Source: Bacillota bacterium (GTDB lineage: Bacteria; Bacillota; SHA-98; UBA4971). Taken from it: 64,000 bases of DNA. How positions within the stretch are numbered: position 1 is the first letter of the stretch; each line of letters begins with the position of its first letter. Where the stretch lies: assembly GCA_035593725.1 (NCBI GenBank), contig DAOSZN010000010.1, positions 2,308 to 66,307 of the forward strand, written 5' to 3'. The position numbers were made by a program, and so were the translations under genes. This document shows, piece by piece, positions 1 to 64,000 of this stretch. The notes beneath the pieces are model-generated. The model did no database searches. It saw only the letters and a program-made list of their open reading frames with translations, and was not told the DNA's origin.

Positions 1-60
1 GCTCCGAGAACTTTCGATGTTGCAGCGTTTCTCAGGGAGATTACTCTGTCTTTCGCTATA

Positions 61-345
61 GTGTTCAGTATGGCGATAATAGTTGCAGGAGCTTATTTAG
101 TGATGTTCTTCTGGGCGGGATTTGCCAAAGCCAATACGTACAGCAGAGCGATTCTTCTTGCGATATTTCTTTTCGTAACGTTAGGCGTAGCCGTCGCAGG
201 GCGTTTACCTGCGGTTCAAAGCTTCATACAGATAATCGAGACGAGTTCATGGGTACCTGCGATTTCAATAATTATCAGCCTGGCTGTTTATTGGGTGTGT
301 TGCGCGGTGTCTATCTCCAGAGTAAAAGCAAAAGACTGGTCATAA
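61..345 (+). CDS. Small hydrophobic membrane protein, hypothetical
   Basis: 94-aa ORF with a GTG start and 2-3 predicted TM stretches; no recognisable motif. Confidence 0.3.
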   Translation: MFSMAIIVAGAYLVMFFWAGFAKANTYSRAILLAIFLFVTLGVAVAGRLPAVQSFIQIIETSSWVPAISIIISLAVYWVCCAVSISRVKAKDWS

Positions 346-801
346 GTGTGCAAAAACCGGAACCGACAGATGGCAGCCTATCGGATCCATGTGACATTGC
401 ATGATTCTCTTGACTACGAAATGAAGAATGGGGCTGCCGGTAGCGTGACTGCCGGTAGTGCGACAAGAGCCATAAAGTCTGTTGCGGCCGGAAAAAGAGT
501 CAATAGCCTGCATCGGACTTTATGTTATAATAAAAAGAGTTACTTATTCTCTGGTTCATGTCCGTGTGTATGCTCTGACAATTCGTGTTAGTAGCCGGAG
601 TTGACAAGTGTCGCAGGCAGCCGGATTCGTGAGGCTCAGTCAATATCAGGAGATGTCAAATTCACAACGCAACTTTTATCAGGCTGTTCAAGTGATTAAT
701 ATGCGACTGTCTAAATTCATAGTAATATGAGTGAGCCTTCTTTAGTATTGCAGTAATAGATCTTTCACCGGTAGTTTTGGAAAAAAGGAGAAGTGGTAAA
801 G

Positions 802-966
802 GTGTCAACCCTAAAACCTAAGAAACACATTACTACGATAAGCATGGGTTCAACAAGAGGTGGGCTTAACGAAGGCGGTTGCAAGGAGTGCCAGGCTTCA
901 TGCCAGTCAGCATGTAAGACCTCCTGCACTGTAGGAAATCAGGTTTGCCGAGAGAAGAGAAAGTGA
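802..966 (+). CDS. scfA: SCIFF (six cysteines in forty-five residues) ribosomal peptide precursor
   Basis: 54-codon ORF (GTG start, AAGGAG 11 nt upstream) below the ORF-track length cutoff. Core GGCKECQASCQSACKTSCTVGNQVC matches the SCIFF consensus GGCGECQTSCQSACKTSCTVGNQ. Lies immediately upstream of a radical SAM/SPASM gene. Confidence 0.85.
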   Translation: MSTLKPKKHITTISMGSTRGGLNEGGCKECQASCQSACKTSCTVGNQVCREKRK

Positions 967-973
967 CGACAGG

Positions 974-2386
974 ATGTTGGGAGAGGCTAATTGGCACATA
1001 TTCTCCTGTTTCGGAAAAACACTGTTATTCGATGTCAAAACAGGGGGTCTTCATGAATTAGATGAAGCCGGACGTAACGCAGCGCTTGCTTACAGAGACA
1101 AGACGTCTCTGCCGGAAGCTAAAAAACGCCTGTCTTCCGTTCAGTGCAAGCACGGCCCAGCCTTGGCGGAAGGCTTCGAGGAATCCGTGGCTGAGGCATA
1201 CAAAGAGCTGGAAAGCATGGTGGCTGAAGGTCTTCTTTCAGACCCTGATATCTGTGATGAAGAGTATGCTCCCGGTGAAGAGACGATCGTTAAAGCCTTA
1301 TGCCTTCACGTAGCTCATGACTGTAATCTAAGGTGCAAGTATTGCTTTGGTAAGACAGGGAACTTCGGGATGACGCGGGAGCTCATGCCCATTCGAGTGG
1401 CTAAAGCATCCATTGACTTCCTGCTGGATAGGTCGGGTCCCAGGCATAACCTTAATGTAGACTTCTTCGGCGGTGAACCGCTCCTCAACTTTGATGTAGT
1501 GAAAGCTACAGTTGAGTACTGCGACGGGAAGGCAAAGGCCTTGGGAAAACATGTGGATTTCACTGTTACTACGAATTGTGTTCTGCTTGACGATGAAGTC
1601 GCATCTTTCCTTAATGAGCGAAATATGCTTGTGGTGCTGAGCCTTGACGGCAGAAAGGAAGTCAATGACAGGATGCGCGTAATGCCGGGCGGAGGGGGTA
1701 GTTACGATCATGTGGCCCCTCGGCTGGCGAAGTTCATTCAAGCTAGGGATCCTGATTCGTATTACGTGAGAGCTACATACACACGGCACAACTTGGATTT
1801 CGCATCTGATGTCCTTCACCTTGCGGATCTGGGCGCCAAGAGCATCTCAGCTGAACCTGTGGTGGGCGGAAGCGATAGGGAATACGGCATCCAAGTCGAG
1901 GATATCAGCGCTATCGAGACGGAATATGAGCGCCTTACAAAACTTTTCGTGGATAGGCAGAAAAGAGGTCGGGGTTTTCTCTTCTACCATTTCAACATAG
2001 ACTTAGACGGCGGGCCATGTCTTGCCAGGAGGCTTTCAGGGTGCGGTGCAGGAATAGATTACCTTGCTGTCTCTCCTTCCGGCAGTATCTACCCATGCCA
2101 CCAGTTTGTCGGAAAGCCTGAATTCAGGATGGGCGACGTATTCAGAGGGTCTCTTGATCCAGGAATTATCAGTCAATTTCGTCATGCTCACATATACAAT
2201 AAAAGCGGATGCGGAACTTGCTGGGCCAGATTCATTTGCAGCGGAGGATGTCATGCTGCAGCTTACGGCTCATCCGCTGATATCCTGGTTCCTGATAAGG
2301 TAGCATGCGCTATTCAGAAGAAGCGCATTGAGTGCGCTTTGACCGCGCAAGCCATGTTAAAAGACACGGCACAGCCCGGAACATAA
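974..2386 (+). CDS. scfB: SCIFF radical SAM/SPASM maturase (thioether-forming)
   Basis: CNLRCKYC (Cx3Cx2C) radical SAM motif, C-terminal Cys-rich SPASM region (CGAG...CHQF...CGTCWARFICSGGCHAAAY), 8 nt downstream of SCIFF. Confidence 0.9.
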   Translation: MLGEANWHIFSCFGKTLLFDVKTGGLHELDEAGRNAALAYRDKTSLPEAKKRLSSVQCKHGPALAEGFEESVAEAYKELESMVAEGLLSDPDICDEEYAPGEETIVKALCLHVAHDCNLRCKYCFGKTGNFGMTRELMPIRVAKASIDFLLDRSGPRHNLNVDFFGGEPLLNFDVVKATVEYCDGKAKALGKHVDFTVTTNCVLLDDEVASFLNERNMLVVLSLDGRKEVNDRMRVMPGGGGSYDHVAPRLAKFIQARDPDSYYVRATYTRHNLDFASDVLHLADLGAKSISAEPVVGGSDREYGIQVEDISAIETEYERLTKLFVDRQKRGRGFLFYHFNIDLDGGPCLARRLSGCGAGIDYLAVSPSGSIYPCHQFVGKPEFRMGDVFRGSLDPGIISQFRHAHIYNKSGCGTCWARFICSGGCHAAAYGSSADILVPDKVACAIQKKRIECALTAQAMLKDTAQPGT

Positions 2387-2409
2387 GTTAAGGGACGTGA
2401 ATTTCGGTA

Positions 2410-3960
2410 ATGGGATGGGTAGCCAGGCAGAAAAGGGAGTACTTCTTTGCTTCTTTGGCCCAGTCCGGGACTCAGGTAAAGGTGAAGAAGTATGATATAC
2501 ACGCAAATTGTTTAGTAAAGCAAGGACAGTTGCAGGCTACTACAGTTGTTACGCTCTCGGCGATTATGCCTAATGTGACAAAACATTGTTTTGTCCTGAA
2601 TTCCGGTCTTCAAGTGAGCTCTATAAGCAGAGACGGAGTCGGACTCGCTTTCCGTGAGCGTGAATTCTCAGACGTGAGAGGCCTGAAAGCTGTTTGGGTA
2701 TATTTTCCTGAGCCTCTTCGCGAAAATGATGAGGTGGAGCTTGCTTTTGAATACTCAGGCCGTCCTGTTGGAAACAGTGGTGTTCAGGTTGACGACAGCG
2801 GAATGCGCCTATCCCGGAAATCCGCTTGGTACCCTGTGGGTGCGGGGTTTGACTCATTTACTGCACGTATTACCTGTGTAACCTGTCCGGGTTTTGTGTC
2901 AGTGTCAGACGGGGAACTTGTTTCCCTGTCAGAGAGGGATGACAGGGTAGTATATGTATGGGAAGTCAGGGAGCGGATTTCCGGATTATCTCTTACCTCA
3001 GGCAAGTTTGAAATGGCATGCAGGACACACCGAGGAGTCAAGCTCGAGTTATACCTCGGCCAGGCGCTGAAGGACAATATCGAGCCTGCAATCGGCCTCT
3101 TCTGTGATGTGCTTGACGCCTACATTGACATGCTTGGCAACCCCCCGTCGGACAGGTTCGTGTCCGTCCTGAGGCGGCGATATCCGGATGATGAGCAAGA
3201 AGTGCGTATGGTTACTGCGCTTGGTCATGAAATGGCGCATGTATGGTGGGGTAGTCCCATATCAGTGGGGTTTGGCGATACCTGGTTCCATGAATCGCTG
3301 GCTCGGACCATGGCTTATGAGACGGTAGGGCGTGTCTTGGGGCATGATGCTGAAACCGAGCTTGTCCACGAAGAAATCGACAGGTGGGAAGCTGACGCCA
3401 AGCTGGGGCCCGGAGCTGCTGAGAGCGTTCTTCTCTGGGCGAAGAGCAGGGCGCCGTACGCTCCTAGGCCGGTATGCATCAGAACCGCCCTTGCCCTTCG
3501 GTTGCTCGGTTATACGTTGGGTGAGGATATGTTCTTTGAGATCCTTCGTCGACACCTGTCTATTCATCGGGCAAAACCTTCCGGGCTCAGAGATTTTGTC
3601 AGAGTGGCAGAGCGGGCATCAGGCATGGACGTAGACGGTTTTATGAAACGGTGGTTGGGTAACACTTCTTGTTTTGCTTATGAAATCCAGCCTGCAGTTT
3701 GCTCCAGGAAATCAGACGACAGGTTTGTGACCAAATTCTCTTTAGTTAACAAAGGCGACGCTTACGGCCCTGTGAAAGCTGATATCCTCCTTTTAGGAGA
3801 TGGAGTCGAGACCTTGGAACAAGTGATAATAACAGGCAGGAACCAGGTGCTTCATGTTGTCACAAACCATTACGTCAATTCTGTTGTTCTGGATCCCGGC
3901 GCTTACCTTCCCAACATAAGTTGGCGAAATTGCCGGGTTGAGACTACCCGTAAAGGCTGA
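2410..3960 (+). CDS. Gluzincin (M1-family-like) zinc metallopeptidase, short form
   Basis: GHEMAHVWWG...WFHESLA = HEXXH-X18-E gluzincin signature. Start uncertain (weak SD at 2410). Only 24 nt after scfB. Confidence 0.55.
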   Translation: MGWVARQKREYFFASLAQSGTQVKVKKYDIHANCLVKQGQLQATTVVTLSAIMPNVTKHCFVLNSGLQVSSISRDGVGLAFREREFSDVRGLKAVWVYFPEPLRENDEVELAFEYSGRPVGNSGVQVDDSGMRLSRKSAWYPVGAGFDSFTARITCVTCPGFVSVSDGELVSLSERDDRVVYVWEVRERISGLSLTSGKFEMACRTHRGVKLELYLGQALKDNIEPAIGLFCDVLDAYIDMLGNPPSDRFVSVLRRRYPDDEQEVRMVTALGHEMAHVWWGSPISVGFGDTWFHESLARTMAYETVGRVLGHDAETELVHEEIDRWEADAKLGPGAAESVLLWAKSRAPYAPRPVCIRTALALRLLGYTLGEDMFFEILRRHLSIHRAKPSGLRDFVRVAERASGMDVDGFMKRWLGNTSCFAYEIQPAVCSRKSDDRFVTKFSLVNKGDAYGPVKADILLLGDGVETLEQVIITGRNQVLHVVTNHYVNSVVLDPGAYLPNISWRNCRVETTRKG

Positions 3961-4081
3961 CACAGGTGATTATGGCACAGACATTCATCGGTATTAAAAA
4001 GTTGCTCTGAAGTGTGGACAAGATATACGTGCACGCAGGAGTTTTCTTAAGGAGTCATTTTTAAGAAGGGGGGCGGTACAG

Positions 4082-5461
4082 ATGGAAAGAACATCGTTCA
4101 GAGAACCGGTGGCCGGTCGGGTTGCTTTCGTTGCTTTAGCAGTCGTGCTCGCTTTTATTATGTTGTTAAGCGCATGTGCGGTAGATAGATGCATAGAGGC
4201 AAAGGATGCGAGCCTGCATGAGATGGAAGGTCATTGGGAAGGCGCCATAAACGTAATGGGGCAAGAGCTTATTATAAGGGTGGATTTTGCGGTTTGCGAC
4301 GGGACGTTGTCAGGGACGATCGATATTCCTCAGCAAGGAGCTTTAGGGTTGCCTCTTGCTAATATCAAGCTTGAATCGCCTAACATACACTTTGAACTGC
4401 CTGTGCCTAATGCGAGAGCTGATTTTGACGGCGTTCTGGCAGGGGATGAGATTTCCGGCGATTTTCTGCAAAGCGGGGTGAAGGGGAGCTTCAGCATAAA
4501 GAGAACGGTTTCGGAGGCAACCGGTACGACGGCTGATGATCCAAAGATATCATCTATTGGGAAGTCAGAAGATGTTCTTCTTGAGACCTCCACAGGCAAG
4601 ATCCATGGAACGCTTCAGCTCCCGGAAGCTCCGGAAATGTGTCCTGTTGTGCTGATAATTGCAGGCTCAGGGCCGACTGATCGTGACGGCAACTCTCCTC
4701 TAGTGCCTGGCAAGAATGATAGTCTGAAGATGATCGCTCAAGGCCTTGCAGAAAACGGCATTGCCTCAGTGCGCTATGATAAGAGAGGAATTGGCGAAAG
4801 CACAGGCGCTATGTTTGGGAAAAGTGAAGCCGACTTACGTTTTGATCATTATGTGGACGATGCAGTTGCATGGATCGAACGCTTGAAAGCCGATCCTCGC
4901 TTCTCCGGAGTGGTGGTTCTCGGCCATAGCGAAGGGTCTTTAATCGGCATAGCTGCTGCTAACAAGGTCTCCTCCGGATTGTCAGGAGTTATCTCAGTGG
5001 CAGGCGCAGGCAAACCTGCATACGAGTTAATAACAGAACAGCTGGCAAATGAAGCGAAAGAGATTCGAGACGAAAGCCATGGGATAATGGAGGAATTGAA
5101 AAAGGGAAATGAAGTGGCAAACGTAAGCCTTGAACTCATGCCGCTCTTCAGACCCAGCGTGCAACCGTATTTAATTTCATGGTTTGAGTATGACCCGGCA
5201 GCTGAAATAGGGAACCTGGATGTTCCTGTGCTGATTTTGCAGGGTACAACTGACTTGCAGGTGTCTTGTGAGGATGCGAAGTTGCTGGCAAAAGCGAAGC
5301 CTGACGCGAAACTCAAGATTATAGACGGCATGAATCATGTCCTAAAAGAAGCGCCTATTGACTATGGGGAGAATCTGGCGACCTATGGCAATCCCACACT
5401 ACCCCTGGCGCCGGGTTTTCTTGAGGAGATCATAAGCTTCGTTAAGGAATGCGTTAAGTAG
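4082..5461 (+). CDS. Lipoprotein alpha/beta hydrolase
   Basis: Signal peptide with lipobox LLSAC, GHSEGS nucleophile elbow (GxSxG), alpha/beta hydrolase architecture. Confidence 0.6.
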   Translation: MERTSFREPVAGRVAFVALAVVLAFIMLLSACAVDRCIEAKDASLHEMEGHWEGAINVMGQELIIRVDFAVCDGTLSGTIDIPQQGALGLPLANIKLESPNIHFELPVPNARADFDGVLAGDEISGDFLQSGVKGSFSIKRTVSEATGTTADDPKISSIGKSEDVLLETSTGKIHGTLQLPEAPEMCPVVLIIAGSGPTDRDGNSPLVPGKNDSLKMIAQGLAENGIASVRYDKRGIGESTGAMFGKSEADLRFDHYVDDAVAWIERLKADPRFSGVVVLGHSEGSLIGIAAANKVSSGLSGVISVAGAGKPAYELITEQLANEAKEIRDESHGIMEELKKGNEVANVSLELMPLFRPSVQPYLISWFEYDPAAEIGNLDVPVLILQGTTDLQVSCEDAKLLAKAKPDAKLKIIDGMNHVLKEAPIDYGENLATYGNPTLPLAPGFLEEIISFVKECVK

Positions 5462-6791
5462 AAGTTGTAAGGAACCTGTCTCGTTCGGTATCTTGCAGGT
5501 ATACGTGGTCCAGTTGAGGTTCTTTGCACGCGTTTTCAAATTCCGCTTCCGCTGCGCTTCTGCAGGTACGGCAAGCATGCCACGGGATAATTATTGCAGC
5601 TATACGTGAGACTTTTCCAATATCATGGACAGCACCTGAGACTACAAGCCGCCAGCCGCTGCACGATTCGCACCTTGCGATGCGCTCAAATTGCTGTTCA
5701 GAGATGCCGTCAGTGTCATAATAGATTCTGCGTTCTCTCTCATAAACCGGTCCGGGGCCGAAAACCCTGTCCGGGTCAATGTTTTTTCGCGTGTTCCACA
5801 TTTTCCTTAAGGTATCCACCAGTCCCCTGATATTTTGTGTTACTCTGTCAGATTGCGGAGTCACCCGCGCTGACCGGTCAGGCTCTTTGACTGCGCTATA
5901 ATCCAGGCCTGCCAGGGCCAACAAAATACCGGCATTGATATACGGAAGGGCGCCTTCAATAGAATAGCCTCCCTCCAGCACTACGATGTCGGGGGCAAGG
6001 AGCTCAGTAAGACGGGCATACCCTCCGGCTGTGAAGTTCATGTTTGTAAGAGGGTCAGTGTAGTGATTGTCCTGGCCTGCCGCGTTTATTACGATATCAG
6101 GCTCGTAGTCTTCAAGTATAGGGAGGACAAGGTTTTCCAGGACGTATAAAATCCCGTCATCTCCTGTCCCCGGAGGAAGGGGCACGTTTACGGTCATTCC
6201 GTAAGATGCAGGCCCGCCTCGCTCCTCGACGAAGCCTGTCCCCGGATAAAGGGTCCGTCCGTCTTGATGGAGCGAGATGTGGAGCACACCCGGGTCATTG
6301 TAGAAGATATCCTGTGTGCCGTCGGCATGGTGCGCATCAGTATCCACTATGGCAATGCGTATGTCCGGTCCGTAAGTATGACGAATGTGTTCCACCATTA
6401 TTGCTTCATTGTTTACTAAGCAGAATCCCCGTGACCCGTGGACTATTCTCATTGCATGGTGACCGGGCGGACGGAGGAGCGCGAACGCTCGGTCAACTTT
6501 ACCTGTGAGGACAAGATCAGCTGCGACCATTGTCCCGCCTGCTGCGATCCTGTGAGATTCGGTAATGACTCCGGATGCATCAGGGACACACACGTGTATA
6601 CGATTTATGTGGGAATCCTCTGCGATTTCAGGCCTGTACTCTTCGATACCTGCAACATCCAACAGGCCTTCTTCCATAATCTGATCCCTTGTATAGAGGA
6701 GCCGTTCTTCCCGTTCCGGGTGATCCGGGGTGATTGCCCAGTCAAAAGCGGGAAAGAAGATAAGTCCTACCTTGTGTTTACTTGTTTGCAC
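5454..6791 (-). CDS. Histone deacetylase-family protein (AcuC/acetoin utilisation-like deacetylase)
   Basis: RPPGHHA, DTDAHHADGTQDIFY (HDAC DxHHGDG-like), GDD/YGM region; GTG start with GGAGGT SD. Confidence 0.8.
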   Translation of the reverse strand: MQTSKHKVGLIFFPAFDWAITPDHPEREERLLYTRDQIMEEGLLDVAGIEEYRPEIAEDSHINRIHVCVPDASGVITESHRIAAGGTMVAADLVLTGKVDRAFALLRPPGHHAMRIVHGSRGFCLVNNEAIMVEHIRHTYGPDIRIAIVDTDAHHADGTQDIFYNDPGVLHISLHQDGRTLYPGTGFVEERGGPASYGMTVNVPLPPGTGDDGILYVLENLVLPILEDYEPDIVINAAGQDNHYTDPLTNMNFTAGGYARLTELLAPDIVVLEGGYSIEGALPYINAGILLALAGLDYSAVKEPDRSARVTPQSDRVTQNIRGLVDTLRKMWNTRKNIDPDRVFGPGPVYERERRIYYDTDGISEQQFERIARCESCSGWRLVVSGAVHDIGKVSRIAAIIIPWHACRTCRSAAEAEFENACKEPQLDHVYLQDTERDRFLTTST

Positions 6792-6864
6792 TTAACTATG
6801 ACCTCCGCTGTCCCGGACGAGTCCGGGTGTTTAAGATTATGAGAACCACGATAACCGGGAAGGA

Positions 6865-8622
6865 TTAATCCGGCGAAGAACATATCCTCCTAACCCCCGG
6901 TCTGACCTGGGCACGAATCATAAACGTGCGTCCTACGGTATGGAATCCTCGCACCATATTAAAGCTTTCTTCCTCCACTATCTGGATGTTATCAGCCTCA
7001 TCAAGGCCCAGCTTCTTCCCGAACTTGGTTGCCCATGCCATAGCTTCTCTTCTGGCCTGATTGATTCCAAAGAGGACAGGCCTTTCAATTTTGCCTACAT
7101 AGTCCGCTTCCGGCACGGTCATAACACCTAAAGCCGTATCCGCGTGTAGAGTAATCTGAGCTGTCGGACGGCTTGCTGCAGCTCCTATAGCGTTTGCGCT
7201 TTCATAACAGGGAAGGACTTGGTACTTAAGTCCTAAGCTTTCCGCGATAGGAGGGATAAAGACTCCTGCAGGGGCGCCGAGTCCTATCAGCGCCTGAGGA
7301 CGAATATCAGGAGGCGTCAGTATTTCTGAGACGGTATAGACAGGTCGTGATTCAAGATACTCATAGGTCTCTTCAATTGCCACCACAAGCTGCTTGATAA
7401 AAGTATCTATGATCTTTGTGGCCAGCTCTTTTGCGCCTATGCCGTAAATCTCGGCGAAATCAGCCAAAGCCCTTGTGGCCTGCGAAGCGCTGCCGACCTT
7501 CGCTAATCCTAAAGCTACTGCCGCGTCAGTTGGGGTAATACAGTCACCGCCGAAGGCAGCAGGGGTTCCCGCACGCCTCGGGCCTATCTCCAGCTCTATA
7601 TCAAGATCAAGGGTATTATTACCGGAGAGGCTTGCGTCTGTCTCCTTGTTTGATTCCAAACGACGGACGACTTTAATTTCCGAGTCGCCCCCGAGACCTA
7701 TTGATCTGGAGAAAAGGGCGGGCACAAGAGTCTTGTACCCTGCGATTTCAGCGCCTTGCCGCTGGAAGACTGTATCCCCTTTGATTTGCACGGAGATATC
7801 GGTGGTTGTACCCCCGATATCCAAGATTACCGTATTTGAATCAGGATAGGCTGATAAGGCTTCCGCACCCATGATACTTGCTGCCGGTCCTGAAAGAATG
7901 GTTTCAACAGGACGGATCAGGGAATCCTCCAGCTGCATAGTGCCGCCGTCGGCTTTCAACAGGAATACCCGGCCGACGCTCCTGTCGCGAACCATAAACT
8001 TTCGGATCATGTCCACGAAAACAGCCTGATGCCGGGCTATGCTTGCATTAAGATATGAAGTGGCCATGCGGCGCGGGAAGTTGGGACGCCCTGACAGCCT
8101 GTGTCCAAGTGTGATGCGGCCGGTTTTGGAAGCCCTCTTTAGGATAAGCTTTTCGATTTCCAGCTCATGCCCGGGGTTTCTGTGTGAGAACTTGCCCACG
8201 ACAGCCAAGGCGGTTGCACCGCCGGCCTCCGCCTGACTAACAGCGTCCAGGACTTCTTCTTGGTTGATAGGGGCGACTTCACGGCCTCTATGGTCCATTG
8301 AGCCTGACAGCACATAGATTGGAAATCCCGGGTTTAACTCGGCGACGTTCATCCCGGGTCCGGGAGCAGCCAGGACGGCTGTAGGGTCACCTTGTCCTTC
8401 GATGATTGCATTTGTGGATAAGGTTGTGCTGAGGTGCAGTTCAATTGGGTCTGACAGGTCAGGGCGGTCATATGCATTGAGGAGCTTCTCAAATGCCAAG
8501 GTTGTGCTTTCCAGTAGTTGATCATGGCAAGTAGGCACTTTTGCTGTGGCAAGGATCCTTCCTTCAGAAATGAGCGCAGCATCGGTATTAGTTCCGCCAA
8601 CATCTATTCCTACAATGACCAT
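6865..8622 (-). CDS. Hydantoinase/oxoprolinase-family (ASKHA-fold) protein
   Basis: N-terminal MVIVGIDVGGTNTDAAL resembles hydantoinase_A GIDVGGTFTD; 585 aa; SD GAAGGTGAG upstream of ATG. Confidence 0.5.
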   Translation of the reverse strand: MVIVGIDVGGTNTDAALISEGRILATAKVPTCHDQLLESTTLAFEKLLNAYDRPDLSDPIELHLSTTLSTNAIIEGQGDPTAVLAAPGPGMNVAELNPGFPIYVLSGSMDHRGREVAPINQEEVLDAVSQAEAGGATALAVVGKFSHRNPGHELEIEKLILKRASKTGRITLGHRLSGRPNFPRRMATSYLNASIARHQAVFVDMIRKFMVRDRSVGRVFLLKADGGTMQLEDSLIRPVETILSGPAASIMGAEALSAYPDSNTVILDIGGTTTDISVQIKGDTVFQRQGAEIAGYKTLVPALFSRSIGLGGDSEIKVVRRLESNKETDASLSGNNTLDLDIELEIGPRRAGTPAAFGGDCITPTDAAVALGLAKVGSASQATRALADFAEIYGIGAKELATKIIDTFIKQLVVAIEETYEYLESRPVYTVSEILTPPDIRPQALIGLGAPAGVFIPPIAESLGLKYQVLPCYESANAIGAAASRPTAQITLHADTALGVMTVPEADYVGKIERPVLFGINQARREAMAWATKFGKKLGLDEADNIQIVEEESFNMVRGFHTVGRTFMIRAQVRPGVRRICSSPD

Positions 8623-8928
8623 GTTCGTATACTCACCTTCATGCTGATATTCAGTCTTTTTTTGTCAATGTCATCTTATCTTTTTACATCCGGCTTACTG
8701 CTTGTTACTATATGACTCTGACTATAATGGTACAGTATAAAACAGGAAGACTCAAGCCGGTCCATGCCGCGGAGCTCTGCGAACCGCGTCGCCGCTGTAA
8801 TGAAATCTCTGTGGAGCAGGAGTCTTCCGCCTGACGCAGAAGGTAATCTCTGTATAGTCCCTTTGCTCCGGGGGGTACAATTCTTTTGCCGTCGGTAGGG
8901 GCCGAACGGAGAAAAGGAGGCGCGCTTT

Positions 8929-9234
8929 GTGGAAGAGACTTTAAAGACGATAGTCAGGATAATCGTGGAGACTGCAGATCCCGACAAAATCATCCTTTTC
9001 GGTTCGAGGAGCCGTAAAGGATGGCCTGAAGACAGCGACTACGACATCCTCGTGATAAAAGAAGGCATATATCACAGAAGAAGACTCACTCAAGAAATCT
9101 ATCGAGCATTATCCGGGGTTCCCGTTGCTATAGATATAGTGTTGGAGACGCCGGAGAGACTGGCTCGGTACAGCGATACGCCTGGACTTGTTTACGCCGA
9201 AGCATTGAAAGGTCGTGTCCTTTATGAAAGATAA
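8929..9234 (+). CDS. Nucleotidyltransferase (MNT-type antitoxin)
   Basis: ILFGSRSRKG...DSDYDILVI minimal nucleotidyltransferase motif (GS...D.D); GTG start with GAAAAGGAGG SD. Confidence 0.7.
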   Translation: MEETLKTIVRIIVETADPDKIILFGSRSRKGWPEDSDYDILVIKEGIYHRRRLTQEIYRALSGVPVAIDIVLETPERLARYSDTPGLVYAEALKGRVLYER

Positions 9235-9616
9235 TCCGTGGGAGATGTGGATTCGAAGGGCAAGAAGCAATCTTGTCAGAGCGAAACAGGGGAGACAGTG
9301 CGATGACGTTTTGTATGAGGATCTCTGTTTTGATGCTCAACAAGCAGCTGAAAAGTGTCTGAAAGGGCTTTTGATATATCTTGGTCGGAACGCGCCGAGG
9401 ACCCATTCCATCGGACATCTGCTCAACCTCATCAGGGAAAGCGGCAAGGTCACTGTTCCGCCTGAGGTCACAGAGGCGGTGATCCTTAATGAGTACGCTG
9501 TCACCACTCGTTATCCGGGGGATTGGGAACCGGTGACTCGCGAAGAGTATGAAGAAGCGGTAAGGATAGCTGATGAGATCTGGAACTGGGTCACAGGCAT
9601 TACCGGCTACGCCTAA
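9224..9616 (+). CDS. HEPN-domain protein (HepT-like toxin)
   Basis: Overlaps the MNT stop by 11 nt; R-X5-H motif (RTHSIGH), ~130 aa; typical MNT/HEPN pairing. Confidence 0.65.
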   Translation: MKDNPWEMWIRRARSNLVRAKQGRQCDDVLYEDLCFDAQQAAEKCLKGLLIYLGRNAPRTHSIGHLLNLIRESGKVTVPPEVTEAVILNEYAVTTRYPGDWEPVTREEYEEAVRIADEIWNWVTGITGYA

Positions 9617-9954
9617 GTCTTCCAGACTTGCTAAACTCGATTGTCCAAAGAAGGATTCCCAAAACCAATATGGAATAAACTTAGAGGAAACATTTGGAGG
9701 ATAAGTTCCGGCACTCTCGTATAGACCTGATCATGATGGGTTCAGGCGTTTCTACCAGGAGGCCGCAACCAACCTGGCTACGAGGGACTAGGAGAGGTGT
9801 TATCATATCTCGGTGTTCGCCTCTCATTGCGCCCAAGTCCGTGGTTTGCGACCTCCTTGTATTTTTCTGTCTTTGCATTTGTCATGTCTCACAGTCAGGT
9901 TAACAACGAAAATGGCAAAGTGTGAATTGAGTTTGGGGAGTCATACTGAAAGGA

Positions 9955-11370
9955 GTGGCAAGTATGTCCAAGATTCTCATTCGCGGCGGTCAAGTTGTTA
10001 CCATGAACGAGAAACAAGAAATCCTGGAACATGCTGATATCTTGATTGACGGACGCGTAATTGCCTCTGTAACGCCAATGAGTGAGGGGTCCGGAGGGTC
10101 AAAAGATATGTCGGGAGAAGGCTGTGAGAGCAGCACACGCCTTCATGATGTTGACATGATTATCAATGCGCGGGATAAAGTCGTCATGCCGGGCTTTATT
10201 CAGTCCCATGTCCATCTTTGCCAGACCCTTTTTCGCGGCCAGGCAGATGATCTTGAGCTTATGGATTGGTTGAAGCTTCGCATATGGCCACTGGAGGGTG
10301 CGCATGACGAGGACAGTATTTATTGGTCTGCAATGCTGGGAATCACTGAGCTGATTAAAGGTGGGACTACCTCCATCATTGACATGGAGACCGTCCATCA
10401 CACAGACAGAGCGTTTTCCGCTATTGACGATTCCGGAATTCGTGCCACATCAGGCAAGGTCATGATGGACTACGGGGATGATGTGCCTCCTACACTCATG
10501 GAGTCCACAAAGGATTCATTGAATGAGAGCGAGGCGCTGATGAACAAATGGCACATGCATGACGGAGGCAGGATTAGATACGCTTTTGCGCCGAGGTTCG
10601 TCGTGTCCTGTACAGATCAGCTCCTTGTCCGTGTGCGAGATATGGCGAAGGCCTCCGGTGTACTTGTCCATACCCATGCTTCTGAGAACAAGGGAGAGAT
10701 TGAAGTTGTTATGGCAGACAGGGGCATGAGGAACATCAAGTGCTTAAAGGAACTTGGGCTCTTAGGCCCCGGTGTTGTGCTGGCTCACTGCATTTGGCTG
10801 GATGATGAGGAGATGGAGCTTCTCAGGGATTCCGGGACAAAAGTAGTTCACTGTCCGTCCTCGAACCTTAAGCTTGCTTCAGGTGTGGCAAAAATCCCGG
10901 AAATGCTGGATATAGGTATCCATGTGTCGTTGGGCGCTGACGGAGCGCCGTGTAACAATAACTTGGATGTATTTCAGGAAATGAGACTTGCAGCTTTAAT
11001 CCACAAACCCCGTCTGGGACCTACTGCAATGCCTGCCGGGACAGTCCTGGAAATGGCGACGAAAGGCGGGGCCAAGGCTATGGGAATTGAGGATGAGGTC
11101 GGCAGCATAGAGCCGGGGAAACGCGCGGATATCATCATTCTCGACTTGAATCAGGCGCATGCTGCGCCCACTCAAAATGTAGACCTCATATCCCGCATAG
11201 TATATGAGGCTTCTTCAGCTGATGTTGAGACTACGATTGTCGATGGCCGTGTGCTGATGCATCAGAGGAAACTTACTGCCATCAGTGAGCAAGAAGTGGT
11301 GCGTGAGGCTAACAAAGCCTTAGAAAGAGCGCTCAGACGTTCCGGGTGTGCTCCGTCTGGCGAGAGATGA
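9955..11370 (+). CDS. Amidohydrolase, MtaD (5-methylthioadenosine/S-adenosylhomocysteine deaminase) family
   Basis: HVHLCQT (HxH), HTHASE, HCPSSNLKLASG, LGADGAPCNNNLDVFQEMRLAALI closely parallel the TM0936/MtaD family; start GTG 9955 or ATG 9964. Confidence 0.7.
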   Translation: MASMSKILIRGGQVVTMNEKQEILEHADILIDGRVIASVTPMSEGSGGSKDMSGEGCESSTRLHDVDMIINARDKVVMPGFIQSHVHLCQTLFRGQADDLELMDWLKLRIWPLEGAHDEDSIYWSAMLGITELIKGGTTSIIDMETVHHTDRAFSAIDDSGIRATSGKVMMDYGDDVPPTLMESTKDSLNESEALMNKWHMHDGGRIRYAFAPRFVVSCTDQLLVRVRDMAKASGVLVHTHASENKGEIEVVMADRGMRNIKCLKELGLLGPGVVLAHCIWLDDEEMELLRDSGTKVVHCPSSNLKLASGVAKIPEMLDIGIHVSLGADGAPCNNNLDVFQEMRLAALIHKPRLGPTAMPAGTVLEMATKGGAKAMGIEDEVGSIEPGKRADIIILDLNQAHAAPTQNVDLISRIVYEASSADVETTIVDGRVLMHQRKLTAISEQEVVREANKALERALRRSGCAPSGER

Positions 11371-11422
11371 TGGAATGGGCAGGTTGACGGAATGATTTTG
11401 CTTGCTGCGGATGTGATGTATT

Positions 11423-12175
11423 GTGTTGACTTGTGAGGAAGAGGCACGCTATGCGAGGCAGATTGTGATTCATCAGATCGGCAAGGAAGGGCAGGAGAAA
11501 TTGAAGTCGTCAAAGGTTCTTGTTGTCGGTGCAGGCGGGTTAGGATCTCCTTCCGCCATGTACTTGGCATGCGCAGGTGTGGGCACAATCGGCCTTGTAG
11601 ATGATGACACAGTCAGTATTTCCAATTTGCAGCGACAGATCCTCCATGATTCAGACAGCCTTGGGATGAAGAAGGTGGAATCAGCCAAGAGGACACTTGA
11701 ACGTCTTAACCCCCATGTGTGTGTAGAGACCTATGATACGAGACTTTCGAGAGAATGCGTAAAAGACATAATCGCCGGGTACGACCTGGTGGTGGATGCA
11801 GTGGATAACCTGAAAACAAGGTGCCTGGTGAACGATACTTGTCAAGAACTGAAAAAACCCTTGATAGAAGCCGGGGTAATGCACTTTGACGGGATGATTC
11901 TTACCATATTGCCTGGGAAAGGCCCATGCTTTAGGTGTGTCTTCCCGTCTCCTCCGCCGGAGGATGCAGCCGGGAAGGCCGGCGGGACCGGCATATTCGG
12001 AGCAATTCCCGGCATAGTCGGTTGTATGGAGGCTGTCGAGGCAGTGAAGGTTCTTCTTGACATAGGAAACCCCCTTGTCGGGAGACTGCTCTTATTCAGC
12101 GGTTTGGACATGACCTGGAATGAAATCAAGGTATCTCAGAATCCTGATTGCCCGGTTTGCGGTAAGGTGTCTTAG
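11423..12175 (+). CDS. ThiF/MoeB/HesA-family adenylyltransferase (E1-like)
   Basis: ARYARQI, VLVVGAGGLGSP nucleotide-binding motif, CxxC...CPVCG zinc motif. Confidence 0.8.
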   Translation: MLTCEEEARYARQIVIHQIGKEGQEKLKSSKVLVVGAGGLGSPSAMYLACAGVGTIGLVDDDTVSISNLQRQILHDSDSLGMKKVESAKRTLERLNPHVCVETYDTRLSRECVKDIIAGYDLVVDAVDNLKTRCLVNDTCQELKKPLIEAGVMHFDGMILTILPGKGPCFRCVFPSPPPEDAAGKAGGTGIFGAIPGIVGCMEAVEAVKVLLDIGNPLVGRLLLFSGLDMTWNEIKVSQNPDCPVCGKVS

Positions 12176-12554
12176 CGAATATGCGGAAGGCGTTTCTTGG
12201 CCTTTCTTTATCTGTCCTATTCTCCACCACTTGAGCGCTGATCCGCAGTGGAGGATAGGACGTCTCTGCTTTCAGTGGAGATCATTCCATCTTCATCCTT
12301 CATCATCAGCATGATCGTATGTGGGTGCTATTTGATGATGCATACAGGAAGACTTCTTAAGATTCACGTCGTGAGCAAGAGCACATTGACATTGCCATAA
12401 GGGCGTGATAAAGTAGACATATAATCCAGATTATGGAATTCATTCATAATAATGTATAATATGTGTTTGCAGGTATGTGTTATCTAAGCATGAAAGGCAA
12501 AATTGAGAGGCCGGTGGGCGTCTTTGGCAACTGCTTTGTGGAGGGGGAAGCGAT

Positions 12555-13037
12555 ATGGATAAGCTGAAAGTCATTCTGGTCCATGATGGTTCAAGCGGAA
12601 GCGGGGCAAGTCCGGATCCGGATGCCCTCCCTGAAGGCATAGAGGTTGTGGGGAGTCTTAGGATAGAAGGATTTGGCGGAAGAGGAGGTCCTCGCGACGC
12701 GAGGCAACTAATCTCAGGTAAGGCCGGTCCGAATATCGGCGTAGAAGAAAGTCTTGCCGGGTCAGCCGAAAAAAGTCGAAAGCATGAGTCGTCCCGGCAA
12801 GCATTTCTACCGAATGCCCATGAAGAAATCGAGGATCGTCCGGTAAGCCTTACCAGGACAGAATTGGAAGTGCTGAGACTATTGGTCAAAGGCCAGCAGA
12901 ATAAGGAAATCGCTGATGAAATGTTTATCAGTGTCAATACCGTCAAGAGCCATGTGTCCAGCATTCTCAGGAAGCTGCGCGTAAAGAATCGGGCCCAAGC
13001 TGTGAGATATGTGTACAAGTGCGGTTTGTGGCAATGA
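12555..13037 (+). CDS. LuxR-family HTH transcriptional regulator with degenerate N-terminal domain
   Basis: C-terminal LTRTELEVLRLLVKGQQNKEIADEMFISVNTVKSHVSSILRKL (LuxR/FixJ HTH). N-terminus is Gly/Ser-rich and lacks clear receiver residues. TGnTATAAT extended -10 about 90 nt upstream. Confidence 0.7.
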   Translation: MDKLKVILVHDGSSGSGASPDPDALPEGIEVVGSLRIEGFGGRGGPRDARQLISGKAGPNIGVEESLAGSAEKSRKHESSRQAFLPNAHEEIEDRPVSLTRTELEVLRLLVKGQQNKEIADEMFISVNTVKSHVSSILRKLRVKNRAQAVRYVYKCGLWQ

Positions 13038-13217
13038 CGTGTGCTGCCCGACAGACTTCATAAATCGTTCCCTTGAGCCTAAAAAAGTCGTCCCTATGGG
13101 GAATGGCGGATCCTCTCAATACAAGCTAGACTGGAATTGCCAGAGACAACCTGAGCCGGCCCAGGCGCTATAGTACAAAGTTCGCCCGCTTGAAAGGCGG
13201 GGAAGGGGGTGCGCCAC

Positions 13218-13319
13218 ATGTACGGTAAGCTCGGCGGAAAGAAGATGAGATTTGACCTTGCAATCGATGGGTTTTGCTTTACCTTTAGGCTGTGGGGTCA
13301 TCGTATAACTATCGGCTAA
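13218..13319 (+). CDS. Candidate RiPP precursor peptide (33 aa: MYGKLGGKKMRFDLAIDGFCFTFRLWGHRITIG)
   Basis: Strong SD GGAAGGGGGTG 7 nt before ATG; immediately upstream of the rSAM/SPASM gene; followed by an 8-bp hairpin at 13339-13369. No homology claim. Confidence 0.25.
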   Translation: MYGKLGGKKMRFDLAIDGFCFTFRLWGHRITIG

Positions 13320-13435
13320 GGCCGCAGGGTGGGGTAGGCGGCAGACTCAAATGGGTTGCGGGTCTGCCGTCTGCTTACCTAAATCGCCGGGGAGATTTGC
13401 CCAGTGGAAACATAGTCGCGGTACGCGATGCGGAA

Positions 13436-14791
13436 ATGGGGGGAGTGGCGTTGGATCGGCACGTGGTCACCATTGCAAAAGGGATAGAAGTTGTGGAACA
13501 TGAAGGCCAACGGGTTCTCATAAACCCTGCTAACCGTGAGTGGATAAAACTTGCGGACTACGCATATGAGCTTGTTTTGAATCCGGAAGGGAAACCCGTG
13601 CGACAGTTGGTTCTTGATGAGGCTTTGCAAACCGGGGCAGAACCCGAGACTATTAAGAGTCTCTTTCACTATTTGAAGGAATACGGGTTTCTGGCTGAAA
13701 TCACTGATATGGTGACCCTTGCCCGTGCCTATCTCAATGTAACTGCGAGATGTAATCTAGCATGTCCTATGTGTTACTTTGCAAGTAATGACTCACCCGG
13801 GTATGACGAATTGTCTTGTGAAGCATTATTCCTGACCATTGATGCCTTATCCGAGGCCGGGGTCAGCAATCTTGCGATAAGCGGAGGCGAGCCGTTGCTC
13901 TTGCCGGATTTCCGCGACATATTGGATTATTCTACGAAGAAGTTCCCCATAATAACTATTCTCACAAATGGAACACTGATTACCCAGGAAGACGCAAGAC
14001 ATATATCAAAGGCCAATGCAAGGGTACAAGTAAGCATTGAATCCGCCAATCCACAGGTTCATGACGGTATTCGCGGGCCGGGCAGCTTCAATAGGGCAAT
14101 TGAAGGCGTTAAGATGCTGCTCAGGGCAGGAGTACATAACGTCGAGATCGTTCAAACTCTTACAAGAGACAGTATTCGCGAATCCAGAGGAGTTATTGAA
14201 TTAGCCGGAGCGCTGGGTGTAACCTATCATTTCAGTCTGTTCCTGCCCGTAGGCAGGGGCATATGCCACATGGGCGACATGGAGATCACCACAGATGAAT
14301 TGTTGAGACACTTCTTCAGGGTGTGTGACGCATCTCTTGAACGAAGACGGGAAGGGGAATTTCAGGCGCCTGACTTAAGTGATCTGACGTCTCCTTTTGA
14401 ACTCATTGTAAAGGAGCGATGCGGCGCAGGTAGTTCCATTATCAGCATAGAGCCTGACGGTAAGGTGTATCCTTGCCCTGTGCTGCATACCGAGGGTATG
14501 GCCTTAGGAAAACTGCCTGATGAGCCGGTATGGGAAATTGTGAGACGAGGCAGGCGCAAGATGCCTGATGTCACCCGACTTCCTGGGTGTTCAGACTGCG
14601 ATGTAGCTTTCTTCTGCGGAGGAGGGTGTCGTGCAAGGGCGTTCGCTCATACCGGCGATGTGTTTTCGAAAGATCCGTATTGCCGGTTCTATCAGCGTGT
14701 CTTACCGGCTTTTCTTTGGGAGTGGCGGGAAGACAGAGCTTTTTCCGACAACATGGAAGCGATCTTGTCCTCTGTTGGGAAAGGAGAATAA
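13436..14791 (+). CDS. Radical SAM/SPASM-domain peptide-modifying enzyme with N-terminal RRE(PqqD-like) extension
   Basis: CNLACPMCY (Cx3Cx2C), C-terminal SPASM Cys clusters (CGAG..., CPV..., GCSDCDVAFFCGGGCRARAF), ~100 aa N-terminal extension ending ...YGFLAEI resembling a PqqD-like RRE. Longest ORF starts at 13292 but that N-terminus looks non-coding (R/G-rich). Confidence 0.8.
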   Translation: MGGVALDRHVVTIAKGIEVVEHEGQRVLINPANREWIKLADYAYELVLNPEGKPVRQLVLDEALQTGAEPETIKSLFHYLKEYGFLAEITDMVTLARAYLNVTARCNLACPMCYFASNDSPGYDELSCEALFLTIDALSEAGVSNLAISGGEPLLLPDFRDILDYSTKKFPIITILTNGTLITQEDARHISKANARVQVSIESANPQVHDGIRGPGSFNRAIEGVKMLLRAGVHNVEIVQTLTRDSIRESRGVIELAGALGVTYHFSLFLPVGRGICHMGDMEITTDELLRHFFRVCDASLERRREGEFQAPDLSDLTSPFELIVKERCGAGSSIISIEPDGKVYPCPVLHTEGMALGKLPDEPVWEIVRRGRRKMPDVTRLPGCSDCDVAFFCGGGCRARAFAHTGDVFSKDPYCRFYQRVLPAFLWEWREDRAFSDNMEAILSSVGKGE

Positions 14792-14797
14792 ACAGCG

Positions 14798-15547
14798 GTG
14801 ACTGCGCTGACTTATGTCCTTCTCGGGATCTCACTTGTGGTAAGGCTTTTTGTGTCTTCGGAAGCCTGCAAGCGAAATGACGCGACAGATGCTACAACTT
14901 CAGTGGTTTTTCTCTCATTGATCTCCGCCGGGATTATACACCGGGGAGATCCCCTGGACATATACGGCCTTAGCTTGTCATCGTTATTCAGGTGTTCTTG
15001 GACTGCCATATTTCTTCTATGGGCAACCGCATTTACCATAGGCAGAGTGGCAAATGCTTTGATTCTTCATCCCGGCACAGGTTTTGAAGAGATGTTGGCA
15101 AGAGGGCATGCAAGCCCGGGTGGGGTTTATCTTTCTTTGAAAGATTACCCGAACCTCTGCGGGCTGATGTTAGGGGTACCTATGATATGGTCCCAGACCT
15201 TCATGGAGGAGTTCATATTCCGAGGGTTATTAGTCTCACTGGGCAAATGGTTCTATGGCTTGTTGGGGATATCAGAGCCTTTTGCCGGTTTTCTCAGTAT
15301 TATAGGTTCTGCGATTATGTTTGGGCTCGTTCATTTTGTCCCTGCATTTTACCGTTTAAGGGGAAAGAGCATCCTGATCCCGCTATATGCGTTTATCATG
15401 CCGACTACACTTGGGATGATTTTTTCCTTGCTGAACCGGGTGTCATATTCCCTTTGGTCCGGGTGGATTGTGCACTTCGGCCTGAACTATGCAGGGTTTA
15501 TGTGGGACAGGATATCAGGAAAATGGGAGGCGTATGGCCCGGCGTAA
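14798..15547 (+). CDS. CPBP-family (CAAX protease / Abi) intramembrane metalloprotease
   Basis: Motif 1 EEFIFRG (EExxxR), motif 2 FGLVHF (FxxxH), motif 3 HFGLN (HxxxN); multi-TM. Confidence 0.8.
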   Translation: MTALTYVLLGISLVVRLFVSSEACKRNDATDATTSVVFLSLISAGIIHRGDPLDIYGLSLSSLFRCSWTAIFLLWATAFTIGRVANALILHPGTGFEEMLARGHASPGGVYLSLKDYPNLCGLMLGVPMIWSQTFMEEFIFRGLLVSLGKWFYGLLGISEPFAGFLSIIGSAIMFGLVHFVPAFYRLRGKSILIPLYAFIMPTTLGMIFSLLNRVSYSLWSGWIVHFGLNYAGFMWDRISGKWEAYGPA

Positions 15548-16395
15548 GGTATTTGGGGGGATGGGTTACGTCTTATGTAGAGTTTTCCGATGTAACAAAG
15601 GTATATAGGGATTTCCGGGGTAGGCCTGTGGCCACTGGAATAGAGGGGCTTTCCTTTTCTATCCGGGAGGGGGAGACATTGGCGCTCCTCGGGCCTAACG
15701 GGTCAGGCAAGACTACAGTCATCAAGCTTCTTGCAGGCCTTCTAATTCCCACTTCAGGAAGGATCACAGTCGGTGGGGTCGATGTGATCCAAAATCCCAG
15801 GAAAGCATTGGAAAATGTGGGTGTAATGCTTGGTGACGCGCGTTCAATTTACTGGAGGCTCACTGCGCAAGATAATCTGGAGTACTTTGGTGCGCTAAGG
15901 GGAGTTTGCGGCAAGAAGTTACGGGAACGCATAGGGGCTTTGGCAAGGCTGTTGGATTTCGAAAGCGTTTTGACCAGGCGTGTGGGAGAGCTGTCCCGCG
16001 GTATGCGCCAGAGACTGCTTCTTGCCATAGCGCTGCTGCCTAATCCGCGCCTATTGATACTGGATGAACCTACATTCGGGCTTGATGTGCTATCCAGACA
16101 TGAGATCCGACGACTCCTTCGTGAAATCGTATCAACAAAACACTGCGCCATTGTTATCGCTACGCATCAGATGGAGGAAGCTGAGGAACTTGCCGGCCGC
16201 GTTTGTATCCTCAGGCGAGGCAAGGCAGTGGCTCTGGATACCGTGGAAGGTTTGACAAGGAAGATAAACGGGGCGAGAGACGGTCAGGTTGCATCATCGC
16301 TTTTGCTTGAGGAGGTATTCCTCGAGGTGACGAGGGAAGAAAGCAAAGGAAGGGCGGAAGTATTTCATGACAGGGCCGGCTATCCTTTGGGCTGA
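15523..16395 (+). CDS. ABC transporter ATP-binding protein
   Basis: Walker A GPNGSGKTT, ABC signature LSRGMRQR, Walker B LLILDEPT; overlaps CPBP gene end. Confidence 0.85.
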   Translation: MGGVWPGVRYLGGWVTSYVEFSDVTKVYRDFRGRPVATGIEGLSFSIREGETLALLGPNGSGKTTVIKLLAGLLIPTSGRITVGGVDVIQNPRKALENVGVMLGDARSIYWRLTAQDNLEYFGALRGVCGKKLRERIGALARLLDFESVLTRRVGELSRGMRQRLLLAIALLPNPRLLILDEPTFGLDVLSRHEIRRLLREIVSTKHCAIVIATHQMEEAEELAGRVCILRRGKAVALDTVEGLTRKINGARDGQVASSLLLEEVFLEVTREESKGRAEVFHDRAGYPLG

Positions 16396-17149
16396 ACTGA
16401 AAAGAGGTATGAAAAACCACTTGGCATATCCGGTTCAGGCTGCGTGTGAAATCATTACCGTGATATTCATTGCAATAGTCATACCGTCATTTACGGAAGG
16501 GTCTTTTCCCAGGGGCATCTCAGGCGTTGCGGTGGAAAGGCCGGAAAAGATCACTGCGTTTATCATGGTTTTTATTGCGCTCATCGGTCTTCAGATTGTC
16601 CATCGGGTGGTGAGGGAAGAGTCAGATCTTGGAACCCTTGAGCAATTGTGCCTTTCGCCCATTGGGTTGCCTTCTCTCATAATGTTCCGTTGTGCTGCTG
16701 ACACCATCAGGATGGCGCCGATTGTCCTAATAGTCGCAGGGATGGTTTCACCGCGTCAACAACTGGGCCAAATCCTTGTTATGGTGCCTGTGATCATCTT
16801 CTTCATGAACATAGGTATGCTTGGAATGGGTTTTTTGCTGGGTTCTCTTACGCTTGTTGCCAAACGCACCGGATTCATCCCGAACCTGGCAAGCCTTGCC
16901 TTATTACCGTTTGCCTTGTCTCCTTCCGGTGAAATGCCGTACATACTGAAAATTGCAGGCTCGATCGTGCCTTTTGCCCATGGGGTCAGATTAATGGAGC
17001 CTACGCTTAAAGGCTCTCCTGTTGCCTTATGGATACCGGATCTTCTCAAGCTGTGCCTTTTGAGTTGTTCATGGCTTATCCTTGGTATCCGGTGTTTCGT
17101 CATGGCTGAAAGATTTGCCAGACAGAGGGGGCTGCTTGGGAAACACTGA
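16367..17149 (+). CDS. ABC-2-type transporter permease
   Basis: 6-TM hydrophobic protein overlapping the ATPase gene by 29 nt. Confidence 0.6.
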   Translation: MTGPAILWAELKRGMKNHLAYPVQAACEIITVIFIAIVIPSFTEGSFPRGISGVAVERPEKITAFIMVFIALIGLQIVHRVVREESDLGTLEQLCLSPIGLPSLIMFRCAADTIRMAPIVLIVAGMVSPRQQLGQILVMVPVIIFFMNIGMLGMGFLLGSLTLVAKRTGFIPNLASLALLPFALSPSGEMPYILKIAGSIVPFAHGVRLMEPTLKGSPVALWIPDLLKLCLLSCSWLILGIRCFVMAERFARQRGLLGKH

Positions 17150-17175
17150 AAAAGATTCGGCAAAGGGGGATTCTC

Positions 17176-17379
17176 TTGAGTTCTGATTCTTTGGAATTTG
17201 GGCTGATGCAAGCATGCCTTAGTTTGAGCCGAATATGCGCAAAGGAAGCAATATGGGTTAATTCGCCCGGTTCCAAATTGACCCTTATTCAACACGCAAT
17301 CTGCTTCTTGGATATCGCCTGCCAATTCAAGTCTTCTACTAATAGCAGACTGTTTGCTGTTGGGCGCATTGCGAAGTAG
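17176..17379 (+). CDS. Small Cys-containing ORF (67 aa), alternative precursor/immunity candidate
   Basis: TTG start with AAGGGGGA SD 5 nt upstream, immediately after the ABC permease; 4 Cys; no motif. Confidence 0.2.
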   Translation: MSSDSLEFGLMQACLSLSRICAKEAIWVNSPGSKLTLIQHAICFLDIACQFKSSTNSRLFAVGRIAK

Positions 17380-17450
17380 CAGGAATCGACTCCCCGTTAG
17401 AGAAGAAACAGAGTAAGATTTTTCTGCGCCTGAACAACGGGGGGAACAGA

Positions 17451-20186
17451 GTGATAAAACGATTCTTATCCATTCTTGTATTGATATTGCTGGCTGTCAT
17501 AGTTGTCTTTTCGCGTCCGCTCGCAGGTATTTTTACTGATATATTATGGTTTGACAACCTTGGTTACCTAAGTGCGTTCTTGATTCCCATTTCATCAAAA
17601 CTGATTACAGGAATCATTGCCGGCCTGGTATCCTTTGTATTTCTATATGCTAATCTCAGTTTTACAGCAAGGAGAATAGGCAAATCCCGACGTGTTGCTG
17701 AACGCTATCCTGACGCTCCTCCTGAGCAAATGGCAAGGTCTATCCGCCGCACATTCCTGGTGTTTGCGATTTTGGCTGCGGTGCTTGCAGGAGCTGCCAT
17801 GTCATCTCAGTGGTTGACAGTCCAAACCTTCTTGAACCGGACTGCCACAGGTATTACGGATCCCCTCTTTGACATGGATGAGGGTTATTACTTGTTTGTT
17901 CTACCATTTCAGCTCATAGTGTATCGGATGTCAATTTCTCTTGTCGTTGCTGCTCTTGTAGGAGTTCTTGCTCTTTATATGTTCACAGGTTCTATTCATA
18001 TAAAGGGCTTATGGAGTGGCGAAGGGGAAGGGGCAGCCAAGTTCCATGTAGGAGCCCTGGCAGCAGCGGCCTTATTCCTCAAGGCATGGGGATATAGACT
18101 TCAAGCCCTTACTTTAGTGTATTCCACCAGGGGAGTGGTATTCGGGGCCGGTTTCACAGATGTGCATGCCCTCCTTCCCGGGCTTCGTATCCTTGCTGTT
18201 CTGGCGATTGTCCTTGGAATCCTGGTGCTTGTCAGTGTATTTGTACGCACCCGGAAACTCTTGATTACGACCGCAGTGGTTTTTGTCGCTTGCTCATTTA
18301 TCCTCGGCGGAGTATTCCCCGACCTTGTTCAGAAGTTCGCTGTTGAGCCCAGCGAGTTGTCAAGGGAAACGCCTTACATTGCGTATAATATTGAGTCCAC
18401 CCGCAGAGCTTTCGGCTTGGATAAAATAACTGTCAAGTCTTTAGATGTCAATAATGATCTCACATTCGAGACGCTTGCTGAGGAACATAAGGATACAATA
18501 GAAAACATAAGACTCTGGGACTGGCGTTCACTGGGCCAGACTTACGGGCAGCTCCAGGAGATCCGGGCTTACTATGATTTCTATGATATAGACTTAGATA
18601 GGTACCCGGTAGGAGATAGAACCCTGCAGATGGCATTATCAGCCCGGGAACTGTCTTTGAGTCTCCTTCCGTCACAAGCCAGGACTTGGGTCAGTGAGCA
18701 CTTAGTATATACTCACGGCTATGGACTTGCCATGAGCCCAACCGGCGAAGTTTCAAAAGAAGGGCTTCCTAAGTTTACCATCTCGGATATCCCACCACGA
18801 TCATCTTATCCCGGATTCGATGTGACCCGGCCTGAGCTCTATTATGGCGAGAAGACCGATAGTTATGTCATAGTCAACACTGCCTCAAAGGAGTTTGATT
18901 ACCCTGAAGGAGATTCCAACGCATATACGGTCTACGAAGGGACAGGAGGGGTTCAGCTCTCCTCGTTAATCCGAAGAATAGCTTTTGCACTGCGCTTTGG
19001 CACTTCCAAGCTGTTATTCTCTGCAGATATCGGTCCGGAGAGCCGTGTGCTGTTTGATCGGAACATAAAGGATCGGGTGAAGAAAATCGCGCCGTTTCTT
19101 AAGTACGATGAAGATCCTTATCTCGTCTTGGTTGACGGCAGGCTTTTTTGGATGTGGGACGCATATACAGTGAGCAGGCTTTATCCGTATTCCCAGCCTA
19201 CCTATGAAGGTTTCAACTATATCCGAAATTCTGCAAAAATCGTAATAGACGCCTACAGCGGGGATGTCACCTTCTATCTGTTCGATCCTTCTGACCCTAT
19301 TGCTAAGACCCTGTCAAAGATTTTCAAGGGGCTGTTTAAGCCTTTTGATGACATGCCTGACGCTCTTAAGGCGCATGTGCGTTACCCTGCGGACCTCTTT
19401 GAGATCCAATCACGAGTGCTTTGTCTCTATCACATGACCAGGCCTGACACATTCTATAACACGGGAGACAGCTGGGAATTCCCTGTGGAAGTCTACGGGC
19501 AGGAGCGTGTCGAGGTATCGCCTTACTATGTGTTCATGAAAACACCCGGAGAGGAGCAGGCAGAGTACCTGTTAATCTTGCCTTTTGTACCTTCAGGCAA
19601 AGATAATATGATCGGATGGCTCATGGCAAGGTGCGATGTACCGCGCTTAGGAGAGCTGGTTTTGTACACTTTCCCCAAGGACAGACTAGTATATGGGCCG
19701 ATGCAGGTTGAATCCAGAATAGACCAGCACCCTGAAATATCCCAAGCCTTGACTCTCTGGAGCCAACGGGGATCTAAGGTCGTCAGAGGCAATCTCTTGG
19801 TAATCCCTATCGAGCGTTCTCTCTTATATGTGGAGCCTCTCTACCTTTTGGCTGAACGGAGTGAGTTGCCGGAACTAAGGAGAGTGATCGTCGCGTTCGG
19901 GGACTCAGTAGCTATGGGAAATACGTTGGAAGACGCTCTTCGATCAGTTTTTGCTGCAGTATCCGGCGATGTCCGAAGAGCTGAAGTCAGAGAGACTGTG
20001 GGCTCCGGTCTTCAGGATGTTGTCCCTAAGGCACAAGATTTGACTGTGCGGGCATTAGTGGAAGATGCCATCAGAGCTTACGAAGAAGCTGACAAGTATC
20101 TCAGCCAAGGGGATTTTGCAGGATTCGGAGAGTCCCTGGCCGAACTCGGAAGATTGCTTGAGGAGCTGAAAGAGAGGACGGAGTAG
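17451..20186 (+). CDS. UPF0182-family large membrane protein
   Basis: 911 aa, N-terminal TM helices with FTDILWFDNLGY motif, long extracytoplasmic domain, Glu-rich C-terminus; GGGGGG SD + GTG. Confidence 0.5.
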   Translation: MIKRFLSILVLILLAVIVVFSRPLAGIFTDILWFDNLGYLSAFLIPISSKLITGIIAGLVSFVFLYANLSFTARRIGKSRRVAERYPDAPPEQMARSIRRTFLVFAILAAVLAGAAMSSQWLTVQTFLNRTATGITDPLFDMDEGYYLFVLPFQLIVYRMSISLVVAALVGVLALYMFTGSIHIKGLWSGEGEGAAKFHVGALAAAALFLKAWGYRLQALTLVYSTRGVVFGAGFTDVHALLPGLRILAVLAIVLGILVLVSVFVRTRKLLITTAVVFVACSFILGGVFPDLVQKFAVEPSELSRETPYIAYNIESTRRAFGLDKITVKSLDVNNDLTFETLAEEHKDTIENIRLWDWRSLGQTYGQLQEIRAYYDFYDIDLDRYPVGDRTLQMALSARELSLSLLPSQARTWVSEHLVYTHGYGLAMSPTGEVSKEGLPKFTISDIPPRSSYPGFDVTRPELYYGEKTDSYVIVNTASKEFDYPEGDSNAYTVYEGTGGVQLSSLIRRIAFALRFGTSKLLFSADIGPESRVLFDRNIKDRVKKIAPFLKYDEDPYLVLVDGRLFWMWDAYTVSRLYPYSQPTYEGFNYIRNSAKIVIDAYSGDVTFYLFDPSDPIAKTLSKIFKGLFKPFDDMPDALKAHVRYPADLFEIQSRVLCLYHMTRPDTFYNTGDSWEFPVEVYGQERVEVSPYYVFMKTPGEEQAEYLLILPFVPSGKDNMIGWLMARCDVPRLGELVLYTFPKDRLVYGPMQVESRIDQHPEISQALTLWSQRGSKVVRGNLLVIPIERSLLYVEPLYLLAERSELPELRRVIVAFGDSVAMGNTLEDALRSVFAAVSGDVRRAEVRETVGSGLQDVVPKAQDLTVRALVEDAIRAYEEADKYLSQGDFAGFGESLAELGRLLEELKERTE

Positions 20187-20188
20187 GT

Positions 20189-21109
20189 TTGGTAAAAGTT
20201 GTGGTGGAATCCGACGGTTGTGATGTACGGTTCTCGAAAATAGCCCCATTTAGCCTTAAAGACACCCTCATGTGTGGCCAGGCGTTTAGATGGAAAAGCA
20301 CAAGCAATGACCTTTGCGCGTATACCGGTGTCGTTAAAGGAAAAGTCCTTAAGGTCAGGCAGGAGGATGACTGCTTGATCTTAGAAGGCCCGGTGGATGA
20401 AGACACTGTGCGTATGACCTTGGATTACTTCGCTCTTGATGTTGATTTGGGAGAGATTGAGAATAAGCTGAGGGAAATTGACCCGGCAGTCGGTACTGCA
20501 ATTGACTTTGCTCCCGGAATACGCCTTCTCAGGCAGGATCCTTGGGAAGCGATGGTAACCTTTATTATCTCAGCGCGAAACTCTATGCCTCTTATTCGTC
20601 GATCCGTGGAGCTTTTGGCTGAAAAACACGGGGTTCCGATTTCTGAAAGGCGTCAGGGAGACTCCTGTGACGTGCATTTTAGCTTTCCAAGCCCTAAGAT
20701 GTTGGCGGAAGCAGCTGTTGAAGAGCTCCTGGAGTGCAGGACAGGTTTTAAGGCGCCTTATATAAGAGAGGCTGCGGAAAGGATTGCGTTCGGGGGTTTT
20801 GATCTGTACGGAGTCGGGGATTTGGAATACGAGGAAGCAAAGAGTAAACTCATGGAATTTAAGGGAGTGGGCAGCAAAGTAGCTGACTGTATCCTCTTGT
20901 TCGCTTTCGGGTTTTATCAGGCATTTCCTATAGATGTATGGGTTACCCGAATTATGCGCTATCTTTATTTTGACAGCAAGAAGGTGCCGCTTCGTGTCAT
21001 TTCAGAATTTGCCCATGAAAAATTCGGCGATTTAGCCGGATATGCCCAACAGTACCTGTTCTATTACGCCAGAAACAAGCTGGGCCCGGAGATACGTGGG
21101 CTTGAGTAA
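20189..21109 (+). CDS. ogg: 8-oxoguanine DNA glycosylase (OGG1-type HhH-GPD)
   Basis: N-terminal CGQAFRW motif, HhH-GPD helix-hairpin-helix LMEFKGVGSKVADCILLFAFG with catalytic K/D. Confidence 0.75.
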   Translation: MVKVVVESDGCDVRFSKIAPFSLKDTLMCGQAFRWKSTSNDLCAYTGVVKGKVLKVRQEDDCLILEGPVDEDTVRMTLDYFALDVDLGEIENKLREIDPAVGTAIDFAPGIRLLRQDPWEAMVTFIISARNSMPLIRRSVELLAEKHGVPISERRQGDSCDVHFSFPSPKMLAEAAVEELLECRTGFKAPYIREAAERIAFGGFDLYGVGDLEYEEAKSKLMEFKGVGSKVADCILLFAFGFYQAFPIDVWVTRIMRYLYFDSKKVPLRVISEFAHEKFGDLAGYAQQYLFYYARNKLGPEIRGLE

Positions 21110-21280
21110 GATTCACAGGCTTCGACTTGCTGTATGGTAAGTGATGGGAAAGGCGTATCTTGTCAATATGAGTAGAAGGAATAGAATATGAGCATAGAGA
21201 ATTAAGTTACGAAATACATTCTTCGTTCTTGCTTGACTGAATTTCTTTGGGAATCTTGACTATGGCCAGGAGGAGTTTTT

Positions 21281-21373
21281 ATGGCAGGAAAAGTCCCATC
21301 GAAGAAGGAAAAAAAGAAGCCTAAGAAGCAAAAACCTGAGCAGGTTAAATCCCAAAACATATCAAAAATATGA
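21281..21373 (+). CDS. Lysine-rich small protein (30 aa)
   Basis: ATG preceded by AGGAGG; MAGKVPSKKEKKKPKKQKPEQVKSQNISKI; no homology assignable. Confidence 0.3.
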   Translation: MAGKVPSKKEKKKPKKQKPEQVKSQNISKI

Positions 21374-21432
21374 TTTCTCATGAAACAGTGAGTTTTTTGC
21401 TTAGGTAATAAACATAGAAGGAGTAGAAGGGC

Positions 21433-22470
21433 GTGGCGCGTAGAAGAAACGGATTATTTGTCAAAGATATGGCTATAGATCTTGGTACCGCAAACTCTCT
21501 TGCATATGTTGCAGGACGGGGCGTGGTTATAATTGAACCTTCGGTGGTCGCTATAGATGAGATATCAAATGAGGTAATTGCCGTAGGCGATGAAGCGAAG
21601 AGGATGATAGGTAGAACACCCGGCGCTATCCGTGCGGTACGGCCTTTGAAACAGGGGGTAATTGCCAGCTTTGATATGACAAAGCATCTTCTCCGCCATC
21701 TGATTCTGCGTGGTTGCAGAGGAAGGATGATTGTCAGGCCACGCGTTATTGTTTCAGTCCCTGCATATGTAACTGAAGTTGAGCGTCGTGCAGTAATCGA
21801 TGCTACCGTTGAGGCAGGCGCAAGAGCTGCGTTCTTAATTGAAGAGCCGGTTGCTGCAGCTATCGGTGTAGGGCTTCCTGTCCAGGAACCTACAGGCAGT
21901 ATGGTAGTGGACATAGGAGGAGGCATGACTAACTCAGCGGTCATCTCGTTGGGAGGCATTGTGTCAGGCCGTTCTGCCAGAGTCGGCGGGGATGACATGG
22001 ATGAGGCTATTATCAAATACGTCCGAAAGAACTACAACCTTATGATAGGGGAACGGACCGCTGAGGATATAAAGACTAACATCGGATCAGTCTGGCCTCT
22101 GGATGAGGAACTCTCTATGGAAGTCCGAGGCAGAGACTATGTAACCGGACTGCCAAAGGGAATAACCTTATCATCGGTTGAAGTCCGGGACGCTTTGGCT
22201 GAACCTATGGCTGTTATTGCCGGCGGTGTCAGGAGCACGCTGGAAGATACCCCTCCCGAGCTTGTAGGAGATATCATAGATAGAGAGATTGTCGTCACAG
22301 GCGGCGGCGCTTTGCTTCGTGGCATAGATAAGTATTTTGCGAAGGAAACCGGCATTCGTGTCAAATGTGTGGAGAATCCCTTATTGAGTGTTGTGACAGG
22401 CGCAGGCAGGGCTCTCGAGGAGATCGATCTTTTGGAGAGAATCGCAACTGCCGGAAGTAAGGCGAAATAG
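21433..22470 (+). CDS. mreB: MreB/Mbl-family actin-like rod-shape protein
   Basis: IDLGTANS, EPSVVAI, GRTPG, VIVSVPA..., DIGGG motifs of MreB; no mreCD downstream, so likely a paralog. Confidence 0.85.
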   Translation: MARRRNGLFVKDMAIDLGTANSLAYVAGRGVVIIEPSVVAIDEISNEVIAVGDEAKRMIGRTPGAIRAVRPLKQGVIASFDMTKHLLRHLILRGCRGRMIVRPRVIVSVPAYVTEVERRAVIDATVEAGARAAFLIEEPVAAAIGVGLPVQEPTGSMVVDIGGGMTNSAVISLGGIVSGRSARVGGDDMDEAIIKYVRKNYNLMIGERTAEDIKTNIGSVWPLDEELSMEVRGRDYVTGLPKGITLSSVEVRDALAEPMAVIAGGVRSTLEDTPPELVGDIIDREIVVTGGGALLRGIDKYFAKETGIRVKCVENPLLSVVTGAGRALEEIDLLERIATAGSKAK

Positions 22471-22577
22471 GAATTGTCACAAGCGTCCCGATTTTTGTCA
22501 GATGGAATTGAAGAGCCAACATAAGGTTTGATTCCTTATATTGGCTCAAGTTGTCTTGGTACAACCTCAATCATAAA

Positions 22578-23987
22578 CTATGCGGCAGTTGTCTTCTTAT
22601 CAACTTTCTGGGATTGGGTTGCCAATGATACTACTATGAATATGACAAGGGATATCAAGGCCGCGTATATTTCCACAGGCGCACCGAAGATATTGGCTTT
22701 TGTCAGTATGCCCCAGAGGGCTACGATAGATCCGATTATCAGTGATGCCAAGGCTCCTTCTCTTGTAGCTGATTTCCATATAACCCCGCCCATGACAGGC
22801 ACAAATACGCCTGCACTGTACATTGTGTACGAGTATATAAGCGCATCTATTATTCCGGGCATTATAAGTGCGATAAGAAGGCCTAATATTCCCAGTAAGA
22901 TTGTGAAGTTCCTGGATATTGCAAGAAGCTTCTTTTCGTCTTTTATCTCGTCCACTTTGAACGTCTCTATCCAAAAGTCTTTCACTATATGGGATGTAGC
23001 TGCGGTTAAAAGAGAGTCGGCAGTTGACATTATGGCGGCCAGTATGGCAGCTAAAACTATTCCCCCAGCTACCGGATTCATCAGATTCTGTACTACCCAA
23101 GGGAAAGCATTGCCTCCTGTTTCCAGATCTGACAGCGCTCGTGCCCCCATGCCGATGATCGTCGGGAAGAATGCGACTACTACCAGGATAATACCGCCGA
23201 TTATCGATGCTGACTTAGCCACCTTCGCGTCTTTTGCCGCGAACAGTCTTTGATAAAAGTCCTGGCCGATGAGGGTGTACATTACCGTGGGAAGTAGGAG
23301 CCACATGATGCTGGATGTGCCGAGACCCCAAAAACTGAAGTAACCGGGTTTTACCCCTTTTGCCACAAGTGTCGCGGAAAGGGCTGCCATTCCGCCGGCG
23401 TTCGAAACGACCAAAGCAGCAGCTAATATCACACCAAGGGTTGCCAGTATCAATTGAACTGCATCAGTTATTGTAACTGCCCAGAGGCCGCCTAATGCAG
23501 TGTAAACAATAAAGACGAGTGTAGCGATGACGGCGCCGGTATTGCCTGTAATACCCAATATGCTCAATGCGCTTCTTGCCGAAAGCACCATGGCTGCCAG
23601 TATCCCTACCAGCGCAACGAGGGAAAGAAGCGAGCCCAGTATTCTTATGGTCTTTCCGCCGTATCTTTGCTCAAGGTAATCAGGTACAGTATAAAGTGCC
23701 AGGTCCCTGAACTTGCCTGCAGTGGCAAAGCCCAAAAGGAGGATGCCTATACCGCAGGACACACCATACCATGCGCCTGACCACCCATACAGAAAGCCGT
23801 ATTCACTGCCGCCCATAACCATCCCACCGCCGAAATGGGTGGCTGCAAGGGTGGCTGCACACATTGGAATCCCGAGTCTTCTGCCTGCCAGGAGAAAGTC
23901 AGTCATGCCTTTAATGTAACGCTTGTTGGACCACCAACCAATTGCCAGCATTGCCAACATATAGACAGCCACTATAAAAAGAATCAT
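22578..23987 (-). CDS. Sodium:solute symporter (SSS) family transporter
   Basis: 13-TM protein with SSS-family N-terminal pattern (GRRLG, FGGG, SEYG). Confidence 0.75.
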   Translation of the reverse strand: MILFIVAVYMLAMLAIGWWSNKRYIKGMTDFLLAGRRLGIPMCAATLAATHFGGGMVMGGSEYGFLYGWSGAWYGVSCGIGILLLGFATAGKFRDLALYTVPDYLEQRYGGKTIRILGSLLSLVALVGILAAMVLSARSALSILGITGNTGAVIATLVFIVYTALGGLWAVTITDAVQLILATLGVILAAALVVSNAGGMAALSATLVAKGVKPGYFSFWGLGTSSIMWLLLPTVMYTLIGQDFYQRLFAAKDAKVAKSASIIGGIILVVVAFFPTIIGMGARALSDLETGGNAFPWVVQNLMNPVAGGIVLAAILAAIMSTADSLLTAATSHIVKDFWIETFKVDEIKDEKKLLAISRNFTILLGILGLLIALIMPGIIDALIYSYTMYSAGVFVPVMGGVIWKSATREGALASLIIGSIVALWGILTKANIFGAPVEIYAALISLVIFIVVSLATQSQKVDKKTTAA

Positions 23988-24549
23988 GCCTGCACCTCCG
24001 TTTCGGAAGATTCACTCTCCTAAACATATGGGGAAAAAACGTTCCGGATACCGGATAGAGATGGATTCACACCTCCTTTGACTTTAATTGACCTCTCATC
24101 TTAGAGTCTACTCTTGATTTTGCATATTATATTGCAGATAATAGTCATGCTGCAAGAATATGGGAAGAAAATAGTGGGATAGTCTTTCCATGTAGCTTTC
24201 TAGATAATTGTTGTTTTCGGTGTAGTCTATCTATTCTATATTAGCAGTAATTTTCCTTCGAAATATTCAATGTATATTAGCGTCAGATATTAAGTTCTGT
24301 ATTTATGAAATGTCGAAATAAAATAGGATTCCGGTAGTACAAGCATGTGGCTGTAAATGCATTTTTCCATAATCCGCCCGGCGATTGTGTTTCGTCAATT
24401 TGCCGGTGTTGATTTCATCGCCATGTCCGACATTATTGTGTTTCTAAGATTTTTTGTCGTATGACAAGGAGTTTTGGTAAACGTAAAAGAAGTAAAAATC
24501 AAGCTCTTTTTCGGAAACGGCAACTGTGAATAAGGGGAGAATAATTAAT

Positions 24550-26526
24550 ATGTTACCCATGCTGAATATTGAAGAGAAGCTATTACTCCGTGCCAGCTGG
24601 AAAGATTTCATAGAACATGGAAAATCACCGGTGGACGTAGATCCGGTGATAGCTGCATCATGGCAGCGCAGCATGGATTGGAAGGTTGACCCTTTCCTTT
24701 CAGGAAACTGTCGCATACTGACTAAATCCGAACTTTCCGAAAGACTTGCGGATAACAAGAAAATCCTGGATATCGCGAAGCCTTACATGAGTGATATGCA
24801 TCAGGCTTTACGCGGGCTTGGGTATATGCTTTTTCTCACTGATACTGAGGGCTGGGTTCTTCATGCTGTCGGTGATAAAGAGATAATGGATGACTTCCAC
24901 GAAACACTCGACTTTCAGTTAGGTGTCAGCTGGCATGAAAGTGTAGTTGGCACTACTGCAGTGGGAATCGCCTTGCACCATTGTCAACCTGTGCCTTTCA
25001 TCGCTGAGGAGAAGTACTGCCTGATTCTCAAAGACCGGGCATGTGCAGCAGTGCCTATTAAAGACGCGAACTCAGGCGCAATCGCAGTTCTTGGTCTGGC
25101 GACTAACCTTCACAAAGTGGTTAGAATGGACAATACGGTCTTTGCGTTGCTTTGCGCAGCGCAAGCGGCTATCGAAAATAAGTTGCAACTGCTTCATTCC
25201 AAGGAGACGCTGCAGGTTATCGACAGCAGGTACCGGAAGGTTTTCGAATCTGTATCTGACGCTATTGTTATAGTTGACTGCAATGGTATTGTGAGCAGCA
25301 TTAACAGCAAGGCAGCAGAAATCCTGTCTGTTGATCCTGGCAAGGTTGTTAATCGTCCGGCAGCTGATATCTTAGGCTGCAACCCAATACTGCTTGAGAC
25401 CGGCACAGTGTTTTCCAAGCCTGCTTTATCTCCCCATGCTCCAAAACTTCATATAGAGAGCTTCTCCATTCCAGATCCCGGAGGCAGCAGGGAAGGATCT
25501 GTGGTAGTTGTCAGAAAACCTGACATCCTTGCTGACAATGGTGCTAAGGGTCTGAATAAAGCCTTTTATACGTTCGATGACATAATCGGAGAAAGCCGGG
25601 AGATTTGCGAGATCAAACAGATGCTGTCCAAAGCTGCGAAGGAATCTTGTCCTGTCATGATTAGCGGAGAGACGGGAACAGGTAAGGAGCTTTTTGCTCA
25701 TGCCGTTCATAACGCCGGTCCAAGAGCTGAAGGCCCGTTCATTGCCATTAACTGCGGCGCCATACCCCGAGAATTGATTGAGAGTGAGTTGTTCGGTTAT
25801 GAAGAAGGGGCTTTCACCGGGGCTCGCAAAGGTGGCCATAAGGGCAAGTTCGAGCAGGCAAGCGGAGGCACTCTTTTCCTTGATGAAATTGCCGACATGC
25901 CTATAGATACGCAAGTCAGCCTCCTTCGGGTCCTGGAGGAAAAACGAGTGACAAGAATTGGTTCACATGAGAGCATTCCCGTAGATGTCAGGATCATCTC
26001 TGCCACGAACAGAGATCCCGGGGATGAGGTGAAGAAAGGCAATATAAGAGAGGACTTGTTTTGGAGGCTCAATGTCATAAGCGTACGCTTGCCGTCCTTG
26101 GCAGAGCGGAAGGAAGATATTCCTCTCGTAATCGAGGATTTTCTGAAGAAACATTCGAGCTCCCGCGGGATTTCCTATGCTCTGAGCAATGAAACCCGGG
26201 CTATATTAATGGAGCATAACTGGCCTGGAAACATTCGTGAGCTCAAGAATGTCATAGAAAGAAGTGTGGTGTTCGCCGAAGACGGCGTAATCCTCCCAAG
26301 ACATCTTCCCCGGTATTTGCTGTCCGCATCCGGTAACACACAGTCCCATGGCTCGTTTTCATTGGAGGAGGCGGAGCGACAGGCTATAGTTCAAGCCCTC
26401 ATGAAGAGCAAAGGTAACATTACCGAAGCAGCGGAGCTTTTAGGTATTGCCCGCAATACCCTTTACAATAAGCTTCGTAAGTACAACATCGACTGTCCTA
26501 ACACAGGGGATCCCAGAGCGTGTTGA
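24550..26526 (+). CDS. Sigma-54-dependent Fis-family transcriptional activator (GAF-PAS-AAA+-HTH)
   Basis: GETGTGKELFA Walker A, ESELFGYEEGAFTGA (GAFTGA), RVLEE..R finger region, C-terminal Fis HTH; AAGGGGAGA SD 9 nt before ATG 24550. Confidence 0.85.
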   Translation: MLPMLNIEEKLLLRASWKDFIEHGKSPVDVDPVIAASWQRSMDWKVDPFLSGNCRILTKSELSERLADNKKILDIAKPYMSDMHQALRGLGYMLFLTDTEGWVLHAVGDKEIMDDFHETLDFQLGVSWHESVVGTTAVGIALHHCQPVPFIAEEKYCLILKDRACAAVPIKDANSGAIAVLGLATNLHKVVRMDNTVFALLCAAQAAIENKLQLLHSKETLQVIDSRYRKVFESVSDAIVIVDCNGIVSSINSKAAEILSVDPGKVVNRPAADILGCNPILLETGTVFSKPALSPHAPKLHIESFSIPDPGGSREGSVVVVRKPDILADNGAKGLNKAFYTFDDIIGESREICEIKQMLSKAAKESCPVMISGETGTGKELFAHAVHNAGPRAEGPFIAINCGAIPRELIESELFGYEEGAFTGARKGGHKGKFEQASGGTLFLDEIADMPIDTQVSLLRVLEEKRVTRIGSHESIPVDVRIISATNRDPGDEVKKGNIREDLFWRLNVISVRLPSLAERKEDIPLVIEDFLKKHSSSRGISYALSNETRAILMEHNWPGNIRELKNVIERSVVFAEDGVILPRHLPRYLLSASGNTQSHGSFSLEEAERQAIVQALMKSKGNITEAAELLGIARNTLYNKLRKYNIDCPNTGDPRAC

Positions 26527-26747
26527 TAACCAAATTGTGGATCCCGGTGTTGCAGGTTTGGCCTCCCACCCGGATTTTTCCGGCTAATCCTGACACAGGT
26601 CACCCTTAGAGTGTCTTAAGAACTAACACACTGTTAGATTATTTAACAAAGGTTATTCCTTCATAGGAATTCGAAGAATGTTTCTCTTTTTGAATGAGCC
26701 CTGCCTTGTCAGCCTAAACAGTCCGTTTTGCATCTGCTGTCCACACT

Positions 26748-26763
26748 TGGCATCGTTCTTGCA
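26748..26763 (+). promoter_or_regulatory. Sigma-54 (-24/-12) promoter TGGCATCGTTCTTGCA
   Basis: GG and GC spaced exactly as in TGGCAC-N5-TTGCA consensus; located between the EBP gene and the downstream operon. Confidence 0.6.
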
Positions 26764-27097
26764 ATTATAAACTGAAAGTGGACGCCATTACATGGCTATG
26801 ATGCTTCTATGACGGCCATCGCGCATATATTGTGGCGTTATTATTCCGGGCGGCGTCCCCTGCGCAGGGCCATGGAGTCCTTATGGCGCCCATATAGTCG
26901 CAATCACAGCCGCGACTGTAGTATGGCAATATGGGATAAGCTATGTTTGAGCAGGCGACTACAGCTATTGTGCCGGAGCTTGGGTTATCGTGGTATAGCC
27001 CAAGGCATGGCAGCAGGGGCTATCCGGTCATAACCTATGGCGGTAACTTGGGCTATCGAGCCATGACTATGGCTGTCACAAGAGAGGAGGGTTTTAC

Positions 27098-28327
27098 TTG
27101 GCAGAAAAGGCAAAGGCAGAGCCTACCTATATGTTGGGCACTGACGAGCAACAGCAGTGGATGCGGAAGTATAATTTCGCTCCAAGAGGAATCGGTTTAT
27201 CTGAACCGGGTATTTGTGCGCTTGATGATCCCTTATTCGATGCATACAACATCGCCAAATCATCGTATCAAATCTATCCGGACGTATTCAATGTCGATTA
27301 TGTAGCCAAGGAAGTGGGAATCAAGAAGGAAGAAGTCATCGAACGCATGAGACGAATGTATGATGACAGGTTGGTGATGTACGCTGCCACATCTAACGTG
27401 CAGGTGTTCGGGTTCGGGCTGTATTACTGGTTGGTTAAACTGAGAGAGGGCACCGGAGGCGCGGCAAAGCAGAAGCTGGCAGACTGGTACCAGGCTAAAG
27501 ATGACATTTGCACAGGTTACGAGTTGAGAGGGGACTTTGATTTCTTTAACGGCAATCACATGCGTGTGTTGGATAACCTGCTTGCCGAGGTGATCGAGCC
27601 CTGGAAATTCAATCCGGAAGTGGAGTTTGTGCATCTTTGTCCTATCCGCCGCAATATTCGCGAATCTCATGTGAACATGTTTGACGCGCCGGACGATGGA
27701 TTCAGAAAGCTCTACTGGGGTAACGGCCAGATCGAGTCCTTGGCGAAGATGCAAGACAAAATGGATCTGGTTGACTTAAGGATTATTGAGGCCCTCAATA
27801 TGAAGCGTTCTGCGGAAGAGATGTATGACTTCAAGAAACTTGCTGACATATCCGGACTCGACCCTGAGGCAATGAAAAAGGGCATAGTGGATATCATTGA
27901 CACAAAGAAAATCCTGGCTCCTATTTTCTATCTTAACTGGGAAAAGCTTGGACTGACAAACCATATCTTCGTTATCCGGGTGTTCCAAATCACGCCTGAC
28001 TGCAGAAAAGCCCAAATTGCTGATGAGCTGTCGCATGTGCCGGAATTCAATACAGTCCTTGAATTCACAGATTCATTCTATGATATCATGCTCTTTGCCT
28101 ACAACGAGATATCAGACATAGACGCCTTGCGGAGACTTCTTGATAAGTATGAAGATATCGAGTACATAAGGGAAGCTGACTCCTACAAGCAGTTCCGGCG
28201 GTGGGCATGCCGATTGGACGCGGAGAACGGATTCTGGGAAGAGACTGTAATGACTGACGATTTTCTGCAGGACTGGACGGAAAATCGGACATGCCCGACA
28301 ACTTGCAGTGCAAAGGAGGGGAAATAG
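27098..28327 (+). CDS. Hypothetical 409-aa protein with internal Lrp/AsnC-like HTH segment
   Basis: TTG start after GAGGAGGG SD; central DLVDLRIIEALNMKRSAEEM...GLDPEAMKKGI resembles an AsnC-type HTH; no other motif recognised. Confidence 0.45.
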   Translation: MAEKAKAEPTYMLGTDEQQQWMRKYNFAPRGIGLSEPGICALDDPLFDAYNIAKSSYQIYPDVFNVDYVAKEVGIKKEEVIERMRRMYDDRLVMYAATSNVQVFGFGLYYWLVKLREGTGGAAKQKLADWYQAKDDICTGYELRGDFDFFNGNHMRVLDNLLAEVIEPWKFNPEVEFVHLCPIRRNIRESHVNMFDAPDDGFRKLYWGNGQIESLAKMQDKMDLVDLRIIEALNMKRSAEEMYDFKKLADISGLDPEAMKKGIVDIIDTKKILAPIFYLNWEKLGLTNHIFVIRVFQITPDCRKAQIADELSHVPEFNTVLEFTDSFYDIMLFAYNEISDIDALRRLLDKYEDIEYIREADSYKQFRRWACRLDAENGFWEETVMTDDFLQDWTENRTCPTTCSAKEGK

Positions 28328-28328
28328 A

Positions 28329-29759
28329 ATGAAAATAGATGCCCCTCGGAAATATGTGGTAGATAGCTTGCAGTACGCGTTGAACCCTTCGTCCATAGCT
28401 GTAGTGGGAGCTTCGCGTTATGACGCGAAAGTCGGTTACAAAGTCATAGAGGGACTCAGCAAGTGGGGCTATAAAGGTAAGATCTACCCTGTGAACCCTC
28501 GCGCTGACAAGGTCCATGGTTTGCCTGCATATAAGACTCTTTTGGATATTCCGGAACCTGTAGATCTCGTATTTGTAGCAGTGCCGGCATTCCTTGTGAA
28601 GATGGTATTGGAACAAGCAGTCGCCAAGAAGGCAAAAATGGCGGTTATCGCAACAAGCGCTTTCAAGGAGATCGGCCGTGGTGAGCTGCAGGATTCTCTG
28701 ACAAACTATTGCAGAAAACATAAACTGCCTCTGATTGGACCGAATCTGGTCGGTATGGGAAGCCCTTATCTCAACTTCAACTGCGGATTCATTCCGTACC
28801 TACCTATTCCGGGTCCGGTGGCTATGATATCCCAGTCAGGAGCAAACCTTCTTGCCGCCCTTGGTACGTCCAAGACACAGAACTTCGGGATGAGCTTTTT
28901 CATCGGGCTGGGCAACAAGGCTGACGTGGATTTCTCAGAGTTCATAATCTACGGTAAGAACGATCCTTACACGAAGTGTATTGCAACTTACATCGAAGGG
29001 CTGGATTCTCCTGAGGCATATATCAAGGCGTGCCGCGAGACAGTCCCGGAAAAGCCGGTGGTAGCGCTCAAAGTCGGCGGGTCAAAGATAGGCGTGAAAG
29101 CAGCGTTTGCGCATACCGCGTCAGAAAACATAGGGACGGACGATGCATACTATGACGATATCTTTGAGAAAGCGGGAGTCATCAGGGCCACAACCTGGCA
29201 GGAGTTCCTTGACGTAGCCCTTGCCCTCGGACAGCAGCCTCCTCTGAAAGGCGACAATGTTGTGATGATAACCAACGGAGGCGGATCAGGGCTCTTGGCT
29301 TGCGATCACTTTGAGCGCATAGGTATGCCTCTACGGGAGCTCAAGGACATCTCCTTCATGTTAAGCATGAAAATACGCGCGTACATGCCTATGTTCGGAT
29401 CGCCCTTGAATCCGGTGGATATCTCAGGCACAGCGTCGCCTGTGCAGTACAAAGGTGCGTTGCACCAGGCAATGCGGGACAGCAATGTAGATGGAGTGCT
29501 GTGCTCCATTTGTCCGACAGCAGTTACTGATGTGCCTGCTGTAGTGGATATTGCCATTCAAATGCACGAAACATATAAGTATCTGGGGAAGCCGTTCATT
29601 ATGGAATGCCAGGGCGGGGCGGAGTGCCACGAGGCTATCATGAAGCTACGTGCACATGGAATACCTGCTTACCCCACAGCTGAGCAGTCAGTCAACGCCA
29701 TGGTAGGCTTAAGGAAATACGGTAAGATACTGGAGAAACAAGGGGTAAACGTTGGATAA
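28329..29759 (+). CDS. ADP-forming acyl-CoA synthetase alpha-type (CoA-binding + succinyl-CoA-synthetase-like domains)
   Basis: IAVVGAS...KVGYKV..., PVNP, VFVAVPA CoA-binding Rossmann pattern; AAGGAGGGG SD; translationally coupled to the upstream gene. Confidence 0.7.
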   Translation: MKIDAPRKYVVDSLQYALNPSSIAVVGASRYDAKVGYKVIEGLSKWGYKGKIYPVNPRADKVHGLPAYKTLLDIPEPVDLVFVAVPAFLVKMVLEQAVAKKAKMAVIATSAFKEIGRGELQDSLTNYCRKHKLPLIGPNLVGMGSPYLNFNCGFIPYLPIPGPVAMISQSGANLLAALGTSKTQNFGMSFFIGLGNKADVDFSEFIIYGKNDPYTKCIATYIEGLDSPEAYIKACRETVPEKPVVALKVGGSKIGVKAAFAHTASENIGTDDAYYDDIFEKAGVIRATTWQEFLDVALALGQQPPLKGDNVVMITNGGGSGLLACDHFERIGMPLRELKDISFMLSMKIRAYMPMFGSPLNPVDISGTASPVQYKGALHQAMRDSNVDGVLCSICPTAVTDVPAVVDIAIQMHETYKYLGKPFIMECQGGAECHEAIMKLRAHGIPAYPTAEQSVNAMVGLRKYGKILEKQGVNVG

Positions 29760-29830
29760 CTGAAGAAGTCTGAAGCAACCCTCCGGCAACTGAGTGTGCT
29801 TTGAGCAGGCTTCAGGTTACGGAATGGTTA

Positions 29831-29865
29831 AAGATTAGGACGGCCCTTCTGGCCGCCCTAATCTT
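29831..29865 (+). terminator. Long near-perfect hairpin (AAGATTAGG-ACGGCC-CTTCT-GGCCG-CCCTAATCTT), possible terminator without U-tract
   Basis: 14-bp stem with one bulge, 70 nt after the ACD stop; no trailing T-run. Confidence 0.25.
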
Positions 29866-30185
29866 GCCCCGGTCCCACATTGCAGAGATTCGAACCCTCC
29901 AAGTTCCCGCTGTAACATCCCAAATTCTCTGCTCGATCCTGCAATCAGCAGTGTTCCCTGAATCTTCATCTGGAGGTATCTTTCCTGTCGCCCACACCTT
30001 CAAGCGCACACATCAGATCTCTTACTCTATTAGAAATCGATTTCATAGTTGGACACTAATGGATACAAACATGAACAGAAACTGCACTTCAGTTTTGTAC
30101 GATTCATGATAGTATGTTAGCAGTAATCTGAAATATGGTTATAAGCTGGGCTTATTATCCAAATGTGACTCGGGAAGGGTGTCCC

Positions 30186-31505
30186 ATGGTGAACGACGCG
30201 AAAGACTCACGGCAAAGCACACGTTTCAGTCGATCAAACTCTCTTGAGCCGAATCGTAGATTATTGCGATTTTTCCCTGGTCTGCAAGGCAACGCGCGGG
30301 TTATGGTTATGATGGAGCCTATGTGGGCAATCCCCTATCTTTTTTTTTACACGTACTCAACCCTTTATATGAGGGGTTTGGGGCTAACCGAACCACAGGT
30401 AGGCTTGACACTGTCAATTGCCAGTGCGTCCAGTATGATCATCGGACTTATCGGCGCTCCCATAGCAGATCGTCTTGGTCGCAAAAAGACTTGCACTGTC
30501 TTTGGACTAATCACGTGGAGTATCCCTACTCTTATCTGGGCGCTTGCGCGAGATTTTAGATACTTTGTGATAGCGGGAATCATAAACGGGTTTGTCGGGA
30601 TAGTCTCTCCTTCTTACAATTGTCTGTTGATTGAAGATACTCCTCCGGAAAACAGACTCTCCGTTTTTGCTGCGCTTCAACTTGTATCGATGTTGCCTGG
30701 ATTCTTCCTTCCGCTGTCAGGTGTCTTCGTCAGAAACATGGGTGTTGTCCCGGCGACCCGTATGTTCTATTTTGCTGCATGTATCATAATGACAGCATTT
30801 TTCTTGATCAGAAACCGCTATCTTACAGAATCTGACGTGGGTACAGAGCGCATAGCGGCAACTAAGGGTCACGATTTTAAGGATTCCTTGACAGGTTATG
30901 TTGAGGTACTGGAAAGGCTTCGCAAGAATCATGCTGCTCTCGTTATTCTTATAGTCAATAGTCTCGTTTTTCTCCGGGATTCAATAATCGCGTCAATGCA
31001 ACAAATATACATAGTTGAGAATCTCAGAATCGACCCGGTTTATGTTGGTATATTGCCCGCAGTGTCCGCAGCTGCGCAGTTATTGGCGTTATTCTTCATC
31101 TTGACTCGCCCCAGGGACGATCGCACCGAAGGGAGATTGCTTCTTGTAGCTCTTAGTCTGCTGGTTTTAGGTGTCTTGGTCTTTCTCTTGACGCCGGAGG
31201 GATGCTTGGGTCTGGTTCTAATGAGCACTGTGTTAACTGCTTTAGGCTCTAGTTTGGCAAGTCCCACATTGAGCACTGCTCTCAATAATGTGCTTGCAAA
31301 TGAAGATCGTGTAAGGGTCTTGTCCTTGTCTATGGTTATTCAGAACCTAATGCGTATGGGAGGAACCGCCAGTTCAGGCTTTCTCTACAAATCGCGGCCT
31401 GTAATACCATTTGAAGTGGCTTTAGGTCTTAGCATAGCTTGTCTGGTAATATATTTTATCTATCTTAGGAGGCAAGGAAACACTCAGGCTTCTTCAGACA
31501 ACTGA
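30186..31505 (+). CDS. MFS transporter
   Basis: 12-TM protein, MFS loop motif ADRLGRKK between TM2-3; GGGAAGGG SD before ATG 30186. Confidence 0.7.
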   Translation: MVNDAKDSRQSTRFSRSNSLEPNRRLLRFFPGLQGNARVMVMMEPMWAIPYLFFYTYSTLYMRGLGLTEPQVGLTLSIASASSMIIGLIGAPIADRLGRKKTCTVFGLITWSIPTLIWALARDFRYFVIAGIINGFVGIVSPSYNCLLIEDTPPENRLSVFAALQLVSMLPGFFLPLSGVFVRNMGVVPATRMFYFAACIIMTAFFLIRNRYLTESDVGTERIAATKGHDFKDSLTGYVEVLERLRKNHAALVILIVNSLVFLRDSIIASMQQIYIVENLRIDPVYVGILPAVSAAAQLLALFFILTRPRDDRTEGRLLLVALSLLVLGVLVFLLTPEGCLGLVLMSTVLTALGSSLASPTLSTALNNVLANEDRVRVLSLSMVIQNLMRMGGTASSGFLYKSRPVIPFEVALGLSIACLVIYFIYLRRQGNTQASSDN

Positions 31506-31706
31506 ACCTGTATGATTCTGTACTTCCTTAACAGAGGATAGACCGTCAAAAATTTGGCAGAAATGAAACACAATAGTCCAATGCCTAAAACAAAAGTCCA
31601 AAGGATATGCAATCCAGATGACGAAAATCTTTGATGCGCGCATGTTTCGCTGGCGGAATCAAAGGTCAAAATACCGAAAAATAATAGCTGAAAGGTGGGA
31701 TCTATC

Positions 31707-33614
31707 ATGGATATGAAGCGTACAGCTCGTTTGCTCCTTTGTGTGATGCTTCTGACGTCCTATTCGGTTACACTGTGTGCAGCGCCTAAGGTATATGATG
31801 AGGCGCCTATGCTGGCAAAGCTGGTTAAGGATGGAAAGCTTCCACCTGTAGAGAAGAGATTGCCTGAAGCTCCTTTAGTTGTGCAACCGCTCAGTGAAAT
31901 CGGCACCTATGGTGGAACTTGGAGAACTGCAGGAGGGGATATGCTTCCCCTGATGATTCCGACTTACGACCCGCTTATTCGTTGGGACGACCCAATGATG
32001 CGGGGTGAAGAGGGCGTAGCTACGATTATTCCCAATGTGGCTACGAAATGGGAAGTCTCATCGGATAAAAAGACTTATACTTTCCATTTGAGGAAGGGAA
32101 TCAAGTGGTCAGATGGGCATCCTTTTACTGCAGACGACATCGTATTCTGGTACAAAGATGTTATCGCAAATGATAACCTTACGCCGGTAAAACCTGATTG
32201 GCTGGGGCTTGACGGAAAGCTGTGCAAAGTTGAGAAAGTAGACGACTACACAGTAAGGTTCATTCTTCCCCAATCACTTGGCCTATTCCTCGAAGCGGTG
32301 GCGAGTGTAAGCGGACAGCAGATAGTGAGATACCCGAAACACTACCTCATGCAATACCATCCTAATTACGTGTCTGACCAAGAACTGGAGAAATTGCTTA
32401 AGAAAGAGAAGGCAGATACCTGGTATCAGCTCTTCCTGGCAAAAGCCGATATGTATGCAAATCCCGATCTGCCTGTTCTTACCGCTTGGAAGCTTACCAC
32501 ACCCGCAGGCTCTCAGAGACACATTATGGAGCGGAATCCTTATTATTGGAAAGTAGACCCTAAGGGCAATCAACTGCCTTACATTGATCGGATTCTTGGG
32601 GAGCCCATGGTTGATTCATCTGTTGTGCTTATGAAAGCAATATCAGGGGAGATTGACTGGCAGTATTACGAAGTTGGTTCTTCTGTAGACTATCCTGTGC
32701 TTATGGAGAATCGCAGTAAGGGCGATTACCAAGTCATGAAGAATATCCCTGTGGACGGCCTCGCATCTGTCGCGCTGTTTGTGAATGCCAATGTTCAAAA
32801 CCCTGACCTTCGACCGCTTTTTGAAAACAAGAAATTCAGACTCGCTCTCTCTGTAGCCCTAGACAGAGATGAGATGAATGAATACATCTATATGGGGCTT
32901 GCGGAGCCTGCCTCAATATGCTTGATGAAAAGCTCGCCGTATTACTCCCCGGGACAAGAAGAGTATGGGAAAGAATCCATCACGTATAACCCCGAGAAAG
33001 CCAATCAGCTTCTTGATGAGATAGGGTTGAAAAAAGGCAAAGACGGGTTAAGGGTTCTTCCTGACGGCAAACCGTTTTCATTGACCATATCTCATGCAGG
33101 CTTTGCCGATGATATACTGCAGATTATTGAGAATCGCCTAAGAGAAATCGGGATTAATGCGGTCACGAAATATGAAGGAATAGAACTCTTTATCAAACGC
33201 GGACAAGCCGGACTGCATGAGATTGAATTAGTGAATCTAATGGGCGGATTTAATCCCTTCTTAGATCCACAGCTTTTCCCTGTAGGATTCTGGAGTTTCC
33301 GATGGGCGCCACTATATACCACGTGGCACCAAACACACGGCGCTTCCGGTGAGGAACCGAAGGGTGATATTAAGAGATTGCTGGAGATCTATGATCAGGG
33401 ACTGAGGACCGGGGATTTGGAGCGTAGACGTCAGCTCATAGATGAAGTCCTCAGAATCCACAATGATAATCTCTGGATAATCGGTATACTCACCTATCCC
33501 GGAGACAATATGGTCATTAGGAATAATGTAGGCAATGTGTCTCCAGTCGGCGGCAGAACCAATGACTATTGGATTGGACCCGTCTATCCGGAGCAGTTGT
33601 TCTTCAAGAAATAA
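31707..33614 (+). CDS. ABC transporter substrate-binding protein, family 5 (peptide/opine/oligosaccharide type)
   Basis: Signal peptide, ~636 aa, SBP_bac_5 pattern (WSDG..., NPYYW...); AAAGGTGGGA SD. Confidence 0.8.
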   Translation: MDMKRTARLLLCVMLLTSYSVTLCAAPKVYDEAPMLAKLVKDGKLPPVEKRLPEAPLVVQPLSEIGTYGGTWRTAGGDMLPLMIPTYDPLIRWDDPMMRGEEGVATIIPNVATKWEVSSDKKTYTFHLRKGIKWSDGHPFTADDIVFWYKDVIANDNLTPVKPDWLGLDGKLCKVEKVDDYTVRFILPQSLGLFLEAVASVSGQQIVRYPKHYLMQYHPNYVSDQELEKLLKKEKADTWYQLFLAKADMYANPDLPVLTAWKLTTPAGSQRHIMERNPYYWKVDPKGNQLPYIDRILGEPMVDSSVVLMKAISGEIDWQYYEVGSSVDYPVLMENRSKGDYQVMKNIPVDGLASVALFVNANVQNPDLRPLFENKKFRLALSVALDRDEMNEYIYMGLAEPASICLMKSSPYYSPGQEEYGKESITYNPEKANQLLDEIGLKKGKDGLRVLPDGKPFSLTISHAGFADDILQIIENRLREIGINAVTKYEGIELFIKRGQAGLHEIELVNLMGGFNPFLDPQLFPVGFWSFRWAPLYTTWHQTHGASGEEPKGDIKRLLEIYDQGLRTGDLERRRQLIDEVLRIHNDNLWIIGILTYPGDNMVIRNNVGNVSPVGGRTNDYWIGPVYPEQLFFKK

Positions 33615-33696
33615 GAAATTAGCAAAATCAGGCGCGGAATGACATATGCTTCCGCGCCTGACTCCGGCTTATGTCTGGAAGGAGGTCGGCGGCTGT

Positions 33697-34644
33697 ATGG
33701 CTAATTATGTAAAAATCAGTGTCACCGGCGCGAGATCATACTCAGCTATTGATGACGTTAAGCTCGAAGATGTTTTTCGTGGAACAATCAGACATTGGAA
33801 GGATGAGTTGGACCGACTGCTCCCGGATGAGCCGGATCTGATAGTTCTTCCTGAGTGCTGTGATCATCCAAGAGATCTGTCTGAATCTTTAAGACCGGCT
33901 TTTTATCCTGCCAGAGGTAATCGGATATTTGACTTTTTCTGCGGAGTTGCCAAGAATCATAACTGCTACATTACGTACCCGACAATCAGAGAACTGGATG
34001 ACGGGACGAGAAACTCTATCATTATTATTGATCGACAAGGTAAGATAGCGGGGATTTATAACAAGAATCACGTTGTGCCGCCTCCTCCCGGAGTTAAAGA
34101 TCGAACCGAGGAAGGTCTCTGCGGTAAGGATGCCCCCCTGATTGATTGTGATTTTGGTCGGGTAGGGTGTGCTATCTGTTTTGACCTGAACTTTAACGAG
34201 CTACGGTTAAAGTATGTGGAGTCAAAGCCTGATTTATTAATCTTCTCTTCAGCGTATCATGGTGGGTTGATGCAAAACTACTGGGCGTACTCTTGCAGGG
34301 CCCATTTTGCGTCCGCAGTCTCAGATTTGCCTTGTTCAATTATCTCCCCTGTTGGGGAGCTCATTGGCTCCAGCACCAGTTACTTTCATTTTACTACGAC
34401 TACAGTTAATCTTGATTGTTGTATTGCACACCTGGACTATAATTGGGATCGTCTTAGAGCAATGAAGAATAAGTACGGCACTAAGGTCACAATAACCGAC
34501 CCCAGTTACTTGGGCTCAGTACTGATATCCAGTGAAACCCAGGAGTTAACGGCAAAAGAGATGGCCCGAGAATTTGAGATCGAGCTTCTAGATGATTATA
34601 TGGCAAGAGCGTTAGCTCATCGGCGTGATCATATCGAGCCTTAA
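33697..34644 (+). CDS. Carbon-nitrogen hydrolase (nitrilase superfamily)
   Basis: E-K-C triad context: LPECCD, NKNH, GCAICFDLNF; GGAAGGAGG SD. Confidence 0.75.
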   Translation: MANYVKISVTGARSYSAIDDVKLEDVFRGTIRHWKDELDRLLPDEPDLIVLPECCDHPRDLSESLRPAFYPARGNRIFDFFCGVAKNHNCYITYPTIRELDDGTRNSIIIIDRQGKIAGIYNKNHVVPPPPGVKDRTEEGLCGKDAPLIDCDFGRVGCAICFDLNFNELRLKYVESKPDLLIFSSAYHGGLMQNYWAYSCRAHFASAVSDLPCSIISPVGELIGSSTSYFHFTTTTVNLDCCIAHLDYNWDRLRAMKNKYGTKVTITDPSYLGSVLISSETQELTAKEMAREFEIELLDDYMARALAHRRDHIEP

Positions 34645-34757
34645 GAGCCCTACAAGAAACTCGGTTTCGCAACGTGTTTGGATTGCACTGCTTTTTGCCA
34701 AAATAAAGGGAAGGCCCGGCCTTCCCTTACATATATAGTCACTTGGAGGGGTGTGCA

Positions 34758-35831
34758 GTGGGCTATATCAATCTCAAGGACATTTCGTTAGATTCTTTAC
34801 GCCATGTCATCGAGGAAAAGCAGGGATTACAACGTAGAGAGACAGAAGACTACTTAAGAAAGCTATGTGTGGCAGGTTATTCTGAAAGGCAGGAGAAACT
34901 GTGGAACAGGGATTATTCTTCTCTTGAGAAATACCTGGCTTCAGTAGAACCCAATAGAAGACGCTGGGAGGATGCGTTAGGCTACCGAAATTTCATCCCG
35001 GAAGGCGATCTTGATCCTATAGCCGAACCTTACTTTGAGGATGATCACGTAATCGCAAATTGGATTTCAGTGCGTTTTAGTGGATACCTTCGCTGCAGGG
35101 CAATACTTGCCTTGCCCAAGTCGCGTCCGCCCAAGATTCCCCTTATAGTATCGCCACCCGGCTACACGTCAGCGCCTGATTACACATTTCTGAGCTATTC
35201 CGGGAGATTCCGGGAAAGCAGTGGTTACCGGTGGCTTCAAAATGGCTTTGCGGTCCTGGCCCTGCTCCATATTACTGAGGCAAAACCCAGAGCTAGATAC
35301 ACCAGAATGTCCCTGCTTCTGGGGGGAACGCTGTTTGGGCTTGAGATTGCCAAGCTAAAACGTCTCTTAGACTATGTACTGACGTTGGAGCCAATTGACT
35401 GTGAGCGTGTCGCGATGTGGGGAGTAAGCTTGGGTGGGGCATATACACTTATCACGCTTCCTATAGAGAAACGCATTAAGGCAGGGGTAATATCCGCCTA
35501 CTTCAACTACAGACTTGCGAAGATGGCAGTGGAAGATATTCGCTACACCAGTTATCTTTCGACTGAGGAAGAACATGCATTCATTCCCGGCTGGATTCGG
35601 GAGTTTTCTGACCAGGATCTTGTCTCGCTTATTTGTCCGAAACCTCTCATGGTTCAAACGGGCAAGGCTGATCCGGTTTCATGGTGGCCTGATGTTGTTG
35701 AGGAATTTGAGGCAGGAAAAACCCACTACGAGAGGCTTGGTTGCCCTGAACGACTGCAGATGGATCTCCACGAAGGGGGACATGAGATCCGATGTAATAC
35801 CGGGATTGAATTCCTGAAACGTTGGCTGTGA
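34758..35831 (+). CDS. Alpha/beta hydrolase (DLH/S9-like esterase or peptidase)
   Basis: GVSLGG nucleophile elbow, C-terminal D and H (DLHEGGHE) consistent with catalytic triad. Confidence 0.6.
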   Translation: MGYINLKDISLDSLRHVIEEKQGLQRRETEDYLRKLCVAGYSERQEKLWNRDYSSLEKYLASVEPNRRRWEDALGYRNFIPEGDLDPIAEPYFEDDHVIANWISVRFSGYLRCRAILALPKSRPPKIPLIVSPPGYTSAPDYTFLSYSGRFRESSGYRWLQNGFAVLALLHITEAKPRARYTRMSLLLGGTLFGLEIAKLKRLLDYVLTLEPIDCERVAMWGVSLGGAYTLITLPIEKRIKAGVISAYFNYRLAKMAVEDIRYTSYLSTEEEHAFIPGWIREFSDQDLVSLICPKPLMVQTGKADPVSWWPDVVEEFEAGKTHYERLGCPERLQMDLHEGGHEIRCNTGIEFLKRWL

Positions 35832-35919
35832 ATTTCGCTCTAAACGGCTTGCTCCTCGCTCCCTCAGGCAATAGGAGACGTGAGTTTTCTCTTGTTGCCC
35901 TGCGGGAGTCTTTCTGTCT

Positions 35920-36417
35920 CTACGCTAAATCCTTTTGTCTGTCTGCCAGACGGGAAACCACGGTGCCGACAAGTCCTCCTATCCCTAAGAACCATTCCAA
36001 AGGCAAGATGGGCTGCCCTGGGTTTGCAATATGAAATATCATTATACTGACGGGAAAACATAGGACTTCATATGAAAGTATTTTTGAGAATCGTCGGAAA
36101 AGCAGTTCTTGGCAGATTCCTGCCGTGAAGGATTCGACTACGTATATAATGAGCGCAATCAATCCCATGGCAGACAAAACTATTATGCCATAGCCGGCAA
36201 GGACCTTGCCCAACGGTCGTGTGTTGCCTGACTGAGCACTCTGCTTCAATCCCTCTGAAATTCCGGTGAATACAAGGCTTCTCTGGGTGAGTTGGATTAC
36301 GAAGAGGACAAAGCCTACGGCAATTGCAATCGACAACAGCCCAAGAACAACTGTGGAAAACCGTGTGCGCGTTTGCCTTTTCACTTGTTCATCTCTCCTA
36401 GATCGGGAGTCAGTCAA
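35920..36417 (-). CDS. Small membrane protein, hypothetical
   Basis: 165 aa, 4 predicted TM helices; no motif. Confidence 0.35.
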   Translation of the reverse strand: MTDSRSRRDEQVKRQTRTRFSTVVLGLLSIAIAVGFVLFVIQLTQRSLVFTGISEGLKQSAQSGNTRPLGKVLAGYGIIVLSAMGLIALIIYVVESFTAGICQELLFRRFSKILSYEVLCFPVSIMIFHIANPGQPILPLEWFLGIGGLVGTVVSRLADRQKDLA

Positions 36418-36687
36418 GCAATGCTAACCATATTGATGAGTCTGTCAGTATCTTACCACATAACTTCAGCTACGGGGAAGATGCAGTCTAAGGGAAAGAA
36501 GGAGTTCAAAGCCTGCTGCAGGCTTTCAGACAGGTGTTTGTGGCGCTTCCACACATCGTTGTGCTAATTTTCATTTACACATCAGGCACGAAAGTACATG
36601 TGTACTACAATAATCCAAAGGATCTCCAAGCATAAATGGTGAAGTCGCATCATAAATCCAAACGTTCAGGTATCGTAATTTGCTGTT

Positions 36688-37848
36688 TTGTGGATACAAG
36701 AAGTTTTGGAAAGAGAGTCTCAGTATATATCAGCATATAGAGATATAGTCGAAGACGAGGGATTCCGCATGAGAGGTGCCTGCTATATGCATCCACAAGG
36801 ATATACTGAATCCGGTTGTTCGAGGACGGAGGAATGGAGGCCGGAGGAAATCTTATTCCATTATGGTTTTTTTCCCGTAGATAAAGTGATCCCTCTTAAA
36901 GGCGGTACTGCAAACAGCAATTTCCTTGTGGAAGCTGCAGGCAAACGTTTAGTGTTAAGAGTTAGGAACCTCAACTATTCAAAGGAGAGCTCAGTCTTAT
37001 ACGAACAGGCATACCTTAATCATCTTTCTCTAAAAGGCTTGCCTGTTCCCATTCGGCAAAGGACCAAGGATGAGTCCGGTTTTGTATGGCATAACGGGAG
37101 AATATGTGAGGTCTTTACATTTTTGGAAGGGGAGGCCTTTGACCCTACGAATTGGGAGGACCTGCGTTCAACCGGGTTATTCCTTGGCAAACTGCACAAT
37201 GCATCCGGGGACTTCATCCCCCCGTGCAGAAAGGATATACCTCGTTATGATGATCCTTGTCTTTCCATGCTGATGCTGGACTCTTTGGACAATACGCCTG
37301 ACTGCACTGGAATTGGTAAAAACGCAAAACAGGATATTGAGTACCTGAAGAGCCAGTTGAATAAGATCATGAGTGAACTTCCGGACCCGGTATATTATTC
37401 GCTTCCTAAAGCTGTAGTTCATGGGGACTTCCATCCGGCCAATTTGTGCTTTAGGGATCATGCTGTTGCAGCAATTTTTGATTTTGACTGGGTTAGCGTA
37501 CAGCCCAGGCTCAGGGACATTGCAGACGGAATTCTCTATTTTGCTGCCAAACGGAAGGCTCCTATTGACGGAAATGACATCTACTCGCTTACTCAGGTAT
37601 GCAGTATGAGTCTTGAGAGGTCTTGTGCCTTTGTCAATGCATATAAAGAAGCATCTTTTGATAGTCTCTGTGATGCTGAATTAAGGGCTCTTCCATCTTT
37701 CCTGAGGGCCAGATGGATTCATAGCAGACTACAGGCCACTCAGAAAGTGCCCATGTGTGAAAAAGTAAAGGTGCTGACAAACGAAGTAAGGGGCCCGCTT
37801 GAATGGCTGGATGAACACGAAGATGCGCTTATATGGGACTTGGCTTAA
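36688..37848 (+). CDS. APH/CotS/choline-kinase-family phosphotransferase (small-molecule kinase)
   Basis: Brenner motif HGDFHPANL and IFDFDW (DFD) of the aminoglycoside phosphotransferase fold; start uncertain. Confidence 0.65.
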   Translation: MWIQEVLERESQYISAYRDIVEDEGFRMRGACYMHPQGYTESGCSRTEEWRPEEILFHYGFFPVDKVIPLKGGTANSNFLVEAAGKRLVLRVRNLNYSKESSVLYEQAYLNHLSLKGLPVPIRQRTKDESGFVWHNGRICEVFTFLEGEAFDPTNWEDLRSTGLFLGKLHNASGDFIPPCRKDIPRYDDPCLSMLMLDSLDNTPDCTGIGKNAKQDIEYLKSQLNKIMSELPDPVYYSLPKAVVHGDFHPANLCFRDHAVAAIFDFDWVSVQPRLRDIADGILYFAAKRKAPIDGNDIYSLTQVCSMSLERSCAFVNAYKEASFDSLCDAELRALPSFLRARWIHSRLQATQKVPMCEKVKVLTNEVRGPLEWLDEHEDALIWDLA

Positions 37849-37867
37849 TTGTGGGAGGCAGGATAGC

Positions 37868-39244
37868 ATGAGATCAGACATAAGGATTTTAAATGTAGAC
37901 TGCGAGTTCAAGGATGAGGTTTTCAGAGTGCCTTTGGCCTTTGGATCGGGTGTGATTGATAGTATTACCTCGTTTACTGTACGTGTAGAAGTGGAAAACC
38001 GAATCGGTAATCATGCAACCGGTGTTGGAAATGTTCTTCTAAGCGATCTTTGGGCTTTTCTCGCACATAACGTAAGTCATGAAAGAAAAGACACGGCTAT
38101 GCGAGAGGTAGGACGCTTGTATGCAAGGAAAATCTTGGATTATCAGGAATATGCCCATCCTCTCGATATCTATCTTGAAACTATCGAAGATCTTAAGACA
38201 ATCGCTCGTCAAGTAGAAGCGGAACTTGGCTTGGAATCCCCCATACCTTTGCTCGCAGCTAAATTATGCGCATCTCCCGTTGATGCGGCTATCCATGATG
38301 CCTTCGGCAGAGTAAACGGCATATCATCGTACGACGGTTACGGACCGGAATTCATGTCCAGGGATTTAGGCGTCTATCTTGGTCCTGAATTCAAAGGCAG
38401 ATATCTGGCGGATTATATCAAGAAATCATATGAACCCTATATCCCTGTCTTTCACCTTGTGGGCGGCAAAGATCGATTAAGACAAAGCGAAATAACCGGT
38501 TCAGATCCTGAGGATGGTTTTCCTGTAAGCCTTGATGAATGGATAAAGAAGGATGGGATCTTTTGTTTCAAGATAAAACTGAGAGGAAATGATCTTGCCT
38601 GGGACATTCAGCGCATTGCTGATATCAATGAAGTAGTCAAAGAAAATGTCCTATTCATGGGCACTGATAGTGGCTCCTCAGGATCATGCAGGTTTTTTTA
38701 TTCAGTGGATACCAATGAGATGTGTGAAAGTCCTGAATATATGATTGAGCTCTTAGAGAAAGTCAGGGAGTATAGCCCTGAAGCATTTCAGGCAATTCTC
38801 TATCTTGAACAGCCTACTGAGCGCGACCTTAGTGCCCATAGATTTGACATGAAAAAACTTGCAGCGATCAAGCCGGTCTTAATCGATGAAAGCGTGACAG
38901 ATCTGGAGTCTATAGATGTAGCGCATGATCTGGGCTGGTCAGGCGTTGCCCTTAAGACCTGCAAAGGTCAATCTTTTACACTCCTCAGTCTTGCAAAATG
39001 CCGGAGTCTGGGGATGATGTATTCTGTTCAGGACCTCACAAATCCCGGCTTTTCCCTTATTCAATCGGTGGGGCTTGCGTCACGCATATGCCCTGTAAAG
39101 GGGGTGGAGTACAACTCGCGCCAATACATTCCCCTTGCAGATCGAGAGATTCAGAAGATACACAAAGACGTTTTTGAGGTGCGGAAAGGACGTGTAGGCA
39201 CGGCTAGCCTTGATGCCTTAGGTTTAGGCTATCGATGCGGTTAA
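37868..39244 (+). CDS. Enolase-superfamily (MR/MLE-type) enzyme, divergent with long N-terminal domain
   Basis: Ordered motifs FKIKLRG (KxK), SVDTNEM (DxN), YLEQP, IDES, ALKTCKG (KxxK) match MLE-subgroup catalytic/metal ligands; KxK unusually far (~240 aa) from N-terminus. Confidence 0.6.
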   Translation: MRSDIRILNVDCEFKDEVFRVPLAFGSGVIDSITSFTVRVEVENRIGNHATGVGNVLLSDLWAFLAHNVSHERKDTAMREVGRLYARKILDYQEYAHPLDIYLETIEDLKTIARQVEAELGLESPIPLLAAKLCASPVDAAIHDAFGRVNGISSYDGYGPEFMSRDLGVYLGPEFKGRYLADYIKKSYEPYIPVFHLVGGKDRLRQSEITGSDPEDGFPVSLDEWIKKDGIFCFKIKLRGNDLAWDIQRIADINEVVKENVLFMGTDSGSSGSCRFFYSVDTNEMCESPEYMIELLEKVREYSPEAFQAILYLEQPTERDLSAHRFDMKKLAAIKPVLIDESVTDLESIDVAHDLGWSGVALKTCKGQSFTLLSLAKCRSLGMMYSVQDLTNPGFSLIQSVGLASRICPVKGVEYNSRQYIPLADREIQKIHKDVFEVRKGRVGTASLDALGLGYRCG

Positions 39245-39306
39245 CTGCGTAGAGTGCCGATATTGTCTATCGTGCAATAAATGGTCTTAATGATGAGGTG
39301 ATATAA

Positions 39307-40227
39307 ATGTTTAATATCGGTGTAGTAGATCTTGATACATCGCATCCGGTTGCCTGGGTCCCGAAGATCAACGCGTATGACGACATGAGAGTAACTGCTG
39401 TGTGGGATTCAGGGGCTGTCAATCCAAGAAAATACGTAGAAGAATTTGCTGAGGAAAACCAGGTTGATACTATAGCAGAAAGCGTTGAAGCAATGGTCCC
39501 ACTCGTAGATGCAGCCATCATACATGGAGTGGATTGGGATGTTCATGTAGATAAGGCAGCCCCGTTTATCGAGGCAGGGAAACCGGTTCTCATAGACAAG
39601 CCGATGGTTGGGAAAATGCAGGACGTGGACAGGCTCATCGCGTTGCAGAAAAAGCATCCTGATGTGCCCATCATGGGTGGATCCAGTGTTCGATTCTCAC
39701 AGGAGATTGCTGCACTGAAAGCACAGAAGAATGAGTTGGGAGATATCATATTTGCGTTTGCAAGTGGGCCTGGAGACTTCTTTAGCTATGGCATACATAC
39801 AATTGAAATGTTTCAGGGGTTTTTGGGCGCAGGTGTAAAGAGTGTGAGATACTTGGGTGCTAAGAAGAAGAGTGAGTTCTTTGAAGCCGTATATTTTGAC
39901 GGCACCATCGTCGTTTATCAGATGACCGCTCCGACACATGAATGGTTTTTCAGTATTTCTACATCAAAAGGTATCAAGTCAACCTTTGTTGATGCATCAA
40001 AAATATATGATGCCATAATTGAGCAGTTCCACAAGATGCTTTGTAATGGACAGGCCCCGCTTCCGATTGAAGACTTTTTAGAAGCAGTCAAGATTCAGCT
40101 TGCTGCCAGGATTGCCCGGGGTACAAGCATGCCTGTTTATCTCGATGAATTGCCATATGATGAAGGGTTCGACGGCAAAGCCTATACAACTCAATACCGA
40201 ATTGGCAAGTGGGGAGGGAAATACTAG
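39307..40227 (+). CDS. Gfo/Idh/MocA-like protein lacking canonical GxGxxG
   Basis: Family-like architecture but N-terminus NIGVVDLDTSHP replaces the Rossmann glycine motif. Confidence 0.45.
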   Translation: MFNIGVVDLDTSHPVAWVPKINAYDDMRVTAVWDSGAVNPRKYVEEFAEENQVDTIAESVEAMVPLVDAAIIHGVDWDVHVDKAAPFIEAGKPVLIDKPMVGKMQDVDRLIALQKKHPDVPIMGGSSVRFSQEIAALKAQKNELGDIIFAFASGPGDFFSYGIHTIEMFQGFLGAGVKSVRYLGAKKKSEFFEAVYFDGTIVVYQMTAPTHEWFFSISTSKGIKSTFVDASKIYDAIIEQFHKMLCNGQAPLPIEDFLEAVKIQLAARIARGTSMPVYLDELPYDEGFDGKAYTTQYRIGKWGGKY

Positions 40228-41178
40228 ATGAAGAAAGTGAATGTGGGACTGGTTGGAGCGGGAATCATGGCTAATTCAGTTCATTATCCATCTCTTGCGG
40301 AGTTTCCCGATGTTAACATGGTGTCTCTATGCGATATTGTAGAGGACAAGCTCAATAACACTGCAGACAAGTTTGGGATACCAAATAGGTACTCTGACTA
40401 CCGTGAGATGATAGACAAAGAGCCTCTGGAAGCCGTATACATTCTAATGCCTCCGCATCAGTTGTTTGATATTACTGTTTATGCTCTCAAGAAGGGGCTT
40501 CATGTCTTCATTGAGAAGCCACCTGCAGTTACCACGTTTCAGATTAAGTCCCTGGAGAGGATTGCACGCAAGAACGGGTGTATCACTATGGTAGGTTTTA
40601 ATCGAAGATACATTCCAATGATGACTTATGCCAAAGATTACGTGGAGAAACATGGAACAATAAATCAAGTAGTGGCTACATTTTATAAGCGAAGCTCTGC
40701 CGTGTATTACGACGGCGCAGTGGATGTGATTGGCTGTGATGCCATTCACGCTGTGGATGCTCTTCGGTGGATGGCAGGAAGCGACGTTGCTGACGCAGTG
40801 TGTCTTGTTGGCCAGTGTGAAGATGTCGTGCCTAATAGCTGGAACGCTATTGTGCGCTTTGAAAATGGCGTGTCCGGCGTTTTGCTGACCAATTGGAATG
40901 TGGGGACAAGGGTTCATACATTTGAAATCCATGCTCCGGGTGTCAGCGCTTTCCTGAATCCTGATGACAAGGGATATCTCTATAAAGATGATGAAGTCAC
41001 AACTCTTGACACAAGAGAAATCGCAAATAGCTCGGAGAATTACAAGTACTATGGTTTTTTCCAAGAATCCCGTCACTTTATTGACTGTATAAAGTCCGGC
41101 GAGGAGCCATCTAGTAGTTTCAGGGATGCTGTGAAAACTATGGAATTAGTGGATATGCTAAGGACCACTGTGATTTAA
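40228..41178 (+). CDS. Gfo/Idh/MocA-family oxidoreductase
   Basis: VGLVGAGIMAN NAD-binding motif, EKP motif (FIEKPPA), GFNRRY. Confidence 0.75.
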   Translation: MKKVNVGLVGAGIMANSVHYPSLAEFPDVNMVSLCDIVEDKLNNTADKFGIPNRYSDYREMIDKEPLEAVYILMPPHQLFDITVYALKKGLHVFIEKPPAVTTFQIKSLERIARKNGCITMVGFNRRYIPMMTYAKDYVEKHGTINQVVATFYKRSSAVYYDGAVDVIGCDAIHAVDALRWMAGSDVADAVCLVGQCEDVVPNSWNAIVRFENGVSGVLLTNWNVGTRVHTFEIHAPGVSAFLNPDDKGYLYKDDEVTTLDTREIANSSENYKYYGFFQESRHFIDCIKSGEEPSSSFRDAVKTMELVDMLRTTVI

Positions 41179-41331
41179 ATGGAAATGGTCTTCGATGGGA
41201 ATGTGGCTGTTAGCCGTGAATGCAGGAAGAGAACGCTTTCACCCTTCCTGCATTCACAGCCGGTCTCTTATAAGTACGCTTGTGTCTTTCATAGTATAAT
41301 CAAAGCGAAAAGACTACCTGGGAATGGGGTT

Positions 41332-42282
41332 ATGACAATGTCCAAAAGACACGAGCGTGAGCGCAAGATGCCGGATCTTGTGGAGGTTCCGGAAGAATCA
41401 CGTTTTCAGAAGGTGCTGAGACAGTTTTCTAAGGAGTTGCCGGTGGACTTCAATATTCATATCATCAATCTTTTGGAAGTTGAATGGCAACCTCAATGTG
41501 TAATTGGTAACCATGCTCATGATTACTGGCAGGTGTTTTATGTCATAAGCGGTGCCACTGAATTGCTTTTCGATATGGATAAGAGGTTTTTCCTAAAGGG
41601 CCACGATTTAGTGCTGGTTGAGCCTGGGGTCTTCCATGAGTTCAGGCAGAGCCAAGGTCTTACATGTCGTCTGTTTGATGTGAAGTTTAATTTCTCTGCA
41701 CCTCCGGAAGTTCTTCCGGTGTTCAAGGAAAGCAGTGGCGTAATACGCGATAGGTACGGGCTGTCAAATGCTATTTCGAGGATTCTGGAAGAAGTGGCTG
41801 CCGAAAGAAGCGGATGGGAAGCAGAAGTAATGCTGTCTTTTATGAGTTTTGTGATAAAGGTTTTTCGCATATCAGCAGAACGTCAGCCTGAATCTATGAA
41901 TGACCGCAGTGATGAAATGCTCAAGTTCTTCGATCCGGAGCTGCAGGAGATTGCCCAAAAAACGAAACGATATATAGATACTCACTACGCGGAAGACCTC
42001 AATAGGGAAAAAATCGCTGGTCACGTGTTTGTCAGTCCCAGCTACCTTTCAAGGATCTTTCAGGTTTGCACGGGATATTCTCTCATCGACTATCTGACAA
42101 AGGTTCGTATTGACCAGGCAAAGAAGCTGCTTCATGAAACACAGATTTCCGTGACCGAGGTATCAAGACAAGTAGGCTATAAGAGTCCTCAGTATTTTTC
42201 AAGAGTATTCAAGAAAAGAGAGGGTATACCACCAATTGAATATCGAACCAACTGGATTATGTATAATATGGAATCCGAATAA
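41332..42282 (+). CDS. AraC-family transcriptional regulator (cupin + HTH)
   Basis: C-terminal dual HTH (YLSRIFQ...GYSLIDYL...ISVTEVSRQVGYKSPQYFSRVFKK); longest ORF starts 41179. Confidence 0.8.
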   Translation: MTMSKRHERERKMPDLVEVPEESRFQKVLRQFSKELPVDFNIHIINLLEVEWQPQCVIGNHAHDYWQVFYVISGATELLFDMDKRFFLKGHDLVLVEPGVFHEFRQSQGLTCRLFDVKFNFSAPPEVLPVFKESSGVIRDRYGLSNAISRILEEVAAERSGWEAEVMLSFMSFVIKVFRISAERQPESMNDRSDEMLKFFDPELQEIAQKTKRYIDTHYAEDLNREKIAGHVFVSPSYLSRIFQVCTGYSLIDYLTKVRIDQAKKLLHETQISVTEVSRQVGYKSPQYFSRVFKKREGIPPIEYRTNWIMYNMESE

Positions 42283-42417
42283 CAAGAATCGTATCTGTCT
42301 CTAATTGTACTAAGCTTATTGCCGGTACAGATACGTCATCTTCATTATAAATATAAGCGGTAAGATTTTAAGGAACAAAAAGAAAGAAACCAGGCAGATA
42401 GGGAAGGAGGTAAAATA

Positions 42418-43401
42418 TTGACCAGCTATATTTTGAAGCGCGTTCTCTATGCAATTCCAACGCTTATTCTTATCTCCATCGTTTCATTTGTTATCATCCA
42501 GCTTCCGCCGGGCGATTTCCTTACTTCCTATGTTGCGCAACTGAGTCAAGCCGGAGAGATGGTGGATGAAGCTACAATCGCTGCACTTAATAAGCGCTAT
42601 GGACTTGATCAGCCTGTCTATATTCAGTACTTCAAGTGGGTGTGGGGGATGCTGCACGGAGACTTCGGGCAGTCATTTGAGTGGAATAGACCGGTAGGTT
42701 CGTTAATCTGGGAACGGCTTGCATTTACAGTAGTAATTTCATTAGCCACAATGGTCTTCACATGGATAGTTGCGTTCCCGATTGGAGTTTATTCTGCGAC
42801 TCATCAGTATTCAGCCGGAGACTATATCGTTTCATTCATCGGATTTATTGGAATTGCTATACCTCAGTTCATGCTGGCCCTAATCCTCATGTGGATTGCG
42901 TATGCATACTTTGGCCAAAGTGTCGGGGGCTTATTCTCACCTGCATATGTAGATGCAGCCTGGAGTTGGGCGAAGCTTGTAGACATGCTCAAGCACCTTT
43001 GGATACCGGTGGTTATTGTTGGAATGAGTGGCACTGCAGGTCTAATCCGCACATTCAGAGCAAACCTGCTTGATGAATTGAACAAACCCTATGTGACTAC
43101 GGCAAGAGCTAAGGGGGTTCCAGAGAGGAGATTGCTCTACAAGTATCCTGTAAGGGTTGCAATGATCCCTTTCATCAGCACTGTTGGATGGTCGTTGCCT
43201 GCATTAATCTCCGGCGAGACCATTACGTCAGTAGTGTTGAGTTTGCCTACTACAGGACCTTTACTTTTACGGGCTCTTCAAAGTCAGGATATGTATCTGG
43301 CAGGCAGTTTCATTATGGTCCTAAGTGTATTGACAGTCATAGGGACACTGGTTTCTGATATATTGCTTGCTTGGGTAGATCCTAGAATACGGTACGAGTA
43401 G
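42418..43401 (+). CDS. ABC transporter permease, OppB/DppB type
   Basis: BPD_transp_1 with EAA-like loop; 6 TM. Confidence 0.8.
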   Translation: MTSYILKRVLYAIPTLILISIVSFVIIQLPPGDFLTSYVAQLSQAGEMVDEATIAALNKRYGLDQPVYIQYFKWVWGMLHGDFGQSFEWNRPVGSLIWERLAFTVVISLATMVFTWIVAFPIGVYSATHQYSAGDYIVSFIGFIGIAIPQFMLALILMWIAYAYFGQSVGGLFSPAYVDAAWSWAKLVDMLKHLWIPVVIVGMSGTAGLIRTFRANLLDELNKPYVTTARAKGVPERRLLYKYPVRVAMIPFISTVGWSLPALISGETITSVVLSLPTTGPLLLRALQSQDMYLAGSFIMVLSVLTVIGTLVSDILLAWVDPRIRYE

Positions 43402-43411
43402 GGGGATACCT

Positions 43412-44611
43412 ATGCAACTGAAGAATGGTAAGAGAAGAAACAATGTGAACAGCAAGAAGGCTAAGAAAAATCTGTCACAGGATAGGTTTTGCATCCCCAC
43501 ACCAGGTGAAGAAGATGAATTCAGCGGTGACGAGAGCGTTTATGTGGCATCACAGTGGCAGCTAATGAGGTGGAAATTCAACAAGCATCGTCTGGCAAAG
43601 GCGAGCCTTGTGATTTTGATTATCATTTACCTATGCGCCATTTTCTGCGAATTTTTTGCGCCTTATGATCCGAATAAGTACGATGTGCGTTTTGCCTACG
43701 CTCCTCCTCAAAGAATTCATTTCGTAGGCAAAAATGGATTTAGCTTGAGACCTTTTGTATATGGTTATGAGAAAGAAACAGACCCTGAAACTCTGAGAAG
43801 GATATATACGCCGGATTACGATGTTGAATATCCGATTTATTTTTTCACAAGAGGCACCCCATATAAACTCTTAGGGATATGGCCTACGGATTTACATTTT
43901 ATCGGCACAAAGGAAGGCCATGTTTTTCTTTGGGGAACAGACCGAATGGGGAGAGATATGTTCTCAAGGATACTGTATGGGTCGAGGATTTCCACGTCAA
44001 TTGGACTCATTGGTGTGTTTCTGAGTTTTCTCCTTGGGATTTTGATAGGGGGATTCTCGGGTTACTATGGCGGGCTGTTTGATGTGATTGTTCAGAGGTT
44101 AATAGAATTTATAAGGAGCATACCTACCATCCCGTTATGGATGGCTTTAAGTGCTGCGCTTCCGCCGCACTGGCCCCCTCTTCGCGTGTACCTGGGTATC
44201 ACCATTATCTTATCGTTGATTGGGTGGACCGACCTTGCACGGGTTGTCAGGAGCAAGTTTTTGTCCCTGCGTGAGGAGGACTTTGTGACCGCTGCAAGGC
44301 TTTGTGGAGCAAGCGAACTCAGAATTGTGTTCAGACACATGGTTCCGTCGTTTTTAAGTCACATAATAGCATCTGTTACCCTTTCAATTCCTGGGATGAT
44401 CCTTGGTGAAACAAGCCTGAGCTTCCTGGGTCTTGGGCTCCGTCCGCCGGTGATTAGCTGGGGAGTGCTCTTGCAGGAAGCTCAGAACGTTAGGTCAATA
44501 GCACAGGCGCCATGGTTGCTGTTACCGGGTCTTTTAGTGATCATCACTGTGCTGTCGTTCAATTTCCTTGGTGACGGGCTCCGGGATGCGGCTGACCCCT
44601 ATTCCAGATAG
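43412..44611 (+). CDS. ABC transporter permease, OppC/DppC type with N-terminal extension
   Basis: OppC_N-like region plus permease core; start may be later than 43412. Confidence 0.75.
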
Positions 44612-44642
44612 AAACTTGCTTTTAGATAAGGTGGGCGATGAT

Positions 44643-45662
44643 ATGGGTGATAAGCTACTGGAGGTTAAGGATTTAAAGACTTATTTCTTCCTTGACGAAG
44701 GCACTGTCAAGGCTCTGGATGGTGTCAGCTTCTCCATTGACAAGAAAAAGACACTCGGAGTAGTAGGTGAGAGCGGATGCGGTAAGAGTGTCACAGCCCT
44801 GTCTATCCTGAGGGTCTTGGGATCCAAAGGAAAGATTGTGGATGGAAGTATCAAATTGTACGGAGAGGAGTACGGTCCTGAGGGTTATGTTGATCTGTCT
44901 CAACTTGATCCGCACGGTGATGAGATCAGGGCAATACGTGGCAAGGATATAGCCATGATTTTTCAGGAGCCGATGACATCCTTCAGTCCTGTTTACACAG
45001 TGGGAAATCAAATAATAGAAGCCATTTTGCTGCACCAAGACGTGAGCCAAAAAGAAGCGCGTGAGCTTGCAATAGAAATGCTAAGAAAGGTTGGGATTTC
45101 CAGGCCTGAGGAAAGGGTTGATGAGTATCCTTACCAGTTGAGCGGTGGAATGAGACAGAGGGCCATGATAGCTATGGCACTTTCATGTCACCCTAAACTT
45201 CTTATCGCTGATGAACCCACTACCGCACTTGACGTTACTATTCAGGCTCAGATACTTGACCTGATGAGAGATCTTCAAGAGGAATTCGGAATGTCAATAA
45301 TGATGATCACTCATAACCTTGGGGTTGTAGCGGAGATATCTGAAGATGTAGTGGTGATGTATCTTGGAAGGATTGTGGAGAGCGCTCCGGTGGATGAGCT
45401 TTTCCATAATCCTTTGCACCCATACACACAGGCGCTCCTTAAGTCTATTCCAAAAGTAGGCAAAAAGGCAAAAGGGAGACTCGAGACCATTAAAGGGGTG
45501 GTGCCTGATGCGTATAATATACCTCCTGGATGTTCGTTCCACCAGAGATGTCCTGAATTCAAGACAGGACTATGCAATCGCATAACTCCTGACTTGACAG
45601 AGACAGCGCCCGGTCACAAAGTGGCCTGCTTACTGTATAGCGAGGTGGAGAGGCATGGATAA
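44643..45662 (+). CDS. ABC transporter ATP-binding protein, OppD/DppD type
   Basis: Walker [26 protein letters not shown]-terminal oligopeptide/dipeptide TOBE (CxxxC) region; AAGGTGGG SD. Confidence 0.85.
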
Positions 45663-46683
45663 GGGTACGCTCATAGATGTTAGGAATCTCAAGAAATACT
45701 TTCCGATTCATAGAGGGATGTGGAAAAAGACAGTCAGATATGTAAGAGCAGTCGATGACGTAAGTTTTCGGATTAATGAAGGCGAGACTCTTGGGCTTGT
45801 GGGAGAAAGCGGATGCGGAAAGACTACTTGCGGGAGATGCATTCTAAGGGCAATTGAGCCTACAAGCGGCGAGGTCCATTTCAAGCAGAACGGTGAATTT
45901 GCAAACATTGTTGACATGGATAAAGAAGAATTGCGTGCTATTCGTAAAGAGATACAGTTGATATTTCAGGACCCTTATTCTTCACTTAATCCAAGAATGA
46001 CTGTAAAAGATATCATTGGCGAACCCCTCTTGGTGAACGGTATTGCTATTGGAAAGGAACTGGAAGACAGGGTAATTGAGTTGATGAAGAAAGTCGGCCT
46101 TAGGCCTGAATACATGAGGAGATATCCCCACGCATTCAGTGGGGGACAGAGACAGAGGATCGGTATTGCAAGGGCGCTTGCTTTGAATCCCAGACTCATC
46201 GTATGTGATGAGTCAGTGTCAGCTCTTGACGTTTCCATTCAGGCTCAGATACTGAATCTTCTTCAGGATTTACAGGAGGAATACAACCTGACGTATCTAT
46301 TTATAGCTCATGATCTTAGTGTTATTGAGCACATAAGTGATAGAGTAGCTGTCATGTATGTTGGTAAAATAGTTGAGCTGACTGACACTGTTGATCTTTT
46401 TTCCTGTCCCAGGCATCCTTATACAGAAGCGTTACTTTCGGCTGTTCCTAAACCCGATCCCAGGATCAAGACAGATAGGATCCTTTTGAAAGGTGAGGTG
46501 GCAGACCCTGCGAATCCGCCTGATGGCTGCTATTTTCATCCAAGATGTGATTACGCAAAGGAGATCTGTAGTCATGAACCTCCACCCCTTAGGAAGCTTG
46601 AGGGGCAATATGGTAAAGAGAATTATGTGGCATGTCACTTTGCAGAGAGTCTGAATCTTAGGGGTATTGCTGTGTCACAATAA
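45655..46683 (+). CDS. ABC transporter ATP-binding protein, OppF/DppF type
   Basis: [27 protein letters not shown]. Confidence 0.85.
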
Positions 46684-46745
46684 TAGCTTTCGCTTCCTGC
46701 TAAGACTCTCTCATCTTGGAAGTTTGCCTAGAGGGGACATGGGTT

Positions 46746-47987
46746 ATGAGGTTTGAAAGAACGCCAAGCAACAGTAGAGATTTAAGGGTTTCCAATCGTC
46801 TGTTGGTTCTAAATACAATAAGAAAACAGGGTCCTATTGCAAGATACGAAGTCGCAAGGGAAATAGGGCTTACTCCACCCCCTGTGTCAGTTATAGTCAA
46901 CGACCTTATAAAGGCGGGTATTGTGAGAGAGACTGGGTTAGGCGAATCCAGCGGCGGCAGAAGACCTGTTATGCTTGAGCTGAATTCCAGAGCAGGTATC
47001 ATTTTTGCAGTACAGCTCCAAAGGGGAGTGGTGGTGACAGCCCTTGTTGATCTGGCAGGCGATGTTTTGAAGCGTCACTACCTGCATCTCGATACGAATC
47101 TACCTGAGTCTGTAGTAGATGCAATTGTATCGGTTTTTTATAGTTTGCTTGAGGGGACCGGCATATTAAAAGAAAAGGTGTTGTGGTGTGGTATCGCATC
47201 ACCGGGGCTTGTCGATTCATTTCGAGGAGTTGTCAAGCGCTCGTCTAATCTTATGTGGGAGAATGTGCCTTTTGGACCAATGGTTTCAACTAAGCTTGGC
47301 GGTATTCCTGTTCATCTTGAGAATACATCCAATGCTGCTGCCCTTGCGGAAAAGGTTTACGGAAGCGGACAGGGGTATTCAAACCTGGTGTATCTGAGCA
47401 TGTCTGTAGGGGTAGGAGCAGGAATTATCATCGACAATGAGGTCTACGGTGGATCAAACGGATTCGCGGGCGAAATCGGGCATATGGCTTTAATCCCTGA
47501 TGGCGGACCCCGGTGCGCATGTGGACGGTATGGCTGTTTTGAAGCTATGTGCAGTGTTAGGGCAGTTCTGTCTCAGATAAGGTCCTCTGTCGGTGACTTG
47601 ATTCTTACTGCCTATGGTGTGGACACTGAGTGTATAGATATTGAAAGCATTTGTGAATCTCCGCTTCTTAATCTTCCTGAAGTGCAGTCTATCCTGAAGA
47701 AAACAGGATACTTGACAGGAGTGGTAGTTGGGAATCTAATGAACCTCTTTGACCCCGATATTGTGATTATCGGAGGGGAGCTTGCCCGTACCGGTTGTGC
47801 ATTTATGGAAGCTATTGATCAAGCTGCCAGGGAGCGTGCTCTTCTTGAGACCAGCCATGGTGTGCAGATTGTCAGGTCCAGTATGAAAGAAGATCCTCCT
47901 TTGATGGGAGCCTACGCAGTCGCTCTTGATAATGTATTTCAGACTGACCAATGGATTAAGAACCGTAGAAAAGCTTGTGCCAGATAA
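46746..47987 (+). CDS. ROK-family transcriptional regulator (NagC/XylR-like)
   Basis: N-terminal winged HTH, ROK sugar-kinase fold with zinc motif CACGRYGC...C. Confidence 0.8.
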   Translation: MRFERTPSNSRDLRVSNRLLVLNTIRKQGPIARYEVAREIGLTPPPVSVIVNDLIKAGIVRETGLGESSGGRRPVMLELNSRAGIIFAVQLQRGVVVTALVDLAGDVLKRHYLHLDTNLPESVVDAIVSVFYSLLEGTGILKEKVLWCGIASPGLVDSFRGVVKRSSNLMWENVPFGPMVSTKLGGIPVHLENTSNAAALAEKVYGSGQGYSNLVYLSMSVGVGAGIIIDNEVYGGSNGFAGEIGHMALIPDGGPRCACGRYGCFEAMCSVRAVLSQIRSSVGDLILTAYGVDTECIDIESICESPLLNLPEVQSILKKTGYLTGVVVGNLMNLFDPDIVIIGGELARTGCAFMEAIDQAARERALLETSHGVQIVRSSMKEDPPLMGAYAVALDNVFQTDQWIKNRRKACAR

Positions 47988-48011
47988 TTAGCTAAGAGGT
48001 GAATCAGATTG

Positions 48012-48866
48012 ATGCATCCAGCCATTATTTGCGATGAGATAAGTCAGGATATTAGCCACGTCATGCATGCGTTGGAACTTACAAGTCTTGATGCGCTTGA
48101 GCTTCGGATGATCGGAGAACGCAACATACTCTACCTTTCTGACGGAGAATTAAAGAGTCTGAAGAAGCTATTGGACAAATCAGGCATTAAAGTCTGTGGG
48201 ATTGCATCCCCTATTTTTAAGGCTCCGCTTAGCGAAGAAGATAGGCCCGGCCAAGGAGAGAAGACTGAGGGTCTTGATCCTTTTAAGCTGTCTGTCAATA
48301 CGTTTGCCGGCCACTTAGAGCTTTTGGAGAAGGCGATTTCCATTGCGAAGCTCTTTGACACTAGGATAATAAGATGCTTCAGCTTTATGGGCGATAGCCC
48401 ATTTGACAATGTGGTAGATGTGATTGCAGAGCGTCTTTCGTGTGCGGCAAAAAGGGCTGAAGAAGAGGATATAGTCTTGTGTGTGGAAAATGAACCTTCC
48501 TGTTACGTTCAAACATCAGACCATCTTAAGGAGCTGCTGGACAGGGTTCAATCAAGAAATGTCGCTGCCCTATGGGATCCAGGTAATGCATATTGTGTTG
48601 GAGAGAAGAATCTCTTGCAAGGGTTTCACAAAATCAAGGATCGAGTCATGCATATTCATTTGAAAGACGTGCCTGAAACAGTTGGGGATTCCATTGTATT
48701 TACTGTTGTAGGAAATGGGATTCTTGATTATCCAAGGCAGATTAAAGAATGGCGCAAGGCCGAATACACGGGCTATTTGAGCCTTGAGCCCCATCTTGCT
48801 ATCGGCAGGGGGTCTGCTCCCGGGGCTATTGACTCCATTAGGAATCTGCAAGAAATGCTTAGGTAG
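48012..48866 (+). CDS. Sugar phosphate isomerase/epimerase (xylose isomerase-like TIM barrel)
   Basis: AP_endonuc_2/TIM barrel pattern, ~285 aa. Confidence 0.7.
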   Translation: MHPAIICDEISQDISHVMHALELTSLDALELRMIGERNILYLSDGELKSLKKLLDKSGIKVCGIASPIFKAPLSEEDRPGQGEKTEGLDPFKLSVNTFAGHLELLEKAISIAKLFDTRIIRCFSFMGDSPFDNVVDVIAERLSCAAKRAEEEDIVLCVENEPSCYVQTSDHLKELLDRVQSRNVAALWDPGNAYCVGEKNLLQGFHKIKDRVMHIHLKDVPETVGDSIVFTVVGNGILDYPRQIKEWRKAEYTGYLSLEPHLAIGRGSAPGAIDSIRNLQEMLR

Positions 48867-48892
48867 ATCCGGACTGGAAGGATGACTGGATT

Positions 48893-50119
48893 ATGGCAGA
48901 TAGTTTGATAGATGAAAACGGGTTCTGTCTGGTAAACGGCAAGCTTGTGACTCCTCATAGGATTATTGACAAAGGCGGTATAGAGATCAGGGGGCAGTCT
49001 ATATTCCGTGTATTCGATATGGCCAATTCAAATATTCCGGAGGGTGCAAAGGTTATTGACGTACATGGAGCAATAATCTCTCCGGGGTTTGTTGATATTC
49101 ACGTTCATGGCGGTGGAGGCTCAGAAACCATGGATGGCACTGTCGAGGCCTTTTGTACAATGTCACAGGTTCACGCCAGAGGAGGCGCGACCGCCATAGT
49201 GCCCAGCACCTTAACTGCTTCTACAGAGCAGCTCTATGCAGTGCTCCATGCGTTCGAGGAGGCTAAGAAAAAGGTTAATACGGGCGCGAGACTTCTGGGG
49301 CTTCACCTTGAAGGTCCGTATTTCTCCAGTGAGCAGTCGGGGGCACAGGATTTGCGATATCTGAAAAACCCGGATCCCGAGGAGTATCTGTCTATTCTCA
49401 ACTGTACAGAGAATATTCTACGGGTCTCAGCCGCTCCTGAGCTTCCCGGCGGATTAGAGTTGGGGCGCGAATTAAGAAGAAGAAATATCGTTGCATCAAT
49501 CGGGCATTCAAATGCAACATATGATCAGGTTATCAAAGCGGTTGAGGTAGGCTATACTCATGTAACTCATTTGTACTCTGGAATGTCCGGTGTAAAACGT
49601 GAAAATTGTTTTAGAATAGCGGGAGTTATTGAATCAGGTCTTCTCCTGGATGATCTGACAGTGGAAGCAATAGCGGACGGCAGGCATCTTCCTCCCAGTC
49701 TGTTGAAATTAATCTATAAGTGCAAAGGGCCTGATCGAATGGTCCTGTGTACTGACGCCATCAGAGCAGCCTCTATGCCTGACGGTGAATACTCTATGGG
49801 ACATAAAGACGGAGGTCGAAAAATAATAGTACACGATGGTGTGGCATGGCTTGCAGATAGATCGGCTTTTGCCGGAAGCATAGCTACAATGAATATGCTG
49901 GTTAAGAACATGGTTGAAATAGCAGGAGTGTCGCCGGCTAATGCCATAAAGATGGCTTCAACAATCCCCGCTCGTGTCATAGGACAGGATGATAGGATGG
50001 GCTGTCTTGCAAAGGGCAAAGATGCTGATTTGGTGATTCTTGATAATGATTTTTCTGTGTTAATGACTGTAGTCCAAGGTAGGATTGTCTACAGCAAGTC
50101 CCAGATAACGGTATGTTGA
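48893..50119 (+). CDS. nagA: N-acetylglucosamine-6-phosphate deacetylase
   Basis: PGFVDIHVHGGGG signature, amidohydrolase fold, EGPY, HxxN pattern. Confidence 0.85.
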   Translation: MADSLIDENGFCLVNGKLVTPHRIIDKGGIEIRGQSIFRVFDMANSNIPEGAKVIDVHGAIISPGFVDIHVHGGGGSETMDGTVEAFCTMSQVHARGGATAIVPSTLTASTEQLYAVLHAFEEAKKKVNTGARLLGLHLEGPYFSSEQSGAQDLRYLKNPDPEEYLSILNCTENILRVSAAPELPGGLELGRELRRRNIVASIGHSNATYDQVIKAVEVGYTHVTHLYSGMSGVKRENCFRIAGVIESGLLLDDLTVEAIADGRHLPPSLLKLIYKCKGPDRMVLCTDAIRAASMPDGEYSMGHKDGGRKIIVHDGVAWLADRSAFAGSIATMNMLVKNMVEIAGVSPANAIKMASTIPARVIGQDDRMGCLAKGKDADLVILDNDFSVLMTVVQGRIVYSKSQITVC

Positions 50120-50229
50120 AGCATCAGGCAAATCAATAATGGACTTACGCGCTGGATATCTTAGCCTGTCCATGCTACATCGATCCAGGCAGTTTTGACT
50201 CCCGTATAGTCAAGAAGGAAGGGACGTAG

Positions 50230-51048
50230 ATGAGTTGTTACAGAAAATCAGAATATCAAAAGCCTATACATATTGCTGAAATTGATAATCTGGTAGTGGA
50301 ATTGTACAGGACACGAGAAGATATGGGGAGGGCGGCAGGTAAGGCTGTTGCCGGAAAAATGCGGGAACTTCTTTCCCAAAAAGAGTTAATCTCCATGGTA
50401 TTTGCGGCAGCGCCTTCACAGAATGAATTTCTGAATACTCTAGTCAGGGAGGAGCGAATTGACTGGAGTCGTGTAATAGCATTTCACCTGGATGAGTATA
50501 TTGGTCTTCCTAAAGATGCGTCGCAGCGTTTTTCCATGTGGCTTGATGAACATATCTATAACATTGCGAAGCCTGGAACGATTTACTATATTGGCGAAGG
50601 AGAGGGATCTCCTGAGGAGAAATGCCTGCGATATTCGGAGCTGCTGAAAGACTGCCATTTAGATATTGCCTGTATTGGAATAGGTGAGAACGGCCACATC
50701 GCTTTCAATGATCCGCCTGTTGCGGATTTCAATGATCCATATTTAGTAAAGATTGTGGAGCTCGATGAGACATGCCGAATGCAGCAAGTTCACGACGGTT
50801 GTTTTCCTTCGCTGTCTGATGTGCCTACTCAAGCAGCTACTATGACAATTCCGGCTATTATGTCAGCTGCATGGATGTACTGTATAGTGCCCGGTTCTTC
50901 CAAAGGGCAAGCGGTTAAGGATACTGTTGAGGGAGAGATAAGCACAAAGTGTCCTGCGTCAATTCTGAGGACTCATGATCATGCCAGGCTGTTTCTCGAC
51001 CCGGATTCAGCGGCCGGGCTTTCCTTTTTTGCAAAGAAAAGCAGATAG
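50230..51048 (+). CDS. nagB: Glucosamine-6-phosphate deaminase/isomerase family (NagB/6-phosphogluconolactonase fold)
   Basis: MVFAAAPSQ..., FHLDEY(I)G, IGENGHIAFNDP motif. Confidence 0.75.
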   Translation: MSCYRKSEYQKPIHIAEIDNLVVELYRTREDMGRAAGKAVAGKMRELLSQKELISMVFAAAPSQNEFLNTLVREERIDWSRVIAFHLDEYIGLPKDASQRFSMWLDEHIYNIAKPGTIYYIGEGEGSPEEKCLRYSELLKDCHLDIACIGIGENGHIAFNDPPVADFNDPYLVKIVELDETCRMQQVHDGCFPSLSDVPTQAATMTIPAIMSAAWMYCIVPGSSKGQAVKDTVEGEISTKCPASILRTHDHARLFLDPDSAAGLSFFAKKSR

Positions 51049-51058
51049 GTGATGTGAA

Positions 51059-52129
51059 ATGGAAGATACTGTCGGATTCGGGATAATTGGGTGTGGGGCT
51101 ATCGGTGGAGCCCATGCTGCTTCAATAGTAAACGCCTGTGGATCAAGGCTTGTGGCCGTAGCGGATGTTTCAGAGAAAAGGGCTGAAAGTCTTGGCGATC
51201 AGTATAGAGTCCCCTTTTATACTGACTACAGGCATCTTCTTGATCGGGAGGATATTGACGTCGTTAACATATGTCTTCCCAGTGGGCTCCATATGGATGC
51301 ATGTGTGGATGCAGCCGGCGCCGGGAAGCACATCTTGTGTGAAAAGCCTCTTGAAGTTACTCTTGAAAAAACTGACGCGATAATAGAGGCTGTCAAGGAA
51401 AATTGTGTGAAGCTCGGTGTAGTGTTTCAGAGGCGTTTTACCCATGATGCCTTACTAATTAGGAAAGCGATCTCCAGCGGCAAATTAGGCAGACTCATAT
51501 CGGGTAGCGCATATCTGAAGTACTATAGGGATCAGGCCTACTATGGTTCCGGTTCGTGGAGAGGAACCTGGAAACTGGATGGTGGAGGATGTCTGATGAA
51601 TCAGGGCATCCATGGTATTGATCTTCTGCAGTGGTATATGGGACCTGTGACAAGTGTCTATGCTCTTACTGATACTGTTGCTCATGAGAATATTGAAGTG
51701 GAAGACATAGCCGTGGCGATTCTGAAATTTGCCAACGGTGCAATCGGGATTATTGAAGGCTCTACATCATACTATCCAGGGCTGCCGACAAGGCTTGAAA
51801 TATGCGGCACAAATGGAACAGTAGCTTTGCGTGAAGAAGAAGTGGTGGGATGGGATTTTATCAATCCGACGCGTGAAGATATCGTCCTTTCTAAGGCCGG
51901 CGCAAAAAGACTCGGAGTTCTGGAAGATGTTGACCGTGCTGATCCCATGACAGCAGTGGGAGACAGCCACATTCCTGTTATCGAGGATATGGTCCGGGCA
52001 ATATTGGACAAAAGAGACCCTGCTGTAACTGGAGAAGAAGCGCGAAAGGCAGTCGAAATAATCCTGGCTATATATGCATCCTCTGAGCTTGGCCAAGAAG
52101 TAGAACTTCCTCTCGGAAGCTGTCAGTAA
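51059..52129 (+). CDS. Gfo/Idh/MocA-family oxidoreductase
   Basis: GIIGCGAIG NAD-binding motif, CEKP, VFQRRF. Confidence 0.8.
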   Translation: MEDTVGFGIIGCGAIGGAHAASIVNACGSRLVAVADVSEKRAESLGDQYRVPFYTDYRHLLDREDIDVVNICLPSGLHMDACVDAAGAGKHILCEKPLEVTLEKTDAIIEAVKENCVKLGVVFQRRFTHDALLIRKAISSGKLGRLISGSAYLKYYRDQAYYGSGSWRGTWKLDGGGCLMNQGIHGIDLLQWYMGPVTSVYALTDTVAHENIEVEDIAVAILKFANGAIGIIEGSTSYYPGLPTRLEICGTNGTVALREEEVVGWDFINPTREDIVLSKAGAKRLGVLEDVDRADPMTAVGDSHIPVIEDMVRAILDKRDPAVTGEEARKAVEIILAIYASSELGQEVELPLGSCQ

Positions 52130-52149
52130 CGCATCCTAAGTTACGAGAC

Positions 52150-54297
52150 TTAGATGGGCGTGGAATGCAGGTACCCTGACTCCGCTGCATGGCGATTCAT
52201 ATCCTGAATGAGCCGGATGGCGTCGCGCATTGACGCAGTCACTTGCCTGGCAGCGAAGTATACTTTAGCTTGCGTATCATCTTCTGTTCGTCCTGCACGG
52301 CCTGCCATCTGAATAAGAGTCGCAGTATCGAAGATCCGTTCATAGTCTGCATAAAGCACCAGGACATCAGCGTCGGGAACAGTGATGCCTCGTTCGAGTA
52401 CGCTGGTTGAGACAATAATGTCGATTGGGCCTGTCCTGAAGGCTTCTCTGTGCAGTTCCCGGTTGGGGTGGGCAGCGTGAATTGAAGCTATCCTTGGTGT
52501 CCTTGGCTGTGATGAGTCTCTTAAGGTCGTCCTACGCGAATCAGCAGGCGAATATCCGGAAACATGCAGTGAAGCAGATATTTCCGCCGAGACCAGGCGT
52601 GACAGTTCAACTGTAGGGACGAATACAAACATTTTCCTGCTTGCAGCTAATGAACGTTCTATAATGGCTAATACCTTATCCGGCAGAAGAAGCCCGCAAC
52701 CTGCAATCCTTCCGGTCCCCCCATAGACCTGACCGGATTTGTCATGACCCTGGGGAGCCTCGCTTGCCGAGGTGTTTCTGTCAAGGATTCCCCGAAAAGA
52801 GCTTCCTCGGCACACTTCATCCGGCAGAGGCAGACGGGTCTGAATGATTTCGGGTTCAGGTAGCGGGCGGCCATGATGGCGCGCTGGGATCCTTACCAGG
52901 GCTATTTCTTTCCGGTCGGCCTTTCGCAGCAACTCCCGGCCCGGGGTTGCAGTCATGAATACGGTGTTGCCCCAGGGGGCAGTTGCCCGCCTGACTGCGT
53001 AATTAAGAATCGCGCTCCCGCGATAAGGGAATGCGTCGACTTCATCTAAGACGACAAGGTCGAAAGCCTGAAAAAACCTAATGGTTTGGTGGGTCGTAGC
53101 CACAACGATATCCGCGTCCCGGTAGCGTGATTTCGCTTGGCCGCGAAGCTCTAAGATACTGGCATCAGGTATGGCGGAGGCGATACGCGGGACTATTTCA
53201 GCCACGACATCGCTTCTTGGGATTGCCAACAAAACCTTGCCACCATGTCTAAGAACTTGTGCTATCGTCTGGAAGACTACTTCTGTTTTTCCTGCGCCGC
53301 ACACCGCGAAGACGAGGCATTCACTGCATGTAGGGTTCTCCAGGAAATCTGTGACAAGTTGTGATGCATGTTGTTGTGCCTTAGTCAGCTCAAAGGGGAG
53401 TCTTACCTCGAAGTCTTTTTTGGAAGACGCGTTCGGAGGCTCAGTTGGCTCTTGAACGGTAAGCGGGTTTCGGAAAGCAGTCCTTGCTTTTCCGATGGCT
53501 TTATTCAGGGCAGCAGCAGCATCTATGTTGCTGATTTCATTTTTGAAAGCAGGATCGTCGTCGCCGGGAAGCTTATTCTGAGAGACAATTACATCTTGAC
53601 CGGGAATTACATTTCGGAGAGAAGCTGTATTCCTAGGTGAATAGAACAGAGGGCGACAAGCCCTCGCTTGTCCCATTGATGCGCACTTAGGACAGTATAA
53701 GCATTTCTCACTTGAGCACGCGCTACATGGGGCTTGGACTACGTCCCTGTTGCCACATCGCCTGCAGGATGCAATCCCAAACCTATCAACTGCAACTGAC
53801 GGGACACGTCCGATAGCGCCTTTTAAGATTAGCGTCTGAAGTATGTCATAGAGATTCCCGGTTAGATGGAGGCCACGTTCTAAGAGGGCTTGTGTGATTT
53901 CACGATCAAAAAGGATGCGGCCCTGCAATACATCTGCCAATATGTCCAGATCTTCCTCTGCCGGTAAAATCACATCACGACAATCGTGACAAGTAGCGAT
54001 ATTAAAGCATGCGGCAACACGTTTGAAACCCGGTGTCCTGGTCAAGGATCCCAAGAATCGGGCAAACCTGCCTTGTCTGTCGCGATAAGTCTGACGCCTG
54101 AGCTTATGGCGGTCAGCCTCGTGCACAGCCCAAGCCAAAGGCAGGGGCCCTGCAATTATGGCCAGGTGGGTGTATCCTAAGGCTGAAAGCACTTTGAGGT
54201 CTAGCAAGGGATAGTGGGAAACCCCTGTGACCTTTCGGTGGCCTGATGTGTCCTGTACATCAAACACGTCATATACGAAATAAAGCTTTTCTATCAT
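52150..54297 (-). CDS. comFA: ComFA-like DEAD/DEAH-box helicase (competence DNA uptake ATPase) with extended N-terminus
   Basis: Walker A AVCGAGKTE, DEVDAF Walker B, MTATP, helicase C QMAGRAGR; 4-Cys zinc finger upstream of helicase core; GGAGGG SD before ATG at 54297. Confidence 0.75.
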   Translation of the reverse strand: MIEKLYFVYDVFDVQDTSGHRKVTGVSHYPLLDLKVLSALGYTHLAIIAGPLPLAWAVHEADRHKLRRQTYRDRQGRFARFLGSLTRTPGFKRVAACFNIATCHDCRDVILPAEEDLDILADVLQGRILFDREITQALLERGLHLTGNLYDILQTLILKGAIGRVPSVAVDRFGIASCRRCGNRDVVQAPCSACSSEKCLYCPKCASMGQARACRPLFYSPRNTASLRNVIPGQDVIVSQNKLPGDDDPAFKNEISNIDAAAALNKAIGKARTAFRNPLTVQEPTEPPNASSKKDFEVRLPFELTKAQQHASQLVTDFLENPTCSECLVFAVCGAGKTEVVFQTIAQVLRHGGKVLLAIPRSDVVAEIVPRIASAIPDASILELRGQAKSRYRDADIVVATTHQTIRFFQAFDLVVLDEVDAFPYRGSAILNYAVRRATAPWGNTVFMTATPGRELLRKADRKEIALVRIPARHHGRPLPEPEIIQTRLPLPDEVCRGSSFRGILDRNTSASEAPQGHDKSGQVYGGTGRIAGCGLLLPDKVLAIIERSLAASRKMFVFVPTVELSRLVSAEISASLHVSGYSPADSRRTTLRDSSQPRTPRIASIHAAHPNRELHREAFRTGPIDIIVSTSVLERGITVPDADVLVLYADYERIFDTATLIQMAGRAGRTEDDTQAKVYFAARQVTASMRDAIRLIQDMNRHAAESGYLHSTPI

Positions 54298-54553
54298 GGC
54301 AATGTTCCCTCCATATATTACCATTCAACAGTGAGACCCGCTTGACCTTCAGGGAAGGCAAGAGACGGGGCAAAACCATTCTAAAAACCATTCCTTTGGG
54401 TGATTGGCTCAATTCCGAATTCCGGCTAGGATACGATCAGGGATTGGGATCGCGTGATTGGCAGATTGGGGTTAGGAGGGTGTAAATCGGAGCTGTCAGG
54501 GGGTGACGTAGAAACAGACAAAGGTAAAGGCAAAGAAAAAGGAGGGCAGGCGT

Positions 54554-55552
54554 GTGGGCAAGTATGCAGCAAATAAAGCGACTGAGCCCGGTCTGCCGGA
54601 GGATCCCATGTCCGTCCCGGCAAATATCGGACATGCTCTGGCGCTGCTTGGGAAGAAGGTGTTTGATTTCGTCTTTCCTGAAGAGGAAGGATGCGTGCTT
54701 TGCGGGAGAGTGACAGACTTAAGACATGCTGAGGAAATCTTTGCTGCATTGATTTGCCACGGCTGCCTAAGTAGGATCCCCTTTGTGCAAGCGCCTATCT
54801 GCCAGGTGTGCGGTCGTCCGCTGAGAGGACGTCGAGGTGATGTCGGTTTACCTGAACACTCGAAGGCGGGTGTAGACATATCTTTGACTCAAGATATGAC
54901 ACCCGACACCTCCCTGCGAATGTCTCAGCGCCAAGTGGAAGGCGTGCGGATAGACACGCCGGGAGCATCAGGCCCAACCGAGGTATCAGATAAGGTCGTT
55001 TGCAGGGATTGTGACATAGAAGGCAGGTTCTTTCTGAGGGCTCGGGCAGTCGGCACGTATGACGGAGCGCTCAAGGAGATTATTCGTGAGTTCAAGTTCT
55101 ACGGAAGACGTGATCTGGCTGAAGGGCTGGGTGTCCTTATGGCGAGAGAGGCATATCGGGAGAAGTCTATGAGGACCTGTGACATCATCGTCCCGGTCCC
55201 TTTACATCCTCTTCGACTGGCTGAACGAGGCTATAATCAAGCTGAGCTTCTCGCGAAGGAAGTGGGTGCCTGTCTTGGTATCCGGGTTCAAGACAGTGTG
55301 GAGAGAACAGTCGGACCGGGTGAACAGAATAAGGTAGGGAGGCAGCTTCGCAGGGAGCTTGTCCGAGGAGCGTTTTATGTGCCGTATCCGGCAAAGGTCG
55401 CCGGAAAACGCGTGCTCTTGGTGGACGACGTGATTACTACAGGGAATACGGCAAACGAGAGTGCGCGTATCCTTCTTCGTGCCGGCGCAGCTGAGGTTTA
55501 TGTGATCACAGCTGCCATCTCTCCTTTCGAACAGGAATGGCGTATGCATTAG
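54554..55552 (+). CDS. comFC: ComF-family protein (ComFC-like double zinc ribbon + phosphoribosyltransferase)
   Basis: CVLCG...CHGC...CQVCG zinc ribbons, PRTase motif VLLVDDVITTGNT; GTG start with AAAAAGGAGGG SD. Confidence 0.75.
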   Translation: MGKYAANKATEPGLPEDPMSVPANIGHALALLGKKVFDFVFPEEEGCVLCGRVTDLRHAEEIFAALICHGCLSRIPFVQAPICQVCGRPLRGRRGDVGLPEHSKAGVDISLTQDMTPDTSLRMSQRQVEGVRIDTPGASGPTEVSDKVVCRDCDIEGRFFLRARAVGTYDGALKEIIREFKFYGRRDLAEGLGVLMAREAYREKSMRTCDIIVPVPLHPLRLAERGYNQAELLAKEVGACLGIRVQDSVERTVGPGEQNKVGRQLRRELVRGAFYVPYPAKVAGKRVLLVDDVITTGNTANESARILLRAGAAEVYVITAAISPFEQEWRMH

Positions 55553-55646
55553 GCGAGATCAAGGCAGACGCAGGCATCCTCCGGAGAAAACAGCGAATCA
55601 GGCGGCGCAAAAGGAAGCAAGCGTCAAGTATTGGCGCTCAAAAAGA

Positions 55647-56051
55647 CTACTCTTGGGCTATTATGTCTTTGAATTCGTAGGTAAACTCCACCAGTCTCGG
55701 CGCCATGTAGATAGGACATACGCATCTGACTGCAAGCGCTATGGCGTCGCTGGGCCTCGAATCAACCACTGTTACCTTGCCGTCATGTTGAATATGGACT
55801 TCTGCGTAATAGACTCCTTCTTTGATTCCGGTAATAACAATTTGCTGGACCACTCCGCCCATAGCATCACAAAGCGATTTTAAGAGATCATGAGTCAAGG
55901 GGCGAGGAGGCATATCTCCGGAAAGCGGAATAGCTATGGCTTGTGCCTCAAATGGACCAATTGCTATCGGAAGAACAAACTTGTTCTCCAGATCAGCCAG
56001 GAGGACTGAGAACTCATTGTCGGGGCCTGCTGCAATACCCAGCACCTTCAT
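55647..56051 (-). CDS. Bifunctional nuclease (DUF151/BFN domain) protein
   Basis: MKVLGIA...PIAIGPFEAQAI...RPSDAIALA pattern of the BFN family. Confidence 0.7.
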   Translation of the reverse strand: MKVLGIAAGPDNEFSVLLADLENKFVLPIAIGPFEAQAIAIPLSGDMPPRPLTHDLLKSLCDAMGGVVQQIVITGIKEGVYYAEVHIQHDGKVTVVDSRPSDAIALAVRCVCPIYMAPRLVEFTYEFKDIIAQE

Positions 56052-56495
56052 GGTTAGCAGGATAATCACCCTCTTTCATCTTGGCATTCCGGATCTCACT
56101 TGTCATTGTATCACACCTTGGAGGAAGAGGTCTTCGTTCGCCTGAGTCAAGTTCTTGACCGGATCTTTTTTCTTCAAAACGGTTAGATTGATCGTTCCCT
56201 TTTTGTCGTCGATTTCATCCTATGAGTCTTATCCCGTAAGTTGCAAAGACATTCCATCGGCCAGGCAAGGACAGGTGCTCAGGAGCCGTTGCGTACGATA
56301 GAACCTGCGGTTGCAAAACTAAAGGAAATCTTTTCTTTTCGCAAGTCCGCAAGTCAATCACAAACCTCTATAAAGCTTATTCTTGAACTTTAGATGATTT
56401 CCTTTTGAAAGACAGAGAGCAAAGAAAACAGTCGAAGGGGCTGTTTATTGCCGTACGCAAAAATTACTTGAGCAACTATTCGAAGAAGTTACGTG

Positions 56496-56524
56496 TTGAT
56501 TTGCATGAGGAGGCTTGGTATAAT
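56496..56524 (+). promoter_or_regulatory. SigA-type promoter TTGATT-N17-TATAAT
   Basis: Perfect -10 and 17-nt spacer immediately upstream of the LacI-family gene. Confidence 0.5.
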
Positions 56525-56529
56525 GAATC

Positions 56530-56543
56530 TGTAAACGTTTACG
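56530..56543 (+). promoter_or_regulatory. Palindromic operator TGTAAACGTTTACG (cre/LacI-family-like)
   Basis: 12-bp perfect palindrome GTAAACGTTTAC just downstream of the -10, matches WTGNAANCGNWNNCW-type LacI/CcpA sites. Confidence 0.45.
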
Positions 56544-56551
56544 GTAGGAGG

Positions 56552-57559
56552 ATGAGCGTTATTCCCACGATTAAGGATGTCGCAAGGGAGGCCGGAGTTT
56601 CATATGCCACGGTTTCAAGGGCGCTGAATAATCATCCGGAAGTATCTGACGACACTAAGAAGCGGATTATAAAGATTGCTTTGGAGATGGGGTATCAACC
56701 CAATGCTATTGCCCAGGGCTTAGTGAAGAAAGAAACAAAGACTGTGGGTCTCATTATTCCTGATATCACAAACCCGTTCTTTCCCGAGGTGGCCAGGGGA
56801 ATAGAAGACGCGGCTGTTGAAGCCGGGTACACCATATTCCTTTGCAATACCAACTGGAACGCGGAACGAGAAGAACGGTATCTAAACGTCCTAATGCAGA
56901 AACAGGTAGATGGATTAATCATCGGTCCTAGCTCCGAAGAGATATCACACTTGGGGAAAATCCTTGACAGCAGGATTAAGACAGTCTTTATCAGTAGAGC
57001 AATCAATCATGCAAACAGCACCTGTATCATAATAGATAATGTCCTCGGCGCAGAGCAGGCGGTAGAGTATCTGATAGAACGTGGCCACCGAAAGATTGCT
57101 TTTATCGGTGGACGGGAAGACATATCAACTAACCGGGAACGATTGCAAGGCTATACTCAGGCTTTTCGAAATAATGGACTGGAACTCGATGAATCCCTTG
57201 TGAAAACCGGTAGTTTCAAGCGTGACAGCGGGTATTTTATTATGAATCAGCTTTTGAAGTCAGATACCTGCAACCGACCGACTGCTGTTTTTGCTGCAAA
57301 TGACCTATTAGCTCTCGGTGTTATCCAAGCCGTTAAGGAAAATGGGTTAAGTATTCCTCAAGATATTGCGGTTGTTGGTTTTGATGACATTGAGTTTGCT
57401 TCTTTGCCTGAGATTCAACTGACCACTGTGGCTCAACCCAAGTATGATATGGGGAAACTGGCGTTTACTACATTGATGGAGCTGATGAGGGGAGGGGGAT
57501 ACTCCAGCGGCAGAAAGATACTTTTAGATCCGGTCTTGGTTGTCAGAAAAACCGGTTGA
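56552..57559 (+). CDS. LacI-family transcriptional regulator
   Basis: N-terminal TIKDVAREAGVSYATVSRALN HTH, periplasmic-binding-fold effector domain. Confidence 0.85.
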   Translation: MSVIPTIKDVAREAGVSYATVSRALNNHPEVSDDTKKRIIKIALEMGYQPNAIAQGLVKKETKTVGLIIPDITNPFFPEVARGIEDAAVEAGYTIFLCNTNWNAEREERYLNVLMQKQVDGLIIGPSSEEISHLGKILDSRIKTVFISRAINHANSTCIIIDNVLGAEQAVEYLIERGHRKIAFIGGREDISTNRERLQGYTQAFRNNGLELDESLVKTGSFKRDSGYFIMNQLLKSDTCNRPTAVFAANDLLALGVIQAVKENGLSIPQDIAVVGFDDIEFASLPEIQLTTVAQPKYDMGKLAFTTLMELMRGGGYSSGRKILLDPVLVVRKTG

Positions 57560-57581
57560 AAGAGAAGAGGGGTGAGAAGCT

Positions 57582-58592
57582 TTGGAAGAGGTAGGTTTAG
57601 GGGTTATCGGTGCAGGAAGAATAGGGAAAATTCACGCCCGTAACTTGAAATACCTGATTCCCGGCGCCAAATTGGTGGCAATCTCGGATATTGTGGAAGA
57701 AGCTGCCTATCAGGCCGCTCGAGAACTGGACATCCCTTCTGTAGAGACTGACCATGGCAAACTGCTTGAGAGAAAAGACATAAGAGGTATAGTAATATGT
57801 TCGTCCACAGATACACATGCTGACATAATTGAAGAAGCAGCGGAAGCGGGGAAACACATTTTCTGTGAGAAACCTATTGCGCTTGAAATTCCCCGTATTG
57901 AACAAGCACTGTCTGTCGTAGAAAAAGCGGGAGTCAAATTGCAAGTCGGTTTTAACAGGCGCTTCGATCCCAGTTTCAAAAAGGCCAAACAACTGATTGA
58001 GAGCGGAGAAATAGGTGTTCCGTATGTAATCCGCATCACAAGCAGGGATCCTGCTCCGCCGCCTATCGCTTATGTAAAAAGTTCCGGGGGCTTGTTCCTG
58101 GACATGATGATTCATGACTTTGACATGGCCCGTTTTTTGATTGGGGATGAAATCTCCGAGCTAATGGCGGTTGGCGACTGTCTCATAGACCCTGCAATAG
58201 GCGAGGCAGGCGATATTGATACCGCCATCGTCACCTTAAAGTTCAAAAACGGGGTTATGGGGGCTATCGATAATAGTCGAAAGACGGCATACGGGTATGA
58301 TCAAAGAATCGAAGTCCATGGATCAAAAGGGACAATAACCGTAGGCAACAAAACACCTACAGAGGTTATCCTTCATAATGAATCCGGCATCCAAGGAGAT
58401 GTCTTGCTCAATTTCTTCATCGAGCGATATCAAGATTCGTACCTGGCAGAGATGGAAGAGTTCGTAAACTGCATCATGAATGATGAGGAACCGTCGGTAG
58501 GAGGGTTTGACGGATTGATTTCTGTCCGGATGGGATACGCTGCTCTTGAGTCACTTCAAACAAAGAGGTTCGTCACTTTTGAGAATGATTAA
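57582..58592 (+). CDS. Inositol 2-dehydrogenase-like Gfo/Idh/MocA oxidoreductase
   Basis: GVIGAGRIGKIHA, CEKP, GFNRRFDP; IolG-like length and motifs. Confidence 0.7.
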   Translation: MEEVGLGVIGAGRIGKIHARNLKYLIPGAKLVAISDIVEEAAYQAARELDIPSVETDHGKLLERKDIRGIVICSSTDTHADIIEEAAEAGKHIFCEKPIALEIPRIEQALSVVEKAGVKLQVGFNRRFDPSFKKAKQLIESGEIGVPYVIRITSRDPAPPPIAYVKSSGGLFLDMMIHDFDMARFLIGDEISELMAVGDCLIDPAIGEAGDIDTAIVTLKFKNGVMGAIDNSRKTAYGYDQRIEVHGSKGTITVGNKTPTEVILHNESGIQGDVLLNFFIERYQDSYLAEMEEFVNCIMNDEEPSVGGFDGLISVRMGYAALESLQTKRFVTFEND

Positions 58593-58757
58593 TCAGATTG
58601 TTTAAAGTAAAGAACTGTTTTCAAAGGAAGAAAGAATTACTTTACATGCGAAATCTTATACTTACGATTTAAAACGTTTACGGAACCTGTGAAAATCCTG
58701 GCAAGTTCCTATTGGTCCGGATTCGGACACAAGTAGACTCAAATCAGATACAAGGAG

Positions 58758-59957
58758 ATGAGATGCGTGGGCAAGATGAGAGGGGTAACATTACTGGCGG
58801 ACTGGGATCCAAAACCCGAGTTTAAGCTTGGTTCCAAAGACATCGACAAGAAGCAAACCTATTCAGGAAGCAAGGTCTGGCGAAACCCGAGAATTGAAAT
58901 TCTGGATCATGAGATACCGGAGCCCGGCCGTGAAGAAGTGCTAATCGAGGTAAAGGCTTGTGGGATTTGCGGCAGCGATGTACACATGGCCCAGGCTGAC
59001 GACGATGGCTACATATTTTATCCGGGTTTGACGGGTTTCCCTGCGATTTTAGGTCATGAATTCTCCGGCGTTGTGGTGAAAGCGGGACCCGGTGCGATCA
59101 GCAAGAGAACAAATAAGCCTTTTGAGCCAGGAGAGGCTGTTACAGCAGAGGAGATGCTATGGTGCGGACAGTGCAAACCTTGTGCTGACGGCTATCCGAA
59201 CCATTGCGAACAACTTGATGAGCTTGGGTTTAATATTCACGGGGCATTCACCAAATACGTAGTGGTCCCTTCACGTGTAGTCTGGAGTCTGGAACCCTTA
59301 AGGAAACGTTACTCAGGTGATGAACTGTTCCTGGCAGGCAGCTTAGTGGAACCGACGTCTGTTGCCTACAATGCTGTGGTTGAGCGCGGCGGCGGAATTC
59401 GTCCCGGGGATAACGTAGTTATTTGCGGGGGAGGCCCGATAGGGGTGGCAGCCTGCGCTATTATGAAACGAATGGGCGCTGCTCGGGTCATCCTTTCCGA
59501 GCCAATGACAGAGCGAGCGGAGTTAGGCAAGAAACTCGGCGCGGACTACACAATTGATCCCACGAAGGAGAACTTCGCAGAAAGAGTCCTGGAGCTGACT
59601 GACGGTATGGGCGCCAGCTTGTATCTTGAAGCCACAGGACTGCCTACAGTAGTCTATCCCGGAATCGAAGAGGTCATTTGGGAAGGCCGCACGCTTAACA
59701 GTACAGTGGTGGTAGTCGCCAGGGCTGACGCTAAGATGCCGGTGACCGGCGAGGTCCTGCAAGTAAGGAGAGCTCAAATCGTGGGCGCGCAGGGACACTC
59801 CGGACATGGGACTTTCCCCAGAGTCATTGAGTCAATGGCTGACGGCATGGATATGACCCCCATGATTACCAAGAAGATTACATTGGATGAGGTTCCTGAG
59901 AATATCATTGCCCTGCGCACCAATCGTACTGATTGCAAGATTTCTTGTGTCATGTAA
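58758..59957 (+). CDS. Zinc-dependent medium-chain alcohol/polyol dehydrogenase
   Basis: CGICGSDVH, GHEFSGVV, structural zinc Cys cluster (CGQCKPCADGYPNHC), GGGPIG. Confidence 0.8.
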   Translation: MRCVGKMRGVTLLADWDPKPEFKLGSKDIDKKQTYSGSKVWRNPRIEILDHEIPEPGREEVLIEVKACGICGSDVHMAQADDDGYIFYPGLTGFPAILGHEFSGVVVKAGPGAISKRTNKPFEPGEAVTAEEMLWCGQCKPCADGYPNHCEQLDELGFNIHGAFTKYVVVPSRVVWSLEPLRKRYSGDELFLAGSLVEPTSVAYNAVVERGGGIRPGDNVVICGGGPIGVAACAIMKRMGAARVILSEPMTERAELGKKLGADYTIDPTKENFAERVLELTDGMGASLYLEATGLPTVVYPGIEEVIWEGRTLNSTVVVVARADAKMPVTGEVLQVRRAQIVGAQGHSGHGTFPRVIESMADGMDMTPMITKKITLDEVPENIIALRTNRTDCKISCVM

Positions 59958-60119
59958 TAGAAAGACCTTGCAACAGTCGGCACATGTGCCGGGTAGAGGC
60001 GTTTAGATAATCCGGAAATGGATGGCAAAAGGGTCGGATGGCCTCCCTCATAATAAGCGGTCCTTATTTGAGCAGACTCTTTTGCCGTCCTCTTGAAATG
60101 TCAAAGGGGGAAACCATAG

Positions 60120-61229
60120 ATGGCAGAGAAGGACAAGATTTGGTTGACTACTGAGTGTCCTGCCATAGTATTTGAGGATAACACTGTCGGCAGGTTGAAG
60201 AAGAAGATTTGGGACGCGTCTGAGGAAGAGATCGAGGAAATCTTGGCGAAATATGAAATCCCGTCTGAGCCGGAACTGGGAAAACCCGGTACATATATTC
60301 AGAATACCGTCCGCAATGAATTGATACAAAATCGTAGGAAGAACGATGTAGTGTTAATTCCTGTAGGTTGTACCGAAAATCACGGTATTCACACAGTAAG
60401 CGGCCTTGACACTTTTATGGTGACTCAGATTTGCGAAGGAGTGCGCAGATACACAGCGAAGCAAGGACGACCTGTAAACCTTGCATTTCCTCCGCTGAAT
60501 TACGGCGGACACCCGTACCATCATCTGGGAATGCCGGGAACCGTGATTATGCCTGAGGAAGTAGTCCGTGAAACCATGATCAACGTAATGCTGGGATTAT
60601 GGAATGACGGTTTTCGCAAGCAGATTATAATCAACAACCACGGCCAGCTTTGGATGCTGGAAGCTGCGCTTCAGGAGTTCATGAAGAGATATCACTTGCC
60701 AGGCGTATTCCAAGTGATGGATTGGCACCGCGCTGTCAGGGAATTCTTCTATCCCGTTCACCGAAAAGACAGTCTGGAGACGCATTTTGTCCATGCAGAT
60801 GAAGCGGAGACTTCAGTGGCTTTGTTGATGTTCCCTGAAGGTATGGTGGATATGAGTGTGGTTGTGGACGCTGAAGGTAAGGGATATCTTCCTGACGGCC
60901 ACTTTGATAAGTCGGTGGAGCCTTTCCGTCGTCCGCACCGTTGGTCTGAAGGAGAGGGGCATATGGCTATTGAGCGAGCAGCCACTCCTGAAGGGGTTGT
61001 AGGAAAACCCAGCTTATCAACAGCGGAAAAGGCGAAAAGACCAATCGCAGCTATCCTTGAGTATTTGACTCTGGTTATTGATCAAATCCTGGAGGTTTTC
61101 CCACCTGGAGAGGTTCCTCCCGTTGAGGAAGTTACTTTGAGAACAGCTGAGGAAATGGAGCCGTTCTTAAAAGAGCCGGGCAGCCCGGGATGGAAATCCG
61201 TATATGAACTGCCGAAAATCGGGTTTTAG
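60120..61229 (+). CDS. Creatininase-family amidohydrolase/hydrolase
   Basis: IPVGCTENHG, GGH, NNHGQ motifs typical of the creatinine amidohydrolase fold. Confidence 0.65.
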   Translation: MAEKDKIWLTTECPAIVFEDNTVGRLKKKIWDASEEEIEEILAKYEIPSEPELGKPGTYIQNTVRNELIQNRRKNDVVLIPVGCTENHGIHTVSGLDTFMVTQICEGVRRYTAKQGRPVNLAFPPLNYGGHPYHHLGMPGTVIMPEEVVRETMINVMLGLWNDGFRKQIIINNHGQLWMLEAALQEFMKRYHLPGVFQVMDWHRAVREFFYPVHRKDSLETHFVHADEAETSVALLMFPEGMVDMSVVVDAEGKGYLPDGHFDKSVEPFRRPHRWSEGEGHMAIERAATPEGVVGKPSLSTAEKAKRPIAAILEYLTLVIDQILEVFPPGEVPPVEEVTLRTAEEMEPFLKEPGSPGWKSVYELPKIGF

Positions 61230-61311
61230 CTAAAAGGTCATAATCTCCCGGGATGTTTAGGACGTTCATGGGAAAGGGGAGGGGTTCTTCTCTTTCCCAT
61301 GAACGTGAGTC

Positions 61312-61590
61312 ATGTCTGATTCACGAAAAGCGATAAATGAGAAGATGCTCATGCTATTAGGGTTTAACTGCGCAACCGGTATGAATTACGATTTAAAGAC
61401 GGATATTCGCTTGGCAAAGCATGCAGGATTTGAACTATTGGAGATTATTTGGGCTGCCAAACTGAACAAGTGCTTGGAGAGTAATTCAGCCTGGAGTCTG
61501 AAACAGCTGTTTGGCGAGGCCGGTATTAAACTTGAAATTCTTTGGGGAGAGGTATTGAGTTACCGACTTACCGATGCTATCATAGAATAA
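61312..61590 (+). pseudogene. Truncated N-terminal fragment of a xylose-isomerase-like TIM-barrel sugar phosphate isomerase/epimerase
   Basis: 92-aa ORF with LGFNCATGMNYDLKTDIRLAKHAGFELLEI typical of the family N-terminus, then stop; no continuation in any frame. Confidence 0.4.
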
Positions 61591-61599
61591 ATTCATAGC

Positions 61600-61942
61600 G
61601 TGGATCAAGACAAGGACGATGAAGAGGAGGAGTAAGCCGGTGAAAGAGCAAAAAGCGAGCTCTGACCGGTGAGAGGGGGCCTCTGTAGCCGAGCTGAAGT
61701 TCGCCTCGGAGTCGCCTGTTGAAGCCTGTGCCGGGATTTAAGGCTCGATGGCCGAGGATGCGCAGGTGGTAGGCGGTGCCGGTGTTCCCACCGTTATACG
61801 GGAAACCCATCGGGATCTAAGATATCAGGATCTGATATGATGGTCCCCGTGGGGTAAAGTGGGCATTTGTGCCAAGCGGAGTGGTACCGCGGGAGGATAG
61901 CGCCTTTCGTCTCTATGAACGAAAGGCGTGTTTCTTTTTTCT
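61600..61942 (+). promoter_or_regulatory. T-box riboswitch leader (tRNA-sensing antitermination)
   Basis: Conserved T-box sequence AGUGGUACCGCGG at 61880-61893 immediately followed by the terminator; multiple upstream stem-loops. Confidence 0.6.
61901..61942 (+). terminator. Rho-independent terminator (T-box expression platform)
   Basis: 10-bp perfect stem CGCCTTTCGT/ACGAAAGGCG, 8-nt loop, followed by TGTTTCTTTTTTCT. Confidence 0.65.
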
Positions 61943-62042
61943 ATAGCCTTCATGCGGGTAACAAGGCAGAAGCGGAGAAAACGCCTAATTGACATGGTGA
62001 TAAGGTGTCATGCCTCAGGAGATAGGAGAGAGGAGGATTCGC

Positions 62043-63353
62043 ATGATATGGAGTCCGGAATATGAGTGTATGTCCCGTGAGAGACTGGAACAGCTACAGA
62101 TTAAGCGGTTAAAGGCCACGTTGCGAAGGGTGAGGGATTGTGTGCCTTTTTACAGAGCTCGTCTGGATGAGGCAGGAATAGAGCCTGATGACATCTGTTC
62201 TCTTGACGATCTTACTCACATCCCTTTTACCACCAAGGAAGACCTGAGGGCAAACTACCCCTTTGGATTATTTGCCGTCCCTGCGGAAGAAGTTATGCGG
62301 ATCCATGCGTCTTCAGGCACGACGGGGAAGATGACTGTCGTCGGGTACACAAAAGGAGATATCAGCGTTTGGTCTGAAGTGATGGCGAGAGCGCTTGCGT
62401 CAGGCGGGGTGACGTCTAAGGACTTGATACATATTGCCTATGGCTACGGGCTCTTTACCGGGGGGCTTGGTGTCCATTACGGCGGTGAACTTCTTGGCGC
62501 CACAGTTGTCCCTGTCTCAGGCGGAAACACAAAGAGACAGTTACAGATTATGCAAGACTTCGGCACCACTGTCCTTGCTTGTACTCCTTCATACGCCTTA
62601 TACATGGCTGAAGCTGCGAAGGACGAAGGAATAGACATGAATGGGTTATCTCTTCGAGTAGGCATTCTCGGGGCTGAACCTTGGTCTGACAATATGCGCA
62701 AGGAAATTGAAGAGAAGCTGGGGATTGAGGCATTTGACATATACGGCATGTCTGAGATCATGGGCCCCGGGGTGGCGATTGAGTGCTCAGAGCATGAGGG
62801 GCTTCATGTGTTTGAAGACCACTTTCTTGTGGAAGTCGTTGACCCCGACACAGGTTGTGTGTTGCCGCCCGGCGCAAAAGGTGAGCTTGTATTTACGTCC
62901 CTTACAAAGGAAGCCTTCCCAATTATCCGATATCGGACCCGTGACATAAGCATTCTCAACTACCGGCCATGCGCTTGTGGAAGGACCCACGTCAGGATGC
63001 ATCGAGTCCTCGGACGGACTGATGATATGCTGGTGGTTCGCGGTGTCAATGTATTCCCGTCCCAGATTGAAAGCGTGCTCCTGGAAATCAGCGGAACAGA
63101 GCCTCATTACCTGATCGTCGTAGACCGTCTCAATAACCTTGATGAGCTCGAAATATGGGTGGAAGTCTCTGACGAGTTATTTTCAGACCAGGTCAAGTGC
63201 TTGGAGGATTTGGGCAAAAGAATCAGAAGCTCTCTTGAAAGCGCATTGGGCATCTCTGTCCGTGTGAAGTTGGTGGAGCCGAAGACTATACCGAGGAGTG
63301 AAGGGAAGGCCAGGCGGGTTGTGGATAGGCGCGAGGTTTATCCTGAAGGCTAG
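62043..63353 (+). CDS. Phenylacetate-CoA ligase family (PaaK/coenzyme F390 synthetase-like aryl-CoA ligase)
   Basis: [20 protein letters not shown]-binding motif, PaaK N-terminal pattern, GAGAGGAGG SD; longest ORF starts 62010. Confidence 0.8.
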
Positions 63354-63421
63354 TTGTGGTAAGGAATCTGCGCTTTGTTGCGAAGACAAAACCAAGAAGG
63401 GGAAAGCGAGGGTGTGCTACT

Positions 63422-63850
63422 ATGAAGGCAAAGCAGCTTTCGATATTTCTGGAGAATAAAGTAGGTCGTCTTGCGGAAGTCACCGATGTCCTCGGGGACA
63501 AGGATATCAATATCAGAGCCCTCTCTTTGGCTGACACGTCAGACTTCGGGGTGTTACGGTTGATAGTTGACGATCCCGACCGTGCCGAGAAGGCGCTGAG
63601 AGAGGATGGGTATACAGTCAGCATCACCGAAGTCATTGCAGTCAAGGTGCCGGATAAGCCAGGGGGACTGAGCCGGGTGTTGAAGTCCTTTGCTGATCTG
63701 GAAGTCAATGTCGAATACATGTACGCTTTTGCCGGCAAAAACGGAGACAATGCAGTTGTAGTCTTCAGAGTCGATGACCCGGAAAGAGCGATCCCCATTT
63801 TGCAACAGCATGGGGTGGCGCTTCTGACAGAAGACGAGATCTATCAATAG
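63422..63850 (+). CDS. Tandem ACT-domain protein
   Basis: Two ACT-like beta-alpha-beta-beta-alpha-beta repeats (LSIFLENKVGRLAEV..., LSRVLKSFADLEVNVEYMYAF); commonly paired with PaaK-like ligases. Confidence 0.7.
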   Translation: MKAKQLSIFLENKVGRLAEVTDVLGDKDINIRALSLADTSDFGVLRLIVDDPDRAEKALREDGYTVSITEVIAVKVPDKPGGLSRVLKSFADLEVNVEYMYAFAGKNGDNAVVVFRVDDPERAIPILQQHGVALLTEDEIYQ

Positions 63851-63859
63851 GTTGTAAAT

Positions 63860-64000
63860 TTATGAGAGCTTAAACCGGGTTACGCTTTCTTTGAGTCGTT
63901 GAGCCATGCCTCTTAGAGAGGCTGCCAGATGTGCTATGTCTTGAATTGAAGCAGTCATCTCTTGTGCTGATGCAGAGACTCTGTCTATTGATGAGGCGGT
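63860..64000 (-). CDS. Methyl-accepting chemotaxis protein, C-terminal end (partial at window edge)
   Basis: Reverse-strand translation ...ASSIDRVSASAQEMTASIQDIAHLAASLRGMAQRLKESVTRFKLS* matches the MCP signalling-domain C-terminus. Confidence 0.6.
   Translation of the reverse strand, partial: TASSIDRVSASAQEMTASIQDIAHLAASLRGMAQRLKESVTRFKLS

What the first reader, a model, noticed from the sequence alone, without database searches (positions are those of the whole stretch)
12440..17400. Uncharacterised RiPP-like operon: LuxR regulator, SD-led microORF, rSAM/SPASM enzyme with RRE, CPBP protease, ABC exporter
A tightly coupled gene string has the canonical architecture of a ribosomal-peptide natural product or bacteriocin locus. 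It runs small ORF, radical SAM/SPASM enzyme, CPBP intramembrane protease, ABC ATPase, ABC-2 permease, with overlapping or <10-nt junctions. Its parts do not match the SCIFF system present elsewhere in the same window. The rSAM has an ~100-aa N-terminal PqqD-like extension (RiPP recognition element) and the standard Cx3Cx2C motif plus SPASM cysteines. CPBP proteases are the usual processing/immunity partners of class II bacteriocins and some RiPPs. A LuxR-type regulator with a non-canonical N-terminus sits directly upstream and may provide signal-dependent control. Which peptide is modified, and what crosslink forms (Cys thioether versus streptide-like Lys-Trp carbon-carbon link), cannot be deduced from the sequence.
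Basis: partly seen in the sequence, partly recalled or inferred. Interest (0 to 1): 0.85.

Follow-up and report, generated by a model that had tools for sequence, protein, structure and literature searches.

The report
Uncharacterised radical-SAM modified-peptide operon
This is a real gene cluster for a small ribosomal peptide that a radical-SAM enzyme modifies. It represents a previously unannotated peptide family, inherited vertically in a lineage of uncultured anaerobic-digester Bacillota, and its chemistry and role are still unknown.

Summary
On the + strand, 12386-17149 encodes six genes:
- a LuxR/GerE regulator with a vestigial receiver domain
- a 33-aa precursor (13218-13319, MYGKLGGKKMRFDLAIDGFCFTFRLWGHRITIG)
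- a radical-SAM/SPASM enzyme with an N-terminal RRE
- a catalytically intact CPBP (Rce1-like) intramembrane protease
- an ABC ATPase
- an ABC-2 permease

The small ORF is a real gene. It appears in 47 of the 57 related loci fetched by the enzyme scan and the peptide-pattern scan. The other ten are distant rSAM relatives or contig fragments that lack the region. In those 47 loci it is always 33 aa, and sequence variation falls mainly on third codon positions. Cys20, Phe23, Trp26, Thr31 and the C-terminal Gly33 never change.

LuxR-peptide-rSAM-CPBP is the conserved core. The ABC pair is present in only one subclade. The locus sits between the same housekeeping genes across deep divergence, so it is inherited vertically.

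Neither the peptide nor the enzyme reaches any curated Pfam or NCBIfam family, and no paper was found that describes them. The closest known system is the Bacillus skf operon (peptide, rSAM SkfB, Rce1-like SkfC, ABC SkfEF).

The most likely chemistry is one intramolecular thioether from Cys20, but this is inference. A Lys-Trp (streptide-type) link, cyclopropanation and a mycofactocin-type reaction are disfavoured.

It is a new family of a well-known kind and of moderate interest.

The parts
12386..12414 (+). Sigma-70-like promoter (TTGACA-17-TAAAGT with an upstream TG), probably driving the LuxR gene. A terminator-like hairpin at 12185-12206 closes the upstream MoeB/ThiF gene.
   Evidence: This is a consensus match only; promoter-like sites are not enriched over shuffled sequence.
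12555..13037 (+). LuxR/GerE-type transcription regulator, 160 aa. The HTH spans residues 98-153. The N-terminal ~90 residues are a low-complexity remnant of a receiver domain (KVILVHDG...EVVG).
   Evidence: PF00196 E 5e-23. It lies upstream of the peptide gene wherever the contig reaches that far. The deep-branching homologue in L014 keeps a partial PF00072 receiver domain (44 bits); the window protein and its clade do not.
13085..13106 (+). Conserved operator-like element AAGTCGTCCCTATGGGGAATGG, overlapping a poor -35 region. In the distant clade it reads ATCACCC-GTTT-GGGTAAT, an imperfect dyad. It is the candidate binding site for the LuxR protein.
   Evidence: It occurs once in the window, with none expected by chance. 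The motif TC[AG]YYC-N4-[AG]GG.AAT sits at a near-fixed distance before the peptide start in 32 of 33 non-redundant loci: -128 to -135 in the window clade and -118/-119 in most of the distant clade, with extremes of -96 and -164. Its function is inferred.
13127..13132 (+). Conserved -10 box TAGACT (TATGCT, TATAAT or TACGAT in other clades) for the precursor/biosynthesis transcript.
   Evidence: Alignment of upstream regions. The -35 position reads TGGCGG, which suggests a promoter that depends on an activator. This is inferred.
13150..13165 (+). Near-palindrome CCTGAGCCGGCCCAGG in the 5' leader. It is almost invariant in the window clade.
   Evidence: It is conserved in sequence, but no compensatory changes support an RNA helix. 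L031 carries its exact reverse complement, and the L005 lineage carries a different palindrome (GCGCATGCGC) at the same place. Its role is unknown.
13218..13319 (+). Precursor peptide gene, 33 aa plus stop: MYGKLGGKKMRFDLAIDGFCFTFRLWGHRITIG. The leader is probably about residues 1-18 and the core about 19-33. The SD GGAAGGGGG lies at 13201-13209.
   Evidence: It is conserved in the 47 loci that carry it and is always 33 aa there. G7, C20, F23, W26, G27, T31 and G33 are invariant among the loci. With the divergent members added, C20, F23, W26, T31 and G33 remain invariant. Variation is mainly at third codon positions, and invariant residues are spelled with several synonymous codons. It has no Pfam or NCBIfam match.
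13333..13376 (+). Conserved RNA hairpin just after the precursor stop codon. It has a stem of about 16 bp and a conserved loop (CAA.NGGGTTGCGG), with no T-run. It is probably a transcript-processing, stabilising or attenuating element that sets the peptide-to-enzyme ratio.
   Evidence: RNAalifold predicts 19 pairs, 11 of them with compensatory double changes. No Rfam family matches. Its function is inferred.
13436..14791 (+). Radical-SAM/SPASM peptide maturase with an N-terminal RRE. The alternative start is TTG 13451. Numbered on the 499-aa ORF, the motifs are C154-x3-C158-x2-C161 and the SPASM motif C433-x2-C436-x5-C442-x3-C446, plus C377, C395 and C464.
   Evidence: Pfam and NCBIfam hits, invariant columns, AF2 model at pLDDT 78.6, Foldseek and PDB profile hits to CteB, SkfB, TigE and SuiB, and the RRE profile match.
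14798..15547 (+). CPBP / Rce1-like glutamic intramembrane protease, 249 aa. It is the candidate leader peptidase and may also process or translocate the peptide.
   Evidence: PF02517 E 8.5e-10. The motifs EExxFR, FGxxH and HxxLN are invariant in 18 homologues. It follows the rSAM gene in all loci long enough to show it.
15523..16395 (+). ABC transporter ATPase of the DrrA type. The alternative start is TTG 15553.
   Evidence: PF00005 5e-30; TIGR01188 3.6e-62, below its cut-off. It is present only in the window-like subclade.
16367..17149 (+). ABC-2 type permease, 260 aa, overlapping the ATPase gene by 29 nt.
   Evidence: PF01061 27.0 bits against a cut-off of 26.9. It always occurs together with the ATPase.

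Best explanation
This is a biosynthetic operon for a ribosomally made, radical-SAM-modified peptide (RiPP) of a family not described before.

**Shown**
- A 33-aa precursor under purifying selection is encoded immediately upstream of a three-cluster radical-SAM/SPASM enzyme that carries a peptide-binding RRE.
- A catalytically intact CPBP membrane protease follows the enzyme.
- A LuxR-type regulator is always upstream.
- A DrrA-type ABC exporter is present in one subclade only.

**Inferred**
- The LuxR protein binds the conserved element that overlaps the weak -35 region and activates the precursor promoter.
- A conserved hairpin after the precursor gene keeps the precursor transcript in excess over the enzyme transcript.
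- The RRE binds the basic, beta-strand-prone N-terminal half of the peptide (about residues 1-18).
- The enzyme abstracts a hydrogen atom in the aromatic C-terminal core (FCFTFRLWGHRITIG) and forms one intramolecular crosslink.
- The CPBP removes the leader at the membrane.
- Where the ABC-2 transporter is present, it exports the product or protects the producer.

**Chemistry.** My estimates are:
- about 0.5 for a thioether from the single invariant Cys20 to Phe23 or Thr31, that is, a sactionine or ranthionine
- about 0.25 for a carbon-carbon or carbon-heteroatom link at Trp26 or Phe23
- the remainder for other chemistry

**Role.** The locus is vertically inherited, sits at a fixed chromosomal position, and lacks any exporter or immunity gene in half of the family. 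I therefore lean slightly towards a signalling or physiological peptide (a lineage-wide peptide like SCIFF) rather than a classical bacteriocin.
For: - **Domains and motifs:**
- **The precursor is real and conserved:**
- **Synteny:** LuxR-peptide-rSAM-CPBP holds in all loci long enough to show it, including loci found from the peptide pattern alone.
- **RRE:** secondary-structure topology, profile-profile match at 96.5% and E 8.6e-10, an NCBIfam StsB alignment that starts at residue 55, and full-length structural matches to the RRE-bearing maturases CteB, TigE and SuiB.
- **SPASM:** the CX2CX5CX3C motif is present in 22 of 23 family enzymes.
- **Thioether lean:**
  - The two best solved relatives, CteB and SkfB, both form thioethers.
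  - At the six catalytic-site-proximity positions of Precord et al. (PMC10288494), mapped through the, 67 alignments, this family reads Y-S-L-S-P-L. SkfB reads Y-T-F-S-Q-L, CteB F-F-T-S-H-Q, PqqE S-S-I-S-H-A and anSME F-Q-Q-S-D-F.
  - The only heteroatom-bearing invariant residues in the core are Cys20 and Thr31.
- **Regulatory elements:**
- **Vertical inheritance:** the same flanking genes recur, and rSAM identity falls in step with that of the neighbouring UPF0182 gene: 71/82, 61/76, 58/70, 48/59 and 37/52%.
Against: - No chemistry is demonstrated.
- The enzyme is below the curated cut-off of every NCBIfam maturase model. Its top partial hits are a mix of AhbD, MftC, StsB and WgkB at similar scores, so sequence similarity does not choose a reaction.
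- The Pfam PqqD model does not detect the RRE.
- One conserved Cys is few for a sactipeptide or ranthipeptide.
- Three invariant aromatic or Gly positions (F23, W26, G27 in most members) would also fit cyclophane-type chemistry.
- The catalytic-proximity comparison uses only five reference enzymes and my own mapping.
- No CPBP protease has been shown biochemically to remove a RiPP leader; a review of leader peptidases does not mention the family.
- LuxR binding, promoter activity and the role of the hairpin are inferred from conservation alone.
- All members come from metagenome-assembled genomes, so expression is unverified.
Confidence: 0.8

Rival explanations
1. The peptide is modified at its aromatic residues rather than through sulfur. 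Possibilities are a cyclophane or other C-C, C-O or C-N crosslink at Trp26 and/or Phe23 (triceptide, darobactin or tryglysin-like), or a new Cys-aromatic link. Cys20 might then serve another role.
For: - F23 and W26 are invariant, and W-G is nearly so.
- The spacing C20-x2-F23-x2-W26 is regular.
- The NCBIfam models WgkB (4.5e-35) and DynA (3.6e-26) give partial hits of the same order as the thioether-forming models.
- SuiB is among the structural matches.
Against: - None of the 20 variants has a Lys in residues 12-33, so a streptide or WGK-type Lys-Trp link is not possible.
- The residue two positions after Trp varies (H, Y, V or F).
- The best solved relatives form thioethers.
- The invariant Cys would be left unexplained.
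Confidence: 0.25
2. The locus makes a peptide-derived redox cofactor or another intracellular small molecule, as in mycofactocin or PQQ, rather than a secreted modified peptide.
For: - The family is vertically inherited, single-copy and deeply conserved, and half of it has no transporter.
- MftC is the second-best NCBIfam partial hit (5e-38).
- The window-clade motif IDGFC resembles, from memory, the IDGMCGVY C-terminus of MftA.
Against: - The IDG motif is not conserved in the other clades (VNSFC, INGIC, VNVIC).
- The peptide ends in T-I/V-G, not the Val-Tyr on which MftC acts.
- No MftB, D, E or F-like gene, dehydrogenase or PqqB/C-like gene is in any locus.
- The MftC model score is 131 bits against a cut-off of 265.
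- A membrane protease, and in one clade an exporter, point to an extracytoplasmic product.
Confidence: 0.07
3. The enzyme is a cyclopropyl synthase of the TvgB/TigE type. It would convert Ile32 or Val32 in the invariant C-terminal T-I/V-G motif into (methyl)cyclopropylglycine.
For: - The C-terminus is TIG, or TVG in the L013 type. This echoes the TIGSVS and TVGG substrate motifs (PMC10878394).
- TigE (8VPO) is a full-length structural and profile match.
Against: - The GYW motif supplies the Tyr ligand of the Aux I cluster and is reported as strictly conserved and specific to cyclopropyl synthases (PMC10878394). It is absent from all 23 family enzymes.
- The TigE match (60 bits) is much weaker than those to CteB (120 bits) and SkfB (107 bits).
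- The substrate motif is single here, not repeated.
- One divergent member ends in TLG.
Confidence: 0.04
4. It is a classical narrow-spectrum bacteriocin locus of the sporulation-killing-factor type. The ABC pair gives the producer immunity and the CPBP acts as protease and/or immunity protein.
For: - The gene order is the same as skfA-B-C-E-F (PMC8172795; bioRxiv 10.1101/2025.03.21.644447).
- SkfC is Rce1-like (PMC9415966).
- The core is hydrophobic, aromatic and cationic.
- The ATPase also gives a sub-threshold partial hit (4.8e-41, 141 bits against a cut-off of 310) to a lantibiotic-protection ABC ATPase model.
Against: - Bacteriocin loci are usually patchy and mobile. This one sits at a fixed chromosomal site and diverges in step with housekeeping neighbours.
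- The ABC pair is missing from roughly half of the family, where housekeeping genes (Obg, NadD) follow the CPBP directly.
- The core is under very strong conservation rather than diversifying.
Confidence: 0.35

Closest known systems
Bacillus subtilis sporulation killing factor operon skfABCEFGH (sactipeptide SKF)
   Same: - The gene order matches: precursor, then an RRE-bearing radical-SAM maturase, then an Rce1-like/CPBP membrane protease, then an ABC ATPase and a permease (PMC8172795; bioRxiv 10.1101/2025.03.21.644447; PMC9415966 for the SkfC family).
- SkfB is the second-best solved relative by both sequence profile (5e-30) and fold (1e-16).
- SkfB is the closest of the five reference enzymes at the six catalytic-site-proximity positions.
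- SKF has a single thioether, and the precursor's own C-terminal residue ends up in the mature product.
   Different: - The precursor is unrelated: 33 aa with one Cys, against 55 aa with three Cys.
- SkfB has a twitch domain, whereas this enzyme has a full SPASM motif.
- The NCBIfam SkfB model scores 68 bits against a cut-off of 300.
- There are no skfG or skfH equivalents.
- The regulator is an adjacent LuxR-type protein.
- The transporter is optional.
- The locus is vertically inherited in uncultured Bacillota.
SCIFF / CteA-CteB ranthipeptide system (also present in this window at 793-2386)
   Same: - CteB is the best solved relative (9e-34; Foldseek 1e-17).
- Both have an RRE, a radical-SAM domain and a SPASM domain.
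- Both are short precursors conserved across a whole lineage, with unknown function.
- CteB makes a Cys-to-Thr thioether, and this peptide has an invariant Cys and an invariant Thr.
   Different: - The enzyme is only 23% identical to the window's own ScfB.
- The ScfB model is not among its top hits.
- The peptide has one Cys rather than six and no similarity to TIGR03973.
- SCIFF loci lack the LuxR, CPBP and ABC partners.
StsB / MftC clade of SPASM maturases (StsA sactipeptide; mycofactocin)
   Same: MftC (131 bits) and StsB (129 bits, with an alignment that includes the N-terminal RRE, residues 55-477) are among the top NCBIfam partial hits. Precord et al. (PMC10288494) showed that enzymes in this region of sequence space can be sactisynthases despite overall similarity to MftC.
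   Different: - Both scores are far below the cut-offs (265 and 625).
- The precursor has neither the C-terminal Val-Tyr of MftA nor any resemblance to StsA.
- There are no accessory mycofactocin genes.

Membership tests
RRE-dependent radical-SAM/SPASM RiPP gene cluster (broad kind) | A short precursor gene lies next to the maturase and is conserved together with it. | tested here: met
   The 33-aa ORF is present in the 47 loci that carry the system and shows a coding signature.
RRE-dependent radical-SAM/SPASM RiPP gene cluster (broad kind) | A CX3CX2C radical-SAM motif plus a SPASM CX2CX5CX3C motif with further Cys ligands. | tested here: met
   C154, C158, C161, C377, C395, C433, C436, C442, C446 and C464 are invariant. 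The SPASM motif is present in 22 of 23 family enzymes. PF04055 and PF13186 score above their cut-offs.
RRE-dependent radical-SAM/SPASM RiPP gene cluster (broad kind) | A PqqD-like RiPP recognition element (winged helix: three strands plus three helices). | tested here: met
   The model shows the topology. hhalign against the N-domains of PF05402-annotated homologues gives 96.5% and E 8.6e-10. The Pfam PF05402 model itself is not hit by any of the 17 members.
Sactipeptide / ranthipeptide | A Cys sulfur linked to the alpha (sacti) or beta/gamma (ranthi) carbon of another residue. | not testable with these tools
   A donor Cys is present and invariant (C20), as are plausible acceptors (F23, T31). 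The bond itself needs MS/NMR.
Sactipeptide / ranthipeptide | The maturase belongs to a curated sacti- or ranthisynthase family (AlbA, SkfB, StsB, PapB, ScfB, RumMC and others). | tested here: not met
   All are below cut-off: StsB 129/625, AlbA 86/850, SkfB 68/300 and PapB 80/340 bits.
SCIFF system | A six-Cys-in-45 precursor (TIGR03973) and the ScfB maturase (TIGR03974). | tested here: not met
   The peptide has no match. The enzyme is 23% identical to the window's ScfB. The true SCIFF pair lies at 793-2386.
Mycofactocin system | An MftA precursor ending in Gly-Val-Tyr, MftC above cut-off, and mftB/D/E/F neighbours. | tested here: not met
   The C-terminus is T-I/V-G. MftC scores 131 bits against a cut-off of 265. 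No such neighbours are present.
Radical-SAM cyclopropyl synthases (TvgB/TigE) | A strictly conserved GYW motif supplying the Tyr ligand of the Aux I cluster (PMC10878394). | tested here: not met
   GYW is absent from all 23 family enzymes.
Streptide / WGK-type Lys-Trp crosslinked RiPPs | A Lys in the core to crosslink with Trp. | tested here: not met
   None of the 20 peptide variants has a Lys in residues 12-33. WgkB scores 121 bits against a cut-off of 650.
CPBP / Rce1-like glutamic intramembrane proteases | The motifs EExxxR, FxxxH and HxxxN/D in transmembrane helices. | tested here: met
   EExxFR, FGxxH and HxxLN are invariant in 18 homologues. PF02517 scores 39.2 bits against a cut-off of 22.4.
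NarL/FixJ-type response regulators | An N-terminal receiver domain with the phospho-acceptor Asp, plus a C-terminal GerE HTH. | tested here: not met
   The window protein has only the HTH. Among the five homologues scanned, a partial PF00072 domain survives only in L014. The window keeps the remnant KVILVHDG...EVVG.

The most novel reading that the evidence does not exclude
The family makes a new class of modified peptide that acts as a lineage-wide cell-cell or envelope signal rather than as an antibiotic.
- **Chemistry.** Its crosslink would not have been described before. One example is a bond from the single Cys to the invariant Phe or Trp side chain. Another is a thioether combined with CPBP-mediated head-to-tail cyclisation onto the invariant C-terminal Gly, as proposed for SkfC.
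- **Regulation.** Its synthesis would be auto-regulated through the orphan LuxR-type regulator and the conserved operator and leader elements.
Probability: 0.2. Interest if true: 0.75.

Novelty: new member of a known kind. Interest (0 to 1): 0.5.

Why it matters
**What it adds.** It adds a cleanly defined, experimentally tractable family to the radical-SAM RiPPs: a four-gene core, a 33-aa substrate and five invariant core residues.

**How it differs from most orphan clusters.**
- It is a core-genome feature of a whole lineage of uncultured Bacillota from anaerobic digesters. It lies next to SCIFF in the same genome, so it bears on the open question of what such vertically conserved modified peptides do.
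- It offers a second natural pairing, after skf, of a radical-SAM maturase with a CPBP intramembrane protease. The role of that protease family in RiPP maturation is still not established biochemically.
- It comes with conserved candidate regulatory DNA and RNA elements that can be tested directly.

**Caveat.** If the chemistry turns out to be an ordinary sactionine, the value is mainly as a catalogue entry.

Tried and rejected
**Other small ORFs in the LuxR-rSAM gap**
- The 54-aa ORF at 13009-13173 is rejected. It has an in-frame stop in the L005 lineage, and its conserved stretch shows no third-position variation.
- The ORF at 13351-13503 (MGCGS...) is rejected. Its start codon is not conserved (ATG, GTG, ACG or GGG), and the sequence is the loop of the conserved hairpin.

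**Riboswitch or known RNA**
- Rfam finds nothing in 12900-13600 at E up to 5.
- The 5' leader shows sequence conservation but no covariation.

**Rejected models**
- Mycofactocin-like, cyclopropyl synthase and Lys-Trp crosslink models are rejected on tested defining features (see Membership tests).
- A double-glycine leader is rejected. G6 is Ala in one clade, cleavage after residue 7 would leave a 7-aa leader, and no C39 peptidase is present.
- The MoeB/ThiF gene (11423-12175) and the 5'-deoxyadenosine deaminase (9955-11370) are not part of the system. ThiF is absent from the distant clade and is separated from the locus by a terminator-like hairpin.

**Searches that led nowhere**
- The search for homologous proteins refuses 33-aa queries. 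A 41-aa extension found only three clusters, one labelled 'hypothetical protein' and the other two unnamed.
- The search for related loci could not use the peptide alignment, so I replaced it with a hand-built degenerate DNA pattern.
- Full-text searches for peptide motif strings and for rSAM plus CPBP RiPP clusters found nothing relevant.
- No supplement is held for PMC10288494.
- A review of RiPP leader peptidases does not mention CPBP enzymes.

**Error to note**
- One row (L040) in alignments A3 and A4 was taken in the wrong orientation and should be ignored.

Full report
**1. What is in the sequence**

ORF listing and domain scans show a co-directional gene string on the + strand:
- **LuxR/GerE regulator, 12555-13037.** PF00196 5e-23; only residues 98-153 match any family.
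- **Small ORF, 13218-13319.** It is preceded by the SD GGAAGGGGG.
- **Radical-SAM/SPASM enzyme, ORF 13292-14791.** PF04055 1.6e-26 and PF13186 2.3e-06.
- **CPBP/Rce1-like protease, 14798-15547.** PF02517 8.5e-10.
- **ABC ATPase, to 16395.** PF00005 5e-30.
- **ABC-2 permease, 16367-17149.**

The junctions are a 6-nt gap, then a 5-nt gap or a 25-nt overlap depending on the ATPase start, then a 29-nt overlap. The rSAM start is not 13292. Homologues begin at the equivalent of ATG 13436 or TTG 13451, and residues 1-52 of the long ORF are disordered in the structure model.

The peptide at 793-966 (TIGR03973, 71 bits against a cut-off of 50) and the maturase at 974-2386 (TIGR03974, 540 against 425) are a bona fide SCIFF pair. 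That maturase is only 23% identical to the enzyme studied here.

**2. The small ORF is a real, conserved gene**

A protein search with the rSAM enzyme found about 20 close relatives, all from metagenome-assembled Bacillota. A scan of one genome per species returned 29 loci.

In the 19 of those loci that cover the region upstream of the enzyme, there is a 33-aa ORF of the same family. The other ten are distant rSAM relatives or contig fragments without that region.

I then built a degenerate DNA pattern from the peptide's invariant residues alone (C-x2-F-x2-W-G-x2-[IV]-T-[IV]-G-stop) and scanned the metagenome collection. It matched 29 contigs, and 28 of them encode the same peptide. In every one of these, LuxR lies upstream and rSAM plus CPBP downstream wherever the contig is long enough.

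The peptide is always 33 aa in these loci. G7, C20, F23, W26, G27, T31 and the C-terminal G33 are invariant.

Within the window's clade, summed column entropy by codon position is 8.9, 5.5 and 32.8. Synonymous codon differences outnumber non-synonymous ones 1302 to 584, and the invariant residues are spelled with two to four different codons. This is the signature of a translated gene under purifying selection.

A profile search of 1.84 billion representative proteins found a few more divergent members, for example MFGKRTGKMARIDVAIDGYCINFPIWIFEITLG. These reduce the strictly invariant core residues to C20, F23, W26, T31 and G33. The two looked up (P0126 and P0128) again sit directly upstream of a radical-SAM gene, followed in P0128's loci by an Rce1-like gene.

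**3. Core and accessory genes, and inheritance**

LuxR-peptide-rSAM-CPBP is the constant core. The ABC ATPase and permease occur only in the window-like subclade plus L013 and L014. They are absent from L007-L010 and from the whole distant clade, where Obg, NadD and other housekeeping genes follow the CPBP directly.

The locus lies between the same neighbours across the family. An amidohydrolase (with or without MoeB/ThiF) is upstream, and UPF0182 is downstream in the window clade. Identity of the rSAM falls in step with that of UPF0182: 71/82, 61/76, 58/70, 48/59 and 37/52%.

This is vertical inheritance of an old locus, not a mobile bacteriocin island. All sources are bioreactor, fermentation or digester metagenomes.

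**4. The enzyme**

The alignment shows an invariant CX3CX2C motif (C154/158/161), a GGEP motif, and the SPASM cysteines C377, C395, C433-x2-C436-x5-C442-x3-C446 and C464. The SPASM motif is present in 22 of 23 family members.

The AlphaFold model (17 sequences, mean pLDDT 78.6) places an N-terminal domain of three to four strands followed by three helices in front of the barrel. This is the topology of an RRE as described for TigE, CteB, SkfB and SuiB (PMC10878394).

The Pfam PqqD model does not detect it in any of 17 members. However, a profile of the N-domain matches a profile of the N-domains of PF05402-annotated rSAM homologues at 96.5% probability and E 8.6e-10. The NCBIfam StsB alignment also starts at residue 55.

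The best solved relatives are:

| Structure | Profile E-value | Foldseek E-value |
|---|---|---|
| CteB | 9e-34 | 1e-17 |
| SkfB | 5e-30 | 1e-16 |
| TigE | 9.5e-16 | 5e-15 |
| SuiB | 2.5e-08 | 2e-14 |

anSME (3.6e-20) and PqqE (5.6e-20) match only the core.

No curated NCBIfam model is reached. The top partial hits are AhbD (140 bits against a cut-off of 500), MftC (131/265), StsB (129/625) and WgkB (121/650).

**5. Which reaction?**

This cannot be settled from sequence, but several options can be weighed.

- **Lys-Trp link.** A streptide or WGK-type link is excluded as the conserved reaction, because none of the 20 variants has a Lys in residues 12-33.
- **Cyclopropanation.** The C-terminal T-I/V-G recalls the TIGSVS and TVGG substrates of cyclopropyl synthases. 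Those enzymes carry a strictly conserved and specific GYW motif (PMC10878394), which is absent from all 23 family enzymes.
- **Mycofactocin-like.** The resemblance to mycofactocin (IDGFC against, from memory, IDGMCGVY) is confined to one clade. The C-terminal Tyr and the mft accessory genes are missing.
- **Catalytic-site-proximity positions.** I mapped the six positions of Precord et al. (PMC10288494; CteB F112, F152, T186, S210, H363, Q364) through the HMMER alignments. The results are:

| Enzyme | Six positions |
|---|---|
| This family | Y-S-L-S-P-L |
| SkfB | Y-T-F-S-Q-L |
| CteB | F-F-T-S-H-Q |
| PqqE | S-S-I-S-H-A |
| anSME | F-Q-Q-S-D-F |

The family is closest to SkfB, a sactisynthase that makes a single Cys-to-Met alpha-thioether (PMC8172795). 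Taken with the invariant Cys20 and the invariant Phe23 and Thr31, I put about 0.5 on one thioether from Cys20. From memory, Phe and Thr are the acceptor types in subtilosin, and Thr is the acceptor for CteB. I put about 0.25 on a crosslink at the aromatic residues and the rest on other chemistry. The proximity analysis is weak evidence, since it rests on five references and my own mapping.

**6. The protease and transporter**

The CPBP keeps all three catalytic motifs (EExxFR, FGxxH, HxxLN) in 18 homologues spanning the family, so it is an active enzyme rather than a decayed immunity protein. The ATPase is DrrA-like (TIGR01188 3.6e-62). It also gives a partial hit to the lantibiotic-protection ATPase model.

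The gene order peptide-rSAM-CPBP-ABC-permease is that of skfA-B-C-E-F in Bacillus subtilis. There, SkfB and SkfC are the maturation machinery and SkfEF provide export and immunity (PMC8172795; bioRxiv 10.1101/2025.03.21.644447). SkfC is assigned to the Rce1-like family (PMC9415966).

SKF is cyclised head to tail using the precursor's own C-terminus. The invariant C-terminal Gly, and the invariant 13-residue distance from Cys20 to the end, would fit a requirement for an exact C-terminus. This is speculation.

**7. Regulation**

The regulator has only a GerE HTH. The homologue in the deep-branching locus L014 retains a partial receiver domain (PF00072, 44 bits). The window protein keeps only a remnant (KVILVHDG...EVVG) followed by low-complexity sequence. 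It is therefore a decayed NarL-type response regulator with no kinase in the locus.

Between it and the peptide gene lie three features:
- **A conserved 22-bp element, 13085-13106.** It is unique in the window. It lies at a nearly fixed distance from the peptide start in 32 of 33 non-redundant loci, and in the distant clade it is a 7-4-7 imperfect dyad.
- **A conserved -10 box, TAGACT.** It is paired with a poor -35 region.
- **A near-palindrome in the leader, 13150-13165.** It is almost invariant and shows no RNA covariation.

Right after the peptide stop codon is a hairpin (13333-13376) with a 16-bp stem. Eleven pairs show compensatory double changes, and the loop is conserved. There is no T-run and no Rfam match.

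I read these as an activator-dependent promoter plus a stem-loop that uncouples precursor and enzyme transcript levels, as is common in RiPP operons. This is inference from conservation alone.

**8. Comparison and novelty**

All testable features of the broad kind (RRE-dependent rSAM/SPASM RiPP cluster) are met. Membership of every specific curated family tested (SCIFF, SkfB, AlbA, StsB, PapB, MftC, WgkB, cyclopropyl synthases) fails on scores or on defining motifs.

The peptide has no Pfam or NCBIfam model. It is called as a gene in only three clusters of a database of 5.8 billion clusters, one labelled 'hypothetical protein' and the other two unnamed. No paper in the searchable library contains its motifs or describes an rSAM plus CPBP RiPP of this type.

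I therefore file it as a new family-level member of a well-known kind. It is not a new kind of system.

**9. Verdict**

The finding is real and correctly interpreted. Its distinguishing points are:
- the deep vertical conservation next to housekeeping genes
- the minimal four-gene core without an exporter in half of the family
- the skf-like pairing with an active CPBP protease
- the single-Cys, Phe/Trp/Thr-invariant core
- the conserved regulatory elements

These make it a good experimental target. However, orphan rSAM-RiPP families are numerous, and nothing here contradicts current understanding, so interest is moderate (0.5). The most novel reading still open is new crosslink chemistry and a signalling role. 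I give it about 0.2.

Noticed in passing
window 793-966 and 974-2386 (+): A bona fide SCIFF ranthipeptide precursor (TIGR03973, 71 bits) and its ScfB maturase (TIGR03974, 540 bits). This genome therefore carries two lineage-conserved rSAM-modified peptides.
   Followed up: partly
window 9697-9800 and 9955-11370 (+): A purine riboswitch (RF00167, 48.7 bits) lies upstream of a 5'-deoxyadenosine deaminase (NF005557, 677 bits against a cut-off of 522), which salvages the by-product of radical-SAM enzymes. An amidohydrolase also lies upstream of the RiPP locus in the distant clade, at about 25% identity. Whether this link is functional or only syntenic is unknown.
   Followed up: partly
window 13150-13165; L005 4673-4692; L031 (reoriented) about 583-598: The leader near-palindrome CCTGAGCCGGCCCAGG is invariant in most of the clade. 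L031 carries its exact reverse complement. The L005/L033/L034 lineage has a different perfect palindrome (GCGCATGCGC) at the same position. This looks like a protein-binding site that co-evolves with its binder, but the binder is unknown.
   Followed up: partly
window 13347-13361 (loop of the hairpin at 13333-13376): The loop sequence CAA.NGGGTTGC is conserved across sub-clades whose stems have changed completely by compensatory substitutions. No pairing partner or known motif was found.
   Followed up: no
L014 423-1052; L013 2043-2858: Deep-branching members have a longer regulator. Pfam detects a partial receiver domain in L014, while L013 carries a long Cys/Pro/Gly/Ala-rich insert between its N-terminal region and the HTH. 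This documents stepwise decay of a response regulator into the short LuxR-type protein of the window.
   Followed up: partly
window 11423-12175 (+): A MoeB/ThiF-type E1-like adenylyltransferase (NF004281, 295 bits against a cut-off of 266) lies between the deaminase and the LuxR gene. It is closed by a terminator-like hairpin at 12185-12206. It is present only in the window-like subclade and is probably unrelated to the RiPP.
   Followed up: partly
L004 5776-5877: In this locus the precursor's ATG is replaced by ATC. An in-frame GTG three codons upstream may serve as the start instead, and the same GTG exists in the window at 13209. In this enzyme (P0011) the nearly invariant Cys325 is Ser.
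   Followed up: no
P0025-P0035, P0057, P0076: A separate, well-populated group of ~410-aa rSAM/SPASM proteins includes Eggerthellaceae members (Adlercreutzia, Parvibacter). They score just below the distant clade of this family. Their substrates were not examined.
   Followed up: no

Follow-up and report, generated by a model that had tools for sequence, protein, structure and literature searches.

A conserved 33-residue peptide gene beside a radical-SAM/SPASM enzyme gene in uncultured Bacillota, encoding a probable RiPP precursor

Gene content of the cassette

The window analysed here, a stretch of 64,000 nt of Bacillota DNA, carries at positions 13218..13319 (+) a short gene of 33 sense codons that runs from an ATG at 13218 to a TAA at 13317-13319 and encodes the peptide MYGKLGGKKMRFDLAIDGFCFTFRLWGHRITIG. 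It is the second member of a four-gene cassette that recurs in both clades of related loci and comprises a GerE/LuxR regulator, the peptide, a radical-SAM (rSAM)-SPASM enzyme with a predicted RRE, and a CPBP protease. The regulator gene (12555..13037, +; 160 aa; GerE/LuxR-family HTH, Pfam GerE 5e-23) lies directly upstream of the peptide gene and is found at the same position in L161, L162, L164, L166 and L168 of clade 1 and in L096, L097 and L099 of clade 2. On the other side, the gene of the predicted peptide maturase (13436..14791, +) specifies 451 aa when read from the ATG at 13436, with a TTG at 13451 as an alternative start, and is followed by the gene of a CPBP (Rce1-like) intramembrane protease (14798..15547, +; Pfam Rce1-like 8.5e-10). 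In the latter protein the catalytic motifs EEFIFR, FGLVH and HFGLN are intact, and its best NCBIfam CPBP matches reach 19-21 bits; its gene keeps a constant position in all loci inspected, in both clades, and is an obligate partner of the cassette.

The genes that follow are accessory. An ABC transporter ATPase (15523..16395, +; ABC_tran 5.1e-30; mechanical ORF 15187-16395) and an ABC-2 type permease of the same distribution (16367..17149, +; ABC2_membrane 3.8e-06) are missing in L162, L164 and all clade 2 loci; in clade 2, obg and nadD-like genes come after the cassette in place of the transporter. In clade 1 the loci show synteny with UPF0182, OGG and SIR2 genes. Neither an mftB-like gene nor other cofactor-pathway genes were found within the cassette. 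Where clade 1 loci have no ABC transporter, the CPBP and UPF0182 genes are separated by an ORF of 74-77 aa that is unannotated and has no Pfam match (8211-8435 in L162; 8587-8820 in L164). Upstream of the regulator, a ThiF-family (E1-like) gene (11423-12175, +) is present here and in L166 and is probably outside the cassette, since it is absent from L162, L164 and clade 2.

Conservation of the peptide gene

The 33-codon ORF at 13218, its Shine-Dalgarno sequence and the inverted repeat downstream are all present as the initial annotation had described them, except that the spacer measures 6 nt (CGCCAC) and not 7 nt. The Shine-Dalgarno sequence, AAGGGGGTG at 13203-13211, agrees with AAGGAGGTG at 8/9 positions; the mechanical ORF list also holds a GTG-extended form of the peptide ORF, 36 aa long and starting at 13209. 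The 5' UTR (13133..13217, +) is conserved, with a mean column identity of 73%, and contains a small hairpin at about 13184-13202, followed by the Shine-Dalgarno sequence and the spacer. The pairs predicted in the 5' UTR are kept, but 0/14 covary, and we therefore make no claim of a structured RNA there.

Conservation was assessed in 17 representative loci with upstream sequence, which were examined closely and whose rSAM enzymes share 33-76% identity. The initial annotation had named the absence of the microORF from orthologous loci as grounds for abandoning its proposal; on the contrary, all 17 have a 33-codon homologue ahead of their related rSAM/SPASM gene. Every homologue has exactly 33 codons, ends in T[IV]G-stop and is preceded by AAGGRGGTG and a 6-nt spacer. 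The start codon, at the same position throughout, is ATG or GTG, and is ATC in L166 and L167 (5866-5868), where the Shine-Dalgarno sequence and its spacing are unaltered and the change could reflect either a variant in the sequence or non-canonical initiation. The peptides split into two clades that mirror the two clades of enzymes. In clade 1 (enzymes 43-76% identical) they follow the pattern MYGK[LI]GGK..DLAIDG[FY]C.TF.LWGH.[IV]T[IV]G, and MFEVTAGRKRRMNVSVNSFCVNFILWGYLITIG is an example from clade 2 (enzymes 33-36% identical); G7, C20, F23, W26, G27, T31 and G33 are invariant across both.

Variable alignment columns within the ORF were distributed over the three codon positions as 14/10/30 in clade 1 and 17/10/27 in clade 2, whereas the same count on the flanking conserved DNA gave 38/33/30 and 20/19/16, respectively, with no periodicity. 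Pairwise dN/dS values for the peptide lie between 0.03 and 0.16, with synonymous sites often saturated, and Arg and Ile codons are exchanged synonymously (for example CGT/CGG/AGA and ATA/ATC/ATT). The third-position bias, the low dN/dS values and the conserved length of 33 codons together identify the ORF at 13218-13319 as a protein-coding gene on which purifying selection is strong. Since the non-coding DNA on either side also shows good conservation (73% column identity), conservation of the DNA alone is no proof of coding; it is nevertheless extremely improbable that the frame is open by chance in a conserved promoter region or non-coding leader RNA, given that the three-base periodicity of substitutions is confined to the ORF, that the frame stays open at identical length in 14 distinct sequences, and that the Arg and Ile codon swaps are synonymous. 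Our confidence is accordingly high that this ORF represents a true peptide gene, conserved and linked to the rSAM enzyme.

In 16/16 comparisons conservation of the peptide exceeds that of the enzyme (for example 79-88% versus 45-49% identity), and its C-terminal 15 residues are more conserved than its N-terminal 18, with identities between the clades of 53-67% and 17-28%, respectively. The C-terminal half is hydrophobic, and positions 12, 14 and 16 carry alternating hydrophobic residues in both clades. We divide the peptide into a putative leader (residues 1-18) and a putative core (residues 19-33, FCFTFRLWGHRITIG), the boundary after residue 18 being a guess. A core that is better conserved than its leader is atypical of antimicrobial RiPPs, and the pattern of conservation resembles that of PqqA, MftA or SCIFF peptides more than that of a fast-evolving bacteriocin. 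The peptide co-occurs and co-diversifies with the enzyme, and the cassette as a whole, with or without the ABC-2 exporter, is vertically inherited.

Public annotation overlooks this gene. On an identical public JGI contig (L168, 3001-4500) no peptide is called, because the rSAM gene is called from 13292 and so extends over the 3' end of the peptide gene; in other loci the peptide is called only occasionally, as a 'hypothetical protein', and is otherwise absent from the annotation, a failure that is systematic. An exhaustive search of 1.84 billion representative proteins returned one 50%-identity cluster homologous to the peptide (E 3.6e-10) and nothing else, and no Pfam or NCBIfam model matched it, even at E up to 10.

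Putative promoter and conserved hairpin around the peptide gene

Upstream of the 5' UTR, a -10-like hexamer, TAGACT (13127..13132, +), is invariant in 10/10 clade 1 loci, and a 20-bp box, AAGTCGTCCCTATGGGGAAT (13085..13104), shows partial dyad symmetry and consists of invariant or near-invariant alignment columns. In both clades a conserved box, AARTCRYCCNTTYGGGNAAT, is followed at a distance of 22 nt by the -10-like hexamer (TAGACT or TATGCT); a clade 2 example of box and hexamer is found at about 5570-5620 of L097. A consensus sigma-70 scan yielded no full promoter and no consensus -35, and to judge from this lack of a -35 element the promoter is probably activator-dependent. The box at 13085-13104 is a candidate, and likely, operator of the adjacent GerE/LuxR regulator.

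Between the peptide and enzyme genes lies an RNA stem-loop (13327..13380, +) that begins 8 nt past the stop codon (13319). Its centre is the 8-bp inverted repeat reported initially, CGGCAGAC (13339-13346) and GTCTGCCG (13362-13369), which are exact complements; the stem is however longer than those 8 bp, as the minimum free energy fold pairs 13327-13348 with 13360-13380 in about 21 bp with one bulge and encloses an 11-nt loop, AAAUGGGUUGC (13349-13359). The fold has an energy of -37.8 kcal/mol (z = -3.39), and 2/200 shuffled sequences fold as well. In an alignment of ten clade 1 loci, 95.6% of the cells of 16 stem pairs are paired and 11/16 pairs show compensatory changes, a result matched by 0/500 shuffles, while controls in which the alignment was slid drop to 40-52% paired. 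Many of the pairs are G.U, which restricts the structure to the sense-strand RNA. The hairpin starts 1-14 nt past the stop codon and is the most stable 56-nt intergenic window in 10/11 clade 1 loci, and in most of them its stability exceeds that of coding windows by 3-5 SD. The element is a conserved sense-strand RNA structure. In contrast to the covarying stem, its loop, CAAnnGGGUUGC, keeps its sequence in 9/10 loci of clade 1; in L161 and in clade 2, different strong hairpins lie between the two genes.

The hairpin is no canonical intrinsic (Rho-independent) terminator: the stem is present and the U tract is absent, a terminator scan of the + strand over 12900-13600 came back empty, and the tails of the homologues lack T runs. 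Within the same interval a search of Rfam recovered no RNA family, only a single match at chance level (E = 6). Nor is the hairpin a repeated genomic element, its exact loop motif occurring once in the window and near-matches occurring at chance level. Complementarity of the loop to GACAACC in the 5' UTR (about 13146-13152) is weak and unconvincing. An ORF at 13351-13503 (MGCGS...) was likewise set aside, its likeness to the N-termini of P0008 and P0012 being that of conserved hairpin-loop DNA whose frame relation to the rSAM gene varies; P0008 and P0012 are themselves over-extended, to a start codon within the hairpin loop.

By analogy, the hairpin may act as a partial terminator or as a 3'-end stabiliser that raises the amount of precursor over that of the enzyme. 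Stem-loops between precursor and modification genes are known from RiPP operons such as sboA-albA and nisA-nisB, and like these the hairpin described here, which is conserved with covariation, immediately follows the stop codon of the precursor and precedes the maturase gene; it differs in its lack of a U tract and its conserved loop. A short ORF followed by a strong conserved hairpin upstream of an enzyme gene is also the geometry of an attenuator, in which the peptide would be a regulatory leader peptide (uORF) whose translation, together with the hairpin, attenuates rSAM expression and whose product has no role. This we consider very unlikely: attenuator peptides usually keep just a few regulatory codons, whereas here almost all residues are under purifying selection (dN/dS 0.03-0.16) and both length and C-terminus are fixed. 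Furthermore, neither an alternative anti-terminator pairing nor a U tract was found, and the hairpin stands at very different distances from the enzyme start, the intergenic regions measuring 67 to 326 nt.

The enzyme and the putative modification of the peptide

A 499-aa rSAM ORF starting at GTG 13292 in the mechanical ORF list overlaps the peptide gene. The initial annotation had preferred the start at 13436 over that at 13292, and this choice is borne out: the longer form is an over-extension, because in 13/17 loci its frame is closed by a stop that lies past the peptide gene and ahead of the conserved N-terminus and, in an alignment of 20 orthologues, conservation of the enzyme begins only at about VVTIAKGIEV. 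As a start codon TTG 13451 is as good as ATG 13436: its Shine-Dalgarno sequence (GGGGGAG, 5 nt upstream) is the better one, and in the alignment it coincides with the Met of L081. The protein matches Radical_SAM (1.6e-26) and SPASM (2.3e-06) of Pfam. Across 26 sequences the CX3CX2C radical-SAM motif (C106, C110, C113) is invariant in 26/26, and the seven-Cys SPASM motif (C329, C347, C385, C388, C394, C398, C416) is likewise invariant; an eighth cluster-ligand Cys, the fourth ligand of one auxiliary cluster, is not conserved and occurs in 17/26.

The AF2 model of the enzyme (pLDDT 85, pTM 0.74) begins with four strands (10-40) and helices at 41-48, 55-66 and 70-82. With the whole enzyme as query, Foldseek aligned 465-477 columns to the RRE-containing maturases CteB (7.7e-18), TigE and SuiB, and matched SkfB at 2.2e-17; in agreement with these structural matches, a sequence search of the PDB ranked CteB (1.6e-18) and SkfB (2e-18) best. 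Judged by the model, the N-terminal domain is likely an RRE, although no Pfam PqqD/RRE model matched the N-terminal 101 residues, even at E up to 10. All curated NCBIfam maturase models score far below their cut-offs (AhbD 140.8/500, MftC 131.5/265, StsB 129.7/625, WgkB 121.8/650, AlbA 86.7/850, PapB 80.4/340 and SkfB 68.4/300, with PqqE below its cut-off of 381), which bars any transfer of the chemistry by homology. Used as the query of a protein search, the enzyme retrieved about 20 close clusters at 40-82% identity, each of them from uncultured Bacillota or metagenomes.

We conclude that the ORF at 13218-13319 quite probably encodes a 33-residue RiPP precursor that is the substrate of the neighbouring rSAM enzyme, because the peptide adjoins the enzyme in every locus, the clades of the two coincide and the enzyme has the architecture of a peptide maturase. 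The hydrophobic C-terminal half, the presence of the CPBP protease as another obligate partner and the unusual conservation of the whole peptide would also suit a small protein that is real but is not the rSAM substrate, such as a membrane-active toxin, or a signal that the GerE regulator senses or that the CPBP protease alone processes, with the rSAM enzyme acting on another substrate. We rate such an arrangement as improbable, in view of the maturase architecture with its predicted N-terminal RRE-like domain, the adjacency of peptide and enzyme in 17/17 representative loci and the lack of any other conserved candidate substrate gene in the cassette. A Cys-rich 54-aa ORF at 13009-13173 was considered as an alternative precursor and rejected: it is interrupted by stops or shifts in L081, L082, L164 and L166, and its Cys residues are not conserved.

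If the peptide is the substrate, its basic N-terminal half would dock on the enzyme's predicted RRE as a beta-strand, with residues 12, 14 and 16 alternately hydrophobic, and the enzyme would cross-link the highly conserved C-terminal 15 residues. The likeliest link would be a thioether that joins the invariant Cys20 to a C-H in a residue further downstream, with a cyclophane-type C-C bond at Phe23 or Trp26 as the alternative. The CPBP protease could then cut off the leader at the membrane or shield the producer; its peptidase role is only putative, since CPBP proteins are also known as bacteriocin immunity proteins. Where present, the ABC-2 pump would export the product. The hairpin would end part of the transcripts or guard the 3' end of a short precursor mRNA, so that precursor exceeds enzyme, and the GerE regulator would activate the promoter by way of the conserved box that precedes the -10 element.

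As to chemistry, we tentatively favour a single thioether at Cys20, which we place slightly short of even chances, and put cyclophane-type C-C links at F23 or W26 next. The lean towards a thioether comes from the invariance of Cys20, from the thioethers made by the nearest characterised relatives (CteB, SkfB and StsB) and from the eighth cluster-ligand Cys not being conserved (17/26). By comparison with the CteB structure, this non-conserved fourth Cys ligand would leave a possible open iron site for a substrate thiolate. The single Cys remarked on in the initial annotation is indeed the only one and is invariant, whereas the Lys-Trp link entertained there fares worse: a streptide-like bond of this kind is unlikely because no Lys is invariant, K4, K8 and K9 each being R or G in homologues and none lying in the conserved C-terminal half.

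Comparison with known systems places the cassette near several of them. CteA/CteB (thermocellin, a SCIFF-type ranthipeptide) and SkfA/SkfB likewise pair an RRE-rSAM-SPASM (or twitch) maturase with an adjacent short peptide gene. CteB and SkfB are however only 18-21% identical to the enzyme described here (CteB 18-19%), a ranthipeptide/SCIFF precursor has six Cys in about 45 residues against one here, the score falls below the PapB cut-off, and the obligate CPBP protease and the GerE regulator set this cassette apart from both systems. SCIFF peptides are highly conserved and vertically inherited. SkfA, the sporulation killing factor, is reported to carry a single thioether. Among the curated maturase models, that of StsB, from the StsA/StsB streptosactin system (NF045574), is the only one that aligns across the whole enzyme, N-terminal domain included (residues 7-429 to profile positions 5-427 of 466, E 1.4e-37), yet with 129.7 against a cut-off of 625 the enzyme is not a member, and the streptosactin precursor is unrelated in sequence to the peptide. 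Streptosactin loci are streptococcal and under quorum-sensing (shp/rgg) control. The enzyme also falls below the family cut-offs of the sactipeptide maturases (AlbA, SkfB, StsB), whose products carry thioethers from Cys sulfur to an alpha-carbon and whose substrates usually have several core Cys rather than the one found here.

PqqA/PqqE and MftA/MftC share with the present pair a tiny conserved precursor of fixed length beside an rSAM-SPASM enzyme, and in them the modification lies near the conserved C-terminus. MftC is the second-best NCBIfam maturase match, at 131.5 nevertheless well under its cut-off of 265; the peptide has neither Glu-X3-Tyr nor a C-terminal Val-Tyr and ends in TIG, not GVY, and the predicted RRE is fused to the enzyme instead of forming a separate MftB/PqqD protein. 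The C-terminal IDGxCGVY of MftA resembles the IDG[FY]C found here, a likeness that we treat as a lead only. In relation to streptide (StrB/SuiB), Trp26 is invariant here while the partner Lys is not, and SuiB is a weaker structural match than CteB. In triceptides (three-residue cyclophanes) an rSAM-SPASM enzyme cross-links Aromatic-X-X motifs from ring to beta-carbon; F23-x-[LV]25 and W26-G-x28 would fit such motifs. Among CPBP/Abi proteins, staphylococcal MroQ takes part in AgrD processing, and Abi proteins confer bacteriocin immunity; in both, as here, a membrane CPBP protein is tied to a small secreted-peptide system, and sequence assigns the present protease to neither group.

On this sequence evidence, the peptide and the enzyme appear to form a new rSAM-SPASM RiPP family outside every named family compared. 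In the openly accessible literature covered, we found neither the peptide motifs nor a description of an rSAM-CPBP peptide cassette, nor any report that pairs a CPBP protease with an rSAM maturase. The family is a concrete one, in which a defined 33-residue substrate candidate with invariant positions is matched by a cognate enzyme and by the CPBP protease as obligate partner, and it comes from uncultured anaerobic-digester Bacillota. It is unusual in its single Cys, its fixed length and C-terminus, and a core more conserved than the enzyme; each uncharacterised pair of rSAM-SPASM enzyme and precursor is a candidate for new cross-link chemistry. Because the putative core surpasses both leader and enzyme in conservation, the synteny is with housekeeping genes and the exporter is dispensable, the product might be, rather than a variable antimicrobial, a signalling molecule or peptide-derived cofactor that is inherited vertically throughout the lineage. 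It would be matured at the membrane by a dedicated CPBP protease and autoregulated through GerE/LuxR, and would bear an undescribed cross-link, for example one joining Cys20, or else Phe23/Trp26, to a residue close to the fixed C-terminus. We offer this last proposal as possible but doubtful.

Further upstream in the window, a purine riboswitch aptamer (RF00167; 9697-9800, +) was detected at 48.7 bits, above the gathering score, ahead of an amidohydrolase gene (9955-11370; Amidohydro_1, 5.9e-78). Before it, a nucleotidyltransferase gene (Polbeta/NTP_transf_2; 8929-9234) overlaps a HEPN gene (9215-9616, +; HEPN 2.4e-29), and this pair (8929-9616) has the arrangement of MNT-HEPN toxin-antitoxin modules.

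Follow-up and report, generated by a model that had tools for sequence, protein, structure and literature searches.

What would a T-box riboswitch do in front of genes for a PaaK-family ligase and an ACT-domain protein? Few gene pairs of anaerobes are conserved as strongly as those of PaaK-like ligases and their ACT partners, whose annotation usually follows aerobic phenylacetate catabolism. In the 64,000-nucleotide stretch of Bacillota DNA analysed here (the window, 64 kb), a sequence-only reading had placed a T-box leader upstream of such a pair and proposed that the operon salvages aryl acids by reductive carboxylation. Below, we follow this proposal from the RNA to the encoded enzymes and their genomic neighbours.

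A complete T-box leader precedes the ligase gene

A default Rfam scan of the whole 64 kb window returned no match to the T-box family RF00230 at the gathering threshold (93 bits). With permissive filters, cmscan aligned positions 61610-61917 of the forward strand to the entire model (positions 1-219 of 219) with 71 bits and an E-value of 2.2e-15; the default scan overlooked this T-box because its score falls below the gathering score. Counting the window, eight distinct T-box leaders were found before orthologous ligase genes, and the seven on other contigs scored 117.6, 105.4, 103.8, 101.9, 99.4, 87 and 75.1 bits, five of them above the gathering score. The missing match at the gathering threshold formally corresponds to what the sequence-only reading had named as a refutation, but the full-length alignment and these above-threshold relatives outweigh the sub-gathering score, and we consider it virtually certain that a real T-box leader, as claimed by the sequence-only reading, occupies this site. 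Its architecture is best explained as a class I transcriptional T-box riboswitch of roughly 350 nt, counted from a putative SigA-type promoter, with the following features (all canonical modules were found):

61555-61583, forward strand: SigA/sigma-70-type promoter-like site (-35 TTGAGT 61555-61560, N17, TG-extended -10 TATCAT 61578-61583)
61610-61940, forward strand: complete transcriptional T-box leader (RF00230), very probably Phe-specific; cmscan match and orthologous leaders
61616-61712, forward strand: Stem I; cmscan alignment and covariation in the eight-leader alignment (A1)
61696-61703, forward strand: 3′ strand of the specifier bulge, GAA-G-UUC-G; TBDB rule, 8/8 leaders and ThrRS calibration
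61713-61777, forward strand: Stem II with S-turn (GAA 61721-61723 / GGUA 61768-61771); -27.8 kcal/mol
61780-61804, forward strand: Stem IIA/B, putative pseudoknot; cmscan alignment and sequence reading
61806-61853, forward strand: lineage-specific hairpin linking Stem IIA/B to Stem III; -24.8 kcal/mol, an insertion in the cmscan alignment
61856-61875, forward strand: Stem III (GGCA 61862-61865 / UGCC 61870-61873) with flanking purines (AAAGUG ... AA)
61878-61914, forward strand: antiterminator; cmscan alignment and folding
61900-61940, forward strand: intrinsic terminator (11-bp stem 61900-61929) and U-tract, GUUUCUUUUUU 61930-61940

Stem I, previously left unfolded, was resolved by combining the cmscan alignment with covariation. 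It comprises a K-turn (GAUGA 61618-61622 / GGAG 61708-61711), a lower helix (GAGG 61624-61627 / CCUC 61704-61707), a specifier loop whose S-turn is formed by AGUA (61631-61634) opposite GAA, an AG bulge (AGCGAG 61654-61659) and a distal loop carrying GGUGAGA. Both the K-turn stem and the upper helix covary in the alignment of the eight leaders, and the lower helix, which closes the specifier bulge, is kept in all eight with compensatory double changes at two of its pairs. RNAalifold suggested additional pairing within the specifier loop (e.g. A18-U93), which we rejected as invariant, devoid of covariation and in conflict with the S-turn and with presentation of the codon.

Downstream of Stem I, the S-turn of Stem II, Stem IIA (CGGUG/CACCG 61780-61793) with its F-box (CCGUUA 61791-61796) and Stem III with its flanking purines were all recognized, and complementarity predicts that the loop sequence UUCC (61785-61788) would pair with GGAA (61801-61804) to form the Stem IIA/B pseudoknot. 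Relative to the Rfam model, the leader carries two lineage-specific expansions. The first is the extended distal arm of Stem II, which differs between the window and an orthologous leader (L081) above an invariant base; the second is the linker hairpin, which is longer in L081, shorter in some others and lowers the covariance-model score. Together, these expansions are the likely cause of the low score.

Promoter-like site, terminator and antiterminator are retained

The promoter had been proposed at 61555-61583, and the hexamers and their spacing were found there as described, with a TG extension in addition and 9/12 matches to the consensus. L081 carries identical hexamers and spacing, and all homologous leaders have their own TTGxxx-N17/18-TATAAT shortly upstream. 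Two further elements were correctly recognized by the sequence-only reading and required small adjustments: the T-box core, AGUGGUACCGCGG, spans 61880-61892 instead of ending at 61893, and the terminator stem counts 11 pairs instead of 10.

The antiterminator consists of helix A1 (GGAG 61878-61881 / CUCU 61911-61914), a 7-nt T-box bulge of the UGGN type (UGGUACC 61882-61888) and helix A2 (61889-61896 / 61903-61910). Its UGGU is predicted to pair with the 3′-ACCA end of a tRNA bearing the discriminator A73. The 5′ arm of the terminator and the 3′ strands of the antiterminator share positions 61903-61914, making the two structures mutually exclusive. Indeed, the minimum free energy fold of the segment contains the terminator (-41.4 kcal/mol), and the antiterminator folded only when the terminator 3′ arm was withheld.

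These observations bear on the possibility of a T-box remnant in decay or no longer functional, which would leave the operon either constitutively expressed or constitutively terminated. A score under the gathering threshold (71 versus 93 bits), the two large insertions and the related genomes L085 and L090, which lost or never had a leader, would be in line with decay. However, none of the conserved modules is damaged. Comparison of the window with L081 shows unchanged functional elements, Stem IIA/B among them, next to divergent flanking linkers and a divergent post-terminator spacer. The helices covary, and promoter, terminator and alternative pairing have all been kept, rendering a remnant highly improbable.

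The specifier codon is very probably UUC

Within the specifier bulge, the 3′ strand reads S-turn GAA (61696-61698), spacer G (61699), UUC (61700-61702) and a conserved purine, G61703, after which the CCUC strand of the lower helix begins. The sequence-only reading had named UUC (Phe) as the candidate specifier, a choice that our analysis supports, and had placed the surrounding GAAGUUCGCC at 61695-61704, one base too low; it is located at 61696-61705. According to TBDB, the codon in the preferred +0 frame corresponds to nucleotides 2-4 counted from the 3′ end of the specifier bulge; a conserved purine follows it directly. The frame is set by the covarying lower helix, which closes the bulge. 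GAAGUUC(R) is identical in 8/8 leaders. The UUC frame is further supported by the T-box of a ThrRS gene in the related genome L087, which has the same architecture (G-ACC-A/CCUU) and in which the -1 frame would yield Asp, wrong for ThrRS; this leader was mis-aligned by cmscan and its frame was read by hand. A second T-box of L001 (16636-16904, ACC specifier) was considered as a frame calibrator and discarded, its downstream gene encoding an apparently NUDIX-like protein and no aminoacyl-tRNA synthetase.

The -1 frame would turn the specifier into GUU (Val), and the ligase might then activate a branched-chain acid, e.g. isobutyrate, on a reductive-carboxylation route via 2-oxoisovalerate to valine. 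The cmscan register sets GAA immediately ahead of GUU, and the G in question is invariant in 8/8 leaders, so the eight-leader comparison alone does not separate GUU from UUC. Also tRNA-Val carries discriminator A73 and is compatible with UGGU. As the G before UUC never varies, the -1 frame is excluded instead by the purine rule, by calibration on the ThrRS leader and by database frequencies: GUU is followed by C rather than by the conserved purine and lies in the frame not preferred by TBDB; the G-NNC-R layout recurs before the ThrRS gene; and TBDB lists 1465 T-boxes with UUC as opposed to 126 with GUU, a rare specifier for which not a single case has a matching tRNA. Moreover, PaaK is a far closer match to the ligase than the short-chain 2-hydroxyisobutyryl-CoA synthetase is, and the oxidoreductase neighbour in other loci is of the two-subunit IorAB type (see below). 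Taken together, a valine specifier appears very improbable.

At least as remote is a dual tRNA specificity, in which an enlarged 8-nt specifier strand would offer GUU together with UUC, or UUC together with UCG, as overlapping codons. TBDB does allow alternative frames and multi-tRNA specificity in longer bulges, but 8 nt is the Rfam consensus length (GAAauuca), i.e. there is no enlargement, and UUC alone satisfies both the purine rule and the preference for NNC. We conclude that the T-box is very probably specific for Phe. No tRNA genes were found in the 64 kb window.

Operon products: a PaaK-family ligase and a tandem ACT protein

The transcription unit comprises two genes and is followed by convergent MCP genes. 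Pfam domains agree with the earlier assignment of both products:

62030-62036, forward strand: ribosome-binding site GAGGAGG, 6 nt upstream of ATG 62043; sequence reading
62043-63353, forward strand: PaaK-family arylacetate-CoA ligase, 436 aa; Pfam AMP-binding and AMP-binding_C_2
63422-63850, forward strand: ACT-domain pair protein of 142 aa, encoded by the second gene, which ends the operon; Pfam ACT_8 (PF19571), E 5e-29

Translation of the ligase starts at ATG 62043 behind GAGGAGG, not at 62010, and homologues start at the same residue. With its AMP-binding and AMP-binding_C_2 domains, the protein has an ANL fold and lies near solved PaaK structures, nearest to the crystallized PaaK1 and PaaK2, the PDB matches including PaaK1 (2y27, E 3.9e-139), 4r1l (E 2e-126) and 2-hydroxyisobutyryl-CoA synthetase (E 6e-64). 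We refer to it as PaaK-family and not as a PaaK equivalog because it scored 580.4 bits against TIGR02155, under the cutoff of 646.3. No list of the aryl-pocket residues of PaaK1 was found in reviews. Based on homology, the Phe specifier and the linkage to iorAB, phenylacetate is the most likely substrate, which the enzyme would convert to phenylacetyl-CoA.

Aerobic PaaK, represented by PaaK1 and PaaK2 of Burkholderia cenocepacia (PDB 2y27/2y4n/2y4o), is homologous to the window ligase over its full length (E in the 1e-139 range), with an 11-residue region conserved. Unlike the aerobic enzyme, the window ligase remains under the TIGR02155 cutoff and is predicted to be regulated by amino-acid starvation and not by its substrate; near its gene, neither paaABCDE nor other paa catabolic genes were found.

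The second gene product contains two tandem ACT domains within ~140 aa (ACT_8 at 101 bits, cutoff 23.5). Its PDB match, 2f06 (E 2e-35), is annotated only as 'conserved hypothetical protein'. It is probably an amino-acid-binding partner of the ligase module.

The ligase-ACT pair is linked to iorAB in other lineages

The ligase-ACT pair is conserved across phyla, the ACT gene lying directly 3′ of the ligase gene in ~150 of 171 homologous loci. Adjoining the pair in ~65/171 loci (~38%) are iorA and iorB, encoding an arylpyruvate:ferredoxin oxidoreductase (IOR), and in L043 all four genes form one string, iorA-iorB-paaK-ACT. Searches for 4Fe-4S and TPP motifs and tblastn with IorA and IorB of L043 detected no IOR/POR genes in the 64 kb window, and no IOR gene adjoined any T-box-linked ligase copy. 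The leader, too, is conserved in its linkage to the ligase gene. Among close relatives, L085, L086 and L090 have no T-box, and L015 has no ACT gene. Scans of genomes and metagenomes returned relatives of mostly ≤67% identity from other phyla, with only L001, L015 and L091 adding T-box leaders.

The iorAB linkage supports the salvage by reductive carboxylation put forward in the sequence-only reading, whose individual steps would be as outlined below. Alternatively, the Phe T-box may be real and the ligase may serve a different aryl or acyl acid (indoleacetate, 4-hydroxyphenylacetate or phenylpropionate) or the pair may have a regulatory or detoxifying role tied to Phe status. This would fit a ligase under the PaaK equivalog cutoff, the failure to find an IOR gene in the 64 kb window or adjoining a T-box-linked copy, an ACT partner whose PDB match carries no assigned function, and a PaaK family that includes enzymes for substrates other than phenylacetate (PMC8388817). 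In contrast, T-boxes normally govern genes that enlarge the pool of cognate charged tRNA, and the linkage to iorAB in other lineages is strong. Likewise, an AMP-forming ligase drives formation of the CoA ester, not release of the acid. We consider such a role outside phenylacetate-to-Phe salvage unlikely, albeit far less so than a valine specifier or a decayed leader.

Discussion

Our preferred reading, a Phe T-box-controlled operon for salvage of phenylacetate into Phe, is probable as a full explanation of the locus. For the salvage step itself, in which we infer the substrate, the direction of flux and an IOR in the genome, we see somewhat better than even chances. Stem I would offer UUC for pairing with the GAA anticodon of tRNA-Phe, with the distal platform stacking on the tRNA elbow. 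Uncharged tRNA-Phe would pair through its 3′-ACCA end with UGGU and stabilize the antiterminator, leading to read-through into the operon; with charged tRNA-Phe, the 11-bp terminator at 61900-61929 would form and transcription would halt. Phe shortage would in this way induce the ligase and thereby conversion of phenylacetate to phenylacetyl-CoA, from which an indolepyruvate-type ferredoxin oxidoreductase encoded elsewhere would generate phenylpyruvate by reductive carboxylation, to be transaminated to Phe.

Each half of this model has precedents. T-boxes of pheS-pheT genes belong to the same RF00230 family, and the specifier UUC, the UGGU bulge and the terminator/antiterminator logic are common to them and the window leader (e.g. 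Staphylococcus xylosus pheS, recorded in TBDB with UUC, UGGU and tRNA-Phe GAA). They differ in that the window leader precedes genes for an arylacetate-CoA ligase and an ACT protein rather than for an aminoacyl-tRNA synthetase, de novo biosynthesis or a transporter, and in its extended Stem II, extra linker hairpin and score under the Rfam threshold. T-boxes characteristically govern genes that raise charged-tRNA levels, and those before side-route genes supplying the cognate amino acid (PMC2494555) follow the same recruitment principle; here, the side route is presumed to be aryl-acid salvage by reductive carboxylation, which is not linked to T-boxes in the searchable literature. Nor did we find a published link between a T-box and the ligase-ACT pair in that literature, although an earlier mention is possible.

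On the enzymatic side, methanogens are documented to use the ligase-plus-IOR route from aryl acids to aromatic amino acids, and there the iorAB-paaK aryl-acid pathway is anabolic (PMC6737245; PMC4162585). The same ligase family and ACT partner occur in iorAB-paaK(-ACT) clusters (Methanococcus maripaludis IOR MMP0713/0714; methanogen phenylacetyl-CoA ligase and Ior), whereas the T-box clade has the pair detached from iorAB, with no IOR in the window, and under its own promoter and riboswitch.

For RNA annotation, the locus illustrates that true T-boxes with lineage-specific insertions escape default Rfam thresholds. Aryl-acid reductive carboxylation in bacteria is an old observation of rumen microbiology for which we know of no gene-level regulation data, and the Phe T-box gives a genetic handle on it. 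Tentatively, and with rather less confidence than for salvage as such, the T-box may provide the first evidence from regulation for an anabolic role of the ligase-ACT(-iorAB) module, which is very widespread in bacteria, namely a starvation-induced salvage of environmental phenylacetate to Phe under two-tier control, with tRNA-Phe charging acting on transcription and the ACT pair sensing free amino acid at the level of the enzyme; members of this Bacillota clade might then partly depend on the aryl acids of their neighbours for Phe. If true, the riboswitch reveals the cellular use of the ligase-ACT pair, which would be to make Phe and not to degrade it.

A T-box leader upstream of a ligase–ACT gene pair

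A default Rfam scan of the entire window reported a purine riboswitch as its sole hit and no T-box. When positions 61500-62100 were searched with E-value thresholds, the T-box family RF00230 matched over its full length (model 1-219/219) at 61610-61917 (+), with 71 bits and an E-value of 2.2e-15. This score lies under the family's gathering score of 93 bits, seemingly because the leader has expanded in two places, which the model scores as insertions. All features named in the sequence-only reading were present, with slightly corrected coordinates: the GAAGUUCGCC stem-loop sits one base higher than claimed, the terminator comprises 11 pairs, and the proposed sigma-A-type promoter has, in addition, a TG-extended -10.

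Features of the leader and operon (all + strand)
61555-61583: promoter-like TTGAGT-N17-TATCAT, TG-extended -10
61696-61705: specifier-bulge stretch GAAGUUCGCC
within 61713-61777: elongated distal arm of Stem II (first expansion relative to RF00230)
61806-61853: stable extra hairpin between Stem IIA/B and Stem III (second expansion)
61880-61892: T-box core AGUGGUACCGCGG
61878-61881 with 61911-61914: antiterminator helix A1
between A1 and A2: antiterminator T-box bulge, UGGUACC
61889-61896 with 61903-61910: antiterminator helix A2
61900-61929: terminator, 11 pairs, then GUUUCUUUUUU
62043-63353: AMP-binding/AMP-binding_C_2 ligase, ATG at 62043 preceded by GAGGAGG
63422-63850: ACT_8 tandem-ACT protein

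As the strand 61903-61914 is common to antiterminator and terminator, the two folds are mutually exclusive. In the minimum free energy fold of the 3′ domain, CCCGUGG (61846-61852, 5′ of Stem III) pairs with CCGCGGG (61887-61893) of the T-box sequence; this helix, predicted for the window leader, may serve as an extra 'anti-antiterminator' reinforcing the OFF state.

Domain matches agree with the PaaK-like ligase and tandem-ACT genes proposed earlier and, with convergent chemoreceptor genes coming next, the operon consists of these two genes. Among PDB entries, the ligase was closely related to the crystallised phenylacetate-CoA ligases PaaK1 (2y27, E 3.9e-139) and 4r1l from Bacteroides (E 2e-126), and was much more distant from short-chain 2-hydroxyisobutyryl-CoA synthetase (E 6e-64). 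Since it scored 580 bits against the TIGR02155 equivalog cutoff of 646, we class it as PaaK-family rather than PaaK proper. The ACT protein matched Pfam ACT_8 and PDB 2f06, the latter annotated merely as 'conserved hypothetical protein'.

Elsewhere in the window, the purine riboswitch aptamer (RF00167, 9697-9800 (+), 48.7 bits, above gathering) lies ~150 nt 5′ of an ORF (9955-11370) of the amidohydrolase family, which may be a gene of the guanine/adenine deaminase type. An ORF at 28308-29759 (+) with CoA_binding_2, Succ_CoA_lig and Ligase_CoA_2 domains is built like the alpha subunit of ADP-forming acyl-CoA synthetases, an enzyme class that works in the opposite, acid-releasing and ATP-yielding, direction of 2-oxoacid fermentation.

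Related leaders show conserved core elements

The DNA flanking ligase homologues was compiled for 171 loci (numbered L) in genomes, metagenomes and assemblies. A T-box preceded the orthologous ligase in seven further distinct contigs, each leader having its own TTGxxx-N17/18-TATAAT promoter-like site.

RF00230 scores of the related leaders (ligase identity to the window in brackets)
L015: 117.6 bits (62%)
L001: 105.4 bits (67%)
L089, Hydrogenispora ethanolica: 103.8 bits
L087/88: 101.9 bits
L091: 99.4 bits
L082-84: 87 bits
L081: 75.1 bits (89%)

Five leaders exceed the Rfam threshold; those of the window, L081 and L082-84 do not. The two with the lowest scores (window and L081) are the ones in which the larger Stem II arm and the linker hairpin were seen. 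Between these two, the Stem I motifs, specifier, predicted IIA/B pseudoknot, Stem III, T-box and terminator 5′ arm are essentially invariant, whereas the distal Stem II arm, linker hairpin and post-terminator spacer diverge strongly. Such a pattern would be expected if selection acts on the riboswitch; despite the sub-threshold score, a decayed, non-functional leader appears highly unlikely.

Between terminator and ligase start codon, L081 carries a 17/34-nt tandem repeat (7824-7937, consensus GCAACAGATAGAGTAGC..., ~3-6 copies); the window, with an unrelated spacer, lacks it. A 92-aa ORF at 61312-61590 (+), whose end the T-box promoter overlaps, corresponds to the N-terminal ~60 aa (75% identity) of a 275-aa AP_endonuc_2 gene (xylose-isomerase-like TIM barrel) in L081. 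The remainder of this gene and the next, VIT1, are missing from the window, indicating a deletion through which the creatininase cluster came to lie immediately next to the T-box promoter. In L089, a SAM-I riboswitch (15623-15722 (+), 84.9 bits) lies 5′ of two Cys/Met-metabolism PLP enzyme genes.

The specifier very probably reads UUC

In the specifier bulge, the 3′ strand is GAA-G-UUC-G, and helix CCUC follows. The register given by cmscan would be GAA|GUU, a valine codon, in which case the operon might activate a branched-chain acid. However, the bulge-closing helix (61624-61627/61704-61707) is intact in all eight aligned Stem I domains, two of its pairs show double compensatory changes (GAGG/CCUC versus GGAG/CUCC in L015), and the K-turn stem and upper helix covary as well; this conservation and covariation fix the bulge boundary. 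In the preferred '+0' frame of the T-box database TBDB, the codon is formed by nucleotides 2-4, counted from the bulge 3′ end, and T-box specifiers are followed by a conserved purine. This frame yields UUC plus G (UUC plus A in L001), whereas GUU would precede C.

Because all eight leaders share the G preceding UUC, leader comparison alone cannot decide the frame. A calibration came from the L087 genome, which also carries a ligase T-box: a leader of the same specifier architecture precedes its ThrRS gene (TGS, tRNA_SAD, tRNA-synt_2b and HGTP_anticodon domains) and reads …G-ACC-A|CCUU, so that the -1 frame is rejected, as Asp would mismatch the gene. According to TBDB, UUC is the specifier of 1465 T-boxes, of which 1323 have a host tRNA that matches, and GUU of 126, none with a matching tRNA; a pheS entry has a UGGU bulge identical to that of the window leader. 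Thus, the UUC (Phe) candidate of the sequence-only reading gains support from several sides, and the T-box is very probably Phe-specific. A Val specifier is highly improbable, and dual specificity through the overlapping codons even more so.

The ThrRS leader itself (15832-16084 (+)) scores just 57.5 bits, its Stem I being mis-aligned by cmscan and its real specifier (ACC-A before CCUU, ~15948-15955) following an extra hairpin; it is another true T-box below the gathering threshold. L001 contains a second T-box (16636-16904 (+), specifier ACC (Thr), bulge UGGA), whose downstream CDS is no obvious aminoacyl-tRNA synthetase; the next recognisable ORF is, by eye, NUDIX-hydrolase-like (GHIESGETPxxAALREVQEESGL).

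Genomic linkage and a possible role in Phe supply

The ACT gene directly follows the ligase in ~150/171 loci from many phyla; L015 has T-box and ligase without it. In ~65 of the 171 loci (38%), iorA-iorB, encoding an indolepyruvate-type (arylpyruvate):ferredoxin oxidoreductase (IorA, POR_N + TPP_enzyme_C + 2×Fer4; IorB, POR), adjoins the pair, mostly directly upstream, as in L043 (iorA-iorB-ligase-ACT). There, a Peripla_BP_6 ABC substrate-binding protein of branched-chain/aromatic amino-acid type follows (9817-10941 (+)), which hints at coupled uptake. No iorAB lies near the T-box-linked ligase copies, nor does the 64-kb window contain an IorA/IorB homologue, ferredoxin-type or TPP motif. In a neighbour-joining tree, T-box-linked ligases form one tight subclade plus the single outlier L015; the T-box-less L085/L090 adjoin this subclade, whose Bacillota neighbours are iorAB-linked. 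In L085/L086/L090 (~7800-8006), the closest relatives without a T-box (74% identity), ligase-ACT directly follows a DegV gene after a short spacer and precedes flavodoxin-like FMN reductase and ThiG/AIRS-like genes.

We propose that uncharged tRNA-Phe would stabilise the antiterminator, leading to synthesis of the ligase and the ACT protein. The ligase would convert phenylacetate, its presumed substrate, to the CoA ester; an IOR-type enzyme, presumably encoded elsewhere, would reductively carboxylate phenylacetyl-CoA to phenylpyruvate, if flux runs this way, and transamination would give Phe, with the ACT protein as a putative amino-acid sensor. AMP-forming ligases are effectively irreversible. 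T-boxes usually govern genes that raise cognate charged tRNA (PMC2494555), and in methanogens a ligase + Ior route assimilates aryl acids into aromatic amino acids (PMC6737245; PMC4162585, citing Porat et al.). These three points argue for the anabolic direction. That a Phe T-box instead controls an operon serving another substrate or role is unlikely, though less so than the alternatives concerning the leader.

As an RNA, the leader is unremarkable: it belongs to a very well known family and carries some lineage-specific expansions; the unusual part is its cargo. A T-box before a phenylacetate-CoA-ligase-type gene found no mention in the searched collection of 8 million papers, with incomplete coverage of key reviews, and was absent from Wels et al. 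2008, the TBDB paper and its supplements, and the regulon tables (with supplements) that Sun et al. 2013 based on RegPrecise; an unpublished database record of the association likely exists. The T-box offers a regulatory argument about what the very widespread but poorly understood ligase-ACT pair does physiologically, together with an easy way to approach the question by experiment.
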